DNA of 64,000 nt from Phycisphaerales bacterium (GTDB taxonomy: Bacteria; Planctomycetota; Phycisphaerae; WQYP01), in assembly GCA_009781185.1 (NCBI GenBank), contig WQYP01000001.1:20102-84101 (forward strand). Reading direction: 5' to 3'. Made by a program: the position numbers and the translations under genes. The notes under the pieces are model-generated. The model searched no databases and had not been told where the DNA came from. It worked only from the letters and a program-made list of their open reading frames with translations. Within the stretch, counting starts at the first letter, position 1; every line of letters starts with the position of its first letter. Positions 1 to 64,000 of this stretch are shown here, piece after piece.

Positions 1-549
1 ATTAGGATAAAACCCAAAAACCCCGCACCGCCCAAACGTCCCCGCCTTCCGCCCCTTATGGCTCGCCCCCAACGCCTCGCACGAATCCTCAATAAACGGA
101 ATCTCATGTCTCGCCGCCAACTGCGTCAGCTCATGCATCCCTGCGGGGTTCCCAAGCGCCTCGACCCCAAGAATCGCGCGTGTCTTGGGCGTGATCGCCT
201 TCGCCGCCAACTCCACATCAATATTCAGCGTTGTGTTCTCGATGTCCACAAACACCGGCTTCGCTCCGACCATCTTGATCGCATTGCTGCTGGCGACAAA
301 CGAAAACGGCGTCGTCACCACCTCGTCCCCCGCCCCGATTCCCATCGCCGTCAAACAGCAATGCAATCCCGCCGTCCCCGAATTCACCGCCACCGCATGA
401 TCCACCCCCAGATACCGCCGGAAGCAATCCTCAAACTCCGGCCCTTTCGGCCCCAGCGACAAATGCCGCGTCCGCAACACCTCCACCACCGCCTGAATCT
501 CCGCCTCCGTTATCTCTGGACTCGAAAGAGGAATTTGAATATCGTCCAT
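1..549 (-). CDS. DegT/DnrJ/EryC1/StrS family PLP-dependent sugar aminotransferase (5' part; runs off window)
   Basis: Manual minus-strand translation from ATG at 549: MDDIQIPLSSPEITEAEIQAVVEVL...AVAVNSGTAGLH...GDEVVTTPFSFVASSNAI...FIEDSCEALGA...GVFGFYPN. Missing from the ORF track because no stop lies in the window. Confidence 0.92.
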   Translation of the reverse strand, partial: MDDIQIPLSSPEITEAEIQAVVEVLRTRHLSLGPKGPEFEDCFRRYLGVDHAVAVNSGTAGLHCCLTAMGIGAGDEVVTTPFSFVASSNAIKMVGAKPVFVDIENTTLNIDVELAAKAITPKTRAILGVEALGNPAGMHELTQLAARHEIPFIEDSCEALGASHKGRKAGTFGRCGVFGFYPN

Positions 550-680
550 GATCGCTCCAACTTTTCTCGCTATACAATCTCGTTATTATCGGCAGAAATC
601 GGGAATCAAGTTCAATCCGTAATATTCCCAGAAAACTTCCCACACAATCGCCACACCAAGACGATAAAAATAAACGCCTA

Positions 681-720
681 AACGACTTAACGATTTAACG
701 ACTTGACGATTTAACGATTT
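681..720. repeat. 8-bp tandem repeat (AACGAYTT-like x5) in the divergent intergenic region
   Basis: aacgactt aacgattt aacgactt gacgattt aacgattt. Confidence 0.9.
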
Positions 721-735
721 GCCGAGCAACGCCTC

Positions 736-1284
736 ATGAACGTCATCCGCACTGAACTCCCTGATGTCCTGATCCTCGAGCCCAAAGTCTTCGGCGACCC
801 ACGCGGCTTCTTCCTCGAAAGCTACAACGCCCGCACCTTCGCCGAAAAAACCGGCATCCACCTCCCATTCGTCCAGGACAATCATTCCCGTTCCGCCCGC
901 GGCGTCCTCCGCGGACTTCACTACCAAATCCAACACCCCCAGGGAAAACTCCTCCGCGTCGGCGGCGGCGAAGTCTTCGACGTCGCTCTCGACATTCGCA
1001 AACACTCCCCAACCTTCGGCCACGCCGTCTGGGTCAACATCTCCGCTGAAAACAAACGCATCCTCTGGGTCCCCCCCGGCTTCGCCCACGGCTTCCTCGT
1101 CCTCTCCGAATCCGCCGACGTCTTCTACAAAACCACCGACTACTACGCCCCCGAGCACGAACGCACCATCCGCTGGAACGACCCTGAACTCGCCATCCCC
1201 TGGCCGCTCCAAGGCCTCACGCCCACCCTCAGCGCCAAAGACCAACGCGGCCTCAACCTCCGCGACGCTGAAGTCTTCCCTTAA
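736..1284 (+). CDS. rfbC: dTDP-4-dehydrorhamnose 3,5-epimerase
   Basis: EPKVFGDPRGFFLESY, QDNHSRS..GVLRGLHYQ, WVPPGFAHGF motifs. Confidence 0.97.
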   Translation: MNVIRTELPDVLILEPKVFGDPRGFFLESYNARTFAEKTGIHLPFVQDNHSRSARGVLRGLHYQIQHPQGKLLRVGGGEVFDVALDIRKHSPTFGHAVWVNISAENKRILWVPPGFAHGFLVLSESADVFYKTTDYYAPEHERTIRWNDPELAIPWPLQGLTPTLSAKDQRGLNLRDAEVFP

Positions 1285-1294
1285 ACATCGCCCG

Positions 1295-1317
1295 GTAGCG
1301 ACCCCGCTTTGCGGGGT
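1295..1317 (+). repeat. REP-like palindrome GTAGCGACCCCGCTTTGCGGGGT (copy 1 of 3)
   Basis: Identical 23-mer at 6790-6812 (+) and 12776-12798 (-); GTAG followed by hairpin ACCCCGC-TTT-GCGGGGT. Confidence 0.85.
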
Positions 1318-1509
1318 GGCAGTGGTGGGGGTGCATGCCTTCCCCCGAAAAAACATTTAGCCATTCGCCCACAGGCGAGCGTTTTTCCACGAATTTTACG
1401 AATTGAACGAATTTTACGCGTCAATCTCGCCGCATATTTGCTATCCTGAACACCGCCGCAAGACCGATAATCCATTGTTACGCATTCTCCCCCAAAGGTT
1501 TTCCCGCTC

Positions 1510-3675
1510 ATGCTCAATCGTCGCTTGGTCGTCCTTTTCGTGCTCGTTTTCCTGGGCCTTTGCGTCCTGGCGACGCGTCTGCGGACGCTGCAGTTCACAC
1601 AGGCCGACGCCATGCGGAAAGAGCTGCAGATTTCGCTCATGCAGCGGAGCCCCATTGAGACCGCCCGCGGCGCCATTTTGGACCGAAATAACATCAAAAT
1701 CGCCTATGACAAACCCTCTTATCACCTCGTCATGGACTACCGCGCCATGAATTTAGATGACGGCTGGCTGGCCCGAGCAGCATCGGATCGCCTTGAAGCG
1801 TCAGGCGAAAAATTCGCAACCCGTGCCCAGCGTAGCCAACGAATCGCCGAGCTCAAGGAAACCATCAAACGTGAAATCGACGCGATTCCCGCCGCCATCG
1901 CCCAGCGCTGCGACACCTCGGATCTGGACGATCCGTCGCCCGACGCTCCGCCGCTGGAGAAAGTGCTCGCCCGCTTCCACGCCATCCGCGAAGACATCAA
2001 CACGCTTCGCGTCAATGTCTGGGATTTCGCACTGCGGCGGGACAGGGCCAGGGATGAGGATTTCAACCGCATGCTGGAGGCGGAAAAGCTCACCCACATC
2101 ATCATCCCCCACATCACCGACGATCTGGCCTTTTATTTCATCGCCCACGCCCAGGAATACCCCGGCCTGATCGTGCGGGACTCACGTCTACGTGTTTATC
2201 CGTACAAGGATGTCGCCTGCCAGGTGATTGGCTCGCTGCGCCGCGTCAACGCGGCGGAACGGGATCGCCTGCCGTTCCGCTTCCCCAATCTTCGCTCCGA
2301 AGGCGACGAGGGCCAGCTCAACGGCTACCGCGACATCGACCTGATCGGCGACACCGGCGTCGAAGCCAAAAAAGAAGATACCCTCCACGGCCAACGCGGT
2401 TGCTGGATCATCGAACGAGGCGGCAACGTCAGCGATGATGCAGCGCCGGCCGTCGACGAAGATACCGCCAGCTCCCCGGACCGCCGGATCGACCCCAAGT
2501 TCGGCCAGGATGTACGCCTGACGCTCGACATTGCCCTGCAGCAGGACATCGAAGCCGCCCTTCACGACCCCGCCAAGCGCCTCCTCCGCGGCAAGGACGA
2601 CAAGGACCATTTCGTCGCCGTCGTGGTCTTGTCAATGGATGGACAAGTGTTGTCACTTATTTCGACGCCCGGCTACGACCTCAACGACATGGACAACATC
2701 CGCAATGATCTGAACCAGGACGAGTATCGCCGTCCGCAGGCGAATCGCGCCTTGCAAGGCTATCAGCCCGGCTCCACGATCAAACCTCTCATCGCCACCG
2801 CGGCCTTGACCGAGCACCTCGTCACGCCCCAGGAAACCATCACCTGCAACGGCTATCTTTTCCCCAATCGCCCAACCCAGTATCGCTGTTCCATCTACCT
2901 GGAATCGCACGCCACGCATGGCCCGCTGCAACTCGCCGACGCCATCGCTCAATCCTGCAACATCTATTTCTACACGCTCGGCGGGCGGCTGGGCACGGAG
3001 CGTCTCGTCTCCTGGCTTTCAGCGTTCGGCCTGGGCCGTGACAGCGGCCTCGAACTCCACGACCAGGACGGACTCCTCCCCCAACCCCGGCAAAACCCCG
3101 ACGAGGATCAATATAACGCGATCCTGATGGGCATTGGCCAGGGCCCCGTGTTCGCCACGCCGCTTCAGATGGCCAGTGCTTACGCCACGCTCTTGCGCGG
3201 CGGCCAGTGGATTCAGCCGCACATCTTCGCCGACACCGTCCCGCAGACCTCGCAAATGTTTCACATAGCCCCCGAGCATCTTGCCGCCATTCGGGAAGGC
3301 ATGCGCCGCACCGTCACCGTCGGCACTGCCAAAAAAGTCATGACCCTGCACATCCCCGTTGCCGGCAAAACCGGCACCGCCGACGTCAAACGCAAGGCCT
3401 TCGACGATGAGGGCCATCCCGTTTTCGACCCGCTGAAAAACGCCGACGGCACCCCAAAGCTCGGTCCCGACGGCCAGCCGCAATTCGCACGAGCCTTCAC
3501 CGCCGGCACCGATGCATGGTTCGTCGGCTACGTTCCCGCGGACAAACCAAAATTCGTCATCGCCGCCGTCATGGAATTTGGCGGCCACGGCGGCGCCTTC
3601 TCCGCTCCCATCGTCAAGGAAACGATTCTACAATTGGAAAAACATCGCTATCTGCCGCAGATGGACGTGCCCTGA
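1510..3675 (+). CDS. mrdA: Penicillin-binding protein 2 (class B transpeptidase)
   Basis: N-terminal TM; RGAILDRN dimerisation motif; PGSTIKP (SxxK), SCN (SxN), GKTGTA (KTG); directly upstream of rodA. Confidence 0.9.
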   Translation: MLNRRLVVLFVLVFLGLCVLATRLRTLQFTQADAMRKELQISLMQRSPIETARGAILDRNNIKIAYDKPSYHLVMDYRAMNLDDGWLARAASDRLEASGEKFATRAQRSQRIAELKETIKREIDAIPAAIAQRCDTSDLDDPSPDAPPLEKVLARFHAIREDINTLRVNVWDFALRRDRARDEDFNRMLEAEKLTHIIIPHITDDLAFYFIAHAQEYPGLIVRDSRLRVYPYKDVACQVIGSLRRVNAAERDRLPFRFPNLRSEGDEGQLNGYRDIDLIGDTGVEAKKEDTLHGQRGCWIIERGGNVSDDAAPAVDEDTASSPDRRIDPKFGQDVRLTLDIALQQDIEAALHDPAKRLLRGKDDKDHFVAVVVLSMDGQVLSLISTPGYDLNDMDNIRNDLNQDEYRRPQANRALQGYQPGSTIKPLIATAALTEHLVTPQETITCNGYLFPNRPTQYRCSIYLESHATHGPLQLADAIAQSCNIYFYTLGGRLGTERLVSWLSAFGLGRDSGLELHDQDGLLPQPRQNPDEDQYNAILMGIGQGPVFATPLQMASAYATLLRGGQWIQPHIFADTVPQTSQMFHIAPEHLAAIREGMRRTVTVGTAKKVMTLHIPVAGKTGTADVKRKAFDDEGHPVFDPLKNADGTPKLGPDGQPQFARAFTAGTDAWFVGYVPADKPKFVIAAVMEFGGHGGAFSAPIVKETILQLEKHRYLPQMDVP

Positions 3676-3678
3676 CGC

Positions 3679-4797
3679 ATGCTTAAAAAGTTCCGCGACA
3701 TTCTCTTAAAGCTCCTCACGACCCGCGTCGCATGGCCGATCGTGCTGACGGTCGGCCTCCTCTGCACGGTCTCGATCATGACCTTGGAGCTTATTTCCCC
3801 GATACGTGCGGAGCGACAGCAGATTCACGTAGCCGTCGGAGCCGCGGTCATTCTGCTGGTCCTCACAATATCCTTCCAAAACTTCGGCCGCATCGCTTTC
3901 GTCCTTTACGCCCTCTCGTTGGTCCTGCTCGTAGGCGTCCTGGGCACAGCCCCGATCAACCATGCCAGACGCTGGTTCCAACTCACCGCATCGTTTTCCA
4001 TCCAACCGTCCGAAATCGCCAAGATCGCCTACGTCCTGATGCTGGCCCGGCATCTCCGCTACAAACGGCAACTGGATTCCATCAAAGACCTGCTGACCCC
4101 TTTCCTGCTGACCCTCATCCCCTTCGCCCTGATCCTGGCCGAGCCCGACCTCGGCACAGCACTCCTGTTTCCTCTCACGCTCTACGCCATGTTAATCGCC
4201 GCCGGCGCACGCCTGCGTCACCTGCTCGCCATTGCCTTAATCGTCATCCTCGCAGCACCGGGTGCCTTCCCCTTCCTCAAACCCTATCAGCAGCAGCGTG
4301 TCATCGACTTCGGCCGATCACTGGCAGGCACAGGCAAACCGCATCCGCAGCAGGCGCAATCTCGCATGGCGGTCGCCGCCGGCGGAATCTGGGGCCTGGG
4401 TGCCGAAGGCGCCAAGTACGTCCGCCCCCGCCAATTACCCGAGGCTTACACCGACTTCATCTTCGCCGTCGTCGGCGTGCAGTGGGGCTTCGCAGGCTGC
4501 CTGCTCATCGTCGGTCTCTACCTCGCCTTCTTCGCAGCCTCCGTCGAAATCGCAGGCTCCACCAAAGACCCCTTCGGCCGCCTCATGGTCGTCGGACTCG
4601 CCTCCATGATGCTCTTCCAGGCAATGATCAACATGGGCATGACAATGGGAATCGGCCCCGTCACCGGCGTGGCACTCCCCTTCGTTTCCTACGGCGGCTC
4701 CTCGCTCCTCGCCAGCATGTTAACCGCAGGTCTGCTGCTAAACGTCTCCGTCCGCCGCCAAACCCATTCCGCCATCATGCAATACGCCCCGGCGTGA
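3679..4797 (+). CDS. rodA: SEDS family peptidoglycan glycosyltransferase RodA/FtsW
   Basis: ARRW, IQPSEIAK, EPDLGTA, LPEAYTDFIF, PVTGVALPFVSYGGSS motifs; multi-TM. Confidence 0.92.
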   Translation: MLKKFRDILLKLLTTRVAWPIVLTVGLLCTVSIMTLELISPIRAERQQIHVAVGAAVILLVLTISFQNFGRIAFVLYALSLVLLVGVLGTAPINHARRWFQLTASFSIQPSEIAKIAYVLMLARHLRYKRQLDSIKDLLTPFLLTLIPFALILAEPDLGTALLFPLTLYAMLIAAGARLRHLLAIALIVILAAPGAFPFLKPYQQQRVIDFGRSLAGTGKPHPQQAQSRMAVAAGGIWGLGAEGAKYVRPRQLPEAYTDFIFAVVGVQWGFAGCLLIVGLYLAFFAASVEIAGSTKDPFGRLMVVGLASMMLFQAMINMGMTMGIGPVTGVALPFVSYGGSSLLASMLTAGLLLNVSVRRQTHSAIMQYAPA

Positions 4798-4820
4798 ATG
4801 TAGGGCGATTCGACCATATT

Positions 4821-4894
4821 GCCCCGGCTTTAGCCGGGATTGGCTCTGATGAACCACTGGTTGATCGAAGGCCAATCCCGGCTAGAGCCGGGGC
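4821..4894. repeat. Inverted pair of REP-like palindromes between convergent genes (possible bidirectional terminator)
   Basis: gccccggctttagccgggattggc (4821-4844) and gccaatcccggctagagccggggc (4871-4894). Confidence 0.75.
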
Positions 4895-5421
4895 TATATG
4901 GATAGCATCTTCCGCAGTGCCGCACGTGCCCGATGCAGCCGCGACTCGACGGTCCCGCGTGGCAATGCAAGCACGCTTGCAATCTCGTCATAGCTCAGCC
5001 CGTCGAGTTCACGGAGGATCAGAATCGCCCGAAAATCCCCCGGCAGCCGAGCCAGCGCCGCTTGCAAATCCAGTCTCGCCTCAATCGCATCCGTATGAGA
5101 AGGCGTCAGCCGCGATGCATCATCGGAAAGCGCAAGCGAGGTCATCCCCCGCCTCCGGCGAAACAACGCCGCCTGCCGAAAAAGAATCGCATAAAGCCAT
5201 GTCTTCACGGAAGATCGCCCCTCAAAAGTCCCCACCCCCCGAAACGCCGCCAGAAAAGTCTCCTGCAAAAGATCCTCCGCATCCTGCGACCGCGGCACAA
5301 GAGTCTCCGCAAGCCGCAGCATTGCCGCCGCATGACGATCAATAAGCAAATGAAACGCCTCTCCCGCCGAGCGAGCGCCCGACTTAGCCGAGAGAATCAG
5401 TTCGTCATCAGGTATCTGCAC
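4894..5421 (-). CDS. ECF-type RNA polymerase sigma factor
   Basis: DAEDLLQETFL, FEGRSSVKTWLYAI (region 2); LSYDEIASVLALPRGTVESRLHRAR (region 4). Confidence 0.93.
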   Translation of the reverse strand: MQIPDDELILSAKSGARSAGEAFHLLIDRHAAAMLRLAETLVPRSQDAEDLLQETFLAAFRGVGTFEGRSSVKTWLYAILFRQAALFRRRRGMTSLALSDDASRLTPSHTDAIEARLDLQAALARLPGDFRAILILRELDGLSYDEIASVLALPRGTVESRLHRARAALRKMLSI

Positions 5422-5433
5422 AGGAGTCCGTGG

Positions 5434-6735
5434 TTAGTAGTTCTTCAGCTTATCGATGCACTGCCGAGCGATCTTCGCAGTTTGAGCGTCTTGATGCTTC
5501 GTCGCCTGTTCCAGCGCGGCCATAATCTCAGGTTCCTTGCGGCCGTGAATCGCGATCTCCGCAATCGCACGGTAACGCACCGCAGATTCCGTATCGCTCA
5601 CCAGCTTCGCCAGCAGCGGCGCAGACTTAGGATCCGCACTGGCCCCCAAAATCGCGGTAGCTTCGACGCGGCCAAACGGATCAGACTGCGACACCATCGC
5701 CTCAAAAAGTTTCGGATCGACCTTCTCCCCGTTGATACCGAGCCCGCGAGCCGCCCATGCCATCAGCTTCGGATCCTTTGTAGTCGCAGCAACCTTTTGA
5801 ATCGCCGCAGTCAGCCTCGCATCCTTAAGCTTCGGCCCATGATAGCACGCCACACGCGCACCAGGCCCGCCCTGCTCCACGATCTGAATCAACGGCTCAA
5901 TCGTACGCGGATCTTTCAAATCCACCAGCGTACTAACCAGCCACATCTGCCCCGCACCCGACAACGACGCATTCCCAACCAGCGAAAGCATAGGCAAAAC
6001 AGCAGGCTCCCCAATCTGCACCGCACGATCGTGCGCATTCTTCCCCGCAACCGCATCGCCCAGCAAACCGGCCGTGATCTGCTCCAGCAACGCTTTCTTC
6101 CCAGCCGCATCCAACTTCCCAAACTCCACCGGCGGCGCTTCGCCAAGGTTCATCGACACCGTCGCACTGGCCACAACAATCGGCTTTCTCTCCAACTCCT
6201 CGCCACTCTCCGACGTAAGCACCACAAACGCTTTCACTCGTACCGCCCCCGCCGCAAGTAAATCCTTCATCTTTCCCAACGGCTCGGGCGCCGAAGCAGC
6301 AGCCTTTTTAGCGCCAGCAATCGCTGACGCCGTCGGCAACCCATCGCGAATCTCAATCTCCGGAGCATAGCGGTAAGCAGCCAACAACCCCGCATCGAAC
6401 TGAATCTCCATCGTCTCTTGAGCCGCCACAATTTGCGGTGTCGCCACATGCGCCGCCGTGTAGTAAATATGATCCTTCCCCTGCGCCACCAGCAGCCAGA
6501 CGCGAACATTCTGCTTGGACAGTTCCGTACTTGCCAGATTTTTCAATTCCGCCCGCACCAGAATCGGCGCCGCAATCGCCGGCGTCCCAACAGCCGAAAT
6601 CCTCGCCTGCAAATTGCCGCTGACTTCCCCCCACCCCCCTCCTGCACTTTGAACCGGCGGCGGAGCATCCGCCAGCAGCGAGCCTGCGCACACCAAACAC
6701 CACACGCCGACAACCCGGCGAACCAAAGCGTTCAT
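5434..6735 (-). CDS. Exported HEAT-repeat protein
   Basis: Start reassigned to MNALVRR (GGAGG RBS upstream); signal-peptide-like N-terminus; C-terminal HEAT/PBS-like repeats (DPFGRVEATAILG, ESAVRYRAIAEIA). Confidence 0.75.
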   Translation of the reverse strand: MNALVRRVVGVWCLVCAGSLLADAPPPVQSAGGGWGEVSGNLQARISAVGTPAIAAPILVRAELKNLASTELSKQNVRVWLLVAQGKDHIYYTAAHVATPQIVAAQETMEIQFDAGLLAAYRYAPEIEIRDGLPTASAIAGAKKAAASAPEPLGKMKDLLAAGAVRVKAFVVLTSESGEELERKPIVVASATVSMNLGEAPPVEFGKLDAAGKKALLEQITAGLLGDAVAGKNAHDRAVQIGEPAVLPMLSLVGNASLSGAGQMWLVSTLVDLKDPRTIEPLIQIVEQGGPGARVACYHGPKLKDARLTAAIQKVAATTKDPKLMAWAARGLGINGEKVDPKLFEAMVSQSDPFGRVEATAILGASADPKSAPLLAKLVSDTESAVRYRAIAEIAIHGRKEPEIMAALEQATKHQDAQTAKIARQCIDKLKNY

Positions 6736-6789
6736 AAAACCTCCCAACACCGCCGCATCATAACAGATGTCTATTGAGTCGGCAGGCTG

Positions 6790-7036
6790 GTAGCGACCCC
6801 GCTTTGCGGGGTGTCGGTATGGTGGTAATAGCGTGGGTGCATGCCCGCAAAAGTTTAGCCGTTGATCGAAGATCAACGCTCGCTCGCCTTGGATGCGATA
6901 GGGGTGGGAGGTGGTCTGTAAACCGATGATCCGCGCAGGGCAACCGCATTTGACGTTCAGAGCCGCGACCATCAGGGAGCGACCGTGCGGCAATGCGTGA
7001 ATCACGCGGGTCGCTCCCTTACGGTCGCGGCTCTGA
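6790..7036. repeat. Composite REP/BIME-like cluster
   Basis: GTAG REP at 6790-6812; 32-bp unit 6851-6882 identical in inverse to 14681-14712; inverted pair tcagagccgcgaccatcagggagcgacc / ggtcgctcccttacggtcgcggctctga (6957-7036). Confidence 0.8.
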
Positions 7037-7132
7037 TGGTCAAATGCGTTTGCCCTGATGATCCGCGGCAAATCGGAACTATGTGGGATAAGACCCCGTG
7101 GTATACTTGAGGCATGATGAAGGAGGTGAAGC

Positions 7133-9430
7133 GTGGGAGTATTTCGGATGGTCCGGGTAATGGCCCTGGTGCTGGTGCTGTGCCTCGCGGCACGGGGTCA
7201 GGGGGAAGGGGGAGTGAAGGAAGAAAAGCAAACGAATGCCACGCGGCCGGGCGAAGTTCCAATTGCGGAGATCATTTCGCTCATCGAACAACTTGGCGAT
7301 GAGCAATATTCGCGTCGAGAAGAGGCGCAGCAGAAATTGTCGGAAATGGCGGATGCGAGAGTTTTGAACGCATTGCGTGAGGCGGCCGCGGGTGCGGATC
7401 CGGAAATCGCGGCTCGAGCGAAAAAGTTGATGGCGGAATTGCAAAGCTTTTCGCATGTGGTGGTCGATGCGCAGGGTCGGCCAATCGCGGGCGCTACCGT
7501 CAGATTGCTTTATCCGAAGGGGCAAAAACCTGTTACGCTCAAGAGCAACGGATTCGGAGGCGTGACGCTGCCGACGGAGGAAGTAACAAAAGCGGTTAGG
7601 CCACACTTTGGAGACGTGACGCGGCCGGAGGAGGCGGTTGTGCCGACGGAGTTACGCGTGTCGCATCCTCGATTTGGCGAGGCTGTTGGAGGCTTTCCTC
7701 TTCCCTTGTCTGTCGATGAAAATGGGAGAGTGGAGCAGGCGGTGCCGTTGAAAATTCGCGTGCCGTTGGTGGAGAAGGGGACGGAAGCGTATGGGCGTTC
7801 GCTTCGTGGTGTGGTGACTGGGCCGGATGGCAGGCCGATGGAAGGGGCTCGGGTTACGTGCTACACGGTTCGGACGCCGGGCGAGGGATTGATCCAATCA
7901 CATGATTCGATTCATGACGTTCTGACGGGCGCACAGGGCCGGTTCAGCATTTATGTGTCGGACGCCAATCCGCGGAACGAGCGAGGGAAGTTGATACCTG
8001 AGCGATCGCAGTTTCAGGTTGTCGTTAACGGAGCTGGGGAGGGGGCGAACGCGGATCTGTTTCCTTATGCGGCATCGTTTCCGAATGCGGAGGAGGCGAA
8101 GATTCGTCTGCCGCGGCCGGAGCTTTCGCATCAGTTTGCGTATGAAGCCCCCCCCCCCGGCGGCGGACGGCTGGGCAAGGATGATTTGCCGAATCTGTGG
8201 ATCGCTTACACGCAGCCGGATGGAACACGTGTCAGTTTGCCGAAAAAGTACCGTGAAGGCGGGAAATTGTTGCCGGGGACATACACGGCGGAATGGGCGG
8301 ACATGCGTGGAAAACGGATCGTTTACCAGCCTGTTGAGGTGAAAGCGGATAGCCCGGAGGTACTGCTGTTTCGGCTGCCTTCGCCGGTGCATTATCGTGG
8401 GCATGTCGTGGACGGTCGGGACGGCAAGCCGCTGGGCGGGGTGTTCGTGATGGGAAAAACCGGCACGATGAAAGATAACCCGGCGCTGCTCACCGACGAT
8501 CAGTGGACGGAGCTTGAGGCTCTGCCTGCCAAGCCTGCGATGGATGACGATCGGCTCAAGGCGCTCAGTCGCATCTACGCATTTGAAACCATTGTTCGCA
8601 CCGATGAGAACGGGGAGTTTGATGTCGAGCAGCCGATCGATCACAAATATTACGATGTGGCGGCGATCGCGCGTGGGCGGCTGGCGTATGCGATAAAGGT
8701 TTATAAGTATGCAGGAGGTGAGAAGCCGGAGGTGGCGATGGGCGATATGCCGTTGTTTCCGGCGGCGCGTGTCACATTGAAAATAATGCCTGCCCCAGGC
8801 TCGCGACACATGTCGGTCATGCCGGAATGGATTCTCGCCGCCGACCATCAGCCGGAATGGTTCGAGCATTTCAAGAGGGTGATGGGCAACCGCCCATACG
8901 GCTCCGAAGCGTTTATCCCTTACGGCCAGTGGCTGAAACCCAACAAGGCGGAAATGGAACCGATCCTTGTGCCGGCGGATGTGAAGCTGACGCTGAAGTT
9001 TGGAGTGCCGTACGAGGAGGGGTTGGTGCCGACGGTCTACGAGAAGCCGATCCAACTGGCTGCGGGGAAGGTGCTGGATATCGGTGAAGTGGCGTTCAAG
9101 CCGGCGATGGTGGTCAAGGTCAAAGTGGTGAACGAAGCGGGCAAAGGCGTCGAAGGGGTCGCGGTGCGGGAAAAATATGAAGATGAAAACATATGGAGCG
9201 TGGTGCACAACGCGGATCAGGAAGGATTTGTGCGGTTTTTTGTGCGGCCGAATTCGAGCGTAGAGTTTGCGCCGGATACGATGGCGGCGACGAAAGAAGA
9301 GTATGCGAATCGGCCGCGTGTGGCGTTTAAGGTGGGAGCGACGGCGCCGGCGGAGGCGCTGGTGATAACGCTCACGCCGCAACAGATTCAGACTTTGACG
9401 AAAACGGCGGGCAAGCCCGGCAACAAATAG
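7133..9430 (+). CDS. Large exported protein with carboxypeptidase-regulatory-like (Ig-like) repeats
   Basis: Signal peptide; IEQLGDEQYSRREEAQQKL HEAT-like motif; repeated VVDAQGRPIAGATV / VTGPDGRPMEGARV / VVDGRDGKPLGGV / VVNEAGKGVEGV motifs. Confidence 0.75.
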   Translation: MGVFRMVRVMALVLVLCLAARGQGEGGVKEEKQTNATRPGEVPIAEIISLIEQLGDEQYSRREEAQQKLSEMADARVLNALREAAAGADPEIAARAKKLMAELQSFSHVVVDAQGRPIAGATVRLLYPKGQKPVTLKSNGFGGVTLPTEEVTKAVRPHFGDVTRPEEAVVPTELRVSHPRFGEAVGGFPLPLSVDENGRVEQAVPLKIRVPLVEKGTEAYGRSLRGVVTGPDGRPMEGARVTCYTVRTPGEGLIQSHDSIHDVLTGAQGRFSIYVSDANPRNERGKLIPERSQFQVVVNGAGEGANADLFPYAASFPNAEEAKIRLPRPELSHQFAYEAPPPGGGRLGKDDLPNLWIAYTQPDGTRVSLPKKYREGGKLLPGTYTAEWADMRGKRIVYQPVEVKADSPEVLLFRLPSPVHYRGHVVDGRDGKPLGGVFVMGKTGTMKDNPALLTDDQWTELEALPAKPAMDDDRLKALSRIYAFETIVRTDENGEFDVEQPIDHKYYDVAAIARGRLAYAIKVYKYAGGEKPEVAMGDMPLFPAARVTLKIMPAPGSRHMSVMPEWILAADHQPEWFEHFKRVMGNRPYGSEAFIPYGQWLKPNKAEMEPILVPADVKLTLKFGVPYEEGLVPTVYEKPIQLAAGKVLDIGEVAFKPAMVVKVKVVNEAGKGVEGVAVREKYEDENIWSVVHNADQEGFVRFFVRPNSSVEFAPDTMAATKEEYANRPRVAFKVGATAPAEALVITLTPQQIQTLTKTAGKPGNK

Positions 9431-9451
9431 GTCAGAAGAATGCTGCGCCCG

Positions 9452-10249
9452 TCAGCCCCCGGCTCTACCGGGGGTTTGTTCCGCGGCTGTGAACTCCGGT
9501 TTCTCCGAGCAAATCTCCGGCAGGGCCGGGGGCTGACGATCACCGAGCAAGCGATCGGCGAGTTTGGCTTGTAAGGTCCAGCGGGTGATGAAGATGGCGA
9601 GAGCGATGCCGGCGAGGACGTCGGAGACGAAATGGGCGTGGTGCAGGATACGCTGGACAGCGGTAATGGCGGCGAGGGTGATGAACAGGATGCGGGCGCG
9701 GGGGTAGAACCATGCGAGTCCGACGGAGAGGGCGAAGGCACCGGTGGTGTGTGCGGAGGGGAATGAGCCCCAGGCGGAGCCTTTCGTCGTAAAACCCATT
9801 TGAGGGCCGCCCCATTGCCAGGAGCCATCGTGGAAGACGGCGGGTCGTGAGCGACCGCAGAAGTCTTTGAGCAGGTAGGTGATCAGGACGGTGGCGAGGC
9901 AGCCGATGGCGATGGCCAGAGCGCGGCGGCGGCCTTCGCGGTCGAGCAGAGCGACGGCGAGGATGACCAAAACCGAGCAGACCCACTGGCCCCACTGCTC
10001 GAGCATGGCAAGTTCGCGGAGAGTATCGCTGTGGAGGCGCCAGGCGCCGTCTTGAGCGATGGGATTGGCTCGGATCGCCCAGGCGGCGACAGGCTGGTCG
10101 AGCCAGAGAAGGGCGATGATGAGGAAGAAGCCAGAAGCCAGAAGCCAGAAGCCAGAAGTTTTGAATCCGAGTCCGTACCCACCCCGTGGAAGGGGTGGGC
10201 TTTCCCCCCTTCTGGCTTCTGGCTTCTGGCTTCTGGCTTCTGATGACAT
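9452..10249 (-). CDS. PAP2 family membrane phosphatase
   Basis: KDFCGRSRP, SFPSAHT, RILHHAHFVSDV catalytic motifs. Confidence 0.9.
   Translation of the reverse strand: MSSEARSQKPEARRGESPPLPRGGYGLGFKTSGFWLLASGFFLIIALLWLDQPVAAWAIRANPIAQDGAWRLHSDTLRELAMLEQWGQWVCSVLVILAVALLDREGRRRALAIAIGCLATVLITYLLKDFCGRSRPAVFHDGSWQWGGPQMGFTTKGSAWGSFPSAHTTGAFALSVGLAWFYPRARILFITLAAITAVQRILHHAHFVSDVLAGIALAIFITRWTLQAKLADRLLGDRQPPALPEICSEKPEFTAAEQTPGRAGG
10126..10241. repeat. Inverted heptamer arrays (AGAAGCC)4 ... (GGCTTCT)4 around a CCCACCCC/GGGGTGGG hairpin, inside the PAP2 gene
   Basis: Read directly from sequence; further AGAAGCC-type arrays at 10807-10839, 11992-12007 and 13477-13509. Confidence 0.9.
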
Positions 10250-10316
10250 ATAGTACGATGCTCCGGATTTAAGTTTTTATTTTAGCCATGAGAGCGGGAC
10301 AACACGAGTGATCAAT

Positions 10317-12242
10317 ATGAACTTGGAAAAGCGATGGTGGACGCGTGAGGATATTTTGTTGTTGGTGATGTTGGGGGCGTTGTTGTTTTTGCCGGGGCTG
10401 GGGCAGATTGTGTTGTTTGACCGGGACGAGCCGCGGTTTGCGACGGCGGCGAGGGAGATGTGGCAGTCGGGGGATTATATTGTGCCGCGATTTAATGGGG
10501 GGCTTCGGTCGGACAAGCCGCCGCTGGTGTATTGGCTGATGACGGCAAGCTATTCGCTGATGGGGCAGGCGAATGAGTTGGCGGCGAGGTTGCCGTCGGC
10601 GATCTGCGGAACGCTCACGCTCATCGTGGTCTATCTGATGGCGGCGGCAAGGTTCGGACGGGTGACAGGATTGCTCGCGGCACTGATCCTGGGATCGTGC
10701 AGTCTTTTCGTGGTCGAATCCCGCATGGCGACGGCGGATGCGGCGATGCTGCTGTTCACGGTGATCTGCATGGCCTGCATGTGGCAGGCGTGGGACACGA
10801 CGGGAAAGAAGCCAGAAGCCAGAAGCCAGAAGCCAGAAGGAGAAAATTCAAAATGCAAGATTCGAAACGACGACGGGAATGAACCATCACAGACAGACAC
10901 AAACAGACACAGACAGACACCTTCAGGCTTCAGGCTTCAGGCTTCAGGCTTCTGGCTAGCGTTGGCGTGCGGGGTGCTGACCAAAGGGGTGCCGCTGTTT
11001 TTTGTCTTGGTGCCGGTGGTGGTTTTGTCGCTGTGGCAGCGTTTCACCGGCGGCAATTGGCGTTGGTGGCGAAACTTGAAGCCAATGGTTGGGATACCGT
11101 TACTGATGGCACTGGTGCTGTGGTGGGTCGTTCTGGCGGGGATGCAGACGCATTGGGACTTGATTCGGCAGATGGTGGGGGTTCATTTTTTTGCACGGGT
11201 GGCGGGGCCGCTGGCGAAGTGGTTGCCGTTTCAGATACAAGATGTGCCGCGGACCGGGGGAAACGATCCGATGGGGAGTTACAGCAAGCCGCCAGGGTTT
11301 TATTTGTTGATGGTGTGGGTGACGTTCTGGCCGTGGAGCGTGCTGCTGGTTCCGACGGCGTTTCACACCGTGAAACGTGTGTTGGGGAAGACGGCGCTCG
11401 TGGTCGATCCGCGGCCATATCGGTTTCTGCTGGCGTGGATTGTGCCGATGTGGATTTGTCTGGAGATTGCCAGGGGTAAGCTGCTGCACTATCCGCTGCC
11501 GCAGTATGTTGGGATTGCGATTTTGTGTGCCGATGCGCTCGTGCAGAGTTGGCATCGATTGACAGATGTCTTCGCGGCGAAGTGGTTCGGGGGAGGAAGA
11601 TGGCTGATGCTGGCGATCTGGGTGGGATTGGCGGCGGCGGTGCTGATCGTGGCGAAGCAGGCGAAAGAGGCAGAGCTATTCTGGCGATGCATTCCGCTGG
11701 CGGGGGCGTTTGTCGCGGCGGGAGTGGCACAGGCGATTGCGTGGGATCGGCCGAGCTGGCCGTTCGTGACGGTATTGGGATGGGCGGCGGCGCTGTTGGT
11801 GCTCTTCGCGTTGGTGTTGCCGGCGATCGAGGGTATCCAGGTCAGCCGGGCTATCGGCAGTGCGATGCAGGCGGAGAAGCGGAACGATCCGGAATTGCAA
11901 TTGCTGGCGATTGGGTATGAGGAGCCGTCGCTGGTGTTTTATGCGGAGCATCAGATCGTCATGGGCCCGGCGGCGATGGAGATACTGGCGGAGCCAGAAG
12001 CCAGAAGATTTCTGGCGGCGGTGAATAGCGATTCCGATCCGAAACATCCGGGCGGTCTGGAACGGCTGCGGGAGAAAAATGTGGCGTTTCGGATCGTGAT
12101 GGAGCGGCGGGGATTTAATCCGGCGAATCAAAAGCTGCTACGTGTGCTGCTGATTACGAATGAGCCGGAGAAAGCGACAGAGACGGAGCCGACGGAGGCA
12201 CGCGAAGTGCCTCCCCCCTCCTCGTCGCAATCTGGCGAGTGA
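10317..12242 (+). CDS. ArnT-like (GT39/GT83) lipid/polyprenyl glycosyltransferase
   Basis: LFDRDEPRFATAAREM, R.DKPPLVYWL, ARLPSA, LTKG motifs; multi-TM. Confidence 0.9.
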   Translation: MNLEKRWWTREDILLLVMLGALLFLPGLGQIVLFDRDEPRFATAAREMWQSGDYIVPRFNGGLRSDKPPLVYWLMTASYSLMGQANELAARLPSAICGTLTLIVVYLMAAARFGRVTGLLAALILGSCSLFVVESRMATADAAMLLFTVICMACMWQAWDTTGKKPEARSQKPEGENSKCKIRNDDGNEPSQTDTNRHRQTPSGFRLQASGFWLALACGVLTKGVPLFFVLVPVVVLSLWQRFTGGNWRWWRNLKPMVGIPLLMALVLWWVVLAGMQTHWDLIRQMVGVHFFARVAGPLAKWLPFQIQDVPRTGGNDPMGSYSKPPGFYLLMVWVTFWPWSVLLVPTAFHTVKRVLGKTALVVDPRPYRFLLAWIVPMWICLEIARGKLLHYPLPQYVGIAILCADALVQSWHRLTDVFAAKWFGGGRWLMLAIWVGLAAAVLIVAKQAKEAELFWRCIPLAGAFVAAGVAQAIAWDRPSWPFVTVLGWAAALLVLFALVLPAIEGIQVSRAIGSAMQAEKRNDPELQLLAIGYEEPSLVFYAEHQIVMGPAAMEILAEPEARRFLAAVNSDSDPKHPGGLERLREKNVAFRIVMERRGFNPANQKLLRVLLITNEPEKATETEPTEAREVPPPSSSQSGE

Positions 12243-13800
12243 GCTGGCGGTAGACGGTGACAATTTGTCCCGCGGCGTCGTCCCAGGAGAGCTGGCGGAC
12301 TTCATCATGGCCCTGCTCGCGAAGCGTGGCGGAAAGCGAGGGGTGGTGGAGGACGGCGAGAATTTTGTTGGCGAGATCCTCGGTGTCCCAGAAATCGACT
12401 TTGAGCACGTGATGCAGCACTTCGGCGACGCCGCTCTGTTTGCTGATGATGACAGGGACGTCGTGAGCGAGTGCGTCGAGCGAGGAGATGCCGAAGGGTT
12501 CGGAGATGCTGGGCATGACGTAGACGCTGGCGATGTTGAGGATTCGTTCGCGTTCTTTTTTGTTGAGGAAGCCAGTGAAGGTGACACGGTCCGAGATTTT
12601 CAGGGATTCCGCCAGGTCCATGAGGGTATCGAGCATTTCGCCATGACCGGCAACGACGAAACGGGCGTCGGGCTCGACGGAAAGGACTTTCTTGGCGGCC
12701 TGAAGAAACAGGTCGGGGCCTTTCTGCTTTGCGAGGCGGCCGAGGAAAAGGATCGTTTTTTGTTTCTTACCACCCACCCCGCAAAGCGGGGTCGCTACAT
12801 CGTCTGTCTGTGTTTGTCTGTGTCTGCCTGTGACTAATTTTGTCGCCGCTTCCGGGTCGGCGGCGTTGTAGACGACTTCGATCTTCCGCGGGTCGATGCC
12901 GTAGCGGTCGACGAGTTGGGCTTTGGTTTTTTGGCTGACGGCGATGATATTGGCGGCGGCGAGCATGCCTTTTTTTTCGATTTCGAGGATTCGCGGGTCG
13001 CCGTGGTCGCCGGCACGGTCGAGTTCGGTGGAGTGGATTTGGACGATCATGGGTTTGCCGCTGGCGGCGGAGACGGCCATGGCGGCTTCGAAAGTCATCC
13101 AGTCGTGCGCGTGAACGACATCAAAAGTTTCCTGACGCGCGATGCCCAGCGCCAGGCGCGCGTAGCGTTCGGTTTCAGCGAACAGATCGTCGGCGTATTG
13201 CGAGAGCAACGCTTCCGCGGGAGAGACGGCGTAATGTTCCAGGTAACGGCCGGGAGGAGGAGAGGGAGGGAGGGGGAGAGGGGGAGAAGGGGAGACAACG
13301 TCGATGGGCGTGGGCTCAACGACCGGTGGCGGCAGTTGCGACCAGTTGCCGGCGGAATCACGCACCACTTCCTCGACCACGATTTGCTGATATTGCTGAG
13401 GCGTCAGGTACGGCTGCAGCCATACATCGACGGGGACGAAAGTGATCCGTTTGAGCGTTTCCTGCGGCAACTCTCTTCTGACTTCTGGCTTCTGGCTTCT
13501 GGCTTCTTCTCCCGAAACTTTCGGCAGTGTCGGCAGAGCCGGGGGCTGACATTGCGTTGTACGCTGGGCATCTTCGAGTGCCGCGTGCACTTCAGCGGTG
13601 CTGGCCGACGACACCAGCCGCTTCGTCTGCCCGTGCTTGGGACCGCTCCCTCCGCGCCCATTTTGCGCCAGCGGTTTGGGCAGCACGAACATCACATCGA
13701 CGTTTCGAGCATTGAGCGACTTGACCAAGCCGTAGCAGGCGACGCCCAAGCCGCCCGATACCATCGGCGGAAACTCCCAACCTAGCATGAATACTTTCAC
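12154..13800 (-). CDS. GT4 family glycosyltransferase (glycogen-synthase-like)
   Basis: MLGWEFPP..SGGLG, HAHDWMT, FLGRLAKQKG, PSISEPFGISSLDA; 3' end overlaps the convergent ArnT gene by 89 bp. Confidence 0.9.
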   Translation of the reverse strand: MKVFMLGWEFPPMVSGGLGVACYGLVKSLNARNVDVMFVLPKPLAQNGRGGSGPKHGQTKRLVSSASTAEVHAALEDAQRTTQCQPPALPTLPKVSGEEARSQKPEVRRELPQETLKRITFVPVDVWLQPYLTPQQYQQIVVEEVVRDSAGNWSQLPPPVVEPTPIDVVSPSPPLPLPPSPPPGRYLEHYAVSPAEALLSQYADDLFAETERYARLALGIARQETFDVVHAHDWMTFEAAMAVSAASGKPMIVQIHSTELDRAGDHGDPRILEIEKKGMLAAANIIAVSQKTKAQLVDRYGIDPRKIEVVYNAADPEAATKLVTGRHRQTQTDDVATPLCGVGGKKQKTILFLGRLAKQKGPDLFLQAAKKVLSVEPDARFVVAGHGEMLDTLMDLAESLKISDRVTFTGFLNKKERERILNIASVYVMPSISEPFGISSLDALAHDVPVIISKQSGVAEVLHHVLKVDFWDTEDLANKILAVLHHPSLSATLREQGHDEVRQLSWDDAAGQIVTVYRQLTRQIATRRGEALRVPPSAPSLSLSPAHS

Positions 13801-13899
13801 AGCTATCGGCCTCCAAGGCGGATCCCCAACTCACACGACCCGTTACTATCCCTCAAGATGTTGCACGTGTCAAAGCCGCCAATGAGCACTCGGCGGGTT

Positions 13900-14036
13900 G
13901 GTACCGCGACCGTTAGGGAACGAGAGGGCAGTTCCCACGGTGCTCCAACGAACCTTTTCGCTATCAAAGCACAACCACCATTTATCTCCCCACAAGTCGA
14001 ACACGTGATCCGGCACTCCCTTACGGTCGTGGTACC
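13900..14036. repeat. REP-like inverted pair related to 6957-7036
   Basis: ggtaccgcgaccgttagggaacg ... cactcccttacggtcgtggtacc. Confidence 0.7.
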
Positions 14037-14117
14037 AGGTGGGGAGCCTTGCGATTCCTCGCAAGGCTATATAATAGGCTCACTTTCTTCTTCATGCGGT
14101 ACATTTCGGGAGCCGTC

Positions 14118-14609
14118 ATGCAAACGTTTTTGAACAAATACGGAATTTACCTTGTCGTGGTTCTTTTCGCCCTCGTAGCTCTGGTGATATGGATCAATGC
14201 CAAACGCGCCAGTTCCGGGACCGGCAGGTCGAACATGGGCTTCTTCATTGATGAAGAGACTGGTGAAGAATCTGTGCGTTCCTTGAGCGAGTTGCCGCCA
14301 CTGATGGGCAAATCCGGCCGCCCCACCGTGGTTCGCGCCATGAAGTACGGTTTCGCAGACAACTCCGACAAGAGGTCCGATGAGCGCACCGTCTACCTCA
14401 CCAAATTTACGCCGGAAGTGCAGGAAGCCCTCAAAACCTTGCCAGAGAATGATCCGAAACGTCCCGAGCTGTTTTTCTCAGGCCAACTCGTTCGCTCCCC
14501 ACAACCTGACAGCAAATGGATTCTGCTCAACAATCCCGCCAGCCAGGCAATCACCGTGTTGCCCAATCCACCCGCGGGCAAACGCATCGTGCTGATCTCC
14601 CCCAAGTGA
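14118..14609 (+). CDS. Membrane-anchored hypothetical protein
   Basis: GGAG RBS before MQTFLNKY; single N-terminal TM helix. Confidence 0.65.
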   Translation: MQTFLNKYGIYLVVVLFALVALVIWINAKRASSGTGRSNMGFFIDEETGEESVRSLSELPPLMGKSGRPTVVRAMKYGFADNSDKRSDERTVYLTKFTPEVQEALKTLPENDPKRPELFFSGQLVRSPQPDSKWILLNNPASQAITVLPNPPAGKRIVLISPK

Positions 14610-14839
14610 TGCAGGTGTGCTGTTTCTCCGGGCACGCATGGGACACCCATGGGCAGGGGTGCGTGGCATGTTTTGCAGAACGAGCGTTGATCTTCGATCA
14701 ACGGCTAAACTTGATACGGGTCGCCCAAGGGCGACCGCTAAAAGTATATCTGTTCCCCGGCTATCTGCATTTCATGCCATGCACCCCATGGGCGGGATGA
14801 CAGGTTGTCTCGGTTGGCGTTTGCGTGTAATTTGTCGAT

Positions 14840-15817
14840 ATGACATATCTCCGTCCACAAGTTGCTCTTGTGCGTGTTTCGACTGCCTTGCTTGCGATTC
14901 TGATGCTGGTCGGATGCACCACGTATGTTTCGCCGAATGATGTTCCACGGCAAATTATTGGTTTGCATCAACGCGTTCCTTACGAATTGGTAGGTGATCC
15001 GCTGTGCCCCACGCCCACTGTCGAGGTCGAAATCAACGGGGTCAAGGGCAGGTTCCTGGTGGATACCGGGTGCCCGCAAAGTTGCATGACGCCTGACTTC
15101 TGCCGACGTGCTCATCTTTCCACCCAGGCCGCCAATCAGGAAGGCACTGTTCAACAGGCATACGTCTCGGAGCTTCGTGTCGGGCCGGTGGTCTTCAAGG
15201 ACTTTTACATTTTTTGCGACGAGCTCAAGGTCGGCGTTACGCATGTCGATGGCTTCCTGGGGGCAACGCTTCTTCTGGCGGATACGTTCACCATTGATTC
15301 GCGAGATCGATTCATTGTCTGGGGAGATGCGGGCTGCGGCGAACCGATTAAAATCGCTGTGCAAGGCGGGTACGGGTTCTTTCTTGCGCACTTCCGAGCG
15401 ACAGTCCTGGCCAGGATCAACGGATATGTGACACCCCTGATTATTGATACAGGATCTTCTGTTACGCATATCAATCGAAACATGTACTTGCGGCAGCGAG
15501 ATCAGGGGGCGCCCGAGTGGCGACATTTCACTCGCGCCCAAGACAAGCCGCTGCAGATCGAACATCCCCACGAGACGGTGACAATCCGAGAAATTGATTA
15601 TCTGCCGGCTCTTGAGATCGCACTCGGCGCGTTCCACCAGGATACGTTCGAAGGGCGATCGTTTCTCGTGAATGTGATCTTCGCCGATCCCGATGGCGAA
15701 CCCGAGGTCCTCGGGTTCAATGTGTTAAGCCAATGCGTTGTCACGATCGACGCTCAGAACGAAAAGCTTTATTTGGCGTCATTGCCGGTAGCGGATACGC
15801 AGCCAGGGCACCAGTGA
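14840..15817 (+). CDS. Tandem retropepsin-like aspartyl protease (probable lipoprotein)
   Basis: Two catalytic motifs FLVDTG and LIIDTGS; GFLG/VLG closing motifs; LVGC lipobox-like sequence. Confidence 0.85.
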   Translation: MTYLRPQVALVRVSTALLAILMLVGCTTYVSPNDVPRQIIGLHQRVPYELVGDPLCPTPTVEVEINGVKGRFLVDTGCPQSCMTPDFCRRAHLSTQAANQEGTVQQAYVSELRVGPVVFKDFYIFCDELKVGVTHVDGFLGATLLLADTFTIDSRDRFIVWGDAGCGEPIKIAVQGGYGFFLAHFRATVLARINGYVTPLIIDTGSSVTHINRNMYLRQRDQGAPEWRHFTRAQDKPLQIEHPHETVTIREIDYLPALEIALGAFHQDTFEGRSFLVNVIFADPDGEPEVLGFNVLSQCVVTIDAQNEKLYLASLPVADTQPGHQ

Positions 15818-15860
15818 TCGCCAACCACCTCAGCATTTTTCTCCCACAATCGGGAAATAA

Positions 15861-15893
15861 ACCAAAAGAAAACGGCGTTCTTTTGGAACGCCG
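15861..15893 (-). terminator. Rho-independent terminator after rplM-rpsI
   Basis: Minus strand CGGCGTTC-CAAAA-GAACGCCG followed by TTTTCTTTT. Confidence 0.75.
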
Positions 15894-15923
15894 CAGGGGT
15901 TTCTGGAGGGTAGTGCGTTGGGA

Positions 15924-16397
15924 TTAACGCTTGGAGAACTGGAAGCTGCGTCGGGCGCCGCGTCGGCCGTACTTTTTGCGTTCCTTCATGCGGCTGTCAC
16001 GTGTGAGGCAGCCGCCATCTTTGAGGGCGGGACGGAACGAGGCGTCGAAGAGCGACAGGGCGCGTCCGAGGCCCTGGACGAGAGCGCCGGACTGGCCGGT
16101 GTAGCCGCCGCCGGTGACGTTCACGAGGATGTCGAGATTGCCGGCGATGTTGGCGGCGATGAGCGGGGAGCGGACGAAATGCCGATCCTTGGTTTCCTTG
16201 AAGTAGTCGTCGACTTCGCGGTCATTGACGATGAACTTGCCGTCGCCTGCGGTGATGCGGACACGGGCGACGGATTTTTTCCGGCGGCCTGTGCCCCAGA
16301 AGTAGACCTTGTTGCCGATGACGACCTTGCCGCGGGAACTGGGGGCGGCGGCCGGCTTAGCGGGAGTAGGCGAGGTGGTTGTGGTCGTGTCTGCCAT
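15924..16397 (-). CDS. rpsI: 30S ribosomal protein S9
   Basis: GTGRRKKSVARV, GGGYTGQSGA, LTRDSRMKERKKYG...FQFSKR. Confidence 0.98.
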   Translation of the reverse strand: MADTTTTTSPTPAKPAAAPSSRGKVVIGNKVYFWGTGRRKKSVARVRITAGDGKFIVNDREVDDYFKETKDRHFVRSPLIAANIAGNLDILVNVTGGGYTGQSGALVQGLGRALSLFDASFRPALKDGGCLTRDSRMKERKKYGRRGARRSFQFSKR

Positions 16398-16466
16398 GGT
16401 TTTTGGTCCTGAGTTTTGAAGTTTGGGGTCCTAAAGTACGTTAAAGCCGGGGGAAATTGGGGAAAA

Positions 16467-16946
16467 TTACAGTTCGAGTTTTTCCGGGCGCTGGGCGGCG
16501 TGTGCGTGAGCGGCGTCCTTGTAGCATTTGAGCTTGCGGAGCATCTGCTCGCCGAGACTATTCTTGGGGAGCATGCGGCGGACAGCCATCTCGAAAACAG
16601 TGTTGGGTTTGCGAGCAAGCAAATCTTTGAGGGACGCAGTACCGCGGCCGCCTGGATAGTAGGTGTAATAGTCGTATTCGCGCTGATCGAGCTTGCGACC
16701 GGTGACTTTGATCTTGGTCGTGTTGATGACGACGATGTAATCGCCGGTATCGACATTGGGCGTGTAGATCGGCTTGTGCTTGCCCATCAGTCGCATAGCG
16801 ACCTCGGCGGCAAGGCGACCGAGAATTTTGTCGGTGGCATCGACGAGATACCAGCGAGCGTCGACGTGGCCGACCTTGGCGATGGTGGTTTTGCCCGCAG
16901 GTTTAGCGATGCGGCGAATCGGCTTGGCGGGGGCGGCGGTGGTCAT
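16467..16946 (-). CDS. rplM: 50S ribosomal protein L13
   Basis: WYLVDA...LGRLA...LMGKHKPIYTPNVDTGD...YPGG...MLPKN; start set at MTTAAP. Confidence 0.97.
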   Translation of the reverse strand: MTTAAPAKPIRRIAKPAGKTTIAKVGHVDARWYLVDATDKILGRLAAEVAMRLMGKHKPIYTPNVDTGDYIVVINTTKIKVTGRKLDQREYDYYTYYPGGRGTASLKDLLARKPNTVFEMAVRRMLPKNSLGEQMLRKLKCYKDAAHAHAAQRPEKLEL

Positions 16947-17058
16947 GACTACCTGTTCCTCAACAATCACGCGAGCAAAGCGATATGCCCTGCTCAAACC
17001 GACCGGAGCGATTTCGCGGCACAAGAACAGCGCATCAGCCCCTGACGGGAAACATTAC

Positions 17059-17108
17059 AGAATACGCTTTTAGCGGAGATTGTCAAGGGCGATCAGATGT
17101 GATAAGAT
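17059..17108. promoter_or_regulatory. Back-to-back sigma70-like promoters for rplM (-) and tRNA-Pro (+) with overlapping -35 boxes
   Basis: Plus strand: TTGTCA(17080)-N17-TAAGAT. Minus strand: TTGACA(17086)-N16-TATTCT. Confidence 0.6.
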
Positions 17109-17120
17109 ACGTTTCCTGAA

Positions 17121-17195
17121 CGGGGCGTAGCGCAGCCTGGCTAGCGCACCTGACTGGGGGTCAGGGGGTCGCAGGTTCAAATCCTGTCGCCCCGA
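17121..17195 (+). tRNA. tRNA-Pro (GGG), CCA not encoded; prophage integration site
   Basis: CGGGGCG/CGCCCCG acceptor stem, GCGC D-stem, CCTGA-CTGGGGG-TCAGG anticodon arm, GCAGG-TTCAAAT-CCTGT T-arm. Confidence 0.97.
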
Positions 17196-18685
17196 CTTGC
17201 GTCGAGAAATGGCCCTTCGGTGAAAACATCGAAGGGCTTTCTCTTTGTCGTTACTAGACTTACGTCACTCAATGACCGTTTCAATAAAATACAAGTCAAA
17301 ATCTGGCGACGGAGGTCTGTATCAGAAACTTTCCACCGTGCCCCGACATTTTGAGCAAAATCGAACGTTTCTAGGACGCGTTTGCGGAACTCTTCGCTCG
17401 GAGGAGCGGCCTCGGCGAGACGGTCGCGGAGTTGGTCGGTTTCGAGTTTCAATTCTGTGGATTTGGCGGTGAAGGTGGATTTATCGATGCTGCCGACGAG
17501 ATAGCCGTCGAGGAGGCGTTGCTGGATTTGGGTGATTTCGGTTTGGCGTTTGCGGAGGGTACGGTTGATTTCTTCCTGCAGGCGGACGTTGTTGTCGCAT
17601 GCCAGGGCGAGGCTTTGGCGGAGCCAGTTGCGACGCTCGTCGTCGGGGATGCGTAGGGTGGCGAGTTCGGTGGTGATGGCTTCTTCGAGTTGGTCTTGCC
17701 GCCAGCGGACGACGGGGTGGTCAGCGGTGGGTTCGAGGTTGCCGCAGCGGTAGTAGATGTATTCGTGGACTTTTCCAGATTTCATTTTTCGGCGGATGCG
17801 TTCGCTGGTGATTCCGAAGCCGCAGTGTTCGCAGGTGAACATGCCGCCGGCGAGGTAGTGGTTGGTGTTGCGGCCTCCCCCCCGGCGGTTCTTGCCGTGG
17901 AGGAGGTCTCGGCATTCTTCGAAGGTTTTCATGTCGATGATGGGTTTGTGTTTGCCGGGGTAGGATTGGCCGCGAAAGGTGACCATGCCGATGTAGAAGC
18001 GGTTGTTCAATATGTAGGAGAGAGCGGTGCGGTGGAAGCGGGGGTAGCTGGGTTGGTAGACGTAGCCTTCGCATTCCATTTTGTCGGCGATGTCGCGGAA
18101 GGTGTAAGTGCCGGTGGCGTAGAGTTCGAAGATTCGTTGGACGGCGGTGGCGTTGACGTCGTGGGGTTGGATAGGTTCTTCTTTGTTGCTGACGTTGAGA
18201 TAGCCGTAGGGGGCGGAGCCGGGGGCCCAGCCTTGGCGGACTTTTTCTTCGATGCCTTTCAATACTTCGGTGCGGAGGTTGTCGGAATAATACTGGGCGA
18301 CCGCAGCCATGACATTGAAGGAGAGAGCACCGGCGGCTCCGGGGCCGAATTGGTTTTCGACGAAGGAGAGTTTGATGCCGCAGGTGTCTTCGAGTTCCTG
18401 CAATCGCACAGCGTCGCGCATATTGCGGCAGGTGCGGTCGAGCTTGTGGGCAAGGATGTAATTGAGTTTGAGCTTGCGGGCGTTGGCTTTCACCCATTTG
18501 AGCATTTCGTTGAAGACGGTGCGTTCTGCACCGCGTTTGGCGGATTCGGCGACGACGAATTCGCGGGCGATGGCCCAGCCTTCGCGGTTGGCTTTTTCGC
18601 GGGTCACACGAAGTTGTGCGTCGATGGAATAACCCTCGCGTTGCTCTCTTGAAGAAACTCGTGCCCAAATCACACAGTTCTGCAT
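17177..18685 (-). CDS. Large serine recombinase (integrase)
   Basis: WARVSS catalytic motif, KLDR..RN, recombinase domain (APYGY, LNNRFYIG), Zn ribbon CEHCG...YYRC, coiled coil; ends SRGDRI* inside the tRNA. Confidence 0.95.
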   Translation of the reverse strand: MQNCVIWARVSSREQREGYSIDAQLRVTREKANREGWAIAREFVVAESAKRGAERTVFNEMLKWVKANARKLKLNYILAHKLDRTCRNMRDAVRLQELEDTCGIKLSFVENQFGPGAAGALSFNVMAAVAQYYSDNLRTEVLKGIEEKVRQGWAPGSAPYGYLNVSNKEEPIQPHDVNATAVQRIFELYATGTYTFRDIADKMECEGYVYQPSYPRFHRTALSYILNNRFYIGMVTFRGQSYPGKHKPIIDMKTFEECRDLLHGKNRRGGGRNTNHYLAGGMFTCEHCGFGITSERIRRKMKSGKVHEYIYYRCGNLEPTADHPVVRWRQDQLEEAITTELATLRIPDDERRNWLRQSLALACDNNVRLQEEINRTLRKRQTEITQIQQRLLDGYLVGSIDKSTFTAKSTELKLETDQLRDRLAEAAPPSEEFRKRVLETFDFAQNVGARWKVSDTDLRRQILTCILLKRSLSDVSLVTTKRKPFDVFTEGPFLDASRGDRI

Positions 18686-18686
18686 T

Positions 18687-18941
18687 TCATTTCCTTTCTT
18701 TGTTCCGACTCAATGTATCGACGAGGTTCTTGAGGTTCATTAGGATCTCGACAGCCTCGTGGTCGGCGAGAGTCTCGTCGTAGTATGGCGACCAGACGCG
18801 GATCGTTTCGGCGACGGCTTCGTTGGTGATCCAGGCGGCGCTGGGGAGGTTTCGGGCAGCCGTGGCGGTCGTTCGATCCGGAGTACATGGTTGATCGTTT
18901 CTGGCTTGAAATCCAGTCGTTTCCGATGCATTTCTCATCAT
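18687..18941 (-). CDS. Small hypothetical protein coupled to the integrase
   Basis: Start overlaps the upstream stop; its stop abuts the integrase ATG. Confidence 0.6.
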   Translation of the reverse strand: MMRNASETTGFQARNDQPCTPDRTTATAARNLPSAAWITNEAVAETIRVWSPYYDETLADHEAVEILMNLKNLVDTLSRNKERK

Positions 18942-19477
18942 TATTCCTCCTCCGTCTTTGTATGGTTTGGTGTATAGTTTGGGTCGATCCAGATTTTCAG
19001 GCCGGTGTCTTCGAATGTTTTTCTGATACGCCAGACGGCGTGATCCACGGTGGCGCGGCAGCAGTTCAGACGTTGAGCGATGTCCGTTGTGGTGTGGCCC
19101 TGCGCGAGGTGTTGGCAGATGACGCGATCCTGTTCAGAGAGTTGCGTCATGGCGTTTTTCAAATCCAAGCGCAGGTCTGCAGTGGCATCGGTGGTTGATT
19201 CGCGGACTTGGGTTTGCATGCGTTCGATGCGTCGTTGGTGGCGACGATTGGCGCGGCGGTGGACTTTGATTTGGTTGTCGATCACGGCCGTCATTGCGGT
19301 GGTTTCGCTGGCTCCGTTGGAGATGGCGGGGTCGTAACGAAACTCCATCAGAAGCGGCACGATTTGCTGTTGCAGGTCATCGTGTTCGTCGGCGCGGATG
19401 CGGTAATACCGGACGCGGCGAGCGATCAATTCCAGGACTTCGGGCGGGACCATTCCGGCATAATTGTTTGCGAACAT
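18941..19477 (-). CDS. Sigma-70/ECF-like regulator (region 2 plus HTH)
   Basis: DDLQQQI, LRLDLKNAMTQLSEQDRVIC..LAQGHTTTDIAQRL; start set at MFANNY with AAAGG upstream. Confidence 0.75.
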   Translation of the reverse strand: MFANNYAGMVPPEVLELIARRVRYYRIRADEHDDLQQQIVPLLMEFRYDPAISNGASETTAMTAVIDNQIKVHRRANRRHQRRIERMQTQVRESTTDATADLRLDLKNAMTQLSEQDRVICQHLAQGHTTTDIAQRLNCCRATVDHAVWRIRKTFEDTGLKIWIDPNYTPNHTKTEEE

Positions 19478-19580
19478 GGCGAGCCTTTCACGAAAGGAAA
19501 GTGGTGCTTCCGAGGCGTTCTCGGACGCGTTTCGCCATGTTCCAAAATTTACAGGATCATATATATAGGCTGAGGCATTG

Positions 19581-19660
19581 TCTGAAAAACTGTAATGTGA
19601 CACATATGCGCCACATTACAGTTTTTCAGACCATGTCTCAGACCATATGTGACACATATG
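19581..19660. promoter_or_regulatory. Palindromic operator-like region in the divergent control switch
   Basis: 19-bp IR tctgaaaaactgtaatgtg / cacattacagtttttcaga; catatgtg-a-cacatatg; GTGACACATATG occurs twice. Confidence 0.65.
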
Positions 19661-19785
19661 TGTTTACTAGATCACATCCAAATGATCTAGCAAATTTACC
19701 CCTTGGTGGCAAATAAGAGGTGTACGCAACGCATCCTGACGTACCGATGCAGGTCCGCTTTATGCGTGAATCGGAGTACCGATAA

Positions 19786-20085
19786 ATGTCCGTCACCTCA
19801 TTCACTCTTCAGATGCCACGCAATCGGTTGCAGCAGACTTTTGACGAGATCGAAAGTGTCCGTCGGTCGGCGAGCCAGCGTCATCTGTGTTTGTTGGAAG
19901 TATGGAAACGGCCCGGTCATACCGCTGCGGAGATCGCGACGTTGACGGGGTTGGCGAGGTATGTTCCGTCGCGGCGGTTGCCGGAGTTGAGGCAGTCGGG
20001 GCAGATCAAGTGTGGCCCCGAACGAGAGTGTGCGGTCACGGGTAATCCGAGCATGACATGGTTTCCGTGTGTGGAGAACAATTGA
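19786..20085 (+). CDS. Winged-HTH DNA-binding protein
   Basis: PGHTAAEIATLTGL...SRRLPELR..G.I; first rightward gene. Confidence 0.7.
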   Translation: MSVTSFTLQMPRNRLQQTFDEIESVRRSASQRHLCLLEVWKRPGHTAAEIATLTGLARYVPSRRLPELRQSGQIKCGPERECAVTGNPSMTWFPCVENN

Positions 20086-20666
20086 TGAGCCGTTGTGAGT
20101 TATCTCAGGAAATGATCGATTACGTCACGGAGTGTACTTTGATCCGGGCCAGGCAGGCGGTTCGGCGAGTACGCAATCTTGGGGACGTGAAGGATGTTCA
20201 GCAGGATTTGTTGCTGGATATTTTGCAGCGACTGCCGAATTTTGATGGCGAGCGGGCAGATATCAAGACGTTCATCAGTCGCCTGGTTGATAACAAGGTT
20301 GCCAGCATGATCGACACGTTTCGACGTGCTCGGCGGAGAGGGGAAGGGGTTGGGCCGTCGGTGGATGACTGGGTGCTCGATGAGGATGGCGAATGGATAC
20401 GGCGGGATGGGGTGATGGACGCGGAGTTGCTTCGTGCTCATCGAGGAGTGGATTCACGGAGCGCCGAGGAGACGGTGAATCTCAAGGCGGATGTTGCGGC
20501 GGTGATGGCGAAGCTGCCTGAGGAGTTGCGGGAGTTGTGTGTGCAGTTACAGACGCATGGGCCTTGGGAGCTGATTCAGGGGGGGAAGGCCAGTGCGGTT
20601 CTTTACAAGCAGATGGCGGAGATTCGAGAGGCGTTCCGCGAAGCACAACTTGACCTGTATCAGTGA
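20085..20666 (+). CDS. Sigma-70/ECF-like regulator
   Basis: DVQQDLLLDILQRLPNFD....KTFISRLVDNK, LKADVAAVMAKLPEELRELC; ATGA coupling. Confidence 0.75.
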   Translation: MSRCELSQEMIDYVTECTLIRARQAVRRVRNLGDVKDVQQDLLLDILQRLPNFDGERADIKTFISRLVDNKVASMIDTFRRARRRGEGVGPSVDDWVLDEDGEWIRRDGVMDAELLRAHRGVDSRSAEETVNLKADVAAVMAKLPEELRELCVQLQTHGPWELIQGGKASAVLYKQMAEIREAFREAQLDLYQ

Positions 20667-20702
20667 ATTTTGAATTTCGACAAAACGTTTCGGAGATCGA
20701 AC

Positions 20703-21512
20703 ATGGAACTGGATATTGATTTGGGCATTCTGGGAGTCGAGTCGGCTGAGGAGTATCACGCTCAGGCTGCTCGGAATCTCAGTAGTCATCAGTTGCTGGA
20801 TTTTATGAAGTGCCCGTGGTTGCATCGGAAGAAGGCGATTGGGTTGATCGGGAATAGTGACTCGGTTAGCTACTTTGTTGGGAGAGCGGCACATGTGCGG
20901 ATTCTGGAGGGGCGGGAGAACTATATACAGGCGTATGCTTTGGGGGGACCGATCAATCCGAAAACCAACAAACATTATGGTGCGAATACCAACGCATTTA
21001 GGGAGTGGGCAGAGGAACAAGGGAAGCCGGTATTGTCGCAGGATCAGGTGGATTTGATTGAGCAGATGGCGGCGGGGGTGGCGATGAATGATGAGGCCAC
21101 GGACCTGTTACTTTATGGACGGAGTGAGGGGGTCGTGCGGGTGAAGTATTGCGGGACGCCGTGCCAGATTCGGATTGATTGGCTGCATCCTCATCGTGGC
21201 ATCGTGGACTTCAAGACCTGTGATGATCTCACTTGGTTTGAAGCGGATGCGAAGCGATATGGGTATGCAAAGCAGATGGCGTTTTATCAAGCGGTTTTGG
21301 CACAAGCGCTCGGCGGTGTGATGGTGCCGGTGCATCTCGTCGCTATCGAAAAGAAAGAACCGTTTCGCTGTGGTGTGTGGCGTGTCACGGACGACACGCT
21401 CGCCATCGCCCGGCAGGAAAACGAAGCGGCGATTCGTCGGTTTCTGAAGTGCCGCGAAACGGATGAATGGAAAACGGGTTACGAAGAAATCCGCATGTTG
21501 AACGTTGCATAA
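20703..21512 (+). CDS. PD-(D/E)XK exonuclease (RecE/DUF3799-like)
   Basis: EYHA...LSSH, GRAAHVRILE, RIDWL..IVDFKT, YGYAKQMAFY. Confidence 0.85.
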   Translation: MELDIDLGILGVESAEEYHAQAARNLSSHQLLDFMKCPWLHRKKAIGLIGNSDSVSYFVGRAAHVRILEGRENYIQAYALGGPINPKTNKHYGANTNAFREWAEEQGKPVLSQDQVDLIEQMAAGVAMNDEATDLLLYGRSEGVVRVKYCGTPCQIRIDWLHPHRGIVDFKTCDDLTWFEADAKRYGYAKQMAFYQAVLAQALGGVMVPVHLVAIEKKEPFRCGVWRVTDDTLAIARQENEAAIRRFLKCRETDEWKTGYEEIRMLNVA

Positions 21513-21583
21513 CGCTTCTCTCTTCCCTTCCCCTCGCCCGCGCCCGTGCTCAGGCTGAGTTTCTTCGCCGCACGGGCGCGTTT

Positions 21584-21649
21584 GGCAGGCCCTGGTTGGG
21601 TAGCCGGAACCAATACTCCGGATTGCAGGTTCGATTCCTGTGACTGCCT
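21584..21649 (+). ncRNA. tRNA-like structured RNA (non-canonical)
   Basis: GGCAGGC/GACTGCC acceptor-like stem (one mismatch), GCAGG-TTCGATT-CCTGT T-arm, CCGGA-ACCAATAC-TCCGG hairpin, reduced D region. Confidence 0.5.
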
Positions 21650-21682
21650 TTGATTGAAACGTGTTTTACAGGAGATAGCTCG

Positions 21683-22504
21683 ATGACGCTTCAAAACATT
21701 CATCGCGGGAGAAAGCATTTGCCGCCACGGTTGCTGGTTTACGGCACGGAAGGGATCGGGAAGACCACGCTCGCTGCTGCCGCGCCGTCGCCGATTTTTA
21801 TTCCGACTGAGGATGGGCTGGACCAAATCGACTGTGCAAGTTTTCCGTTGGCGAAGAATCTCGCTGATGTCGAAACCGCACTACGCACTCTCATTCACGA
21901 GAAGCACGAATTCGAGACGGTTGTGATTGACTCGGCGGATTGGGCTGAGCGGTTGGTGTGGGACGCGCTGTGTGAACAGTACGGTGTGACGAGCATTGAG
22001 AAGGTCGATGGCGGCTACGCTCGTGGCTACACGCATGCTCTCACGCATTGGCGGCGACTGTTGGCAGATCTGAATACGCTCCGCATCCAGCGTGGCATGT
22101 GCGTGATCCTTCTTGCACACGCCAAAGTCGAAAAGTTCGAAGATCCGGAGCACAGCCCCTACGACCGCTACTCACCGCGACTCCACAAACACGTCACGGC
22201 ATTGTTGAGTGAGTGGAGCGATGCGGTGCTGTTTGCGACGCGGAAGATCATCACGAAAACAGAGAGTGGCGGCTTTGGTCGCAATCGCACAACCGCTGCT
22301 GGTTTAGGGACAGACGGCGGGGAGCGAATCCTTCGTACCGTCGGTAGTCCCGCGTGTGTCGCCAAGAATCGTTACAGCTTGCCGTCGGAATTGCCACTGT
22401 CGTGGTCGGCGTTGATGCAGGCGATGAATCAGGAATCGAGTGCGCCGCTACGTCTGGCAGGCGCTGAAACCACTTCAAATACAGGAGAAACGAAGCATGG
22501 CTAA
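21683..22504 (+). CDS. AAA_24 ATPase (Sak4-like single-strand annealing protein)
   Basis: VYGTEGIGKTT Walker A, VVIDSADW Walker B, AKNRY. Confidence 0.85.
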   Translation: MTLQNIHRGRKHLPPRLLVYGTEGIGKTTLAAAAPSPIFIPTEDGLDQIDCASFPLAKNLADVETALRTLIHEKHEFETVVIDSADWAERLVWDALCEQYGVTSIEKVDGGYARGYTHALTHWRRLLADLNTLRIQRGMCVILLAHAKVEKFEDPEHSPYDRYSPRLHKHVTALLSEWSDAVLFATRKIITKTESGGFGRNRTTAAGLGTDGGERILRTVGSPACVAKNRYSLPSELPLSWSALMQAMNQESSAPLRLAGAETTSNTGETKHG

Positions 22505-22958
22505 TCTGAATTTCAATGCACACGAAGTCGAACCGGCGACTGAATTTGAGCCGTTGCCGGCGGGTAAGTATTTGGCGGCGATCACGGAGTCGGAAATGAA
22601 GCCGACGAAAAGTGGTGGTGGCAGCTACCTGGAACTTACGTTTCAGATTCTCGATGGGCCGTGTAAAGGTCGCAACGTTTGGGCGCGATTGAATTTGCAA
22701 AATCCAAGCCACACGGCGGTACAGATTGCGCGTGGTGAACTTTCGGCGCTTTGTCGGGCGGTCGGTGTGATGACACTGCGAGATAGTGTCGAATTGCACA
22801 ATTTGCCGCTGGTGATCAGCGTCAAGCAAAAGAAGCGTGAAGACAACGGGGAACTCACGAACGAGATCAAGGGTTACGAACCGAAGACCGCTGCGCCGGC
22901 TGTTGGTCAACCGCAGCAGGCACCGGTGACGAGCAACACGCCGCCGTGGAAGCGATGA
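22497..22958 (+). CDS. DUF669-like phage SSB-type protein
   Basis: FEPLPAGKY, YLELTFQILDG, NEIKGY, C-terminal PPWKR; typical partner of Sak4. Confidence 0.8.
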   Translation: MANLNFNAHEVEPATEFEPLPAGKYLAAITESEMKPTKSGGGSYLELTFQILDGPCKGRNVWARLNLQNPSHTAVQIARGELSALCRAVGVMTLRDSVELHNLPLVISVKQKKREDNGELTNEIKGYEPKTAAPAVGQPQQAPVTSNTPPWKR

Positions 22959-23048
22959 GGATTTTTTGTACGGAGCACTTCTCTCGCCTCCCGTCGGCGC
23001 GTTCTGTGCCGGCGGGAGGAGGGGGGGGCTTACTTGAGGACACGTTCT

Positions 23049-23444
23049 ATGTTGACGGCTTCGTTACCTTTTCCCCCGAGCGTCAATCGCCTTTGGCGTA
23101 AGTGGCGAGGACGCATGGTGCTCAGCCCCGAGGGGCGAAACTACCGCACGGCGGTTTGTGCGAGATTGGCGGGCAATGGGCCGCGTAAGCCGCCGTCGGG
23201 TGGGCGGATAGCGCTGTGCATGGATGCGTTCCCTCCCGATTTCAGACGTCGCGATCTTGATAATTTAAACAAGAGTGTCGCTGATGCGCTCCAGGACGCG
23301 GCAGTTTATGAGGACGATTCGCTCATTGATTTGCTGCTGACAAGACGACGCGAGGTCGTGGCGGGTGGGCGTATCGACGTGCGAGTTGATGAGCTTCCTT
23401 TAACAACGTGTCCGCTGTGCGGTTCTTTCATATCGAACAACTGA
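23049..23444 (+). CDS. rusA: RusA family Holliday junction resolvase
   Basis: LPFPPSVN, PPD.RRRDLDNL.K...DAL, EDDS. Confidence 0.9.
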   Translation: MLTASLPFPPSVNRLWRKWRGRMVLSPEGRNYRTAVCARLAGNGPRKPPSGGRIALCMDAFPPDFRRRDLDNLNKSVADALQDAAVYEDDSLIDLLLTRRREVVAGGRIDVRVDELPLTTCPLCGSFISNN

Positions 23445-23445
23445 G

Positions 23446-24387
23446 ATGCATATGAAAAAACAACCATTGAAAATTCTCTCTCTTGGCGCGGGTGTGCAGA
23501 GCACGGCGGTGCTGCTCATGAGTTGCCGGGGGATTCTGCCGAAGCTGGATGCGGCGATATTCGCCGACACACAGTGGGAGGCTCCGGCGGTCTACGAGCA
23601 CTTGTCGTGGCTGGAAAACGAAGCGGCCAAGGCTGGAATTCCTGTGCATCGTGTGACTGCCGGAAGTCTGCGGAAGCATACGCTCGAAGGTTTTGTTCGG
23701 GGGAGTAAAAACGAAGGACGGCGATATGCGAGCATGCCGATGCATGTGCTTTCACCGGAAGGTGTGAGAGGCATTCTGCGGCGGCAATGCACAAGCGAGT
23801 TCAAGATAGGTCCGGTCGAGCGATTCATCCGCCGCGAATTGCTCGGTCTTGCAAAGGGACAAAAGGCTCCGAAGGACTGCGTGGAGCAGTGGTTCGGGAT
23901 CAGTGCTGACGAATTGCGTCGAGTGCATGTCAGCAAGGCTCACTGGAAAACTCATGCTTATCCGCTTGTTGGGCTGATCGTCAAAGACCTCAATCGTTCC
24001 TACACCCGTGCCATGTGCATCGACTGGCTGGAGGAGCACTATCCCGGCCGTCACGTTCCACGATCAGCCTGTATTGGCTGCCCGTACCACAGCGATGACG
24101 AATGGTGGCAGATCAAAGGCGATCCCGATCTTTGGGCGGACGTCGTGGAAGTTGACGAAGCGATCCGGCATGCGGAAGGGATGAACGGGCAGGTCTTTCT
24201 TCATCGTTCGTGCCGCCCACTCAGGGAAGTGGACCTTCGAACGCCGGAAGAAAAAGGCCAGAGCGTTATGCCGTTCGCTCGGAAATGCCACGGCAGGAAT
24301 GCCTCGGCAAAACGTAAACGGCAGCCAGATCGACGTCACCCGCCGGCGAGAAATCATCGCAGGCGGACGTATCAACGCGCGAGTTGA
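23446..24387 (+). CDS. PP-loop (PAPS-reductase-like) phage protein
   Basis: LSLGAGVQS, AIFADTQWE, RQCTSEFKI, GISADE, SACIGCPY. Confidence 0.75.
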   Translation: MHMKKQPLKILSLGAGVQSTAVLLMSCRGILPKLDAAIFADTQWEAPAVYEHLSWLENEAAKAGIPVHRVTAGSLRKHTLEGFVRGSKNEGRRYASMPMHVLSPEGVRGILRRQCTSEFKIGPVERFIRRELLGLAKGQKAPKDCVEQWFGISADELRRVHVSKAHWKTHAYPLVGLIVKDLNRSYTRAMCIDWLEEHYPGRHVPRSACIGCPYHSDDEWWQIKGDPDLWADVVEVDEAIRHAEGMNGQVFLHRSCRPLREVDLRTPEEKGQSVMPFARKCHGRNASAKRKRQPDRRHPPARNHRRRTYQRAS

Positions 24388-24435
24388 ACTTGTGTGCCCG
24401 CTGTGCGGGCGCGGATTACTGGAGAACGACTAACG

Positions 24436-25206
24436 ATGCCAAATACCCGGACCATGCTCGCGTTTGCTGACGTTCACATCCCGCATCACAACCCACGGGC
24501 GCTGGAGGTATTTTGTCGTGCGGCAAAGCGCATCAAGCCGGACCTGATCGTCTGCCTGGGCGATCTGCTTGATTGCGGACATTTTTCAACGCATCCGCCG
24601 ACGTTTGGGATGCCAGAGTCTGATTACCTCGGCGATCTGCGACAGGCCAAGGCGCTGCTTGATCGGTTGCAGAAAGTTTGCGATCGGCTGGTGATGGTCG
24701 AGGGCAACCATGAATATCGCATCGACCGCTGGGCGGCGGCGACGGCGCAGGGACGCGGCACCTACTCGATGCTGGCTCCTCGTGTGCAACTGATGGATCA
24801 CCGCCGCAATTGCAAGTACATCCCCTACGGAACTGTGTCCGGTGCGTACCCGCACTACGCGGTCAACTCCAGAATTGTGGCGGTTCACGGATGGTCCTGT
24901 GCCCGCCACGCAACCAAGCAGCATCTGGATATCAGCCAAGGGAAGAGCATCATCCACGGTCACACGCATCGCGCCGACGCCTGCATTGTTCAGGGCATCT
25001 GGTCGTCGGCCTCCGGCGGCGTGATCGAATCTCGCAGTGCCGGCTGCCTGTGTAAGCGTATCCCGCTCTATGGCACGGGTCGCCCCGTGGAGTGGGTCAA
25101 CTCTTTTATCCTTGGTTATCTGGGGCGGCGAAGCGACACCCTCTACACCATTCCGATCATGGACAACCGCTGCATTCTGCCTGACGGCACTGAGGTCGCG
25201 GTGTGA
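24436..25206 (+). CDS. Calcineurin-like metallophosphoesterase
   Basis: DVH, GDLLD, GNHE, VHG, HGHTH motifs. Confidence 0.88.
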   Translation: MPNTRTMLAFADVHIPHHNPRALEVFCRAAKRIKPDLIVCLGDLLDCGHFSTHPPTFGMPESDYLGDLRQAKALLDRLQKVCDRLVMVEGNHEYRIDRWAAATAQGRGTYSMLAPRVQLMDHRRNCKYIPYGTVSGAYPHYAVNSRIVAVHGWSCARHATKQHLDISQGKSIIHGHTHRADACIVQGIWSSASGGVIESRSAGCLCKRIPLYGTGRPVEWVNSFILGYLGRRSDTLYTIPIMDNRCILPDGTEVAV

Positions 25207-25261
25207 GCCGGAGCGGAAATTCCACAGAAAAAATAGATCACTCAAGCAAAGGAAAGTAGCC

Positions 25262-26149
25262 ATGAACATTCAGATGCTCGAACTCGACAAAATCCGGATC
25301 GACGGCGACACACAACCGCGAGTGGCCATTGATGAATTTGTCGTCAGGCAATATGCCGCAGACATGGAGCGAGGGGAAGAATTCCCACCGGTCCATGTCA
25401 TGTTCGATGGTGCGACCTACTGGCTGGTGGATGGTTTCCATCGGTATCACGCACACAAGAAGTTGGCCAAAACCCAGGTTGCTGCCGAGGTTGCCACGGG
25501 GATGCAGACTGACGCGCAGTGGGAAAGTCTCACAGCCAATAAAACCCACGGACTACGCCGCACCAATGAAGACAAGATTAAAGCGGTCATCAAAGCGCTC
25601 AAGTTGAGGCCGAGGCATAGTGACAGTGTTATCGCAAAGCATGTGGGGGTTAGCGATAAAACGGTCACAAAATACCGCGAGTCCACGTCGCCCAGCCAAG
25701 CCCCAAAAACCGAACATAACCCTAGCGAGGTTCGGATTTCCGAACCTGAACCATCTGGTCAAGCTCAAAAACCCAAACATAACCCTAGCGAGGTTCGGAA
25801 ATCCGAACCTGCCATGAAACTGTTCTCAGGATCAGATTCAAAATCCAAACGAATCGGCCAGGACGGCAAGAGATATCCCACCCGTCAGCGTCGCGTCAAG
25901 GCTGGCATATCTCCCCGCGCGGCTCCTGTCATTCGCGGATTGAGCAAGCCGCTGGAGAAAAAGACGCACATTGAGATGCCGCTGGACCCGGAAGCGGGGG
26001 CATTTGCTTTGGTAAGCCTGTTGGATCGTTCCTACGTTGAGCAACTCGTCATCAAGCTGACCGCCATCCTTGAAGGTCGTGGGGGGACGCCGCCGGCGCT
26101 TCGGGATTTGCCGCCAGGGCAGGTCGTCTCGTCGAGCGCCTATCAGTAA
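25262..26149 (+). CDS. ParB/Srx-domain protein with HTH
   Basis: TQPRV, FPPV, LVDGFHRYHA, N..HGLR, SDSVIAKHVGVSDKTV. Confidence 0.82.
   Translation: MNIQMLELDKIRIDGDTQPRVAIDEFVVRQYAADMERGEEFPPVHVMFDGATYWLVDGFHRYHAHKKLAKTQVAAEVATGMQTDAQWESLTANKTHGLRRTNEDKIKAVIKALKLRPRHSDSVIAKHVGVSDKTVTKYRESTSPSQAPKTEHNPSEVRISEPEPSGQAQKPKHNPSEVRKSEPAMKLFSGSDSKSKRIGQDGKRYPTRQRRVKAGISPRAAPVIRGLSKPLEKKTHIEMPLDPEAGAFALVSLLDRSYVEQLVIKLTAILEGRGGTPPALRDLPPGQVVSSSAYQ
25696..25811. repeat. 63-bp-period direct repeat carrying two 20-bp palindromes AGGTTCGGA-NN-TCCGAACCT
   Basis: Palindromes at 25728-25747 and 25791-25810. Confidence 0.9.
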
Positions 26150-26208
26150 CCAATCACATCGTTTGTGAAATTGTTTTTCGGAATTTTCTTTTCAAGAAAG
26201 GTTTCGCC

Positions 26209-27111
26209 ATGTCCACGTTTGCTGCCACGTCTGTTGTTCCCGTTCCTCCGGCCTTGATTGCTGCGGGTAATTCACCTATGCCGGTACCTGCGGTAACGAA
26301 ACCTGTTGCGCCGGCGAAGGAGCCGACTGCCAATCGTATGTTGATCACGCCGGAGATGGCTCGTCGCTGGTTGGCGGACTGTAACGTCGCCAATCGTCAC
26401 ATGGTGCTGAGTTATTGTGAGCGTCTCGCCCGTGATATGAAGGAGGGGCGGTGGATACTGACGCATGAGGGGATCGCTTTTGATCCGCAAGGACGACTTT
26501 TAGATGGCCAGCAGCGGCTCCGTGCCATTGTGATCGCTGATGTAGCGGTGGAGATGTTCGTATGGCTCAACGTCACGCCCAAGGCGCTATTGGCGATCAA
26601 CATCGGACGAAAACGTACATTGACGGATTCACTGTTACTCTCGTCATCGGTAAGCAAGGTCAGTCCGCAGCATCTGGCCACGTTACGGGCGATGCTCGGT
26701 GGGTTTGGTGCTCGTCCGACTCTCACGACTGCTGAAGCGGCGGCGGAATATCAGAAGCATCGGGAGGCCATTGAGTTTGCTCATACGTTTCTGCCCAGTG
26801 GCCGGACGGTCAAGGGTATCACGCTCAGTTGCGTTCGTGCTGTGGTGTCGAGGGCTTATTACTCGGCGGACCTTGAGCGGCTCGGGGCTTTCTGTCAGAT
26901 CTTGACGCAGGGGATGGCGAATCAGCCCAACCATCAGGTGGTGGTGATGCTCTTCCAGTATTTGTTGAGAAATGCTGGCAGCGCACGCATGGATCGTGAA
27001 CGGTACGTCAAGACAGCGTGGGCGTTGCAGGCGTTTTTACGTTACGAGCAGCCAGCCCGTCTCATGTCGAGTTCCCAGGAATTATTCCCGTTGGCTGACG
27101 AGGCGAAATAA
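26209..27111 (+). CDS. ParB-superfamily (DGQHR-like) protein
   Basis: ITPEMARRWL..N..NR, ARDMKEGRW, LLDGQQRL.AIV. Confidence 0.65.
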   Translation: MSTFAATSVVPVPPALIAAGNSPMPVPAVTKPVAPAKEPTANRMLITPEMARRWLADCNVANRHMVLSYCERLARDMKEGRWILTHEGIAFDPQGRLLDGQQRLRAIVIADVAVEMFVWLNVTPKALLAINIGRKRTLTDSLLLSSSVSKVSPQHLATLRAMLGGFGARPTLTTAEAAAEYQKHREAIEFAHTFLPSGRTVKGITLSCVRAVVSRAYYSADLERLGAFCQILTQGMANQPNHQVVVMLFQYLLRNAGSARMDRERYVKTAWALQAFLRYEQPARLMSSSQELFPLADEAK

Positions 27112-27116
27112 CACCG

Positions 27117-28841
27117 ATGGAATTACGACCTTATCAGAAAGAGGCCGTCGAGGCGGTCTATGCGCATCTGCGTGGGCGGGACGACAATCCTTGTGTCGTC
27201 CTGCCCACGGCGGCGGGCAAGACGCCATGCATCGCGACGATCTGCCGCGATGTCGTGCATTTGTGGAGTGGGCGGGTGTTGGTGCTGGCGCATGTGAAGG
27301 AGTTGTTGGCGCAGGCGGTCGACAAGCTGCATGCGATGGCACCGGATTTATGGATGAATATCGGGGTGTATTCGGCGGGGCTTTCTAAACGAGACACCAC
27401 GCAGCCGATTCTTGTGGCGGGGATTCAGTCGGTTTATCAGAAGGCGAAGGAACTGGGGCGGTTCGATCTGGTTATCGTGGACGAGGCTCATTTGATTCCG
27501 ATGGAAGGCGACGGGATGTATCGGCGTTTTTTGGATGACGCCCGATCCCTCAATCCTCAGTTGCGGGTGATTGGTTTGACGGCGACGCCGTTTCGTCTTT
27601 CGTCAGGGCCGATTTGCGTACCACCGCCAGAGGGGATTCTTAACAGCATTTGTTACGAGATCGGGGTGCGGGAGTTGATTGCCGCTGGCTATATCTCGAA
27701 GCTCAAAAGCAAAAGTGGGAAATTCAAGGCGAACACCGATGGGCTGCATATCCGGGGCGGTGAGTTTGTGCCCGCGGAAGTTGAAACGTTGATGAACCAG
27801 GACGGGCTGGTCTACTCGGCGTGTAAGGAAATCGTCGAGCAAGTTCGTAGCGGCAATCGCAAGGCATGTTTGATCTTCGCGTCGAGTGTGAAGCATGGGC
27901 AGCACGTTGCCAAAACCATCGAGCAGGTTGCCGGTGAAGAATGCGGCTTTGTTGATGGTGAGACATCCGGCATCTTTCGTGACCAGATTCTTCGGCGGTT
28001 CCGCGAGGGGCAGTTGCGATATCTGGCGAACGTGAACGTGCTGACCACTGGTTTCGATGCGCCGAATGTGGATTGTGTGGTTCTGCTGCGACCGACGATG
28101 TCGCCGGGACTCTATTACCAGATGGTCGGGAGGGGTTTTCGGTTGGCTCCCGGTAAAGCCGACTGTCTGGTTCTGGACTTTAGCGGCAACGTTCTGCGTC
28201 ACGGGCCGGTGGATCAGATCCGAGTTCACGATCCGGCGGCAAAGCGCTTCGGCCCGCAAGGACGACCAGCGAAAGAGTGTCCATCCTGCCAGGCGTTGAT
28301 TGCCACGGGGTACGCGACCTGTCCAGAGTGCGGCTTTGTATTCCCGCCGTCGGAGCGGGATCGGCACGAAGCCGAAGCTGGCACCGCTGGGATACTTTCC
28401 GGCGAAATCACAGACGCCGAGTACGAGGTGCGAAACGTTAATTACAGCGTGCATGTAAAACGTGATGCCCACGAGAACGCACCGCGAACGCTACGGGTCG
28501 ATTACGAGATTGGTTACTACCTGTACAAATCCGAGTGGGTTTGTTTGGAGCACAAAGGATACGCACGGCAGAAGGCTGAAGCGTGGTGGCGGTTGCGATC
28601 CTGTGCGCCGGTGCCCAAGACGATTGAGGAAGCGGTAGCGCTGGCGGAATCCGGTGTGTTGGCGACGACGCTTGCGATCACTGTCCGTAACGTCGCCGGG
28701 GAGAAGTTTGATCGCATTGTTGATTGTGTGTTGGGGGCGAAGCCGGAGTTGGAGGCTGCTGTTGTCGCCGACGCGCCGGACGAGTCGTGGGATGAGAGTT
28801 TGCCGTTACCGATGCAACCAGAAGATGAAATTCCTTTTTAG
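27117..28841 (+). CDS. SF2 DEAH helicase (YejH/RadD-like) with Zn finger
   Basis: LRPYQ, PTAAGKT, DEAH, TATP, TTGFD, QMVGRG.R, CPSC...CPEC. Confidence 0.93.
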   Translation: MELRPYQKEAVEAVYAHLRGRDDNPCVVLPTAAGKTPCIATICRDVVHLWSGRVLVLAHVKELLAQAVDKLHAMAPDLWMNIGVYSAGLSKRDTTQPILVAGIQSVYQKAKELGRFDLVIVDEAHLIPMEGDGMYRRFLDDARSLNPQLRVIGLTATPFRLSSGPICVPPPEGILNSICYEIGVRELIAAGYISKLKSKSGKFKANTDGLHIRGGEFVPAEVETLMNQDGLVYSACKEIVEQVRSGNRKACLIFASSVKHGQHVAKTIEQVAGEECGFVDGETSGIFRDQILRRFREGQLRYLANVNVLTTGFDAPNVDCVVLLRPTMSPGLYYQMVGRGFRLAPGKADCLVLDFSGNVLRHGPVDQIRVHDPAAKRFGPQGRPAKECPSCQALIATGYATCPECGFVFPPSERDRHEAEAGTAGILSGEITDAEYEVRNVNYSVHVKRDAHENAPRTLRVDYEIGYYLYKSEWVCLEHKGYARQKAEAWWRLRSCAPVPKTIEEAVALAESGVLATTLAITVRNVAGEKFDRIVDCVLGAKPELEAAVVADAPDESWDESLPLPMQPEDEIPF

Positions 28842-28853
28842 TAGGAGATCAAT

Positions 28854-29354
28854 ATGCAGGAAATAGCAGAAAAACGTACCGGACTCACTTTTGAGGAAGC
28901 GGTCGAATTGAGACGCAAAGTGTCGTTTCCAATGACGAGGGCGGAGGCGAACGAGCACTTACGTTCGCGTGGTTACGACTGCCACCCGGTGATGCTCAAG
29001 GCGATGGTCGAGCACGAGGTTGTGAAGCCGATCCATCCGAAAGTCTGGATGCAGAAGGATGTGGAGGATGCTGCCGAGCATATCGAGGATTGCGGTCTTT
29101 TCACGCCATATGCTGAGATGTGCGAGGCGTTGGGATGTCGTTATGCGGATTTCCTGCGGGCTCTGAAGGCGGCGGCTGAACGCGAGTCGGCGAAGTACGG
29201 GCAGGACGTGCCAGCACGCGATCATTATTTCGTGATGCATCGGATGCCGCCGCGTGGGGAGGGTGGTGCTGATGGCGTCGTTAAACCGGCGGTGCTCACG
29301 TTCACGCTCTGTGCCGACATTCGTGAACGACTCGAACGCGGCGAACCTCTCTGA
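28854..29354 (+). CDS. Hypothetical protein
   Basis: AGGAG RBS; in line with the operon. Confidence 0.6.
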   Translation: MQEIAEKRTGLTFEEAVELRRKVSFPMTRAEANEHLRSRGYDCHPVMLKAMVEHEVVKPIHPKVWMQKDVEDAAEHIEDCGLFTPYAEMCEALGCRYADFLRALKAAAERESAKYGQDVPARDHYFVMHRMPPRGEGGADGVVKPAVLTFTLCADIRERLERGEPL

Positions 29355-29459
29355 TCCCCCCCCAGTTCCAAAACAGTAACCGTTCGCTGTGGTCTTCGCC
29401 TGGCGGGCGGGGCGAGGGCCGCAATGTGTTTCATCCGTCCGAAAAATTGAGGAATAGCA

Positions 29460-29669
29460 ATGAGTCTAACTTTACAAGAGACGACGATTCCGTTGCCGAT
29501 GCCTGTGCCCAGTGCATCACCAGAACCCAACCTGGTCACGATGCCCGCTCCGATGCGGTTGCTGCCGCCGTCGCAGGGGCCGTGCTGTTATCAGTGCGGC
29601 GGTGCGACTATCCGGAACGGAACTTGTTACGTCTGCACGGGCTGTGGAGCGACGAGCGGGTGTTCATGA
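29460..29669 (+). CDS. Small Zn-ribbon protein resembling the C-terminus of class II ribonucleotide reductases
   Basis: CYQCGGATIRNGTCYVCTGCGATSGCS; GAGGA RBS. Confidence 0.6.
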   Translation: MSLTLQETTIPLPMPVPSASPEPNLVTMPAPMRLLPPSQGPCCYQCGGATIRNGTCYVCTGCGATSGCS

Positions 29670-29680
29670 GGTTTTCCTGA

Positions 29681-31747
29681 GTGATTGAAGTTGCCAGACA
29701 ATATCAGCAGGCGGGACTGTCCGTGCTGCCAGCGAACCGGAGCGAAAAGCGGCCGGCGCTGGCAGGGTGGAAGGATTACCAGTCCCGCCTACCGACGGAG
29801 GCGGAGGTGATGGCGTGGTTCGCCAACGCACATGATGCGCTGTGTCTGGTGACGGGGGCGGTGTCGGGGAATCTCGAACTGCTCGACTTCGACAATGGCG
29901 GTGAGCTTTTCAGTCGCTGGGCCGAACTGGTCGAGGCGGAGATGCCGGGGCTGATGGGGCGGTTGGTGATTGAGACTTCACAGTCCGGGGGTTGGCACGT
30001 TTTATACCGCTGCACGGAAAAGGTCTGCGGCAGCATTCATTTAGCACAGCGCATTGTTTCGGTACCTGACGACAACCCTATCGCGTTTGCCGGCAAACCC
30101 TACAAACCGCGGCGCAACGCAGCCGGTGGTTGGGAAGTCATCCTGACCTTGATCGAGACTCGCGGCGAGGGCGGATTATTCCTGTGTCATCCCACGCCGG
30201 GCTATGAGATGCAGCAGGGGGAGATTGAGGATCTGCCGGTACTGACGGCGGAAGAGCGGGACGTGCTGCTCGAAGCGGCGTGGTCGCTCAATGAGTTGAT
30301 TCCGTCGCCGGTGGCGGTGCCGTCCGATCCGCAACCTCACAATCACGGTGAACGCCCCGGCGATGCTTTCAATGCGAGGGGGGATGTTACCGGCTTACTC
30401 GTTCAGCATGGCTGGACGCTGGTCCGTGACGGGGAGAATCAATACTGGCGACGGCCCGGCAAGAACAAGGGGTGGAGCGCTACACTCAAGGATCGCGTCT
30501 TCTACGTGTTCTCATCGAACGCTGCGCCGTTCGACGGTCCCAAGGCTTACGGGCCTTTCGCTGTCTACACGATGCTTGAACACAACGGTGATTACACCAA
30601 GGCCGCATCGACGCTGCGGACGCAAGGATACGGTTCAACACCCTCGCCGTCGTCTTCACCGCCGTCAGCGTCGTCACCGCCGTCGTCGTCGTTCGACGGT
30701 ACAACGTCCGCGCTGCTCCCCCAGCCCTTGAGCGTTCGCGCTCTCATGAGCAAATATCCCAATCTGCGCCCGCCAATTCTGCACGGCTTACTGAGGGAGG
30801 GGGAGACGATGAATCTGATCTCGGCTCCGAAGGCGGGGAAATCATGGCTCGCCACGGATTTGGCTATCTGTGTGGCTACGGGCCGAGATTGGTTGGGGCA
30901 GTTCGGCTGCGAACGCGGTGAAGTGTTGATTCTCGATAACGAGTTGCACGGCGAAACGTCCGCGAACCGAATCCCAAAGGTCGCCAACGCTCGCGGTATT
31001 CCCATCGACTCCTACGCCGATCATGTGCATGTGGAGAACCTACGCGGGCGTCAGCAGGACGTGTTCTCGCTGGCGACGTATTTTCAGGCGTTAAAGCCGG
31101 GGCGGTTCAAAATCATCATCCTTGATGCGTTTTACCGCTTCATGCCGCGTGATATGGATGAGAACGACAACGGCACTATGGCCAATTTATACAACCACAT
31201 CGACCGATACGCTGATTTGCTCCGCTGTTCGTTCGTCCTGATCCACCATACGACCAAGGGGAATCAGTCCGGCAAATCTGTTACTGACGTTGGTGCGGGA
31301 GCTGGTAGTCAAAGCCGCGCCACCGACACGCATATGGTTTTGCGGCCTCACGATGAGGAGGATGCCGTCGTGCTCGACGCCGCTGTGCGGTCATGGCCGC
31401 CGGTCGCGCCACGTTGTCTTCGCTGGTCATACCCGATCTGGAGTCCCGCTGACGAACTCAATCCTGAAGAACTTCGTGTGGACAAGGGAAAGAAGAAGGC
31501 TGAGAAGAAAGAGCAGTGGACGCCCCAAGCATTTGTTGACGCCTTCATTGATGACCAGCCCGTCACGCGTTCGGCGATTCTTACCAAAGCGATAGACGCC
31601 GGTTTGTCGCGCTGGTTGGCGGACAATTTACTACGCGCCGCGGACGCAGATTTACTCGTCACACGGCACGGAGAAGGAAAACGTGGCCAACCTTGCACCT
31701 ATACCTCTGCCAAATTGGCAGGAAGTACAGAAGGAGAATTGCTATGA
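29681..31747 (+). CDS. Bifunctional primase/polymerase fused to an AAA_25/RecA-like helicase
   Basis: GLSVLPA...KRP...WK.YQ, TGAVSGNLELLDFD, SQSGGWH; APKAGKSW Walker A, IILDAFY, LIHHTTK. Confidence 0.9.
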   Translation: MIEVARQYQQAGLSVLPANRSEKRPALAGWKDYQSRLPTEAEVMAWFANAHDALCLVTGAVSGNLELLDFDNGGELFSRWAELVEAEMPGLMGRLVIETSQSGGWHVLYRCTEKVCGSIHLAQRIVSVPDDNPIAFAGKPYKPRRNAAGGWEVILTLIETRGEGGLFLCHPTPGYEMQQGEIEDLPVLTAEERDVLLEAAWSLNELIPSPVAVPSDPQPHNHGERPGDAFNARGDVTGLLVQHGWTLVRDGENQYWRRPGKNKGWSATLKDRVFYVFSSNAAPFDGPKAYGPFAVYTMLEHNGDYTKAASTLRTQGYGSTPSPSSSPPSASSPPSSSFDGTTSALLPQPLSVRALMSKYPNLRPPILHGLLREGETMNLISAPKAGKSWLATDLAICVATGRDWLGQFGCERGEVLILDNELHGETSANRIPKVANARGIPIDSYADHVHVENLRGRQQDVFSLATYFQALKPGRFKIIILDAFYRFMPRDMDENDNGTMANLYNHIDRYADLLRCSFVLIHHTTKGNQSGKSVTDVGAGAGSQSRATDTHMVLRPHDEEDAVVLDAAVRSWPPVAPRCLRWSYPIWSPADELNPEELRVDKGKKKAEKKEQWTPQAFVDAFIDDQPVTRSAILTKAIDAGLSRWLADNLLRAADADLLVTRHGEGKRGQPCTYTSAKLAGSTEGELL

Positions 31748-31852
31748 ATTTATATAGTTCGCAGGTCCGCTTTACTTCATCAAACATCGCAAACGCATTC
31801 AATTTACATGATGCGTTTTGCGTCCGAAATATAGCATGTTTACTGAAAATCA

Positions 31853-32023
31853 TATTCGTTTTGTGGATTCGTTTTGCGCACAAAACGAATCCGAACGCGC
31901 GGGGATTCAATTCGTTTTGTGCGCCCCCTAAAGGGGAGCGCACAAAACGAATCGAATCTGGTCCCGCGCGTAGCAAAACAAAACGAGTCACAAAACGAAT
32001 ACAAAACGAATCGCAAAACGAAT
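31853..32023. repeat. Iteron-like array (CAAAACGAAT) in direct and inverted copies; candidate phage replication origin
   Basis: About 9 copies, including attcgttttg-cgca-caaaacgaat and attcgttttgtgcg...cgcacaaaacgaat; AT-rich; just downstream of the primase-helicase. Confidence 0.75.
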
Positions 32024-32339
32024 TCCCACCCCCCGATAGACCGGCCCCAGTTCGCACACGTTTGCCCCGTGTCGCGTCGGTGGAGACGAGTTGGCCAACG
32101 ACGCCAATTCGCGAGATCGACGCGTCGTGTCGCCAACGAACGCGACTGCCAAAAATGTCTGCCGTTTTGGCATATGTCCATAAAAAAAATGGTTCCTCCC
32201 TGGCGATCATGTCTCATGCTTGCGAGGGGAATGGTCGGAAGCCAGCTTTTTGTTTGTTGCGCGTAGCGAACATCGAAATATCCGCCTGATTTTGGCTCTG
32301 TGAATCTTGAAACCGCGTTTTTATCGGGAGGTCCGCATA

Positions 32340-32630
32340 ATGAACATCATTACTCGTCATAGCGGCCAACCACTCACGATTTTGAGCCTTTGGTGCGGTC
32401 GCTGTGGTGAGCATCGCGTCGCTGGGCGCGGGGAACATTGCTCACGTTGTCGAGCCATCCCGCGTTTGGAAGACTTCGCTTGCGGGGTGTGCGGTAGGCC
32501 AGCATCGACCTTTTGGATCTATGGCCATCGTTGCCAACAGCACCAGGGCGTTCGTATTCCGAGTCAGCAGATCGGAGGAGGGACCGACTTCGTCGGATGC
32601 GTCAGCGCACTTTTATGTCGTAAATCTTGA
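32340..32630 (+). CDS. Small Cys-rich (Zn-finger) protein
   Basis: GGAGG RBS; CGRC, CSRC, CGVC, C..H. Confidence 0.55.
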   Translation: MNIITRHSGQPLTILSLWCGRCGEHRVAGRGEHCSRCRAIPRLEDFACGVCGRPASTFWIYGHRCQQHQGVRIPSQQIGGGTDFVGCVSALLCRKS

Positions 32631-32670
32631 ACTACGTATTTTGAAACATTGTTCTTACTGGAGACAAAAA

Positions 32671-34053
32671 ATGAACATCGAATTACGCGAGATTGATACG
32701 ATTCATCCCTACCCCGGCAACCCGCGACAGAACGATGAAGCGGTGGATGCTGTGGCGGCGAGTTTGAAGGAGTTTGGGTTTCGCCAGCCGATTGTGGTGG
32801 ACGCTGAGGGGGTGATCGTCGTCGGACACACCCGGTACAAGGCGGCACAGAAGCTCGGATTGACGCAGGTGCCGGTGCATGTTGCGGCGGACCTCACGCT
32901 GGCGCAGGCAAAGGCCTATCGCATCGCCGATAACGCCACAAATGAAATTGCGGAGTGGAATTACGAATTGTTGCCGATTGAGTTGACGGCGCTGAAGGAC
33001 ATGAATTTCGAGCTGGGGTTGTTGGGTTTTGACCAGGAAGAACTCAAGCGGATCATGTCCGGCGATGTGCAGGAAGGCTTGACCGATCCGGATGATATAC
33101 CGGCTCCGCCGGACGAGGCGATCACGCAGCCCGGCGACTTGTGGATACTGGGCGATCATCGGTTACTCTGCGGGGATTCGAGTAAGCCGGAGGATCTCGA
33201 CCGCCTGCTGGATGGCGCAACTATCGCATTAGTAAATACGGACCCGCCGTACAATGTGAAGGTCGAACCGCGTAGCAACAACGCTATCGCTGCGGGCCTC
33301 TCGTCGTTTGAGGCGACGCATCACCAGAAGCTGGATGTCGAGCGGCATCCCGGCAAGGCGAAGCCGACGCAGAAAAAACTCCGAGCCAAGGATCGACCGC
33401 TCGCCAACGATTTCATGTCCGACGAAGACTTCGATGAAATGCTCGACGCGTGGTTTGGCAATATCGCCCGTGTGCTCGTGCCCGGCGGCGGATTTTACAT
33501 TTGGGGTGGTTATGCGAATTGTGCGAACTATCCGCCGGTTCTCAAGAAACATGAACTCTACTTTTCGCAGGCGCTTATTTGGGTGAAGGGACATCCGGTG
33601 CTGACGCGGAAAGATTTTATGGGGAACCATGAGTGGTGTTTTTACGGATGGCGCGAGGGCACGGGGCACAAATTCTACGGACCCAACAACGTGCCTGACG
33701 TGTGGGAGGTCAAGAAGGTCAATCCGCAGTCGATGATTCATTTGACGGAAAAGCCGGTGGAGTTGGCGGTGCGGGCGATGCAATATTCGTCGCTGGCCGG
33801 TGAGAACGTGTTGGATTTGTTCGGCGGGAGCGGCAGCACGCTCATCGCTGCCGAGCAGACGGGGCGGCGGGCGTTTTTGATGGAGCTGGATGTTCTCTAT
33901 TGCGACGTGATCGTTCAGAGGTGGGAGAAGCACACGGGTCGTAAGGCAACGCGGATTGCGGCCGCGCCGTCTGTGGTTACACCGCCTGCGGAGGACGCCT
34001 CGGCGGTCGACGCCCCTGTGGAAGATGCCGCTTCTGCGGAGGTGGTCGGATGA
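32671..34053 (+). CDS. ParB-fused N6/N4 DNA methyltransferase
   Basis: YPGNPRQN..FGFRQPI..GHTR (ParB); TDPPY, H.TEKP, LDLFGGSGS. Confidence 0.93.
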   Translation: MNIELREIDTIHPYPGNPRQNDEAVDAVAASLKEFGFRQPIVVDAEGVIVVGHTRYKAAQKLGLTQVPVHVAADLTLAQAKAYRIADNATNEIAEWNYELLPIELTALKDMNFELGLLGFDQEELKRIMSGDVQEGLTDPDDIPAPPDEAITQPGDLWILGDHRLLCGDSSKPEDLDRLLDGATIALVNTDPPYNVKVEPRSNNAIAAGLSSFEATHHQKLDVERHPGKAKPTQKKLRAKDRPLANDFMSDEDFDEMLDAWFGNIARVLVPGGGFYIWGGYANCANYPPVLKKHELYFSQALIWVKGHPVLTRKDFMGNHEWCFYGWREGTGHKFYGPNNVPDVWEVKKVNPQSMIHLTEKPVELAVRAMQYSSLAGENVLDLFGGSGSTLIAAEQTGRRAFLMELDVLYCDVIVQRWEKHTGRKATRIAAAPSVVTPPAEDASAVDAPVEDAASAEVVG

Positions 34054-34685
34054 ATCGTCGCGTGTTGAGTCTTTGCGACCATAGTGGAAATATGGTCCTC
34101 CCCTGGCTGGAGGCGGGCTATGAATGCTGGCTCGTCGATGTACGTCATGAACCGGGCGAGCACCGTGACGGACTACTGGTGCGTGTCGGGGCGGATGTGC
34201 GGGACTGGTTGCCGCCGAGGATGGATTACGCCATCGCCTTTGCTTTTCCGCCTTGTACACACATGGCGGTTTCAGGTGCGAGGTGGTTCCGTCGCAAGGG
34301 GCTACGGGCGCTTTCGGAATCCATCGACATCTTTGGGGCGTGTGTGCAGCGGTGCCAGTGGACCGGTGCGCCATGGATGGTGGAGAATCCGGTGTCGGTG
34401 ATTGCCAGCCATTTTCGCCGGCCAGATCACACGTTCGATCCCTGTGATTACGGCGACCCTTGGCAAAAGAAAACGTGCTTGTGGGTGGGGAACGGATTTG
34501 TCATGCCGCCAAAGCGCCCGGTGAAACCAGAGGACGGGAATTGGACTTTGAAGTTCTCGCCGTCACCGGAGCGGGGGAATCTTCGGAGTGTCACGCCGAT
34601 GGGATTTGCGCGGGCGGTGTTTGCGGCGAATCATCCCACCACAAAAACCCCAGCTGCGTTGGCTGGGGTGGGAGGTGTGAATTGA
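34050..34685 (+). CDS. Short C5-cytosine methyltransferase-like protein
   Basis: VLSLCD.SG, FPPCT (catalytic PC), MVENP, RS.TP.GFA. Confidence 0.75.
   Translation: MNRRVLSLCDHSGNMVLPWLEAGYECWLVDVRHEPGEHRDGLLVRVGADVRDWLPPRMDYAIAFAFPPCTHMAVSGARWFRRKGLRALSESIDIFGACVQRCQWTGAPWMVENPVSVIASHFRRPDHTFDPCDYGDPWQKKTCLWVGNGFVMPPKRPVKPEDGNWTLKFSPSPERGNLRSVTPMGFARAVFAANHPTTKTPAALAGVGGVN
34647..34668 (-). terminator. Terminator-like hairpin for the antisense cassette
   Basis: Minus strand ACCCCAGC-CAACGCA-GCTGGGGT followed by TTTT. Confidence 0.5.
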
Positions 34686-34696
34686 AGATGCGTGAT

Positions 34697-35224
34697 TCAG
34701 TTCTTGGTTACGGCGGCGAAGAGGCCGCGACCAGTTTTTGTGAAGCGGCTCTCGCCGGGCTTGTCGTCGATCTCGCGTATCATCGCCGAATAAATCGTGC
34801 CTGCGGGTGTCTTGCCGGTGGTCTTCCAGAGGCCCTGGGCGAGCATCGCGTCGACGATGGCTTGGCTGCTCATCGGTTCACCGCTGGCTTTGAGGACTTC
34901 GTAGGCGGCGTCGAGGCCGCTGGTTTTTTGGGGTTTTTGGGGCTTGGGAGTCGTGGTTTTCTTTTTGGTGGCGGGCGCGATGTCTTCGGCGAGGTTGCCG
35001 GTCTCGACGGCTTCGGCGGGAGTGTTGGCGGTGGTGTCGTTTTCCCCTGCTCCCCCCACTCCTCTTTGCATCGCGGCGCGTTTGGCGGCGGCGGCGGCTC
35101 GGGCGCTGGGTGTGGCGGCGGCGTCGATGTCGCGGAGGATTCGCTGCGTGACTCTCATGTTTTTGGGGCTGCGTGTTTTTTTTGTGGTTTTCTTGGCGTT
35201 CTTGGTGGTCTTGCTTTTCAACAT
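34697..35224 (-). CDS. HARE-HTH (HB1/ASXL/restriction endonuclease) winged-helix protein with Lys/Thr-rich N-terminus
   Basis: SGLDAAYEVL....PM...IV..ML.QGLW...GKTP..TIYSAMIREI......RF.KT.RGLF. Confidence 0.85.
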   Translation of the reverse strand: MLKSKTTKNAKKTTKKTRSPKNMRVTQRILRDIDAAATPSARAAAAAKRAAMQRGVGGAGENDTTANTPAEAVETGNLAEDIAPATKKKTTTPKPQKPQKTSGLDAAYEVLKASGEPMSSQAIVDAMLAQGLWKTTGKTPAGTIYSAMIREIDDKPGESRFTKTGRGLFAAVTKN

Positions 35225-35314
35225 GATAAGGTCTCCTGTAGCCTTGTTCCGGCTGGCCGGGCCGTTGGGGCGAATGCCCCGGTGAATCGAGGCCCCAACG
35301 TGGGGCCTCGTGAA

Positions 35315-35650
35315 TCAGTCTTTGAATCTCAGCAGTTCGCCGAAAAATCCGAGCCTTTCGGATTCGGTCCCGACGCGTCCGTCGGTGCGGCGCTGGGCCT
35401 GGCTCGCTACGTCGAAGAGTTCTTCGTCGCTGGCGGTGGCAGGGAGTTCCCAAACCTTCCAGGCTTCCTCGCCGCGTCCCCCTCCAGCGGGGTCGCGGAG
35501 GATGCTGTCAATGCGGATCGTGTCGCTTCCACGCAGCCGTTCGATTTTGAGGTGGCCGGTGTCTCCGCTCAGGTCTATCCGTTCGATACGCATGGTCGTG
35601 TTCCTTTGAAATCTGGTTTCGTTGTTCTGTTTGTCGTTGGTCGTTTTCAT
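35315..35650 (-). CDS. Hypothetical protein (alternative start at 35593)
   Basis: Follows a promoter repeat; RBS-like AAGGA before both candidate ATGs. Confidence 0.6.
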   Translation of the reverse strand: MKTTNDKQNNETRFQRNTTMRIERIDLSGDTGHLKIERLRGSDTIRIDSILRDPAGGGRGEEAWKVWELPATASDEELFDVASQAQRRTDGRVGTESERLGFFGELLRFKD

Positions 35651-35671
35651 CCACGCCTTCCTTATTTATTA

Positions 35672-35724
35672 TCGCATGTACATAATACAATGAGTTTGCG
35701 GCGCATCAAGTTGAATCCATATTT
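35672..35724 (-). promoter_or_regulatory. Repeated promoter, copy 1
   Basis: Minus strand aaatatggattcaac-TTGATG-N14-TG-TATTAT-gtacatgcga; near-identical flanks at 37426-37478. Confidence 0.7.
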
Positions 35725-35758
35725 GGTTCGTGGTTTTTTCATGATTTTTCGCTGCTTT

Positions 35759-36469
35759 TCAGGGGTTAACATGGTGAAGCTGTACGTCTTCCGGGACCAG
35801 CGTGATTTGCTGGCCGTCCTGGACGAGTTGGCCGTTTCGGTAGGCCATCACGCAGGTGGAGCCGTCGGCGACGCCATGCACTTTGCCGGGCAAGCCTTCG
35901 GGGAGACTGGCGAGGTAGCAGCCATCAGGATCGTAGCCGAAGCACAGTGGCCTGCCCCGGCGTACTATCAGCAATCGCGCTGGGTTGCGCCAAACTCCCA
36001 GAATCGCCTGATCGCCCAAGGTTTGGTTGGCCGTCCATGCGGCTCGCTGCGCGACGGTGCCGGAGCAGCGTTTCATCAGCAGGCCGAGGATTTCGCTGTC
36101 GCACTGGCTTTGCGGATGCAGGCTGTAGTGGCGGACCAGATGGTCGTGGTTGAAGACGACGCCGTTGTGGACGATTTCGCCGCGACCGGCGGGGTGGGGG
36201 TGGTTGTTGCGGTTGTCGGCGGGGGAGCCGTGCGTGGCGAAGCGGCAGTGGCCGACGAGGACGACGGCGTTACGGCATTGCTCAAGGTCGTCGAGATAAT
36301 TTTGCGCCGGGCCTTGGCGTTTGTATGTGTGAATGATGCCGCGATGGTTGAGCCAGGCGAGGCCGAAGGCGTGTTCGCCGCGTGTCTGCGTCCGCAGCGC
36401 CAGGCGGCGAAGTCTGGCGATATCCGGGCCTTTTCCTTCGCGTGTAATGAATCCGAAAACTCCGCACAT
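35759..36469 (-). CDS. Class II (Ntn) glutamine amidotransferase
   Basis: N-terminal MCGVFG, RG..AFG, GHCRFATHG, NNHP, HNG, CDSE. Confidence 0.9.
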   Translation of the reverse strand: MCGVFGFITREGKGPDIARLRRLALRTQTRGEHAFGLAWLNHRGIIHTYKRQGPAQNYLDDLEQCRNAVVLVGHCRFATHGSPADNRNNHPHPAGRGEIVHNGVVFNHDHLVRHYSLHPQSQCDSEILGLLMKRCSGTVAQRAAWTANQTLGDQAILGVWRNPARLLIVRRGRPLCFGYDPDGCYLASLPEGLPGKVHGVADGSTCVMAYRNGQLVQDGQQITLVPEDVQLHHVNP

Positions 36470-36547
36470 GGTCATCTCCTGTTTCAAAAATCCCTGTTCC
36501 AAAAAGCCCGGAGCCATCCGCTCCGGGCGGGAGTAAAAAAATCTGCT

Positions 36548-37405
36548 TTAGGCTTGGGCGTCGTATTTCGCCGCCAAGCGTCGGAATTCGCTTTTGATCT
36601 GGTCTTGCGGGATGATGTCGCTGATCCAGCCGTATTGGGTGCCGTTGTGGATTCGGGCGTATCCCGCGCCCCAAGCGAGGTATCCCATCAGGCGTTCGGC
36701 TTCGCTCGCGCCTTCGCCGGCTTTCTTCCAGCCGCCTTTGAGGGGTTTGGGATTCCATGTTGGCGTCCGCTTGGCGTTGATCGCCCGTTCGACCAATCCG
36801 AGGCAAACCTGAATCCAGCCGATCACCTTGACGGCGCTGGTCGAGCCGGAGAAGACTCTGAACTCCACCGTATCGCGGCGTCCGTTGGCGAGGTTGGTCA
36901 GGTTCAAGGCGTGGTAGCGGCTACGGTCGAGGGTTGGTTTTGCTTTCTTGGCGTCCCCGTATTTGCGGACCCCGCCGCAGTACATCCCGCGTTCGCGGCT
37001 CTTGGTTCCGGTGATCGCGTAGAGGCCTTTTTCTACGTAGGCGACGATGGTCACCAGTCTGGCCAAGGCGTCGGCGGGAAGACTGCGGGGCCATCCTACG
37101 TGAGCGTGAAATCCCGTACTCGCGTTCACTCGGAATCCTTTGGCTTCGAGCGTTCGCAAAACTTCGGCGACCTGTGCCAATCCTTCTGCGCCGCGGAGGA
37201 TCGGGCTTACTATTTCGCAGGCCTGTCCGCCGGGTATGTTGCGGGTATCAATCGAGGCGTCGCGTTCGGCGGTCCAACCCTGCGGCAGGTACGGCACCTG
37301 AATTCCGTGGTGGTAGGCTCCGATTCGCAGTCCGTCGTTCTCGATAGTGCTTCGCGGGGCTATGGTTTCGATCTCGATTCCGAAGGTTAGTTCGCTTGCG
37401 TTCAT
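36548..37405 (-). CDS. Amidoligase (COOH-NH2 ligase, Amidoligase_2-like)
   Basis: TFGIEIE, W....DASI, EIVSP.L, VN.STGFHAH, RY.ALN, TVEFR. Confidence 0.9.
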   Translation of the reverse strand: MNASELTFGIEIETIAPRSTIENDGLRIGAYHHGIQVPYLPQGWTAERDASIDTRNIPGGQACEIVSPILRGAEGLAQVAEVLRTLEAKGFRVNASTGFHAHVGWPRSLPADALARLVTIVAYVEKGLYAITGTKSRERGMYCGGVRKYGDAKKAKPTLDRSRYHALNLTNLANGRRDTVEFRVFSGSTSAVKVIGWIQVCLGLVERAINAKRTPTWNPKPLKGGWKKAGEGASEAERLMGYLAWGAGYARIHNGTQYGWISDIIPQDQIKSEFRRLAAKYDAQA

Positions 37406-37425
37406 CTGTGTTCTCCTTTATATGG

Positions 37426-37478
37426 TCGCATGTACATAATACAATGTGTATAGAACACATCAGGTTAATTCCATATTT
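37426..37478 (-). promoter_or_regulatory. Repeated promoter, copy 2
   Basis: Shares the 21-bp tcgcatgtacataatacaatg and a catca.gtt.a.tccatattt block with 35672-35724. Confidence 0.7.
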
Positions 37479-37579
37479 AATCTGTCTTATTTCGGAGTCT
37501 AGCTATGTGAAGTCAAACGGTTGGCTGAAAAAAGCATAAAAAAGGCTCTTTGACATCTGAATACTCCTCAGGAATGTGG

Positions 37580-38800
37580 TCAGGCCGTCTTTGGTGAAGG
37601 CGGTTTTGATTGGTAGTCCCGCTGATCGGTGCAGATTCGCCATGCGATGCGAGCGAGTTTGAGACTGACGGCGGTGACTGCTGAGAGGTGGTGGATGCCT
37701 CGTTTGCGACGTTTGAGATAATGGCGTTGCAGCGGTCCTTTGGATCGCACCGCGACGAAAGCCATTGTCCACAGGGTGTGCCGCAGATGCGGTGATCCAC
37801 GCTTGGAGATATGTCGGCGTGACGCTTCAAACTGTCCAGTCTGGTAACGTGTCACGTCGAGTCCCGCGAATGCCACGAGTTGCTCGGGTGTTTTGAAGGT
37901 GCTGATGGGATCGGTTTCGCCAAAGAGGCTCACAGCGCGGATCGGATTACTGCCGGGCAATGTCAACAAGTATCCCGGCAGGCGTTCGCAAAGCTCGGTG
38001 ATTTTCCCTTCGAGTTGCTTACGCACCAATGTTGTTGCGTCGAGCTGATCGAGCAAGGTGCGAATGCCAACTTGCATGCCTTCGAGTCCTCGTCGCATGC
38101 CGATGGACACTTGTGCCGAGGTACGGATGGCTGCTGCCTCTGTAGCTCCGAAATGACCGTGCGAAGCTTTTCGCAGCAGTTCGGCAAGCGTTTCATGGTT
38201 CATGGTCAGCAGGTCTTCTGGCGTTGGTGCGGCACGCAACAGTGCTCGACCAGTTGCGCCCAGCGGCTGACTCATGTAGGTCTCGAACTCCGGCCAGACG
38301 CATTCGAGCCTGGAGTGGATGAGTAGTTTGATACGTGTCCGCTGTTGGCCCAAGGTGTACCAGAGTCGCGTGAGCTGTCGGCATGTCATGGCCAGGTCGT
38401 CGGGAATCAGCGCGGGCTTTCCCTCGCCGTTGCGTACCAACGTGGCGATGTGGTTGGCATCGCTGGTGTCGGACTTATGCTTGCGGATGGCGTTCTTGAT
38501 CTGCTGTGCCGATTGCAGGGGATTGAGCACCTGCTGGGTGTAACCCCAGCGTTGAAGTTGGTCATGGAGGGCAAACCAGTAATGCCCGGTGGCCTCCATG
38601 CCCACCAATATCGGCGCACCGTCGACAGCCTCTTGCAGGCGTTGATGCAGGCGTTTTAAGCCTTCGGCGTCGTTGGTGAAGGCCAGCGTTTTGATCAGTG
38701 GCTGTCCCTGTGCATCGAGCAGGCAAGCGACGTGTTTGCTCTTGCCAACGTCGATTCCACAGAAATATGCAAAGCGTTGCGACATGCTTATTTTCGACAT
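37580..38800 (-). CDS. IS110 family transposase/recombinase (DEDD RuvC-like plus Tnp20 domain)
   Basis: GIDVGK, GMEATGHY, KSDTSDA, L.AFAGLD....TG, ISKRGSPHLR. Confidence 0.95.
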   Translation of the reverse strand: MSKISMSQRFAYFCGIDVGKSKHVACLLDAQGQPLIKTLAFTNDAEGLKRLHQRLQEAVDGAPILVGMEATGHYWFALHDQLQRWGYTQQVLNPLQSAQQIKNAIRKHKSDTSDANHIATLVRNGEGKPALIPDDLAMTCRQLTRLWYTLGQQRTRIKLLIHSRLECVWPEFETYMSQPLGATGRALLRAAPTPEDLLTMNHETLAELLRKASHGHFGATEAAAIRTSAQVSIGMRRGLEGMQVGIRTLLDQLDATTLVRKQLEGKITELCERLPGYLLTLPGSNPIRAVSLFGETDPISTFKTPEQLVAFAGLDVTRYQTGQFEASRRHISKRGSPHLRHTLWTMAFVAVRSKGPLQRHYLKRRKRGIHHLSAVTAVSLKLARIAWRICTDQRDYQSKPPSPKTA

Positions 38801-38820
38801 GAATAGATTCCTTTATGCGT

Positions 38821-39011
38821 GCTTCCATCGGCAGCCCCATGTCCTCGCTCAAACTCGCGATCTCATACGTGATCCGCAGCGTTGGCTCCCAGAGGGAGGC
38901 CACCTGCAACTAGCTCATACGCGACGCCTTGAGAAGGCCAGGGCGTGACAGTCTCCAAAACGCGGCTGATACCGCAGATTCACGGGGCGTCACCGATGCC
39001 CTGATGGATGC
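38821..39011 (-). ncRNA. Bridge RNA (target- and donor-binding loops)
   Basis: Two stem/internal-loop/hairpin units with guides GTGAATCT and TTTTGGAGACT (target), AGCTAGT and TATGAGAT (donor), matching the junction sequences. Confidence 0.8.
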
Positions 39012-39021
39012 TCCGAAAACG

Positions 39022-39426
39022 TTAATTGGTCTTGACGGTAAATGCGTTGACAAGCTGCTCGATGCCGACGCACTGGGCGGTGAAGTCCGGTGCGTCGTGA
39101 TTCACGGGCAGCAATTGATAAAAGCCGTTGGGACTCGTGACGCTGTAAGGATCGAAGAGCAGCAGGCCGAGTTCGACGAGCCGATCTCTCGCAACAGTGA
39201 AGGCTTGTGCATCAAGTCCGAGCAGATCGCTGATGCGCTCTTGCCTGTAGAACGACACACCGTTTTTATCCGCCGCCAGCGTGAGGAACAGATAAAGACT
39301 CTGCTCCTGCGTGGTCATCACGGCGAGAAAACCGTTGCGGAGCAAACGATGGTCGATCCAGGCAAACGATCCCTGAATGCGTCTGAGACGCTTGGGATCA
39401 GGAACGTGGTAAGGCGTTTTGGGCAT
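39022..39426 (-). CDS. Winged-HTH protein (replication-initiator N-terminal-like) inside the IS110 element
   Basis: GGAG RBS; SFAWIDHRLL, LYLFL...AD..GVSFY...I..LL.L....F..AR..LVELGLL. Confidence 0.75.
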   Translation of the reverse strand: MPKTPYHVPDPKRLRRIQGSFAWIDHRLLRNGFLAVMTTQEQSLYLFLTLAADKNGVSFYRQERISDLLGLDAQAFTVARDRLVELGLLLFDPYSVTSPNGFYQLLPVNHDAPDFTAQCVGIEQLVNAFTVKTN

Positions 39427-39748
39427 GACGAGTTCTCCATGCGACCGGTTCCGGCGGCTGCTTTTACAAAAAGTTTTCAGCCGCTGATTCTGTCGGTCAA
39501 TGGACCCACCCGTCGCTCCCCTCCACGCGACAACTTGAGAAAAACGAGAAGAAAAAAGAGATTTTTGCAGAAAAAGTAGAGTCATTGCAATTCCTGAGGA
39601 GTATTCGCGCCGCCGCGCCAAGTAGAAGTTGAAGAAAATTCAATTGCTACAAAGCACTGTGCGAGAAGTAGATAAAGAAGAAACCGCAGTCCCGAAGGAC
39701 TGCACTAACCTAAGTCCTAACGGACTGCAATATATGAGATTCATAACG

Positions 39749-39982
39749 GTGAGCAATGTCCCAACAGCCTCCCCTGCCCCCGCATCCGCAAAGGTGGCAA
39801 ATCCCGCTGCGCTCACGGCGGCGCAGTTGGCGAGGGCGCTGGGGATCGCGGAGGAGCGGGTTCATCGGCTCGTGGCGGATGGTGCGCCGGCGGCGGCGAA
39901 CGGGACGATTCATCTGGTGCATTTTGCGGCGTGGCTCAATCGGAGACTGAAGGAGCGGGAAGGAGGGGGCGATGGCGATTGA
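39749..39982 (+). CDS. Small HTH protein preceding the terminase (small-terminase-like)
   Basis: GTG start; NPAALTAAQLARALGI...DGAP...GTIHLVHFAAWL; overlaps the terminase start. Confidence 0.6.
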   Translation: MSNVPTASPAPASAKVANPAALTAAQLARALGIAEERVHRLVADGAPAAANGTIHLVHFAAWLNRRLKEREGGGDGD

Positions 39983-42257
39983 TCCGGCGAAAATTTCGCA
40001 GAGCGAGTTGTTGCAGTTGATTAACGGGACGCCGCAGGGAACGGTGTTGACGCGGTCGCGGCTGCGCAGGCAGATGGATGCGGGGGGGATTAAGTTTGGC
40101 GACGGTACGCATATGCATCTGGTGCGGTACGTTCGCTGGCTCGTGGAGCAGCTTGAGCGACCGCTTCCGGTAAGAACGGACTACGCGGAAGCAAAGAAGA
40201 GGCAGGCGTTGCGGAATCGCAGCGCGACGAAGGCGGCGCAGGATATTTATCCGGTTCCGCAGATTGAGAGTTACACACGCCGAAAGGAATGCGGGGAATC
40301 GTTCCGGGCGTTTTGTGAGACGTATTTTGCGTCGGCGTTCCACAGGAATTGGTCGGACGATCATTTGCGGGTGATCAGCCGAATCGAAAAGGCGGTGAAA
40401 GAAGGCGGGCTGTTTGCTTTCGCTATGCCGCGTGGCAGCGGGAAGACGACGCTTGCGCGTTGCTCGGCGCTGTGGGCGGTGCTGTATGGCTACAGGCCGT
40501 TTGTGTGTTTGATCGGGGCGGCGGATGATCGGGCGAAGGAACTTTTGATTCCGATCAAGAAGCACATGCTGGAAAATCCGCTGCTGCTGGCGGATTTTCC
40601 GGAGGCGGTTCATCCACTGCGGGAGTTGGAGAATAGCTCGAAGCGGCAGCTTCAACAGCACATCGAAGGGCGTTTGACGCATGTTCACTGGGGACAGGAA
40701 AAACTGGTCTTCCCGACTATTGAAGGGGATCACTTGCCGTCGGCGCTGCGGGAGGATGGTTACGATGTGAGCCCGTCTTGCGGCTCAATCATCACCACCA
40801 CCAGCTTGGACGCCAATATGCGCGGGCAGCAGCATACCCGTGCGGATGGTTCGATTATTCGTCCGTCGCTGGTTTTGTTGGACGATCCGCAGACACGGCA
40901 ATCGGCGGCGTCACCGACGCAGACGAAGCGCCGGATGGAACTGCTCAACGGTGATGTGCTGGGCATGGCCGGTCCCGGTGAGCAGATCGCGGCGGTGCTG
41001 ACCTGCACGAAAATCTACGACAACGACCTTGCCGACCAGGTGCTCGACCGCCAGAAGAACGCCGAGTGGGACAGTGAGTGTACGAAGCTGGTGTATGCGT
41101 TCCCGAACGATGAGAAGCTGTGGGCCGAGTATCGTCACATTCGGGAGCGGCAGGGACATGCAGCGGCGACGGCGTTCTATCGGGAGCGTCAAGCGGAGAT
41201 GGATGCCGGGGCACGGGTCGCTTGGGCCGAGCGGTACGATCACAAAACGGAGGCGTCGGCGGTTCAGCATGCGATGAATTTGAAGTTCAAGGTCGGTGCG
41301 GAGGCGTTTGCCAGTGAGTATCAGAACGAGCCGGTGATGGAACAGGTCAACGACGAGTTGCTCACGCCGGAGCAGGTCTGCGCGAAGGTGAATGGCTACG
41401 AACGCGGCGTGGTTCCGGCGGCTTGCACGAAGCTCACCATGTTTATCGACGTACACGACCGGCTGCTATTCTACTGCGTCTGCGGCTGGCAGGAGGATTT
41501 CACGGGCTACGTGGTCGATTATGGAACTTTCCCACAGCAGAATCGGTCGGGGTTTACGTTGGCCAACGCGCAGCAGACGTTGGGGCGGACGTTTCCGGGG
41601 AAAGGTAGCGACGGTGCGATCCACGCCGGACTCGAAAAACTCGTCTCCACCTACCTTGCTCGGAATTGGCAGCGCGGTGAAGGACTGATGAAGATCGACC
41701 GGGTGCTCGTGGACATGGGGTACAAGCCCGGCATCGTCGCGGACGTGAAGCGTAAGGTGGGGGGGGGTGGAGGGGGGGGGGCGATGATGGCTTCAAAGGG
41801 ACTGGGTATTCGTGCCAGCCGCAAACCGCTGTCGTCATATTCGCGGCATCCCGGCGAAATTCACGGGCATTACTGGTACGTGCCCAATGTGCGGAAGACG
41901 GGGGAGTTTCCGCATGTGCTGGTGGATGTGAATTATTGGAAAACCTTTGTTCACGCGGCGATTGGGACGGCGGCGGGGGATCGGGGGTGTTTGAGTCTCT
42001 TCGGTTCCGACGGGCGTGAGCATGAAATTTTCGCCGAGCACGTCGCTCATTCGGAGACGTGGGTGGAGACGATGGGGATGGGGCGGGTGGTTCATGAATG
42101 GATGGCGAGGCCGACGCGACCAGACAATCACTGGTTCGACTGCTTGGTGGGTTGCAGCGTGGCGGCGTCGCTGTGTGGTGTGAAAGTACCCGGCGAAAGT
42201 GCCGCCGCCCGTACACGTAAACGTTATTCGACGGCTGATTTACGGAGGAACAGTTGA
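39972..42257 (+). CDS. Terminase large subunit (GpA-like)
   Basis: AMPRGSGKTT Walker A, LLDDPQ Walker B, FASEYQNEP, MFIDV, DMGY, DNHWFDC. Confidence 0.9.
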   Translation: MAIDPAKISQSELLQLINGTPQGTVLTRSRLRRQMDAGGIKFGDGTHMHLVRYVRWLVEQLERPLPVRTDYAEAKKRQALRNRSATKAAQDIYPVPQIESYTRRKECGESFRAFCETYFASAFHRNWSDDHLRVISRIEKAVKEGGLFAFAMPRGSGKTTLARCSALWAVLYGYRPFVCLIGAADDRAKELLIPIKKHMLENPLLLADFPEAVHPLRELENSSKRQLQQHIEGRLTHVHWGQEKLVFPTIEGDHLPSALREDGYDVSPSCGSIITTTSLDANMRGQQHTRADGSIIRPSLVLLDDPQTRQSAASPTQTKRRMELLNGDVLGMAGPGEQIAAVLTCTKIYDNDLADQVLDRQKNAEWDSECTKLVYAFPNDEKLWAEYRHIRERQGHAAATAFYRERQAEMDAGARVAWAERYDHKTEASAVQHAMNLKFKVGAEAFASEYQNEPVMEQVNDELLTPEQVCAKVNGYERGVVPAACTKLTMFIDVHDRLLFYCVCGWQEDFTGYVVDYGTFPQQNRSGFTLANAQQTLGRTFPGKGSDGAIHAGLEKLVSTYLARNWQRGEGLMKIDRVLVDMGYKPGIVADVKRKVGGGGGGGAMMASKGLGIRASRKPLSSYSRHPGEIHGHYWYVPNVRKTGEFPHVLVDVNYWKTFVHAAIGTAAGDRGCLSLFGSDGREHEIFAEHVAHSETWVETMGMGRVVHEWMARPTRPDNHWFDCLVGCSVAASLCGVKVPGESAAARTRKRYSTADLRRNS

Positions 42258-42490
42258 TGTCGTTGCTTCCGAACAATACGCGCAAGGTTTGGCCGTCGCT
42301 GCCGGAGGAGGGTGAAGAAAATCGCGGAATGGAATGCCGCAAATGTGGGTGTCGACATCTCATCGTGTATTGCACACGCCAGTCCGTCCGGATGATCGTT
42401 CGCTACCGCCGATGCCGATATTGCGGACAGACGATGACTACTTGCGAACGTCCGGTTTCATCGGAATACAATTCTGTGGGTATAACATGA
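42257..42490 (+). CDS. Small Zn-finger protein (Ogr/Delta-like)
   Basis: CRKCGC...TR.....RYRRCRYCG...TTCE. Confidence 0.7.
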   Translation: MSLLPNNTRKVWPSLPEEGEENRGMECRKCGCRHLIVYCTRQSVRMIVRYRRCRYCGQTMTTCERPVSSEYNSVGIT

Positions 42491-42504
42491 GTGGGAGGTG
42501 ATTT

Positions 42505-42894
42505 ATGACAGCCAGAAACCGTTACGGACTTCTTGCGATTCTTCTCATGGGGGGGCTGCTGATCGCATCCTACTGGTGCCGCGATGGTAGCGTTCCGACG
42601 ATCTCGCCCGAAGAAGCTCGCCAGCGTTTGGCCACGAGCAATGCTATTCTGGTTGATGTTCGGACTCCGCAGGAGTTTTCGCAGGCTCATGCGGAGGGGA
42701 CGGTCAATGTACCGTTGGCGAATATTGAAGCGAATTCTTTTGACGAGGAGCTTTTCAAAAATCGCGAACTGCTTCTGATTTGTCGCAGCGGCAGGCGAAG
42801 CGCACGGGCTGCCGAGTTGCTGCATGCTCGTGGTTACACCGTCTTCAACGTCCGTGGCGGCATGCAAAAATGGAACGCCAACCCCGGTAGTTAG
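42505..42894 (+). CDS. Rhodanese-domain protein with N-terminal TM/signal (moron)
   Basis: LVDVRTPQEF..AH..G, ICRSGRRS..AA, GGM..W. Confidence 0.88.
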   Translation: MTARNRYGLLAILLMGGLLIASYWCRDGSVPTISPEEARQRLATSNAILVDVRTPQEFSQAHAEGTVNVPLANIEANSFDEELFKNRELLLICRSGRRSARAAELLHARGYTVFNVRGGMQKWNANPGS

Positions 42895-43062
42895 ACGCTC
42901 GCCCAACTTCCATCGTCTCCGTTTTTTTGTCGTATTGATTCATTTCCATAATTAACTTTTGTACTACATATGGTACTTTTCTGACTTTTTTTCAGAAATC
43001 TTTCCATTTTCACAGAAGGTTTTCCGCTCGCGCCGGTAAGTAGTCAGGGAAAGGACCGCGCG

Positions 43063-43260
43063 ATGCACGAAGACTTGAAAGACATCATCAAAACCAATTT
43101 GTCCGGACCCCGTCGGGCGAAGGGGGACAGCGCGGAGGTCGAACAGCATTCACTGAAGGATTTGATCGAAGCAGACAAATATCTCGCGGCGAAGGAAGCG
43201 ATGAAAGACCCGTCCAAGGGTTTTAAACGAGTCAAGATTGTTCCCCCTGGCACAGTGTAA
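43063..43260 (+). CDS. Small head-tail/gpW-like protein
   Basis: Position before the portal; GP.RA.GD...VEQHSL.DLI.ADKYL...KIVPPG. Confidence 0.6.
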   Translation: MHEDLKDIIKTNLSGPRRAKGDSAEVEQHSLKDLIEADKYLAAKEAMKDPSKGFKRVKIVPPGTV

Positions 43261-43282
43261 GACAGACGGATAGGTGCAGTGC

Positions 43283-44758
43283 ATGGGTTTCTGGCCCTGG
43301 ACAAAAACCAAGCAGGTCAAGGCGGCGATCAAGCAATCGCTGTTTGTGCGCGGGCGATACGACGCCGCGCAGACCACGCCGGACAACCGCAAGCATTGGG
43401 CGGCGGCGGATGGGCTTTCGCCGAATGCCGCGAATCAGCCCAATGTTCGCAGGGTGCTGCGGAACAGGGCTCGCTATGAAGTCGCTAACAATTCTTACGC
43501 TCGCGGGATCGTACTGACGCTTGCCAATGACACCATCGGGACCGGGCCGTGCCTGCATATGCTCACCGAGGACAGTGACGTCAATACGCTGGTTGAAGAT
43601 GCTTTTGAGCAGTGGGCCGAGGCGATTAACCTGGCTGATAAGCTGCGAACGATGCGGATGGCCCGTGCGGAGTCTGGCGAGTGTTTTATTCTGCTGGTGG
43701 CCAACCCGTCGGTCGATTCGCCGGTGAAGCTCGATTTGCGTTTGATTGAAGCGGATCAGGTTGCCACGCCATCGCAAACGGCGTCCAAAGTACAACTCGA
43801 TAACATCACCGACGGGATCGTTTACGACAAATACGGCAACCCCATCCAATATCACATCCTCAAGAATCATCCCGGTGAACGTGGGATAGGAGGGGAAACG
43901 GGGGGGGGCAAGAGCGATCCGGTTCCGGCGGCTTCGATGATCCACTATTACCGTGCGGATCGACCGGGGCAGAACCGGGGCATTCCGGACATTACGCCGT
44001 CGCTGCCGTTGTTCGCGCAGTTGCGACGTTACACGCTGGCGGTGATCGCTTCCGCTGAGAGCGTGGCGAACATTTCGATCCTCATGAAAACCAATGCGCC
44101 GGCGGGTGGAGAAGCCGCTGAGGTCGAACCCATGACGGAGATGGAGTTCGTTCCGAACATGGCGGTCTTTACGCCGGAGGGATGGGAACCGTCGCAGTTG
44201 AAAGCCGAGCAGCCCGCTACGACTTACGATATGTTCAAGCGGGAAATCCTCAACGAGATCGCGCGTTGCCTGAATATGCCGTTCAACGTGGCGGCGGGGA
44301 ATTCATCGGGCTACAACTACGCTTCGGGACGGTTGGATCATCAGACCTACTACAAATCCATTCGCGTCGATCAGGAACAAATCGGGCGTGTGGTACTCAA
44401 TCACATTCTGCGGGTCTGGATCGAGGAAGCGATTCTGATTCCGGACTTCCTGCCATCGTCGTTGAAGAGCACACCGTTCAGCGAGATTGATCATCAATGG
44501 TTCTGGGATGGGCAGGAGCACGTCGATCCGAACAAAGAGGCGAATGCTCAGGCTACTCGCCTGCAAAACAACACCACAACGCTTGCATACGAATACGCCC
44601 GTCAGGGGCGGGACTGGGAAGACGAGCTTCGCCAACGGGCGAAGGAAGTGGCGTTGATGAATGAACTCGGTTTGACCGCGGCGCAAATCGCGCCGTCATC
44701 TGCAAAACCTAAAACGGAGACGAACGATGAACAAAATTCCTCAAAACGAGCAGCTTGA
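43283..44758 (+). CDS. Portal protein (lambda family)
   Basis: LRNRARYEVANNSYA.G, LRLIEADQ, DRPGQ.RGIP, NYASGRLD, VDP.KEA.A. Confidence 0.92.
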   Translation: MGFWPWTKTKQVKAAIKQSLFVRGRYDAAQTTPDNRKHWAAADGLSPNAANQPNVRRVLRNRARYEVANNSYARGIVLTLANDTIGTGPCLHMLTEDSDVNTLVEDAFEQWAEAINLADKLRTMRMARAESGECFILLVANPSVDSPVKLDLRLIEADQVATPSQTASKVQLDNITDGIVYDKYGNPIQYHILKNHPGERGIGGETGGGKSDPVPAASMIHYYRADRPGQNRGIPDITPSLPLFAQLRRYTLAVIASAESVANISILMKTNAPAGGEAAEVEPMTEMEFVPNMAVFTPEGWEPSQLKAEQPATTYDMFKREILNEIARCLNMPFNVAAGNSSGYNYASGRLDHQTYYKSIRVDQEQIGRVVLNHILRVWIEEAILIPDFLPSSLKSTPFSEIDHQWFWDGQEHVDPNKEANAQATRLQNNTTTLAYEYARQGRDWEDELRQRAKEVALMNELGLTAAQIAPSSAKPKTETNDEQNSSKRAA

Positions 44759-46769
44759 AGCGGGACCGTTGACGTTGACAGCGAGCTTTCAGATTGAGGC
44801 TGCGGCCCCAGGCGTGGAAGCTGGTGGTGCGACGCAAGGGGGGGGGCTGCCGAAGTTTCGGATGGTTGCTTATACCGGCGGACAGATGCGACTGGCTGGT
44901 TGGCGACAGCCGGTGATTGTGGATCTGGCGGGCTTAACTATTCCCAATCAGAACCGACCCATTCGCTTCGGTCATGATGCAGCCGCCGGCGTCGGACACA
45001 CCGATGCGATCCGTGTTGAAAACGGACAGCTTATTGCGACGGGTGTGGTGTCGCGAGATACGGTGGCGGCGAGGGAGATTGTGATTTCGGGCAAGAACGG
45101 ATTCCCGTGGCAGGCATCCATCGGCGCGAGCGTCGAGGAATTCGAGTTTATCAAAGACGGCCAGAAAGTCAGTGTGAATGGACGGTCGTTCGATGGTCCC
45201 GTGAATGTCGTGCGTAAAGCGACGCTCGGTGAGATCAGTTTTGTGGATCTGGGCGCAGACGGCAACACCTCCGCGAAGGTTGCCGCGAATCGCCCACAGC
45301 AGGAGACCAATGAAATGCACAATGCGCAAGCAACCGTCACCGCAACCGATCCTGCTCCAGCTTCGGCGATCCAGGCGGCTCCCACGTCGATGACGGCGGA
45401 CATTCGTGCGGAGGCTCTTGCTGAAACCAACCGCATCGCCGCCATCCGTAGGCATTGTGCGCCGTCCGCTCCAGGGGGACGACATTTTGCGGACATCGAA
45501 GCACAAGCGATTCGTGAGGGATGGGACGCCACGAAAACCGAATTGGAAGTTCTGCGAGCCAGTCGACCACCCGCTCCGCTGCCCGGTGCTGTTCAGGCTG
45601 CTCCGCATGGATTTTCCATCGCTGCTCCTGGACCGGTGACGCACGATGTGCTCGCGGCGGCGTGTCTGCTGTCGGCGGGGATCAGCAAGCCCGAAGAGCA
45701 CTACACCGAGCAGACGCTGGAGGCGGCACAGAAGCGGTTCCGGCACGGGATCGGGCTGCAGGCGTTGCTCCTGGAAGCGGCGATGGCCAACGGTTATACC
45801 GGCCACAGTTTTCGGTCCGATTCGCACACGATTATGCGAATGGCTTTCGCATCGCGTGATCAGGTGCAGGCGGGGTGGAGCACCATCGACATCGGTGGCA
45901 TTTTGTCGAATGTTTCCAATAAGTTTCTGCTCGAAGGATTTTTCAGCGTCGAACGTGTGTGGCGGAATATCTGCGCCATCCGTAGCGTCAACGATTTCAA
46001 AACCGTGACTTCGTATCGGTTGATCGGCAAGGATCAATACGAACTCGTCGCGCCCGGCGGTGAAATCAAGCACGGGACGCTCGGAAATGAAGTCTACACC
46101 AACAAGGCCGACACCTACGGCCTCATGCTCACCATCGACCGACGTGACATCATCAACGACGACCTCGGAGCGATCACCACCATCCCCCGTAAGTCCGGAC
46201 GCGGCAGTGGTCTCAAGATTAACGATGTGTTCTGGACCGTCTTCCTGAACAACGCGATGTTCTTCTCTGTCACGAATAAAAATCTGCTGACCGGACCGGA
46301 CACGATTTTGAATATCGACGGGCTGACCAAAGCGGAAGTGGCCTTCATGGAGCAGACTGACTCCGATGGCAAACCCATCGGTCTGATGCCGTCGATCATG
46401 CTGGTGCCCACGGCATTGAGCGCAATCGGCACGCAGCTCTACAAGAGCCTCGAACTCCGCGACACCACCGCCAACAGCAAATATCCCATCGCCAACCCGC
46501 ACCAGGGCAAGTACCGCGTGGAAGTCTCGCGCTATCTGTCCAACGCACTCTACAAAGGCAATGCGAGCAGCAAGGCGTGGTATCTGATGGCTGATCCCAA
46601 CGATCTACCGCTGATCGAGGTCGCGTTTTTGAACGGCCAGGAAAGTCCAACCATTGAATCGGCGGAAGCTGATTTCAATTACCTCGGCGTGAAGATGAGG
46701 GGGTTCCACGACTTCGGCGTCAACTTGCAAGACCCGCGGGCCGGGATTCGGAGCAAGGGAGAAGCGTAA
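44727..46769 (+). CDS. Prohead protease/major capsid fusion protein
   Basis: AYTGG, WQASIGA, EISFVDLGAD (protease); V.DFK, YG....I.R..IINDDLGA, FLNGQE.P, DFG (Mu gpT-like capsid). Confidence 0.88.
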   Translation: MNKIPQNEQLEAGPLTLTASFQIEAAAPGVEAGGATQGGGLPKFRMVAYTGGQMRLAGWRQPVIVDLAGLTIPNQNRPIRFGHDAAAGVGHTDAIRVENGQLIATGVVSRDTVAAREIVISGKNGFPWQASIGASVEEFEFIKDGQKVSVNGRSFDGPVNVVRKATLGEISFVDLGADGNTSAKVAANRPQQETNEMHNAQATVTATDPAPASAIQAAPTSMTADIRAEALAETNRIAAIRRHCAPSAPGGRHFADIEAQAIREGWDATKTELEVLRASRPPAPLPGAVQAAPHGFSIAAPGPVTHDVLAAACLLSAGISKPEEHYTEQTLEAAQKRFRHGIGLQALLLEAAMANGYTGHSFRSDSHTIMRMAFASRDQVQAGWSTIDIGGILSNVSNKFLLEGFFSVERVWRNICAIRSVNDFKTVTSYRLIGKDQYELVAPGGEIKHGTLGNEVYTNKADTYGLMLTIDRRDIINDDLGAITTIPRKSGRGSGLKINDVFWTVFLNNAMFFSVTNKNLLTGPDTILNIDGLTKAEVAFMEQTDSDGKPIGLMPSIMLVPTALSAIGTQLYKSLELRDTTANSKYPIANPHQGKYRVEVSRYLSNALYKGNASSKAWYLMADPNDLPLIEVAFLNGQESPTIESAEADFNYLGVKMRGFHDFGVNLQDPRAGIRSKGEA

Positions 46770-46882
46770 TGGAAAGAGGTGAAGCTGTAGACCTCAGGCA
46801 GTGGGCACTGCGGTCTATGGCCCTCCCCGTTTCCTTCAGCTTTCAGTTTTCAATCAACAAACTAACACTTTGAGGAGTTCTC

Positions 46883-47212
46883 ATGGCGATTTTTGTTCAG
46901 AACGGTGACAACATTGATTACACCCCAAGCGTGGATGTTCCCGCTGGGGCGGTGATTGTGCAGGGGGAATTGATCGGCGTGACCAAACGCCCAATTCCAG
47001 CCAATACGCAAGGTAGTCTTGCGGTCGAAGGGGTGTTTGAGTTTCCGAAGGCGACGGCTGCCGGTAGCGCGATTGCCGTAGGCGTCAATGTGTATTGGAA
47101 TGCGACGGCGCAACAGGCCACGGTCACCGCCAGCGGTAACAAACTGATTGGCAAAACCATCAAAGCGGCGACGGATACCGACGCCACGGTGTTTGCACGA
47201 TTGAGTCAGTGA
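46883..47212 (+). CDS. DUF2190-like capsid decoration protein
   Basis: FVQNG..IDYTP, G.LAVEGVFEFPK, G.NVYW; follows the capsid gene. Confidence 0.85.
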   Translation: MAIFVQNGDNIDYTPSVDVPAGAVIVQGELIGVTKRPIPANTQGSLAVEGVFEFPKATAAGSAIAVGVNVYWNATAQQATVTASGNKLIGKTIKAATDTDATVFARLSQ

Positions 47213-47222
47213 GGAGACAGAT

Positions 47223-47609
47223 ATGGCTGATCTCCTGCAGAAAGGCATGGCCTGGCTGGAAGACCAACGGACGAAGTTCATGACTCAGTCCGTGGTCTAC
47301 CAGCGGGGGGAGGATTCGGTGGAAGTGCCCGCGACTATCGGCACCACGACTTTCAACATCGACGATGGCGGTGGTGCTTTGCTGCGGATCGAAAGTCGGG
47401 ATTACCTGATTCTCGCGGCGGATTTAGTGATCGGTGAAACGCCGATCCTGCCGAAGCGTGGTGATCGCATTCGGGAGACCAGTGGTACACAGGTGTTTGT
47501 CTACGAAGTCGTCGGCCCCGGTGATGAACCCTGCTGGCGATGGAGCGATGGATACCGGCAGACGTTGAGAATTCATACGAAGCAAACGGATATGGAGGTA
47601 GCCTCATGA
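47223..47609 (+). CDS. Head-tail joining protein
   Basis: Gene order; RDYLILAADL, PKRGDRI, LRIHTK. Confidence 0.65.
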   Translation: MADLLQKGMAWLEDQRTKFMTQSVVYQRGEDSVEVPATIGTTTFNIDDGGGALLRIESRDYLILAADLVIGETPILPKRGDRIRETSGTQVFVYEVVGPGDEPCWRWSDGYRQTLRIHTKQTDMEVAS

Positions 47610-47860
47610 CGCCAAACAACTGTCAAGACGGTCAATACGAACGAATCTGTCGTCCGGAATTTTTAAGTCTACACAGCAAGCTCGACCGGCTAGATGACGC
47701 AATCAGGGGGAACGGAAAACCGGGGATCAATTTGCGATTGGAGCTTCTGGAAGCCGCCGCCGCTTCCCGTCGCAGACTTACGTGGATCGTTATTGGTGCG
47801 TTCGTGAGCGCCGGCGCTTCGGCGGTCATGCAACTGGTTCAGTTCATCGGGAGACAGTGA
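47606..47860 (+). CDS. Small protein with C-terminal TM helix
   Basis: KLDRLDDAIRGNGKPGINLRL then LTWIVIGAFVSAG; ATGA coupling. Confidence 0.6.
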   Translation: MTPNNCQDGQYERICRPEFLSLHSKLDRLDDAIRGNGKPGINLRLELLEAAAASRRRLTWIVIGAFVSAGASAVMQLVQFIGRQ

Positions 47861-47862
47861 GC

Positions 47863-48300
47863 ATGCCATCGCTGGTGATCTGTATTGCCGACGCCGTTGT
47901 CGCGGCGATCAAGGCCGAACCGCTCAAACTCGATGCGGTACGGGCGTATCGGCCTGAGTTCGAGTTGCCGGAACTCAAGACGCTTCGTGTGTCGGTGGTG
48001 CCGCGAGGTATTGAGATCACCAGTTCGGGACGGAACGCCAACCAGCACGATGTGAGCATCGACGTGGCGGTGCAGAAGAAAGTGGATGCGGGCGACCAAG
48101 AGGAACTGGATGGCTTGATGACGGTTGTCGAGAAAATCGCCGACTGTTTGCGATTACGACGTTTGGAATTTTCCGGTGGATCGGGGGGGGCGGCGGTGTG
48201 GGTGAAGACGGAGAACGCTCCGATCTATTCACCGGAACATTTGGAGAGCAAGCAGGTTTTCACCAGTGTTCTGACATTAACTTTTCGTACCGTTCGCTGA
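47863..48300 (+). CDS. Tail completion/terminator-like protein
   Basis: Gene order; IADAVV..I, LRVSVVPR, IDVAVQKK, FTSVLTLTF. Confidence 0.6.
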   Translation: MPSLVICIADAVVAAIKAEPLKLDAVRAYRPEFELPELKTLRVSVVPRGIEITSSGRNANQHDVSIDVAVQKKVDAGDQEELDGLMTVVEKIADCLRLRRLEFSGGSGGAAVWVKTENAPIYSPEHLESKQVFTSVLTLTFRTVR

Positions 48301-48314
48301 ATGTTGAGGATTAC

Positions 48315-48569
48315 ATGAAGAACTTTGTCATGTTACGTGTCGATCTTTCTGCGGAATATCAGCCATTGTCGGCGCAACCTTTGGTGGCCAGCGTGGACAT
48401 CAATGTGTCGCCGACGAATACCGGGCCGGTGTTTTTTCGTGGGACCGATGGCAAGGATGTGCCGTGGACTTCGCTTGGGGAATGGCATCACCTGCCGTGC
48501 GTGAACCTTGCGGAGATTTTCGTCAAGGGAACACCTGGTGATGTTGTGACCGTAGTGGGAGGGACGTAA
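48315..48569 (+). CDS. Hypothetical phage protein
   Basis: GAGGA RBS; ends VKGTPGDVVTVVGGT. Confidence 0.6.
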   Translation: MKNFVMLRVDLSAEYQPLSAQPLVASVDINVSPTNTGPVFFRGTDGKDVPWTSLGEWHHLPCVNLAEIFVKGTPGDVVTVVGGT

Positions 48570-48571
48570 TC

Positions 48572-49012
48572 ATGAAACCTTACGGATTTGGATTGTGTCC
48601 TGAATCGGGGAGCGGCGGTGGCGGCGGTGGATCGGGGGGGGGACTGTCGCAGGATCGGGATATTACGGTGATGGTGCCGTTTCCGAGTAACACCAATGTG
48701 CCGATGAACGTGCAGGTCGAGTTTGCGCTGGATGAGGATTTCAAAAATATCATTCTCGTGCTGGATACGAAAACGGCGTCGCCGCAGCAGTTGGAACTGA
48801 TCAGGGTTTTTGATGGCGAGGGATTTTTATTCTGGAAGGAGATCGGCAACGGCGGGCTGATGGCACCGTTCCGTGGGCAGCCTTTGATTATCAACGCACG
48901 GGCATTGATCGGCAGCAATTTCAAAGAGGCGTTTTACCGCTGGAAATTCACCCAAGCCGGTGAAGACGACACCAATGTAAAAGGCGGCATCTTTGTAGGA
49001 GCACTGCAATGA
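48572..49012 (+). CDS. Hypothetical phage protein with Gly linker
   Basis: Coupled operon gene. Confidence 0.6.
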   Translation: MKPYGFGLCPESGSGGGGGGSGGGLSQDRDITVMVPFPSNTNVPMNVQVEFALDEDFKNIILVLDTKTASPQQLELIRVFDGEGFLFWKEIGNGGLMAPFRGQPLIINARALIGSNFKEAFYRWKFTQAGEDDTNVKGGIFVGALQ

Positions 49013-49602
49013 GCTTCTGGAAAAGCACACTGGCTGTTTTGGGGCTGGCGTTGACGATGAGTTTGTCGGCGTTGCTGGCTTGTCCGACTCCGATTGCGTT
49101 TGAGAAGAACTACCTGCACATGATTAACAACCATGTGCATACGGTCAACGATGGTGTCTATCACAATGGGTTTACCGCAAATCTTCCGGTGACGATGCGG
49201 TACTTTACAACGCCGGCGCAGTTATCCAAAGGTAGTCCGCTGTTACCGCTGGCCGATCTCATTATGGAATACAAGGTTCGGACGCCTCCGAATGCGTACC
49301 CGGTAGAATGGAAAGTGGCTGCAAGGATTCAGAATCAGGAGTGGAATCCGGACTTTCCGAAACGATCCATCGCTTTGTTTGGAATTGATAGTTTCGATCC
49401 GCCGGAAGCGAAGCCCGGCGATATGGTCATCATGCGTATCTATACAGCGACCGTCACGGTGGAGGGCGTCGTCTACGAAAACGGAAACAGGACGGAAAAC
49501 CCCGACGTGAATGGCGACGACGCCGTGACTGGCCTCCCCACAACATGGCATCCCAAAGATATCGTCGAGTTTGTCATCGCCGAGCGGAGGAAAATGCAAT
49601 GA
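49009..49602 (+). CDS. Exported hypothetical protein
   Basis: Signal peptide with possible LLAC lipobox; ATGA coupling. Confidence 0.65.
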   Translation: MSFWKSTLAVLGLALTMSLSALLACPTPIAFEKNYLHMINNHVHTVNDGVYHNGFTANLPVTMRYFTTPAQLSKGSPLLPLADLIMEYKVRTPPNAYPVEWKVAARIQNQEWNPDFPKRSIALFGIDSFDPPEAKPGDMVIMRIYTATVTVEGVVYENGNRTENPDVNGDDAVTGLPTTWHPKDIVEFVIAERRKMQ

Positions 49603-50963
49603 AGAAAATGATTGCAGTTTTAGTTTTGGCGTGTAGTACGGTTGGCTTCGCTCAGACGACGCAGCCTGTCTTTACGCCACAGACGCCTACGTTCACGCCG
49701 ACCGAAGCGGCGTTCTCTGCGGCAACGCCCGCATCGTTCTCGACTTCGAGCGTAACGTTCTCGGAGACCACGTCGCAATTTACGCCGTCGAGCGCTGTGT
49801 TCGAGGCGACCGCACAAATCGAGTTTACGCTGTCGTCTGTGAAGTTTTCCCGTAAGCTGGCGGACTTCACAACGAGGTCGGCCAGTTATGTCGGACAGAT
49901 TGCCAGCTTCGCGGCATCGCAGGCCACATTTAAGGGTTCGCCGTATAACCTCGATAATCTGGCCGAGCAGGTCGTCCGGTTCATTCGATATGCAGAAGTC
50001 TTCGGCCGTAACAGCGACATTGCTCGTCGTCGGCTCTTCCTTCCTGTCAACGTCGATACGCTCGACAAATGGGCGGCGGTTTATTCTCGCACGTATCCGC
50101 CGATAGCTGAGGTGCAGTTGCCGACCGGACTGAGGATGGTGTCGGAACTGCGGGCACCGACCAGTGATGTGGAATACGAGAATTTCACACGCGAGCTGGA
50201 TTACTTCGCCGCACAAAAATACAACGCATTGCTGCTCGCCTGGTACATGCAGGACGATCCTCGGAACTTTGACAAAGCCATCACCTACGCAAAATCAAAA
50301 GGGTTCAAGGTGTGGTTCGCTTTCGGTGGTTCTATAGATGCGACAGATATCTATGCAATGGACCCGTCCGACTACTACAACAGTTTGCAGCATCTGGCGA
50401 AACAGTGTGACGGATTTATCCTCGGATGGCGGCAGACGAATCCGGGAACGGTCCTCTATGGCAACAAGCGGACGCACAACTATAAGCCCGACGCACAGTT
50501 CATCGGCTACACGCTGGCAGCGGTACGCGGGGTGAATCCGAACATCCCCGTGCTCGGCAATCTGCAATTTTTCCATTCCGAAGCATCCAAAGCGTCCGTC
50601 TGGAAGATTGTCCCCGAAGGCGTTTCCGGCATCGTCGCCTTCAACTTCGGCGTCAACACCGTCAACACAGAAAATGCCATGCGGTTCTTGAAACGGACGG
50701 AGACGAAGAAGATCGCGGTGCAGGTCATGGGTGAACGCTACTTCTATTTGACCGGACGACCGAACAACAGAACCGATGCTGCCAACCGCGCGATTTGCCG
50801 GGCTATCGAGGACAGGTACATCGCCGCCGGCGCTGCGCTCACGATTACAGACGCGGGGGACTTCAGCGATTTTTCAGAATTCACGACCGACGGTCGTGGC
50901 ACCTCAGACTTGCGTAAGTCGAGGTGGAGTCAGACTGGTTCTTATGTAAAGGAACGCCAATGA
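49599..50963 (+). CDS. Exported protein with Phe-periodic Ser/Thr repeat and putative TIM-barrel/glycoside-hydrolase-like domain
   Basis: MKKMIAVLVLACSTVGFA signal; F roughly every 7 aa; ELDYF...YNALLLAW...AITYAKSKGFKVWF. Confidence 0.6.
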   Translation: MKKMIAVLVLACSTVGFAQTTQPVFTPQTPTFTPTEAAFSAATPASFSTSSVTFSETTSQFTPSSAVFEATAQIEFTLSSVKFSRKLADFTTRSASYVGQIASFAASQATFKGSPYNLDNLAEQVVRFIRYAEVFGRNSDIARRRLFLPVNVDTLDKWAAVYSRTYPPIAEVQLPTGLRMVSELRAPTSDVEYENFTRELDYFAAQKYNALLLAWYMQDDPRNFDKAITYAKSKGFKVWFAFGGSIDATDIYAMDPSDYYNSLQHLAKQCDGFILGWRQTNPGTVLYGNKRTHNYKPDAQFIGYTLAAVRGVNPNIPVLGNLQFFHSEASKASVWKIVPEGVSGIVAFNFGVNTVNTENAMRFLKRTETKKIAVQVMGERYFYLTGRPNNRTDAANRAICRAIEDRYIAAGAALTITDAGDFSDFSEFTTDGRGTSDLRKSRWSQTGSYVKERQ

Positions 50964-51796
50964 AGAAATCTCTTTTGTGTGCAATGCTTGTGATGTTTGC
51001 TTTCGGTACTGTTGCTTTGGCGCAAACGACGCAACCCAGGCAGTTCGTCTGGTCAGATTACCAGAAGCTGACGGATGACTCCGAGAGGCAGGCGTGGCTT
51101 GATGCGAATACGCCGAACAGTTCGGTCAGCAAGGAGACGCGAGTCCAGTGGATTCGCGACCGGGCTTCGCTGGCCCAGTTCTTCGGTAAAGTTGACGATG
51201 CCAAGTCCTACATGGCGATGATGGATGCAGACGCGGCCAGAGTCGGCCTGAAAACAGATTCGCTGTTTTTGTTTTACAAGGTTTTTGAGCTTCGTATCCA
51301 ATTCAGGGATTACGAGTTCGCTGAAGCTGTTGCGTTGACGATCAAAGATCCGAAACTGAAAACGGAAGCTCTGACCGCTCTCTATGTGGTTTCCAACAAC
51401 GATGAGAAATTGCTTCCTCTGGCTGTCGCCAACAACAATCACATTCTTGCGGCCAAAAGCGCCATTCAGCTGTCTACTCAGGACAAGCTGGATGACAAGA
51501 CCAGGATTCTTGAATACGGAACCATGGCGCTCAAAGGTGGCATCAGCGTACCTCACGACGCGGTGTTTATCGTTGACGGGCTGGTCAAGTATGCAAACGT
51601 ATCGGACGCCGCCACGAAGAAGACCGTTGTGAATGCGTTGGTTGCTTTCCGCAAGACCATTCCTCCCACGAAGACGGAAAATCAATGGCTGGAAATGTGG
51701 GGCGATTTGGCGGGCAAGATTGACATGCAGGTTCAACTGCTCGAAGTGGAGATCGCCAGGGAAGCTGCGGTGAAGAAGGATGCTGCAGCGAAGTAA
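50960..51796 (+). CDS. Exported alpha-helical hypothetical protein
   Basis: MKKSLLCAMLVMFAFGTVALA-QTTQP signal peptide. Confidence 0.65.
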   Translation: MKKSLLCAMLVMFAFGTVALAQTTQPRQFVWSDYQKLTDDSERQAWLDANTPNSSVSKETRVQWIRDRASLAQFFGKVDDAKSYMAMMDADAARVGLKTDSLFLFYKVFELRIQFRDYEFAEAVALTIKDPKLKTEALTALYVVSNNDEKLLPLAVANNNHILAAKSAIQLSTQDKLDDKTRILEYGTMALKGGISVPHDAVFIVDGLVKYANVSDAATKKTVVNALVAFRKTIPPTKTENQWLEMWGDLAGKIDMQVQLLEVEIAREAAVKKDAAAK

Positions 51797-51802
51797 TCAG
51801 TT

Positions 51803-52216
51803 GTGAACGGAGTAGCCGTGATCGCCGCCAAAGCAAAGATTAAGTTCGATGCCCAGAGGATCGCCAAAGCCGCCAAGCGTGGCAACATCACAAGTGTTGG
51901 CCACGCGGCGGCGGCGATCCGGCTGGCGGCGAGGCACTCGATCAGGAAATCACCGAAGAGGTCGCGGGCGGGGACGCCGCCGAACACACGCAAAGGTCGC
52001 TTGCGAAGTGCCATCAAATACGCCGTCGGCAAATCGCCACCATCTGCAGTAATTGGGCCGGATGTTGAAGTGGCTGGCACCAGCGGGAAGGCCCACGAGT
52101 TCGGCGGGCGATACAAGAAACAGCGTTACGAAAAACGCGCGTTCATGGGACCGGCGCTGGAAAATGTGAAACCCCGATTCCCCGCGTTTTGGAAAAATTC
52201 CATACGAGGCGGGTGA
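51803..52216 (+). CDS. HK97 gp10-like neck/tail component
   Basis: SRAGTPP..RKGRLRSAI, AHEFGG, RAFMGPALE. Confidence 0.75.
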   Translation: MNGVAVIAAKAKIKFDAQRIAKAAKRGNITSVGHAAAAIRLAARHSIRKSPKRSRAGTPPNTRKGRLRSAIKYAVGKSPPSAVIGPDVEVAGTSGKAHEFGGRYKKQRYEKRAFMGPALENVKPRFPAFWKNSIRGG

Positions 52217-52258
52217 TTCAGGCTGTCATTCAACACACACGCAAAACGGGAGATTCTT

Positions 52259-52717
52259 ATGGCAATCAGGTTCGGACTTGATGCAAAGCTCTACTACTGC
52301 GTCGCCGGTATCGGCGGCTCACCGACATGGTTGGAACTGACCAACGTCAAAAACGTCACGCTCTCGCTGACCAAAGGCGAAGCGGACGTGACCACTCGTG
52401 CAAACAAAGGTTGGCGGGCGACGGCGGGAACGTTGAAAGAAGGAACTATCGAATTTGAGATGATCTGGGACACAAAAGATGCCGGATTTTCAGCGGTCCA
52501 AAAAGCATACTTCGATAATTCGATTATTGGCCTTGCCGCGATGGATGGTCCGATCACCGGGACGGATTCCAATGGTAGCCAGGGGTTGTGGGCTGACTGC
52601 ATGATTACCGACTTCTCGCGAGACGAGCCACTCGAAGAGGCACTGGGCGTGAAGGTCACGGCAAAGCCTACATACTCCACCAACCCACCGATCTGGAAGA
52701 CGGTTGGTACAGCATAA
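52259..52717 (+). CDS. Major tail tube protein
   Basis: G.DAKLY, W.ELTNVKNVTL....EADVTTR..GW.....TLK, ITDFSRDEPLEE. Confidence 0.8.
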   Translation: MAIRFGLDAKLYYCVAGIGGSPTWLELTNVKNVTLSLTKGEADVTTRANKGWRATAGTLKEGTIEFEMIWDTKDAGFSAVQKAYFDNSIIGLAAMDGPITGTDSNGSQGLWADCMITDFSRDEPLEEALGVKVTAKPTYSTNPPIWKTVGTA

Positions 52718-52778
52718 TCCCCCCCCTTTCCTCCACACACTGTTTGTATTGCGATCCCTTGCTTCTTTGGAGACATGC

Positions 52779-53318
52779 ATGAAAACCTTTGTCGATAATG
52801 CTGGGCGAACGTGGACGGTTTCTATCAACGTGGACACCGTTAAGCGTGTCCGCGATCTGGCGCAGGTAAACCTGCTCGAAGTCATTGAAGGCAAACTGCT
52901 CAATCGGCTGATTGGCGATCCGGTGCTGTTGTGCGATGTGATTTATGCGGTATGCAAGCCGGAGGCGGATGCGAAGTCAATCAGCGACGTGGACTTCGGG
53001 AGGTCGATGGCAGGCGACGCCATTGACGGTGCAACGACGGCGTTGCTGGAGGATCTGGTCGATTTTTTCCCGCAAAGCCGGCGACAGGTACTGAGCAAGG
53101 CGCTGGCGAAACTGAGGAAGTTCGAGACGGCAGCGCTGCAGACGGTGGAGACCAGATTGGAGAGTCCGGAACTCGATCGGCTGATGCAGAAGGCGCTGGC
53201 GGGCCTCGAAAACGGGGAGGGCGGAGGGGAGTGGGGGCCGACACTGCATGGGAACTTATCTGGCAATGTTCCGGAATCCTCGGCATCAATCCCGGAAACT
53301 TCACGCTCCGCGAATTAA
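52779..53318 (+). CDS. Tail assembly chaperone (G-like)
   Basis: Between tail tube and tape measure; MKTF.D..GR.W, LVDFFP. Confidence 0.7.
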   Translation: MKTFVDNAGRTWTVSINVDTVKRVRDLAQVNLLEVIEGKLLNRLIGDPVLLCDVIYAVCKPEADAKSISDVDFGRSMAGDAIDGATTALLEDLVDFFPQSRRQVLSKALAKLRKFETAALQTVETRLESPELDRLMQKALAGLENGEGGGEWGPTLHGNLSGNVPESSASIPETSRSAN

Positions 53319-53539
53319 TCGACATGACGCAATCGCGGCAGGAAGACAACTGGAACCACACCGCGGCGCTGCTCACGATGCTGGCGAATGTCAATCGCGA
53401 TCCCAAAAAAGGTCGAGCTTTCAAACCTGCGGACTTTCACCCAGCACTTCCAGCACGACGCAAACACACGGAATCGAAACCAACCGCCCCGCTCAAGGGC
53501 GACATCACGGCGCTCAAGTTTTTTGTACCGAATGCATAG
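53231..53539 (+). CDS. Second tail assembly chaperone ORF (T-like, -1 frame)
   Basis: Overlaps the previous gene by 88 nt in the -1 frame; LGINP..FTLREL..M, W.HTA.LL..LAN.NRDPKK, DFHP. Confidence 0.65.
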   Translation: MGADTAWELIWQCSGILGINPGNFTLRELIDMTQSRQEDNWNHTAALLTMLANVNRDPKKGRAFKPADFHPALPARRKHTESKPTAPLKGDITALKFFVPNA

Positions 53540-53585
53540 TTTCAAGTTTTGTGTTTCGCGTTTTTTAATTTTTTCAGGAGATCAT

Positions 53586-53870
53586 ATGAAGATTATGAAG
53601 TTCAAACTTCTCATCGCGGCGGTCCTCACGGCGGGCATGGTTGCATGTAATGGTGTGCAACTGAACGCCACCTACTCCGAGCGTCTCGATACTGCCGCTG
53701 CTGCCGCCGCCGAAAGTTACAAACGCATTCAGATTCCAGAGGAACAGGGCGGACTCACCCGCGCACAGGCCGGACAGGTGCTCGGCGGTCTCTCTGACTT
53801 CCTGCAGTTGTTCCGCGATGCCAGAGACGGAAAAGCATCACCCAGTTCCACCCCCGTCACGAAACCGTGA
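53586..53870 (+). CDS. Small lipoprotein
   Basis: AGGAG RBS; LIAAVLTAGMVAC lipobox. Confidence 0.7.
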   Translation: MKIMKFKLLIAAVLTAGMVACNGVQLNATYSERLDTAAAAAAESYKRIQIPEEQGGLTRAQAGQVLGGLSDFLQLFRDARDGKASPSSTPVTKP

Positions 53871-53946
53871 CGACGTGAATGGCCACGGATTCACACGGAT
53901 GAACACGGATGGATATTGATAGTTTTTAATGATGAGGAAAAATGCC

Positions 53947-54348
53947 ATGTCAGATACAGCACTCAGAACTATCGTTGAACCTATCACCGAGGCGGCAGCG
54001 CAGTCGGTGCAAACAATCATTGACCAGGTGACGACGAAGTTGGGCAAAACCCAGGCTGCTACGCTTGCGCCGGTGATCGCTCAGTACGGCCCGGCATTTG
54101 TCGCGATGACCGCCGCCGATATTTGGGCGTGGATCGAGTTGGCAACCCGAGGCGATCCCTACGAGTCCTATGCCGCCATCGTTCGCAGGCTGCCGAATCA
54201 GGAACTGGCAAACGAGTGGGCGGCGATCAACCAAAAGATGCAAACGGCGAACGTTCAGAACGCGGCAGCGGTCGCGTGGCAGCGTGATGCCATCGGAGCA
54301 CTACTCAAGGCTCTCGTCGCAATCGCGGCGACGCTGGTGTTCGTTTAG
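53947..54348 (+). CDS. Hypothetical protein with C-terminal TM
   Basis: GAGGA RBS; hydrophobic C-terminus. Confidence 0.6.
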   Translation: MSDTALRTIVEPITEAAAQSVQTIIDQVTTKLGKTQAATLAPVIAQYGPAFVAMTAADIWAWIELATRGDPYESYAAIVRRLPNQELANEWAAINQKMQTANVQNAAAVAWQRDAIGALLKALVAIAATLVFV

Positions 54349-54412
54349 CGCTGCGCCGGGCAGGCAAGCGGCGGCTGACACCGCCGGATGGATTTTAACG
54401 AAAGGCATAAAC

Positions 54413-54610
54413 ATGGAAGCTGTAAGAAAAACACTTCAAGGCTGGAAGACTTACATCGTCGGCATCATTGCGATCCTCGGCGTACTGGTCACGTTCGCGG
54501 ACGGCTCCTGTGAGATCGGCACCGTCATTCAGACCGTCGCAACGTCCATTCTCGCAATGACGGTGCGGGCCGGTGTGCAGAAAGTGCAAGACGCAACAGA
54601 CGCGGAGTAA
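54413..54610 (+). CDS. Holin-like small membrane protein
   Basis: LQGWKTYIVGIIAILG; two hydrophobic segments; charged tail. Confidence 0.55.
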   Translation: MEAVRKTLQGWKTYIVGIIAILGVLVTFADGSCEIGTVIQTVATSILAMTVRAGVQKVQDATDAE

Positions 54611-54618
54611 GTGCAGCG

Positions 54619-55149
54619 ATGACGAGCGACTCCGGCACAATCAAGGTCTTCGCGGCGGTGCTGGGGGGGCTGGGAAGTCCCCAAACCGGCGGCATCGCCA
54701 ACGCGCTCATGCAACTCGACGGTGTTCGTGTTTGGACACCATCGCTGCGTCTCGATCAGTTCCGTGCTGACATCGACCTGGCTGTTCGTCTTTTTCCGGC
54801 GAGGGAAGTGGTGCTAATCGGGCACTCGTTCGGTGGCCAACGAGTGCTCGACTCATGCACCAATCTCGCCAGCTTCAACATCCGCGTGGACTACCTCGTG
54901 CTGCTTGATCCGGTTGCATATGAGCCGCTCTGGTCGCGGACACTGGCCTATCCACATGGAAACGCCGCACCGAAAATCTGCGACATCTTCCGGGCCGCCA
55001 ACTCGTTTCCTGTCCTGCCCGCCGCCGTCTCCGGTGGTCCTGATCCAGTCGTGGTAGCCAACGCCACTCACAATTCGCTGTGTCACAACCCTTCGGTGAT
55101 CGCTTCTATCGTGAACCGCGTCGCGAAGTTGATGAAGGAAGGTGCGTAA
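54619..55149 (+). CDS. Alpha/beta hydrolase
   Basis: LIGHSFGG nucleophile elbow, LVLLDPV, C-terminal His. Confidence 0.8.
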   Translation: MTSDSGTIKVFAAVLGGLGSPQTGGIANALMQLDGVRVWTPSLRLDQFRADIDLAVRLFPAREVVLIGHSFGGQRVLDSCTNLASFNIRVDYLVLLDPVAYEPLWSRTLAYPHGNAAPKICDIFRAANSFPVLPAAVSGGPDPVVVANATHNSLCHNPSVIASIVNRVAKLMKEGA

Positions 55150-55152
55150 CCA

Positions 55153-57147
55153 ATGGCATCGGCTCAGGGCATCAAAGCTGGCAGCGCCTTCATTGAGTTG
55201 CTTGTCAACGACAAAGCACTCGTGAAGGGCTTGCGGAATGCGGGCAAGAAGCTCAAGGCATTCGGTAACGCGGTTGGCGATCTTGGCAAGAAGATGGCCA
55301 TGATCGGCACCGCCGTTGCCGCACCACTGGTGGGGTTTGCCAAGGGCTTTGCATCCGGAAGCAAGGAGCTTCAGACGCTCAGCCGGCGGACGGGTATCTC
55401 GGTCGAGGCTCTTTCGGAGCTTGGTTACGCCGCGTCGATCTCCGGTACGAACATGCAGACGCTCGAAGGTGGCATCAAGAAGATGCAGCGGACGATCTAC
55501 CAGGCGGCGGCGGGCTCGAAGACGGCGACGGCGGCGCTCGCGCAGTTGGGGTTGACCGTCGATGACCTGCGAGGCTTATCCCCCGATCAGCAATTTAAGT
55601 TGATCGCCGACAAACTCACCGCCATTCAAAGTCCCGCCGTCCGTGCGGCGATGGCAATGGCGATTTTTGGTAAATCCGGAATGGACCTACTGCCTATGAT
55701 GAGCCGGGGGGCGGCTGGAATTGATGCGATGCAGGAGGAGGCGAGGCGGCTTGGGCTGACATCCTCGGAAGCCAGCGTCGCTATTGGCGTCAAATTGGCC
55801 AATGCATTGAGCACGTTGTGGACCGTGCTCAAACAGCTTGGCGCAACATTGGGGGAGGCGGTGGCTCCGCTGCTGACGGACGTATCCAATCGCACCATCG
55901 ACATCGTGGTCAAGACGATTAACTGGGTAAAGCAGAACAAGGAGTTGATCGTCACGATCCTCAAGGTTGCCGCCGGCGTCGTCGCGGCGGGTGTGGCGCT
56001 CTTGGTGCTGGGCAAGGCAATTGTACTCCTTGGTGGCGCGTTCACGGCGCTGGCCACTGCCGTCGGTGCGGCCTCCGCAATAGTCGGTGTGCTCGGCGGC
56101 ATCATCGGCGGGCTTCTCTCCCCCATCGGTCTGGTAGTGGCGGCGGTGGCGGCGCTGGGGGCATACCTTATCTATGCGTCAGGGATGGGCGGGAAAGCCC
56201 TGTCGTGGTTGGGGGAGCGATTTGCGGAATTGTCGTCGTTCGCTACCGAAGCATTCGGCGGGGTCGCCGACGCCCTGGCTGCCGGTGACATCGCGCTTGC
56301 GGCGAAGATTCTGTGGCTGTCTTTGAAAGTAGCATGGCAGACAGGCATCAATACCCTCGAAACCCTGTGGACGCAATTCAAAGGTTCGTTCGTCAATATC
56401 ATTCAGGGCGCATTTTACGGAGCGCTCGCCGCGTGGGAGATTTGCCGAAGTTCGCTCGAAACCGCATGGATCGAAACGACGGCATTTTTGTCGAAGGTGT
56501 GGACGAATTTTACGGCAGGCTTCCAGACGGCATGGAACTCCGCGATCAACTGGACGACGAAACGGCTGTTGGAATTGTGGAGCCTGTTCGACGACAGCTT
56601 CGACGTGAACGAAGCCAAAGGCATGGCGGATAAGGAACTCGCGGAGACGAACAATCAAATCGAGGCCCAAAAGAAACAAGCCCTTGCACAGCGCGAGAGT
56701 CAGCGGAAGCAGGAACGTAAAACTGCTGACGATGCGTACAACTACAACATGACGCAGATTGGTCAGGCTGCGATTGATGCCGAGGATAAGCTCGCAAAAG
56801 AACAGACGGAAAAGATCAAGCAATCAAATGAAGAATTGGACAAAGCGAGAAAAGAATGGCGTGACGCCATCGGCGAGGCTCGCGACAAGCGGAAGATGAA
56901 GGAATCCCAAGGCCCCGACAGGCTGGAACCGCCACCTGCCATCAGTGATTACCTCGAAGGTTTGGGGATGGCGATTGAGCAGGCGCAGAAGAAAACCATC
57001 GGCGTGCGTGGCACATTCAATGCGATGGAAGCCGCCGGTATGGGGGGCGGCGGCGTGACGGATCGCATTGCGAAAGCGACGGAAGAAACAGCAAAACACA
57101 CGAAGAAACTGGTTCAGCAAGGTAATGATGATGCGGAGTTCGATTAA
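55153..57147 (+). CDS. Tail tape measure protein
   Basis: IKAGSAFIEL, RTGISVEALSEL.YAA, IFGKSG..LLP; long Ala/Gly-rich helical region. Confidence 0.92.
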   Translation: MASAQGIKAGSAFIELLVNDKALVKGLRNAGKKLKAFGNAVGDLGKKMAMIGTAVAAPLVGFAKGFASGSKELQTLSRRTGISVEALSELGYAASISGTNMQTLEGGIKKMQRTIYQAAAGSKTATAALAQLGLTVDDLRGLSPDQQFKLIADKLTAIQSPAVRAAMAMAIFGKSGMDLLPMMSRGAAGIDAMQEEARRLGLTSSEASVAIGVKLANALSTLWTVLKQLGATLGEAVAPLLTDVSNRTIDIVVKTINWVKQNKELIVTILKVAAGVVAAGVALLVLGKAIVLLGGAFTALATAVGAASAIVGVLGGIIGGLLSPIGLVVAAVAALGAYLIYASGMGGKALSWLGERFAELSSFATEAFGGVADALAAGDIALAAKILWLSLKVAWQTGINTLETLWTQFKGSFVNIIQGAFYGALAAWEICRSSLETAWIETTAFLSKVWTNFTAGFQTAWNSAINWTTKRLLELWSLFDDSFDVNEAKGMADKELAETNNQIEAQKKQALAQRESQRKQERKTADDAYNYNMTQIGQAAIDAEDKLAKEQTEKIKQSNEELDKARKEWRDAIGEARDKRKMKESQGPDRLEPPPAISDYLEGLGMAIEQAQKKTIGVRGTFNAMEAAGMGGGGVTDRIAKATEETAKHTKKLVQQGNDDAEFD

Positions 57148-57149
57148 TT

Positions 57150-57959
57150 ATGGCGACGGTGGTGACCGAAAAATTTGAGAGCCGCCAGGCGACGATGGGT
57201 GACAATGAGTCCGTCGAGCTTGCGTACAACATCGCGGGCAGCGATGACGATGCCGAAGTTCGCGCGGCGCTCGTAGCTACTTCGCCGGTCTGGTTCTGTA
57301 ACCTGATTCGCCAGAGTGCGACGGTCGAGCCTGTCGGCGAAAAGCTCTGGGAAGGCCGGGTCAGGTACGGCATGTGGCAAAAGCAGCCGCCCGCCGGTGA
57401 ATCGGTTTTCTCCTTCGACACCGGCGGCGGTATGCAGCACATCACGCAGAGCCGCCAGACGGTGGGCCGTTATCCCAATAACGCCCCGGACTTCGGTGGC
57501 GCGATCGGTGTTACGCACGATGCCGTCGAGGGCGTGGACATCAGCATTCCGATCTACCAGTTCTCCGAGACGCATTACTTCCCGGCGGCGGTGGTGACGT
57601 GGCCTTACAGGGGGCAGCTTTTCTACCTAACCGGCAAGGTCAACAGCGCTTCGTTCCGAGGTTGTGCTGCGGGAGAGTGTTTGTTCCTGGGAGCCAGTGG
57701 ATCGCGGCGGACACAGGGACAGAGCATCTTTGACGGCGACTGGGAAATCAGTTTTAAGTTTGCCGCGAGTCCGAATGCTACAGGGTTGCGGGTCGGCACA
57801 ATCAGTGGGATCAACAAACGTGGCTGGGAGTATATGTGGGTGCGTTACCAGGACGCCGAGGATGAAAACGCCAACGAACTGATCAAGAAGCCCGTGGCGG
57901 TCTACATTGAGCGGGTTTACGACACGGCGAACTTCGCAGGTCTTGGAATTGGGAGCTGA
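57150..57959 (+). CDS. Tail tip/distal tail-region protein
   Basis: Follows the TMP; beta-rich; FSFDTGGG, LFLGASG, GWEYMWVRY. Confidence 0.6.
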   Translation: MATVVTEKFESRQATMGDNESVELAYNIAGSDDDAEVRAALVATSPVWFCNLIRQSATVEPVGEKLWEGRVRYGMWQKQPPAGESVFSFDTGGGMQHITQSRQTVGRYPNNAPDFGGAIGVTHDAVEGVDISIPIYQFSETHYFPAAVVTWPYRGQLFYLTGKVNSASFRGCAAGECLFLGASGSRRTQGQSIFDGDWEISFKFAASPNATGLRVGTISGINKRGWEYMWVRYQDAEDENANELIKKPVAVYIERVYDTANFAGLGIGS

Positions 57960-57960
57960 T

Positions 57961-58797
57961 ATGGCGATGGGAGACCCAATGAGAAAGGTCCGAACCGGCG
58001 ACAAGCTGCGTATCCCGGCGACGACCTTCAATGCCTTCATCGACACGACACGGGCGTTTCAAGCGTCCCAACGGAACATCAGTTCGACGCCGCAGTCGGC
58101 AACGCGCTCCAGCGGGATCATCCTGGTGCGCAACGACAGCGGCAAGGGGCTGTCGCGCTACAGTGTATTGGGGATCGAGGAGCCGATCATCACGCCCAAG
58201 GCTAAGCTCGACAGCTTCAAGAACAAGGTTGCGGTCGTGGGCAAGACGCCCGGCAAAGATCACGTCGGCAAGTTCGTCGTGCTGTTGGAGCCGCTCAAGA
58301 GCAAGGCAATCGGCATGGCGTATGGCGCGGGTATTTGCCCGGTGAAGATCGACGTGCCGGACGAAAAGACCGAGTATTTGTATGCTGACATTGCCGACGG
58401 CAAAACGGATAATTTGAAAGCCAAACGTTACGGCGCGGCGGCGATCCTCTGGCGTGAAGGTGGCACTGGCTCGCAGTGGGCGTTGGTGCGTTTGGGATTA
58501 CCGATGCCGACGTGCATTTTTCCTGTGAAGTTGAAGCAGGTTTATGGCGAACAGGGCGACGAAAAGAAACCCGCCACATGGACGTATGACGTGAGCGATC
58601 CGGCGACGGACGATGTACTGGCTGAAGGTGTAAACCCCACGTCCAGCCCGCATCAGTGGAAACGTCCCTCGGTGGGTTACATGATTAAAGCCACGGCTGG
58701 CTACGCCCATTACGACAAAGACGACAAACTGGTGCTCGGCTGGATCAACGAGCAGGTCGAGCAGGCGTCGTGCGAAGACACGGGGGGGACGTACTAA
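57961..58797 (+). CDS. Tail-region structural protein
   Basis: Coupled operon gene; beta-rich. Confidence 0.6.
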   Translation: MAMGDPMRKVRTGDKLRIPATTFNAFIDTTRAFQASQRNISSTPQSATRSSGIILVRNDSGKGLSRYSVLGIEEPIITPKAKLDSFKNKVAVVGKTPGKDHVGKFVVLLEPLKSKAIGMAYGAGICPVKIDVPDEKTEYLYADIADGKTDNLKAKRYGAAAILWREGGTGSQWALVRLGLPMPTCIFPVKLKQVYGEQGDEKKPATWTYDVSDPATDDVLAEGVNPTSSPHQWKRPSVGYMIKATAGYAHYDKDDKLVLGWINEQVEQASCEDTGGTY

Positions 58798-59252
58798 TGA
58801 GCATCCATCGTGGCAAAACAGTCGTGTTGGATGATGAGGATGGGAGGCGAACGGGGGTGAGGGGTAAGCGCGGGCTGTTGCCCGGCGGCAAGGGTGCCGT
58901 TTATGACGACGACGGTAACTGCGCTTTTTGTTGCGGCTGCGAACCAAAGGTGCTTGGATACTATACGACCAACTCCAGCAACCCTATATGGAACCTGAGG
59001 CCGTACCAGGGACCAGGTAAAGCGCCACCGCACTCGTATTGGCGGATTATCGAGATGGGTGCGTGTCTCTTGTATCAGCACGGATGCGTGGACAAACAAG
59101 GACGGTTGGTGGGCCTGCCGGACGAGTGGAGAACGAACTATTCCTACGACGGGCTCATGGAACTTCAAATCGGCTGCTACGACCCCAAGGACGGAATGAT
59201 TCATTGGCCGGGCCACTGTCAAACGCGAACGTGGAGGGATTATATATGTTGA
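58797..59252 (+). CDS. Cys-rich tail-region protein
   Basis: CAFCCGC; start overlaps upstream stop. Confidence 0.55.
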   Translation: MSIHRGKTVVLDDEDGRRTGVRGKRGLLPGGKGAVYDDDGNCAFCCGCEPKVLGYYTTNSSNPIWNLRPYQGPGKAPPHSYWRIIEMGACLLYQHGCVDKQGRLVGLPDEWRTNYSYDGLMELQIGCYDPKDGMIHWPGHCQTRTWRDYIC

Positions 59253-60346
59253 CACTGCACAATTCGGAAATGATGACACACATGCCGTTCTTGACGCTCG
59301 ATCAGGAAGGGCGCGAGGTGCTGCTGTTTTGTCAGGCCGGTACGGATCGTATCTGGAAAGCATACTTCCGCACACCAGACGGTGATGTCCGCCGTTTGCC
59401 GACGGCATTGCCCGCCGACATTTGCGAGTGTGCGCCGACGGCATGGCACGATGCGACGGGTTGGCATGTAACGCTGATCGCCGGGGGCAAAGCCGACGAT
59501 CCGCTGTTCCGCTTGTACCGTTTCGACGGCCCGGCGCTAGACCGCCTCAGTCCGCCGATGGCGATTCAAGCGGCGCGGTCGGGACATATATATAAGGACA
59601 GGATCGTCCACGGCGAACCGGAAAATCTCGTGCATGTCCGCCGACCTTTGGGAGGACTGGGAGGAATGGGCGGCGGGGGCGACAAGGTGATCGAATTGCC
59701 CGGCGCGTTTATTTATTGCGTGACGTATCGCGCCGACGAACCGGATAAATTGCTGGTCAGTGGTCAGTGGCAGCAGGAGGAGGGCGAAGGCGGAATTTTT
59801 ACTGTCGAATACGACTTGGCCACCGACGTTCAACGCCTCGTCACCTGCGACGACGGAAAACCCGCTTACAAATGCACGATCCTCGGCGAGACGGTTTTGT
59901 ATGCTGATCGCATCGGTGCGAAGTTTGAAGACCGGCGAATCGTCCACGCAAAGTCCACACGCGGGACCAAATCGCAAATCGCCATCGCCCGTCTGCCGGG
60001 GCAGGTGACGGCATCGTCCACGGTTGCGGTGAAAGGCTGCAACTGCAAGAAGCCAGCGTCAACGACAGAAATTCCGACCACGCGCCCGTCATGTTTGGAG
60101 TGTGTCGAAAAACACCTTGGTGCGGCCTACGTGCTGCTGTCTGAATCACAGGACGGCTACGCTTACCGCCTCCGCGCCGTCGGGCATCTGCACGAAGCCG
60201 AGGACGAATCGCAGCAATGGCCGGAATTGCATAAGGCGGTGCGTACCGCTCGCAAAGCGTACCAGACGCAAGGCACGATCCCCGATTGGCAGACACTGGA
60301 GAACCAGATGACGGAGGCGAGAAAGGGGGGAAGCAATGCTGAATAA
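59246..60346 (+). CDS. Tail-region protein (propeller-like N-terminus, Cys/His C-terminal domain)
   Basis: GCNC...CLECVEKHLGAA...GHL.EA. Confidence 0.55.
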   Translation: MLTLHNSEMMTHMPFLTLDQEGREVLLFCQAGTDRIWKAYFRTPDGDVRRLPTALPADICECAPTAWHDATGWHVTLIAGGKADDPLFRLYRFDGPALDRLSPPMAIQAARSGHIYKDRIVHGEPENLVHVRRPLGGLGGMGGGGDKVIELPGAFIYCVTYRADEPDKLLVSGQWQQEEGEGGIFTVEYDLATDVQRLVTCDDGKPAYKCTILGETVLYADRIGAKFEDRRIVHAKSTRGTKSQIAIARLPGQVTASSTVAVKGCNCKKPASTTEIPTTRPSCLECVEKHLGAAYVLLSESQDGYAYRLRAVGHLHEAEDESQQWPELHKAVRTARKAYQTQGTIPDWQTLENQMTEARKGGSNAE

Positions 60347-60902
60347 AAATTTCCGCATCACACCGTTGGACTTTCTGCGCTGCAACATCGGCTGGACATG
60401 CCCGTGGCCGACTGGTGCGTCGTGGCTGTTTATCAACGGCAAGCACACGCTGGGACCGGTGCTCATGGAGACCGCCGAGCGTGTGGTCCCGGTGCCGTGG
60501 TCCGCAAGCGCCGTCATGGCGCTGGAGATTCATGACTTTCCCGATATGAACGTGGTGCCAGAGGCCGTCGAGATTCCGCCGAACACCCAACCGACAATCC
60601 AGTGGCGATGCGTACCCGAAGCGGCACGGTATCGGCTTTACCATCGCTCGTTTTCCGAAGTGAACGAAACGCTGCTGTTGGAACTCCCCGCGCGGGCGGG
60701 GATGGATGATTACCAGATCACCTGCCCGATCCAACTGGCTGCGGGCTGGCATTTTTTCCATGTCGAAGCGATAGACGCTTACGGCAATGAGTCCGCCTGT
60801 CAGGCGTGGAATTATCGCGTGTGGGACTTGCCGCAAGCGACGCCAACGCTGGTCGTCGCTGCTGGAAGCATCCCCGGTATGTATACATTTACCCTTACTT
60901 GA
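60336..60902 (+). CDS. FN3-like tail-region protein
   Basis: IQW.......YRLY, GWHFFHVEAIDAYGNES. Confidence 0.6.
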   Translation: MLNKNFRITPLDFLRCNIGWTCPWPTGASWLFINGKHTLGPVLMETAERVVPVPWSASAVMALEIHDFPDMNVVPEAVEIPPNTQPTIQWRCVPEAARYRLYHRSFSEVNETLLLELPARAGMDDYQITCPIQLAAGWHFFHVEAIDAYGNESACQAWNYRVWDLPQATPTLVVAAGSIPGMYTFTLT

Positions 60903-60912
60903 GGTCCACATA

Positions 60913-62433
60913 GTGGCTACACCAACCGCCGATAAATTACGTGTCCATTACCCATCGAAGAACCTCACGAGCGACGGTGCGACATTGCCGCTCTGGACGA
61001 CGACTGCCGGAAGCGAACTAACCAAAATCGTCGCCACATCACTTTCGCAAGCGGATGATTACTGGGCCGGAGCAGTTGGTTTTTTCGAGGGCAACACCAC
61101 CACCGTTGCGCTTCAAGGGCAGTTTTTCCACGTCAAAAGTTTTAACAACGCCAACCGTACCCTTGTACTAACGCAAGATTTACCAGCGGTTCCGCAGGCC
61201 GGGGATACGTTCCGGCTGGTGCTGGGTGGTAACTATCGTTCAAGCACCGAAGTTGTGGGTATGCGCGTCGGCGGTGTGTTACCGGAATTTAAGCCGGTGG
61301 CTGGTGTGCAGGTGACGGGGGTGACGATCAAGAAAGTGTCGGCCTTCCTCGGCGCGGGTACGTTGACGGTCAATTACCGGCGTGCCCAGCAGTTGCTGTT
61401 TATCCGGATGGGAACGCAGGCATATGGCGTGGGGCTGGATGTTTCAACGAACATCACCAACGGCATCGTCTTCGCCGCCGATGGACAAGGCTTTATTCAA
61501 GTGGACGTGAACGCCGCGCAGTTAGCGACGGCGGATCGCACCGACACCTGGACACTGACCTTCCCCGAACGCACCCTCACACCTGACTACGAAGGTTACG
61601 AAACCAGCAGCAATAACGGCGGCAAAACGCGTTACCGGCTGGAGTGCGTCCGGAACACCGACACGGTAGACGCAATGGTGGACCTGGCGGTTTACACGGG
61701 GCGACCCACCGGCGCAGCAACGACCATCGCCTCCGGCCAGAGTTTGGCTTTGCTCGCGGCGGGGTTCGACGTCGCCGACGCCAGCACATGGCCAACCAGA
61801 AGTTTTTGGATTAAGAACCGAACCGTCAACAGCAACGCCGGTGATTGTCGTTACGTGATCTACCGTAGCGGCAACACGCTTTACTGCTTGCAGGTCGATT
61901 GGGCGACGCTGTCTTTCAACACGGGCACCAGCCAGATTCGTCAAGGCGACACGCTGACCGGCACCTCATCTGGCGCTACGGCCGTTGTCGATCAAGTTAT
62001 GCTCACCGAAGGGAGCTGGGGCTCCGGCAACGCCACCGGAACGCTTCTGCTCAAAAAAGTCACCGGCACGTTCATCGCCAGCGATTACCTCCGCGTCGGC
62101 AGTACCAACATGGCCCGCGCCGCGGCAAATTCCATTCTCGGTCTGCGCGGATACACCGCCGTCAACTGGTCGGCGGGAAACGTCATCGAGTTAATGAGCG
62201 ACGTGGACATCGGAGTCAACAAACCACTCTTGAACCAGTACGAAAACCCCGCCTCCGAAACCATCGCGCCCGCCAACGTAATTTTCAAAGACGCTTCAAA
62301 CGCCGCAACCGCTCTGGCGATGGACAATCTCGCCCCCACCAGATTGCACGGCGTATGGCGGCGGGAATGGATAATGGACGGCCATCAATCCCGCGCCGGC
62401 GTCGATGCCGATACCCGTTACTCGTGGAGTTAA
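60913..62433 (+). CDS. Tail fibre/receptor-binding-like protein
   Basis: GAGG RBS with GTG start; Thr/Gly/Ala-rich beta content (DDYWAGA, PQAGDTF, GDTLTGTSSGATA). Confidence 0.6.
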   Translation: MATPTADKLRVHYPSKNLTSDGATLPLWTTTAGSELTKIVATSLSQADDYWAGAVGFFEGNTTTVALQGQFFHVKSFNNANRTLVLTQDLPAVPQAGDTFRLVLGGNYRSSTEVVGMRVGGVLPEFKPVAGVQVTGVTIKKVSAFLGAGTLTVNYRRAQQLLFIRMGTQAYGVGLDVSTNITNGIVFAADGQGFIQVDVNAAQLATADRTDTWTLTFPERTLTPDYEGYETSSNNGGKTRYRLECVRNTDTVDAMVDLAVYTGRPTGAATTIASGQSLALLAAGFDVADASTWPTRSFWIKNRTVNSNAGDCRYVIYRSGNTLYCLQVDWATLSFNTGTSQIRQGDTLTGTSSGATAVVDQVMLTEGSWGSGNATGTLLLKKVTGTFIASDYLRVGSTNMARAAANSILGLRGYTAVNWSAGNVIELMSDVDIGVNKPLLNQYENPASETIAPANVIFKDASNAATALAMDNLAPTRLHGVWRREWIMDGHQSRAGVDADTRYSWS

Positions 62434-62436
62434 ATC

Positions 62437-63792
62437 GTGCCAGGAAATGAAACAGGAGCGAATCAGTCGAACGCCTTCTCGTGGGATGTGACACAGTACC
62501 CCGGCGGCACCCGCGTCTTCGGTGCGACGACGTACAATCAAACCGAGGACTGGTGGGCTGTCTACCTGAAAGCTGGTCAGACCTACACGTTCCAAACCCG
62601 TCTGCCGACGAATTATTACCATTATCTGTATCTGTACGACCCGAACGGATCGTATATCTCCGGCACATCCTACGGCGGCGACGACGGTGGCTACACCACC
62701 AAGATCACCTACACCCCACAGCGGGAAGGATGGTACTGTCTGGTCGTCTACGGTTATTACTATTACAACGAGTACGGGCCGTATGTGCTGGAATCCGTCC
62801 CGGCTCCCAAGAGCTTTCGCACGTTCGCCGTCGCGCCGGGGCGATACGACTGGCGCGGCTCCGGCGAGGCCGAACAGGTCAGCCAGTTCAATATTCTGCG
62901 GGAACGCACGGGCACACAATCGGGCTGCCGGTACACGATCAACGCCAAGGTGATCGGTACGAGCATGGCAAGGTTCGCTCCGCGCAGCGGTCGCCAAGCT
63001 CGAATCGCCGGTCGCTTCGGTACCAACAAGACCGCCACCGTCGCCGTGGTGCCGTCGCAATTCTCGTTCCGGCATCCTTGTGCCGAGCAGATAGCGGCGG
63101 GATTCGACAAACGAGCCATCACTTTCGGTCACGAGGTGGCGCAATTCGATTGGCGTCACCCCACGGGCCTTGACGTGGTCAGTCGCTTTGACATGCGTTG
63201 TATCACGCACGGCGTGGAACCGAGTCGCCATCACGCTTTCCTGCGCGAAGGCTGGTCGATCTACGCCCGCAACACCCAAACCAACCAGCGTACCTGTCTG
63301 GGGTTCATTCCCGCCGAAGCCCAGCCGCGACAACTCGAAAATGTGCCACTTGCCGATGGCGTTTACGAAATCGAGACCGTCGCATCCCATGTCTTTTGGG
63401 ATTCCGCACGGTCGCGGCAGCGAATCACACTGCTCATCGGCGAGGCGGCTCCGGTGCTCGGCCTGCCAGCAATTCAAAACCTCCGCCGAGAGATCACCCA
63501 CTTCGCCACCGTCATTTATTGGTCGGTTGCCGCCGATACCATCGCCAGCGGTCTGCAATTTGGTGTCTGGTTCAGCACCACGTCCCCCGTGGACACAGCT
63601 CGCGATCCAGATCAGCTCATTCCGCTCTCGCACGGTGTCGGCAATTACCAGATCACCCGCTTCCAAACCGCCTCGGAACACGTCGCCATCGCCGTCCTTG
63701 GTGCATCGGATCGCGGTCTAGTCGCCGAACTACCCCTCCCGTGGGAAACAACCTCACCAGCGAGTCCGCGAGAGCAGTTGGCGCTGCCATGA
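62437..63792 (+). CDS. Tail-associated protein with N-terminal PPC-like domain and C-terminal FN3-like region
   Basis: EDWWAVYLKAGQTYTF...YLYLYDPNG...ITYTP...GWY.LVV. Confidence 0.6.
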   Translation: MPGNETGANQSNAFSWDVTQYPGGTRVFGATTYNQTEDWWAVYLKAGQTYTFQTRLPTNYYHYLYLYDPNGSYISGTSYGGDDGGYTTKITYTPQREGWYCLVVYGYYYYNEYGPYVLESVPAPKSFRTFAVAPGRYDWRGSGEAEQVSQFNILRERTGTQSGCRYTINAKVIGTSMARFAPRSGRQARIAGRFGTNKTATVAVVPSQFSFRHPCAEQIAAGFDKRAITFGHEVAQFDWRHPTGLDVVSRFDMRCITHGVEPSRHHAFLREGWSIYARNTQTNQRTCLGFIPAEAQPRQLENVPLADGVYEIETVASHVFWDSARSRQRITLLIGEAAPVLGLPAIQNLRREITHFATVIYWSVAADTIASGLQFGVWFSTTSPVDTARDPDQLIPLSHGVGNYQITRFQTASEHVAIAVLGASDRGLVAELPLPWETTSPASPREQLALP

Positions 63793-64000
63793 CCGCCAAC
63801 CGTGCTATTGGAAACGATCTCCGTCGAAAACAACGATATCTCGAACTCGCCCGGATCGTTGTCTCGCCGTCTCCATCGCCACGCCCATGAATTCAGAGAA
63901 CTCCGCGTTGAACACTCCGGGGATACCGCAGGGAAAGCGCCCGTCAGTCCACACAAAATAAATGATTCCAGCCGCCCACCCCTCGACCTTGCCCTTCAGC

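Follow-up and report, generated by a model that had tools for sequence, protein, structure and literature searches.

IS117 is a member of the IS110 family of insertion sequences. Described as the minicircle of Streptomyces coelicolor, it integrates in circular form and carries orf1, orf2 and orf3 (PMC2194683), with open reading frames beyond the integrating gene; in both respects it is likened, by description, to the element studied here. In IS621, according to the published account, a DEDD recombinase is combined with a CT core, terminal inverted repeats are absent, and a two-loop bridge RNA with guides to target and donor lies upstream of the recombinase. A -35 box at the right end and a -10 box at the left end are joined on circularisation, the bridge RNA begins at this junction promoter, and the left end consists of RNA only (Durrant et al. 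2024, PMC11208160). Bridge recombinases are under development as two-part genome editors; for IS621 it is reported that recombinase and bridge RNA alone support inefficient excision, and that the bridge RNA is weakly expressed from integrated copies (PMC13626964). Furthermore, cargo-bearing “expanded” IS110 loci, which exceed the canonical 1.0-1.6 kb and hold extra coding sequence within bridge-RNA-defined boundaries, have been reported as common. Their cargo is described as differing between loci, for the most part derived from plasmids, and of adaptive value, with genes for resistance and metal detoxification, and as growing by accretion (Hu et al. 2026 preprint, 10.64898/2026.08.14.744561). 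In view of IS117 and of these loci, the statement in the earlier note on this DNA that characterised IS110 elements comprise only recombinase and bridge RNA is too strong.

The element addressed here is located in a 64-kb stretch of DNA (the window), where it occupies 2,241 bp of the minus strand (37496-39736) inside a prophage-like region, with a CT core at both junctions. It has in common with IS621 the DEDD recombinase, CT core, ends without inverted repeats, two-loop bridge RNA and, as predicted, divided promoter boxes. It differs in that a conserved leader of 310 nt and a 134-aa wHTH gene stand between the predicted promoter and the bridge RNA, and in its size (2.2 kb, compared with a quoted 1.28 kb for IS621). 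Unlike the cargo of expanded IS110 loci, the additional coding sequence is a single small gene that always occupies one place and co-diverges with the recombinase from lineage to lineage. IS117 and cargo-bearing IS110s are precedents, and the subfamily with a conserved wHTH gene is apparently undescribed: no description of such a gene in IS110 elements was found in the literature, supplements and ISfinder being outside the search, and the terms “HTH” and “helix-turn-helix” are absent from the main text, supplements aside, of the preprint on expanded loci (10.64898/2026.08.14.744561).

Boundaries and ends of the element

The element and its terminal features are as follows.

37496..39736, minus strand: whole IS110-family element, 2,241 bp with one CT core (empty site L003, second copy C187, family-wide conservation of ends)
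39737..39738, minus strand: left CT core dinucleotide (a single CT stands between both flanks in the empty site)
37496..37497, minus strand: right CT core dinucleotide, read from the junction sequence
39729..39734, minus strand: -10-like hexamer TATATT of the left end (most relatives have TATAGT)
37511..37516, minus strand: -35-like hexamer TTGACT of the right end (TTGACT in 29 of 29 right ends)
37498..37579, minus strand: right non-coding end of 82 nt, from comparison of right ends

On the minus strand, the left junction reads ...CCGTTATGAAT-CT(39738-39737)-CATATATTGCAG and the right junction ...TTGACTTCACATAGCTAGA-CT(37497-37496)-CCGAAATAAG. When the ends are joined with one CT, TTGACT (37516-37511) is followed by the 17-nt spacer TCACATAGCTAGACTCA and by TATATT (39734-39729). 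This motif, present here and conserved in relatives, is a candidate promoter.

The boundaries are established by an empty site and a second copy. The empty site, locus L003, is a paralogous one on C4 of this genome (G000) and reads TTATGAAT-CT-CCAGAATAAG. Both flanks of the element are matched there at 80-84%, while the entire 2,241 bp including the wHTH gene are absent; with a single CT between the flanks, the 134-aa wHTH gene is therefore placed inside the insertion. One CT in the empty site and a CT at each junction of the occupied site show insertion with no target duplication beyond the core. In the second copy (C187, 82% identity), likeness to the window ends exactly after ...CATAGCTAGG-CT. 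The earlier note had proposed these boundaries and the TTGACT-17-TATATT motif, and all its sequence statements on them hold; the empty site that it predicted, ttcggAGattcat, is close to the one found.

Ends are also conserved throughout the family. TTGACT-N13-CT was observed in 27 of 29 right ends, and the left-end motif CT-NN-TA-NNN-T (CT-CA-TATAGT or CT-CG-TATAxT) in 24 of 30 rows, 142-389 nt, mostly 277-314 nt, upstream of the wHTH gene. Where both ends are present (22 rows), element sizes are 2,027-2,405 bp. Terminal inverted repeats are absent, the left end and the reverse-complemented right end sharing 12 identities in 40 positions.

These data bear on a reading that the earlier note named as fatal to its own, in which the IS would end near 39010, and the wHTH gene and leader would be the prophage's own. 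Beyond the shortness of canonical IS110 left ends, nothing speaks for it. The empty site lacks the whole insertion, the wHTH gene is kept with the recombinase in the second copy and in 28 foreign loci, and no match to the wHTH was found among 50,697 phage records; an end near 39010 is thus practically excluded.

Recombinase and bridge RNA

The two components expected from IS621 were delimited as follows.

37580..38800, minus strand: IS110-family DEDD recombinase, 406 aa (PF01548, PF02371, NF033542)
38939..39003, minus strand: target-binding loop of the bridge RNA, with left-target guide GTGAATCT (38983-38976) and right-target guide TTTTGGAG (38960-38953)
38854..38939, minus strand: donor-binding loop of the bridge RNA, with TATGAGCTAGT (38919-38909) and a second TATGAG (38867-38862)

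The recombinase matches Pfam families PF01548 (5e-33) and PF02371 (8e-20), and scores 213.7 bits against NF033542, for which the cut-off is 140. Residues D17, E69, D111 and S336, which we take to be catalytic by analogy with IS621, are invariant across 26 aligned recombinases. With its N-terminal RuvC-like DEDD domain, C-terminal Tnp domain bearing the presumed catalytic Ser, absence of inverted repeats, short core and two-loop bridge RNA, the element has the features of the IS110 group. It departs from the two-component IS110 definition, which allows no further conserved gene inside, in that the wHTH gene lies within its boundaries.

As the earlier note had expected, the bridge RNA was assigned to the spacer that separates the wHTH gene from the recombinase; both guides and a covarying fold were found there. 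Its distance from the predicted junction promoter is about 730 nt. Alignment of 20 spacers in RNAalifold gave a two-loop fold of 35 pairs, with compensatory changes in 15. Guide 1 matches the left flank of its own locus over a mean of 5.53 nt, compared with 3.49 for flanks of other loci, and for guide 2 and the right flank the corresponding means are 5.35 and 2.94 nt; none of 5,000 permutations reached either observed mean, in a test that overstates independence of related loci. Spacers of the two copies in the genome differ mainly in both target-guide segments, and also in a short insertion that precedes the target-binding loop. The comparisons show that the guides predicted for the copy in the window match its target and its ends.

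An exact 8-mer, TTTCGGAG (39018-39011), was considered as the right-target guide and rejected, because it is unchanged in the second copy despite the different flank. The fold of the single spacer sequence has a z-score of -0.19, so folding energy alone is no marker of this bridge RNA. A search of Rfam with positions 37000-40200 (E <= 1) returned no match, and Rfam 15 may hold no model of bridge RNA. The complex of recombinase and bridge RNA would operate as in IS621.

Recurrence and co-divergence of the wHTH gene

The additional gene is located upstream of the bridge RNA.

39022..39426, minus strand: wHTH gene, 134 aa (566 homologues; AF2 fold; purifying selection)

Its ATG is preceded by GGAG, 8-11 nt upstream, and 566 homologues were counted at E <= 1e-3. 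Linkage, which the earlier note had suggested examining through homologues, was assessed in 56 loci fetched with a wHTH profile. A recombinase match downstream on the same strand was found in 35 loci, or 36 when L034, recognized by Pfam, is included. The full arrangement, comprising a complete wHTH gene, a spacer of 152-273 nt and a complete recombinase gene, is present in half of the loci (28/56), and in all 28 the position, orientation and leader of the wHTH gene are constant. In the genome of the window itself there are two recombinase genes and two wHTH genes, each time paired. One Thermoguttaceae MAG contains four copies of about 2.4 kb, 98-99.8% identical and with differing flanks, in which the wHTH is 44% identical to that of the window; the element has thus moved as a unit there too. 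Host contexts of the wHTH-IS110 loci vary widely, and their MAGs are labelled as several phyla.

In 10 of the 56 loci, a wHTH homologue or fragment occurs without a nearby transposase. These are four loci with a homologue and no transposase found (L038, L040, L050, L054), two with fragments next to unrelated ORFs (L033, L037), and four with fragments of 27-48 residues (L056, L058, L059, L062). In six further loci (L020, L021, L026, L039, L044, L049), the contig stops 0-214 nt past the wHTH match. A search of 200 genomes of the same phylum with the recombinase as query disclosed six with only distant IS110 recombinases (27-29% identity); in eight loci of these distant recombinases, the wHTH profile gave no match at E <= 10.

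Pairwise identities of the wHTH correlate with those of the recombinase at r = 0.93, a value reached in none of 2,000 Mantel permutations, although correlation and permutation tests overstate independence because related loci share ancestry. The duplicates of L041 (L042, L043) were left out of the set, as was L016, in which the recombinase runs off the contig. Over 10 pairs, dN/dS is 0.04-0.26 for the wHTH and 0.04-0.36 for the recombinase, values that place both genes under purifying selection. As judged from these sequence comparisons, the parts of the arrangement are inherited together, and selection maintains them.

The wHTH gene could instead be a passenger, or be left over from a nested element, and be dispensable for transposition. 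Cargo-bearing IS110 loci are reported to be common (10.64898/2026.08.14.744561), IS117 has extra ORFs by its description (PMC2194683), and the wHTH family moves among IS families. A passenger would not be expected to keep one position, orientation and leader over 28 loci in widely differing host contexts, to co-diverge with the recombinase, or to remain within elements of such tight size (2.0-2.4 kb). In addition, a useless gene is expected to decay across the IS radiation, whereas dN/dS is as low as that of the recombinase. We regard passenger status as quite improbable.

Because the architecture recurs, ends are conserved, guides covary, and the wHTH gene co-diverges with the recombinase under purifying selection, it is highly probable that in one IS110 sublineage the wHTH forms an integral part of the element, as its third component. 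The proposal of the earlier note that it is a dedicated component and not a phage gene is thus borne out by its place inside the insertion, its recurrence in 28 of 56 loci, co-divergence and selection. That selection has retained a third part, which encodes a protein, together with a structured leader points to a natural layer of control or help, and suggests that these elements have an extra layer of control.

The leader and possible roles of the wHTH protein

The segment between the left end and the wHTH gene contains the following features.

39427..39736, minus strand: leader of 310 nt (alignment A2 of 18 leaders)
39685..39704, minus strand: terminator-like hairpin with an 8-bp stem and UUCG loop, then GTTTCTTCTT, 25 nt downstream of the -10 box
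39574..39672, minus strand: three direct TCTACTT repeats (39672-39666, 39626-39620, 39580-39574), spaced by exactly 46 bp
39505..39524, minus strand: G-rich block GGAGGGGAGCGACGGGTGGG (consensus GTGGGCGGGACGAnGGGGGCGG), the most conserved block of the leader

Mean column identity of the 18 aligned leaders is 55%, with conserved blocks. The leader has a G+C content of 48%, compared with 57% in the window, and includes a T-rich run. The terminator-like hairpin is positioned between the predicted junction promoter and the genes; in relatives, a hairpin and T-run recur at the same place with changed stem sequences. TCTACTT occurs five times in the 64-kb window (1.65 expected), and three of the five are in the leader, 60-160 bp inside the left end and away from the crossover site. 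The degenerate form T[CT]T[AGT]CTT is found 1-7 times per leader, and 21 of 23 rows have at least two occurrences; outside the leader, each element has 0-1. RNAalifold on the MAFFT alignment of 18 leaders gave 11 pairs at -2.6 kcal/mol and no convincing global structure, and a simple scan of the element strand found no sigma-70-like internal promoter. Local leader hairpins whose stems have changed were recognized only on visual inspection.

In the AF2 model (pLDDT 70), the winged-helix core of the wHTH protein comprises residues 26-105. Residues 1-23 have pLDDT below 50 and are predicted to be disordered, yet many of them are invariant. The C-terminal tail is variable, and a second conserved domain is absent in the 134 aa. 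Winged-helix folds of MarR/SlyA regulators and of RepA_N N-terminal domains are weakly similar to the model, at Foldseek E values of 2e-3 to 2e-2 and TM of 0.40-0.47, without membership in a sequence family. The top PDB matches fall among MarR/SlyA regulators, the best Foldseek E being 2.2e-3, and the RepA_N initiator domains 5kbj, 4pt7 and 4pql (E ~6e-3 to 2e-2) appear beside MarR-type regulators. Pfam HTH_36 (PF13730) scores 18.5 bits with the wHTH, and 19.1 and 16.5 with relatives, below the gathering score of 25; NCBIfam holds no family for it. PF25888 (WHD_DnaB) is annotated in some homologues in precomputed data and in 12% of one Atlas cluster, and a local Pfam scan gave no match to it for the wHTH of the window, P0081, P0094 and P0008. 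The likeness to replication initiators put forward in the earlier note is overstated: N-terminal parts of the phage replication-initiation families phrog_270 and phrog_19658 (PHROG) match at E ~0.01 and the RepA_N domains match by structure, but the matches are weak and MarR-type regulators accompany them.

Homologues of the same family were observed as the first gene, ahead of the transposase, in the IS21-family elements L055, L057 and L061, and in a Caballeronia plasmid locus (L075), annotated istA/istB. They are 30-44% identical and have the N-terminal motif RxRxxPxxFAWIDHRL in common (L053, a wrong-frame ORF, was ignored in this comparison). IstA of L055, L057 and L061 scores 222-244 bits against NF033546 (cut-off 160), and IstB of L057 and L061 scores 209 bits against NF038214 (cut-off 200). 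These elements differ from the IS110 type in having a DDE transposase, IstA, with a helper ATPase, IstB, no bridge RNA, and no TCTACTT-type repeats found upstream of the wHTH gene. The repeats are therefore no more than putative sites of the wHTH; they may act in the RNA or be bound by another factor. Since members of one family, alike in their N-terminal motif, stand first in elements with such unrelated enzymes, the role of the wHTH appears independent of recombinase type, and a recombinase-specific partner is unlikely. Occurrence in IS21 speaks for a generic role in DNA binding, in which the wHTH most likely regulates by way of the repeat-rich leader, and suggests that the family serves insertion sequences in general as an accessory module and is more than a peculiarity of one element.

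The explanation that we favour as a whole, a distinct IS110 sublineage with three conserved parts and a leader in which the wHTH acts as regulator, has in our estimate an even chance of being correct. On the element strand, a left end with the -10 box is followed by the leader of ~300 nt, the wHTH gene, the two-loop bridge RNA, the DEDD recombinase, and a right end with the -35 box. Circularisation would join TTGACT and TATATT into a promoter from which all of these, from the leader to the recombinase, are transcribed. As a DNA-binding regulator acting on the leader, the wHTH protein would most likely set amounts of bridge RNA and recombinase, one possibility being feedback on the transcript that starts at the junction. 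We read it as a regulator because of the winged-helix fold near MarR/SlyA, the leader-confined repeats and the recombinase-independent family; taken alone, this mechanism falls a little short of even odds. Points against the favoured explanation are the terminator-like hairpin that separates the predicted promoter from the genes, the negative scan for an internal promoter, the weakness of the fold matches and the RepA_N domains among them, the missing repeats of IS21-type relatives, and the 10 loci with no transposase nearby.

As an architectural or directionality factor, the protein would bind near the ends or leader and shift the balance of excision and insertion, like an Xis/RDF for the bridge recombinase. 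The inefficient excision and weak bridge RNA expression reported for IS621 leave a niche for such a helper (PMC13626964), and the conserved, predicted-disordered N-terminal motif resembles a docking peptide. The occurrence of this same motif and family in IS21 elements and the distance of the repeats from the crossover speak against such a factor, which we consider unlikely. The complex prediction for recombinase and wHTH (score 0.00, mark 0.32) is neither for nor against binding.

A role as replication or repair recruiter seems no better founded and is likewise improbable. A DnaD/DnaB-WHD- or RepA_N-like protein would bind the iteron-like repeats, and bring host replication to the circle or donor site for maintenance or copy-out. 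The PHROG, RepA_N and WHD_DnaB matches are consistent with this, as are the lower G+C, T-rich run and evenly spaced repeats of the leader, and the presence of homologues in IS21, whose IstB weakly matches helicase-loader models. Against it, all initiator likenesses lie under family thresholds and MarR-type regulators score at least equally, the short protein with its variable tail leaves no room for a second conserved domain, and IS21-type relatives are without repeats. In addition, neither a circle junction, an empty-site joint nor any sign of elevated circle copy number was found in assembled contigs of four termite-gut metagenome runs. Its boldest form is a long shot: the wHTH and its repeat-bearing, T-rich leader would be a portable module coupling transposition to host replication, taken up independently by IS110 and IS21, with a DnaD/RepA_N-like protein recruiting replication to the circle or junction intermediate, so that the circle would be copied or maintained, or copy-out would be driven. 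If true, some bridge-recombinase elements would exist for a short time as replicons, and donor supply would be raised by a cofactor that is a protein.

All sequencing runs that matched the stretch are contigs of termite-gut metagenomes, none of them RNA, and two may come from the source sample. A contig joint skipping 38654-38820 was discounted, one of its sides being only 24 nt long. In run X3, which belongs to another study, four pieces of 151-153 nt with 0-1 differences were found in the recombinase, wHTH and leader.

Boundaries and layout of the element

The 406-aa ORF is an IS110-family recombinase (PF01548, 5e-33; PF02371, 8e-20), scoring 213.7 bits against NF033542 ("IS110 family RNA-guided transposase", cut-off 140), and it is intact, with conserved catalytic-type residues. 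The element to which it belongs is divided into five parts between two CT junctions, listed here in reading order.

Parts and junctions of the element
39738-39737, minus: CT of the left junction, CCGTTATGAAT-CT-CATATATTGCAG
310 nt, minus: leader, the first part
39426-39022, minus: 134-aa ORF (wHTH), with GGAG 8-11 nt 5' of ATG
221 nt, minus: spacer between the wHTH and recombinase ORFs
38800-37580, minus: 406-aa ORF (recombinase)
82 nt, minus: right end
37497-37496, minus: CT of the right junction, TTGACTTCACATAGCTAGA-CT-CCGAAATAAG

When the ends are joined with one CT, TTGACT, a 17-nt spacer and TATATT are read, as stated in the earlier note. In the window's own assembly, contig C4 was found to carry a paralogous prophage segment that matches both flanks (80-84% identity) and has no sequence in between. 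It reads TTATGAAT-CT-CCAGAATAAG, the flanks being joined at a single CT. Hence 2,241 bp have been inserted at a CT core, leader and wHTH gene included, and the element boundaries are real. A second, diverged copy (82% identity) is located on contig C187, and its likeness to the window ends exactly after ...CATAGCTAGG-CT. The empty site and this copy together confirm the element and the boundaries first described at 37496-39738.

The C187 copy is truncated on its 5' side, within the wHTH gene, where unrelated sequence replaces the leader and the first 17 codons. The replacing sequence constitutes the last 140 bp before the contig end, and in it GGCTACTCCACAA occurs three times in tandem. Recombinase and wHTH genes of this kind are each present exactly twice in the genome, always paired. 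Terminal inverted repeats are absent (12/40 identities between the left and right ends). In its recombinase domains, its CT core without terminal inverted repeats and its two-loop bridge RNA, the element conforms to the IS110 group, but it departs from the description of that group as having two components only: canonical elements consist of recombinase and bridge RNA, whereas this one adds a conserved wHTH gene.

The insertion occupies a gap of roughly 110 bp between a divergent Amidoligase_2 gene (36548-37405, minus) and a small HTH-like ORF, which lies ahead of the terminase large subunit (39972-42257, plus). At the empty paralogous site, the plus-strand core AG lies within GGAG (window 39725-39760; about 1600-1620 in the C4 locus), and the ribosome-binding site of the small ORF may thus be affected by the insertion. 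The 65-97 bp adjoining the right flank are a repeated sequence of 78-80% identity (window 37414-37478 and, 1.7 kb away, 35659-35724; C273:123-208 and C4:66810-66907 of the same assembly). Possibly the target belongs to a phage regulatory region that is itself repeated.

Association of the wHTH gene with one IS110 sublineage

Homologues of the wHTH number 566 at E <= 1e-3; almost all come from contigs 0.5-5 kb long, and every named one is "hypothetical". Scanning with a wHTH profile, one genome per species, yielded 56 loci, mostly in Planctomycetota MAGs and also in records labelled Chloroflexota, Acidobacteriota, Gemmatimonadota, Binatia and more.

Context of the wHTH loci
35/56: same-strand recombinase match downstream
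1/56: divergent IS110 recombinase by Pfam (L034)
28/56: both genes full length, 152-273 nt apart (a subset of loci with an IS110 recombinase)
6/56: contig end 0-214 nt past the match
4/56: IS21-type elements
10/56: fragments or unresolved

Linkage to IS110 genes, raised in the earlier note, is thus borne out by the loci that keep both genes full length. TTGACT is present in all right ends (29/29), with TTGACT-N13-CT in 27/29, while the left-end CT-CA-TATAGT or a close variant was detected in 24/30 rows, 142-389 nt (mostly 277-314 nt) 5' of the wHTH start. Both ends were found in 22 rows, giving element sizes of 2,027-2,405 bp. Several contigs start 2-4 nt before the left CT or stop a few nt past the right CT, and these breaks look like repeat-induced assembly breaks.

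A Thermoguttaceae MAG carries four copies of ~2.4 kb, 98-99.8% identical and differently flanked, with the wHTH gene inside and the junction motif TTGACT-17-TATACT; they share with the window only 44% identity in the wHTH and only 34% in the recombinase. Pairwise identities of the two proteins are correlated across 27 loci (r = 0.93; 0/2,000 Mantel permutations as high), and dN/dS, calculated for ten pairs, is low in both genes (wHTH, 0.04-0.26; recombinase, 0.04-0.36). No wHTH was found at eight distant IS110 loci (27-29% identity; 200 same-phylum genomes sampled). Ends, copies, co-divergence, dN/dS and the distant loci lacking the gene show that the wHTH is an inherited, selected component of one IS110 sublineage.

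The earlier note interpreted the wHTH as a dedicated third IS110 component, an interpretation that is supported in part. The gene does lie inside the element and is inherited and selected with the recombinase. Extra ORFs in IS110 elements have precedents. IS117 carries orf1-3 (PMC2194683), and according to a 2026 preprint thousands of IS110 loci bear cargo that is variable and adaptive (10.64898/2026.08.14.744561); these resemble the present element in bearing extra genes, whereas a conserved wHTH gene is described for neither. The article texts and abstracts searched provided no description of such a gene in IS110 elements. That the wHTH is dispensable cargo is quite improbable.

In the Thermoguttaceae MAG (JAXGMN01; L041, L042, L043, L060, L056), the four full copies are accompanied by a partial one (~first 1 kb, 87-88% identity), and flanks suggest a common target, about GTNCCTGNCNC-CT-TYTTC. 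In X3, a termite-gut metagenome run from a different study, four contigs of 151-153 nt match recombinase, wHTH and leader with 0-1 differences (37711-39691), so a near-identical element is present in another sample.

Bridge RNA and its guides

Alignment of 20 spacers displays a conserved scaffold; the first domain includes two segments that vary, and the segments of the second domain are fixed. Two stem-loop domains were predicted by RNAalifold, and 15 of the 35 pairs show compensatory changes.

Guide segments
38983-38976, minus: target-binding loop, left-target guide GTGAATCT, repeats left flank TGAAT plus core
38960-38953, minus: target-binding loop, right-target guide TTTTGGAG, pairs with core plus right-flank CCGAAA, one G:U pair
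minus: donor-binding loop, TATGAG, reverse complement of the left end's CT+CATA
minus: donor-binding loop, AGCTAG, repeats the right end
minus: donor-binding loop, second TATGAG, 3' of AGCTAG

Differences between the two copies in the genome fall mainly in the two target guides, and a short stretch is inserted 5' of the target-binding loop; in the C187 copy, the second guide (CTCACAG) base-pairs with CTGTGGG of that copy's own flank. The match between guide 1 and its own left flank averages 5.53 nt, compared to 3.49 nt for flanks of other loci (15 loci), and that between guide 2 and its own right flank 5.35 nt, compared to 2.94 nt (17 loci). Neither own-flank value was reached in 5,000 permutations (0/5,000), a figure that overstates independence, as related loci have targets in common. 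The element in the window has the right end AGCTAGA where relatives have AGCTGGT, and its donor guide is altered correspondingly. The bridge RNA is cognate to the element, its guides fitting the element's own flanks and ends. An exact 8-mer, TTTCGGAG (39018-39011), was ruled out as a guide, being conserved in the second copy.

The bridge RNA is ~730 nt from the junction promoter motif, and 19 nt separate it from the wHTH coding region. In the relative L015 (1935-1946), the wHTH stop codon falls within the outer stem of the target-binding loop, on its 5' strand, so that coding region and RNA overlap; the same was observed in other AT-rich relatives (L017, L018, L019, L025, L035). In these, translation of the wHTH and folding of the bridge RNA may therefore compete.

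Fold of the wHTH, the leader and a possible role

The only domain match of the 134-aa ORF is a sub-threshold one to HTH_36 (18.5 vs 25 bits). AlphaFold2 places a winged-helix core at residues 26-105 (pLDDT 70, pTM 0.62); the N-terminal 23 residues are of low confidence in the model, yet among the most conserved. Foldseek gave no PDB match below E = 1e-3, the best being MarR/SlyA regulators and N-terminal domains of RepA_N initiators (TM 0.40-0.47). Replication-initiation families were matched in PHROGs at E about 0.01, and WHD_DnaB is named for 12% of one neighbouring Atlas cluster. Recruitment of replication or repair functions by the wHTH is unlikely.

In some IS21-family elements, a wHTH homologue (30-44% identity) is the first gene, directly ahead of istA and istB.

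IS21-type homologues
L055:631-945
L057:1317-1640
L061:1156-1542
L075:3477-3875

In the first three, istA scores 222-244 bits against NF033546, and istB in L057 and L061 scores 209 bits against NF038214. Caballeronia has the homologue at nine places in six replicons; L075 (plasmid locus, NZ_CP049160.1), the sole one inspected, is annotated istA/istB. The N-terminal motif RxRxxPxxFAWIDHRL is common to the IS110 and IS21 types, as is the winged-helix core. As one family accompanies an RNA-guided DEDD recombinase as well as a DDE transposase with its ATPase helper, a specific subunit of either enzyme is unlikely. A role of the wHTH as a helper in recombination is also unlikely.

IS110 elements form a circle upon excision, with a promoter made at the RE-LE junction, according to PMC11208160. 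By analogy, excision would yield a circle whose junction would act as promoter. The wHTH would bind leader DNA and tune expression of the bridge RNA and recombinase downstream. We favour such a leader-binding role tentatively, as a quite plausible one.

The 18 aligned leaders contain conserved blocks, including GATTCCTCAGG and a T-rich run. T(C/T)T(A/G/T)CTT direct repeats, with small palindromes between them, follow 3' of a hairpin. The window leader has three TCTACTT copies exactly 46 bp apart; this heptamer occurs five times in 64 kb (1.65 expected), 3/5 in the leader. The relaxed motif is present 1-7 times per leader (at least twice in 21/23 rows), with recurrent spacing of 43-47 nt; outside the leader, each element has 1.8-2.0 kb of further sequence with 0-1 occurrences. 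TCTACTT-type repeats are absent upstream of the IS21-type homologues. RNAalifold revealed no convincing global structure in the leader alignment.

The leader hairpin (39704-39685, minus; terminator-like by scan) and a T-run come directly 3' of the -10 box, at the same place in L007, L009, L010, L014, L022, L024 and L045, with stem sequences varying by lineage. Overlap of its 5' arm with the -10 box is seen in most relatives; in the window the whole hairpin is downstream of the expected start. Judging from this overlap, the junction transcript of relatives might start inside the hairpin, while transcripts reading in from outside would encounter the terminator whole.

The best-conserved leader block is G-rich (GTGGGCGGGACGAnGGGGGCGG, 39505-39524, minus; alignment columns about 255-276). 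It comprises four G-runs (consensus GGGCGGGACGAnGGGGGCGG), is conserved even in AT-rich lineages, lies 30-100 nt 5' of the wHTH start, and appears quadruplex-like by eye only.

Follow-up and report, generated by a model that had tools for sequence, protein, structure and literature searches.

A bridge RNA with readable guides inside an enlarged IS110-family element, deduced from the genome of a Phycisphaerales bacterium

The stretch at 38821..39011 of the window (the whole 64,000-nucleotide segment of a Phycisphaerales contig that was analysed) is, with a probability that we put at roughly 93%, the bridge RNA of an IS110-family element which occupies 39736..37498 on the minus strand between two CT cores, and whose guides address both the target and the donor DNA according to the scheme detailed below. 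The original prediction, made from the letters alone, had proposed such a bridge RNA with directly readable guides, and all motifs that it listed were found on the minus strand at the positions given there. The RNA domain, of the IS110 type, spans 39008..38824 (-), upstream of the gene for a 406-aa DEDD/Tnp recombinase. The element as a whole measures 2,239 bp, which is larger than a canonical IS110, and is built in the order left end, leader of ~310 nt, an open reading frame here called ORF1, bridge RNA, recombinase and right end. Although unstated in the prediction, a 2.24-kb element with an extra gene was already implied by its flank coordinates, and this arrangement proved to be correct and conserved across the clade. 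The components of the element and its surroundings are the following (window positions).

39749..39982 (+): target-side gene with a GTG start, 77 aa, weak HTH, directly upstream of the terminase gpA gene
39739..39744 (-): left target half (LT), ATGAAT, element flank, with five Watson-Crick pairs and one G-T wobble to the left target guide GUGAAU
39737..39738 (-): left CT core, preceding CATATA(G/T)T in 39/39 parsed left ends (55 elements)
39427..39736 (-): left end and leader, starting with CATATATT, recognised by left-end conservation
39734-39729 (-): -10-like TATATT in the left end
39704-39685 (-): terminator-like hairpin of the leader
39671-39666, 39625-39620 and 39579-39574 (-): YTACTT repeats of the leader
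39643-39629 (-): inverted repeat of the leader
39022..39426 (-): ORF1, predicted winged-helix protein of 134 aa plus stop, conserved in the clade
38824..39008 (-): bridge RNA domain, from the closing-helix 5′ strand TCCATC to its partner GATGGA
37580..38800 (-): IS110-family recombinase, 406 aa (PF01548, PF02371, NF033542)
37498..37579 (-): right end, with -35-like TTGACT at 37516-37511 and the left donor half AGCTAGA at 37504-37498
37496..37497 (-): right CT core
37490..37495 (-): right target half (RT), CCGAAA, flank

In regard to the extent of the element, 55 elements were compared, namely the one in the window, a second copy in the same genome, and 53 relatives, found on contigs of genomes and metagenomes, whose recombinases share 47-79% identity with that of the window. 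A left end of the form CT-CATATA(G/T)T could be parsed in 39 of the 55, placed 831-1,090 nt before the start of the recombinase gene, and the DNA beyond the left ends is unrelated between elements. A right end of the form TTGACT-N12-N-CT was parsed in 37, the remaining contigs stopping short. The limits 39736..37498 therefore follow from the conserved left and right ends. In the window, the left flank ATGAATCT followed by CATA is located at 39744-39733, about 720 nt upstream of the RNA and beyond the 134-aa ORF, and AGCTAGA, CT and CCGAAA succeed one another at the right end (37504-37490). The two junctions thus read ATGAAT-CT-CATATA and AGCTAGA-CT-CCGAAA, with the same short CT core at both and no longer target duplication, as expected for IS110. 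The core had been tentatively given as TCT; it is CT at all parsed junctions (39 left ends and 37 right ends), and the T that precedes it is target position 7, a handshake position.

When the parsed right end is joined to the left end, TTGACT is followed after 17 nt by TATATT (TATAGT in relatives). A promoter at the joined right and left ends has been described for IS621 (PMC11208158, PMC11208160), and the window element would, as judged at the sequence level, possess a junction promoter of the same type: excision would join TTGACT to TATATT, and transcription from the resulting promoter would cover ORF1, RNA and recombinase. Unlike in IS621, the RNA is not placed directly at the left end beside the promoter, as the ~310-nt leader and the 405-nt ORF1 intervene and the RNA begins about 725 nt from the left end. 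This internal position is an architectural difference from IS621 and leaves the pairing logic unaffected.

The elements of the RNA itself are as follows.

38993-38988 with 38950-38945 (-): closing stem of the target-binding loop, GTGAC(G) with (T)GTCAC
38976..38983 (-): left target guide (LTG), GUGAAU and core-matching CU (GTGAATCT), 5′ side of the target-binding loop
38975-38972, 38971-38966 and 38965-38962 (-): apical hairpin of the target loop, GCGG, TATCAG and CCGC
38953..38960 (-): right target guide (RTG), UUUUGG and core-pairing AG (TTTTGGAG), partner CT-CCGAAA
38951..38952 (-): target-loop handshake dinucleotide AC, complementing GT at the right end of relatives
38924-38920 with 38859-38855 (-): closing stem of the donor-binding loop, TCGCG with CGCGA
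38909..38915 (-): left donor guide (LDG), AGCUAGU, 5′ side of the donor-binding loop, matching the right end AGCTAG(A)
38862..38867 (-): right donor guide (RDG), UAUG and core-pairing AG, partner CT-CATA of the left end
38860..38861 (-): donor-loop handshake dinucleotide AU, pairing target positions 7 and 6 (T, A)

As in bridge RNAs of the IS621 type, two stem-enclosed internal loops, their stems supported by covariation, are present upstream of the recombinase gene. The GTGAC/GTCAC stem is extended by a sixth pair, G-U (GTGACG with TGTCAC), and encloses a 12-nt 5′ strand CCCCGTGAATCT (38987-38976) and an 11-nt 3′ strand GTTTTGGAGAC, with the hairpin GCGG-TATCAG-CCGC between them. The donor loop inside TCGCG/CGCGA is composed of TATGAGCTAGT, an inner stem TGCAG/CTGCG with a variable hairpin, and GATCACGTATGAGAT, and the layout of guide, AG, two nucleotides and stem is identical on the 3′ strands of both loops. 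A closing helix, TCCATC/GATGGA, joins the 5′ end of the RNA to a site after the donor loop and, because it bounds the RNA, sets the limits of the latter at ~39008..38824. In relatives this helix reads TCGATC/GATCGA or TTGTTCAG/CTGAACAA, and its mean longest extension is 6.6, compared with 4.9 for shuffled 5′ segments.

Fold and covariation analysis had been proposed as a check of the two-loop reading, which was borne out family-wide by covariation and not by single-sequence folding. The fold of the single sequence is not unusually stable (z = -1.04 vs shuffles), and its MFE structure is misleading, with the LTG wrongly paired with the RTG. On the other hand, RNAalifold applied to 15 sequences recovered the outer stem, the target-loop stem and the apical hairpin, with compensatory pairs in the stems and with the guide strands of the target loop left open and unpaired. 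With the structure written out on 46 sequences, 82.4% of cells pair, vs 37-48% with slid partners, and the covariation score was reached by 0/500 shuffles. In the same 46 sequences, helices P1-P5 are 92-99% paired, and compensatory changes were found in P2 (11, 18 and 1 sequences), P3 (5), P4 (3 and 1) and P5 (13 and 2), while helices P4x and P6 (33-56% paired) are misaligned by length variation and hence uninformative. It is comparison among relatives, and not the stability of one sequence, that argues for the proposed structure. A scan of 37300-39400 against Rfam 15 (E up to 1) gave no family matching the bridge RNA, the sole match, freshwater-2 (23.4 bits vs a gathering score of 49.9), lying outside the RNA.

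Each of the four guides can be read against its own piece of DNA. The LTG GUGAAUCU forms 8/8 pairs with the left flank ATGAAT-CT at 39744 (seven matches and one G-T wobble), the RTG UUUUGGAG forms 8/8 pairs with CT-CCGAAA (seven Watson-Crick and one U-G wobble), the LDG AGCUAGU agrees with the right end AGCTAGA at 6/7 positions, and the RDG UAUG-AG pairs with CT-CATA at 6/6; these are the matches that had been predicted, including the single wobble of the right target guide. The sense of the strands is that of IS621, with the 5′ strand of the target loop equal to left flank and core and its 3′ strand pairing to the right, and with the 5′ strand of the donor loop equal to the right end and its 3′ strand pairing with core and left end. 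The LDG apparently leaves the core uncovered, which is a difference from IS621. The chance, calculated by hand, that, with these ends, all 6+6 core-adjacent flank bases pair with the guides (G-U allowed) is ~1/256 x 1/64, the ends having been fixed independently, by conservation of left and right ends among relatives. LTG and RTG together do specify the programmed target GTGAAT-CT-CCAAAA that was read from the loops; because only one copy carries this target loop, this target is checked on a single insertion. The site used had been called imperfect; its only departures over the 14 nt are two wobbles, at position 1 (rG-dT) and position 11 (rU-dG), and none of them is a true mismatch.

Comparison of flanks among the relatives and the second copy, also proposed as a check, showed a contrast between own and foreign DNA. 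The run of pairs counted outward from the core averages 4.51 on the own flank vs 2.14 on the flanks of other elements for LT (n=35), and 3.75 vs 1.66 for RT (n=28), with cross-pairs having identical guides left out of the cross means, and for both sides alike the observed fit was reached by 0/5,000 permutations. Target loops were parsed by an explicit stem search, which returned none for L102 and L104 and was off-register for L015, L096 and L116, so that counts needing a parsed handshake or core omit these elements. These sample sizes overstate the number of independent cases, since the relatives are akin to one another and the guides TCCTT and GAAAG recur in many of them. The informative, differing guides are those of copy 2, L005/L092/L101, L008/L009, L085, L119 and the window. 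In copy 2, RTG UCUCAC stands with GTGGGG; CCGUG is found with CGCGG or CACGG in L005/L092/L101, and UGG with CCA in L008/L009; the left side of L119 forms 10/10 pairs, and most other elements have GAA in the RTG and TTC in RT. On the donor side, the LDG and the right end switch jointly, being AGCUAG/AGCTAG in the window, copy 2 and L085, and AGCUGG/AGCTGG elsewhere (AGCUGGU with AGCTGGT in relatives), and RDG AUGAG pairs CTCAT in all elements with both parts parsed. The guides track their own flanks across the 53 relatives and the second genomic copy.

In IS621, the left halves are paired on their bottom strand by LTG and LDG, and the right halves, core included, on their top strand by RTG and RDG; each right guide is followed on its 3′ side by a handshake dinucleotide, which is directed at positions 7 and 6 of the other DNA (Hiraizumi 2024, PMC11208158). 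By analogy, the LTG (GUGAAU-CU), which has the sequence of the left target half, would pair its bottom strand, while the right target half would be paired, on its top strand, by the RTG (UUUUGG-AG); the LDG (AGCUAGU) and RDG (UAUG-AG) would act likewise on the two element ends, right and left, that the excised circle brings together. After top-strand exchange, the two bases 3′ of each right guide would pair positions 7 and 6 of the other DNA. We infer the strand polarity of pairing, cleavage beside CT and the role of the handshake from IS621 (PMC11208158), and have from the present comparison the anatomy and conservation of the element, the covariation of its stems and of its guides with flanks and ends, and the domains of its recombinase.

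The handshake positions follow this scheme most clearly on the donor loop. There, the window dinucleotide AU forms 2/2 pairs with target AT, and the first base pairs target position 7 in 35/35 elements, as G:C in 34 and as A:T in the window, while the second base pairs in only 6/35. The dinucleotide is GU in all relatives (target C7), and AU in the window and in copy 2, whose LTGs specify T. In the target loop the dinucleotide is AC, or AU, GC or AA in a few elements, and it pairs the right-end GT in 33/35; the two failures are the window (GA) and copy 2 (GG), where the LDG still reads U. All 33 relatives scored have GT at the right end, and GT is also the sequence encoded by the LDG. Because its right end reads GA and not GT, the target-loop handshake of the window forms only 1/2 pairs. 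Of the predicted handshake-like extensions ACT and AT, that of the donor loop therefore holds completely and that of the target loop by half, the extension being AC and not ACT because the U pairs G in the closing stem.

Several other readings of these data were considered. According to one of them, the element is a canonical IS110 of ~1.5 kb with its left end near 39011, just upstream of the RNA, and ORF1 is a neighbouring host or phage gene. This would agree with the canonical IS110 size of 1.0-1.6 kb (preprint 10.64898/2026.08.14.744561) and with copy 2 (L002), where ORF1 homology is present but the distance from ORF1 to the RNA is longer by 14 bases, and GTTGTCCCC resembles its LTG GUUGUUCUCU. 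A left end at about 39011, where copy 2 diverges, was dropped once ATGAATCT-CATA had been found at 39744 and the left end upstream of ORF1 had proved conserved. We regard this reading as very improbable: in the window, the sequence before 39011 (GTTTTCGGAG) mismatches the LTG, whereas ATGAATCT-CATA fits LTG and RDG; ORF1 is present in 48/55 elements, and the other 7, with <600 nt upstream, are too short to reach the conserved motif; the left end CT-CATATAGT is conserved upstream of ORF1 in 39 elements in unrelated contexts; and the promoter halves fit only the junction made with that left end. Even less credence is due to the possibility that the RNA is a mere structured 5′ leader regulating recombinase expression, with matches to flanks and ends due to chance or shared ancestry. 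Non-coding ends of IS110 were proposed as expression regulators in earlier literature (cited in Durrant 2024, PMC11208160), and similar guides are common to many relatives, hence non-independent sequences. However, where guides differ among elements they follow their own flanks beyond every permutation, the loops remain unpaired while the stems covary, and the layout common to both loops agrees with the IS621 structure (PMC11208158).

Alternatively, the bridge RNA and its guides could be read correctly and the copy be decaying or weakly active, so that, with misfitting handshake and donor positions, its RNA would direct inefficient recombination; we consider this possible, though on balance unlikely. 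Position 7 of the right end is A in the window and G in copy 2, compared with T in 33/33 relatives scored, and the U of the LDG and the A of the target-loop handshake each call for T there. Moreover, this handshake A pairs the cognate target T7, a situation found in 2/36 elements, the window among them. Because cognate handshake pairing blocked strand exchange in IS621 (PMC11208158), the copy may serve poorly as a substrate for recombination. One full copy is present in the genome, besides a second one without left end and ORF1 start, and the element is absent from 44/44 other genomes of the same family, where the one match was a 26-nt stretch (E 7.7e-4). Against decay stand the intact frames of recombinase and ORF1 and the presence of both promoter halves and both cores. 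In addition, a donor position 7 other than T stops the donor-loop A from pairing its own donor, which is the condition for activity in IS621, where the equivalent G166A change of the donor-loop handshake strongly reduced recombination (PMC11208158). The window lineage would have changed target position 7 from C to T, the donor-loop handshake from G to A, and donor position 7 from T to A (G in copy 2). If donor position 7 were T, an A in the donor-loop handshake would make it pair with its own loop, a clash that loss of the T would remove. By comparison with IS621, and from this one lineage, the changes at donor position 7 may be compensatory rather than signs of decay; with such a three-way retuning, the donor loop would still pair the non-cognate DNA without pairing the cognate one.

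The recombinase that accompanies the bridge RNA has both domains of the family, an N-terminal DEDD RuvC-like domain (PF01548, DEDD_Tnp_IS110, E 5e-33, residues 14-170) and a C-terminal Tnp domain (PF02371, Transposase_20, E 8.1e-20, residues 278-361), and scores 213.7 bits, vs a cut-off of 140, with NF033542, 'IS110 family RNA-guided transposase'. Its best match among solved structures is the ISCro4 transposase (PDB 9t56, E 1.5e-11), with both domains aligned and low identity, and it also aligns with IS621 (8wt6, E 8.7e-10), a distant similarity between proteins of 406 aa and 326 aa. In the ISCro4 alignment, D17, E69, D111 and D114 fall in the GIDV, MEAT and D..D motifs, and S332 (ISKRG) is aligned with MSKAG of ISCro4. 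The catalytic serine of IS621 is S241.

ORF1 is conserved across recombinases that are only 47-79% identical to that of the window. No Pfam or NCBIfam family matched it above threshold, HTH_36 (E 0.0018) falling below the cut-off. An AF2 model gives a winged helix (pLDDT 74.5), for which Foldseek returned as closest the N-terminal domains of RepA_N-type initiators (5kbj, 4pt7 and 4pql; E ~1e-4, TM ~0.5), and next MarR regulators. FitB-like matches among sequences of solved structures (E 0.13 or worse) were discarded. At E up to 1e-5, ORF1 matches at least 2,363 protein clusters, and among the best 120 of these the named ones are all 'hypothetical protein' except for two 'predicted ester cyclase'. 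In the Atlas, 12% of the members of one neighbouring cluster are tagged PF25888 WHD_DnaB. The ~310-nt leader before ORF1 is likewise conserved in the clade, and its YTACTT repeats, spaced by 46 nt in the window, were counted 44 times in 24 leaders vs 4.2 expected. It could be hypothesised that ORF1, with its DnaD/RepA_N-like fold, would bind the spaced repeats and the inverted repeat of the leader, and that its role would be control of the junction promoter or shaping of the donor end for excision. In the portions of the literature searched, among them portions of PMC11208160 and PMC11187229, no description was found of a winged-helix ORF conserved among IS110 elements, and sections 5 and 6 of the preprint 10.64898/2026.08.14.744561 mention no ORF1-like gene, although its supplements may bear on the point. 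As a tentative and rather doubtful joint view, the clade could represent a three-part IS110 lineage in which ORF1 is an obligatory partner of recombinase and RNA, with the window lineage as a natural case of three-way handshake retuning.

The insertion in the window is situated 12 nt upstream of the GTG (39749) of the target-side gene, in its Shine-Dalgarno region, and the site on the other strand reads TTTCGG-AG/ATTCATAACG-GTG. The other strand of the programmed site GTGAAT-CT-CCAAAA holds the Shine-Dalgarno-like GGAG, and that of the clade left guide (..CTCCTT) reads AAGGAG. A start codon opening an ORF is found 6-25 nt beyond the core in 24/31 left flanks and, among flanks of at least 400 nt, in 14/19 vs 26.6% at random positions (binomial P 2.5e-5); the clade inserts into Shine-Dalgarno sites. 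In mycobacteria, elements of the IS900/IS901/IS902 group insert in one orientation, downstream of the ribosome-binding site and ahead of the start codon. IS900 itself, a member of the IS110 family, measures 1,451 bp and has a transposase gene and, on the complementary strand, the hed ORF, which is without its own RBS and start codon; the account of its genes in PMC8141618 names none in an ORF1-like place.

The 77-aa ORF is kept directly upstream of terminase gpA in many viral contigs. Recombinase or ORF1 was found in 0/66 related viral loci with the same terminase (33 of them with the full 1,500-nt upstream flank), which fits insertion into a prophage. Related phage contigs were considered as an exact empty site and rejected, since they lack the amidoligase neighbour and have diverged too far upstream, although they share the small ORF and the terminase; the exact 22-mer of the left flank gave 0 matches in viral contigs. 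No exact programmed target was found elsewhere in the genome, and seven sites with one mismatch are present, compared with roughly 5 expected by a hand estimate of chance. The second genomic copy (L002, on contig C187) is 81-82% identical, and its homology begins at window position 39372. The contigs of four sequencing runs (X1-X4) break inside the element and have no joint at 39737 or 37497, thus displaying neither circle junction nor empty site, and carry no weight either way. A skip of 167 nt in the run contigs (38653 to 38821, side 24), like their loose ends at 38630 and 38883, is probably due to the paralogue or a third variant.

Compared with IS621, the element shares a DEDD and Tnp recombinase, an upstream RNA with target-binding and donor-binding loops, a CT core at both junctions, LTG and LDG in the sense of the left halves, RTG and RDG pairing the top strand of the right halves, and putative two-base handshake guides 3′ of RTG and RDG. 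As in wild-type IS621, the norm in the clade is a T at donor position 7 combined with a donor-loop handshake that has G. Besides the differences given above, the window RNA has a 5′-3′ closing helix (a 5′ stem-loop is mentioned for IS621 in PMC11208158), and the targets of the clade are Shine-Dalgarno-like, whereas REP elements are the target kind named for the family (Durrant 2024, PMC11208160). IS1111-type seekRNA elements (Siddiquee 2024, PMC11187229) have an enzyme of the same family and RNA-guided target choice, but their long non-coding end and RNA are on the right (Durrant 2024, PMC11208160) and those of the window element on the left. Cargo-bearing IS110 loci (preprint 10.64898/2026.08.14.744561) also exceed 2 kb and carry extra genes; however, the cargo described there is variable, plasmid-derived and rich in resistance genes, in contrast to the one small winged-helix gene in a fixed place that characterises the window clade.

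The element would represent a known mechanism in a variant architecture, with a fixed extra gene and an internal RNA position, and the findings leave that mechanism unchanged. They show that bridge RNA guides are readable from raw sequence in a lineage far from IS621 (recombinases at E ~1e-9 to 1e-11), and that, for the donor loop, the IS621 pairing scheme, including the position-7 handshake, holds in 35/35 natural elements. The clade is programmed for Shine-Dalgarno sites beside start codons, and its natural variation in handshake and donor position 7 fits the rule 'pair the other DNA, not your own', derived so far from IS621 mutants. Finally, the presence of a winged-helix gene inside the element, with the RNA far from the left end, bears on how such RNAs are produced and regulated and on whether a protein cofactor may be needed.

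The insertion points of the clade, which comprises the window element and its relatives, are Shine-Dalgarno-like sites, as seen in the left flanks of L003-L161 and at 39737-39760 of the window. A start codon on the opposite strand lies a few bases beyond the insertion site in 14 of the 19 long flanks, compared with 27% at random positions.

Two single relatives show particular arrangements at their flanks. The closest relative, L085 (79% amino acid identity), is flanked on its two sides by direct copies of TGTCACCCCCTCAC; this tandem repeat, within which the element lies, matches the left target guide (LTG) of L085. At the left junction of L087, the LTG UUCAAAUUUCU can be matched to the flank CAAATTTC-CT only with a slip of 1 nt, so that the site was either naturally imperfect or altered at a later time.

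The second copy in the same genome, L002, is missing its left end and the start of ORF1. Upstream, at about 3425-3400 on the minus strand of contig C187, AAATTGTTGTAT-CAATAA agrees in 12 of 18 positions with the junction predicted from the LTG and right donor guide of this copy, the chance of such a match being ~0.03 over about 140 positions according to a hand binomial estimate. This stretch may represent the decayed left junction of a copy that has undergone an internal deletion. Between the ORF1 stop and the bridge RNA, also on the minus strand, L002 has 14 nt that are inserted in comparison with the window, GGGTTGTCCCCAAG; this insert forms a small GGGG/CCCC hairpin and is similar to the LTG of this copy (GTTGT). 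In sequencing runs X1 and X2, a loose end is present at window position 38883, where a short contig departs within the apical hairpin of the donor loop; the departing sequence differs from the window while its self-complementarity is kept, which suggests that these samples also contain a third variant of the element.

The surroundings and the leader region of the window element hold the following features:

35759..37405 (minus) and 39972..42257 (plus), neighbouring genes: Amidoligase_2, GATase_6 protein, terminase gpA-type large subunit
39736..39427, minus, conserved leader of ~310 nt directly before ORF1
39671, 39625 and 39579, minus, YTACTT repeats in the leader, spaced 46 nt
39643-39629, minus, inverted repeat in the leader
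39426..39022, minus, ORF1, conserved, winged-helix, inside the IS110 element

Given these neighbouring genes, the element is located in a prophage-like region. A weak Rfam match to the freshwater-2 RNA (37403-37480, minus; 23.4 bits against a gathering score of 49.9, E 0.92), which falls within the amidoligase gene's leader, is probably due to chance. Within the element, the YTACTT repeats and the inverted repeat of the leader may be binding sites of ORF1 and are considered candidates for this role.
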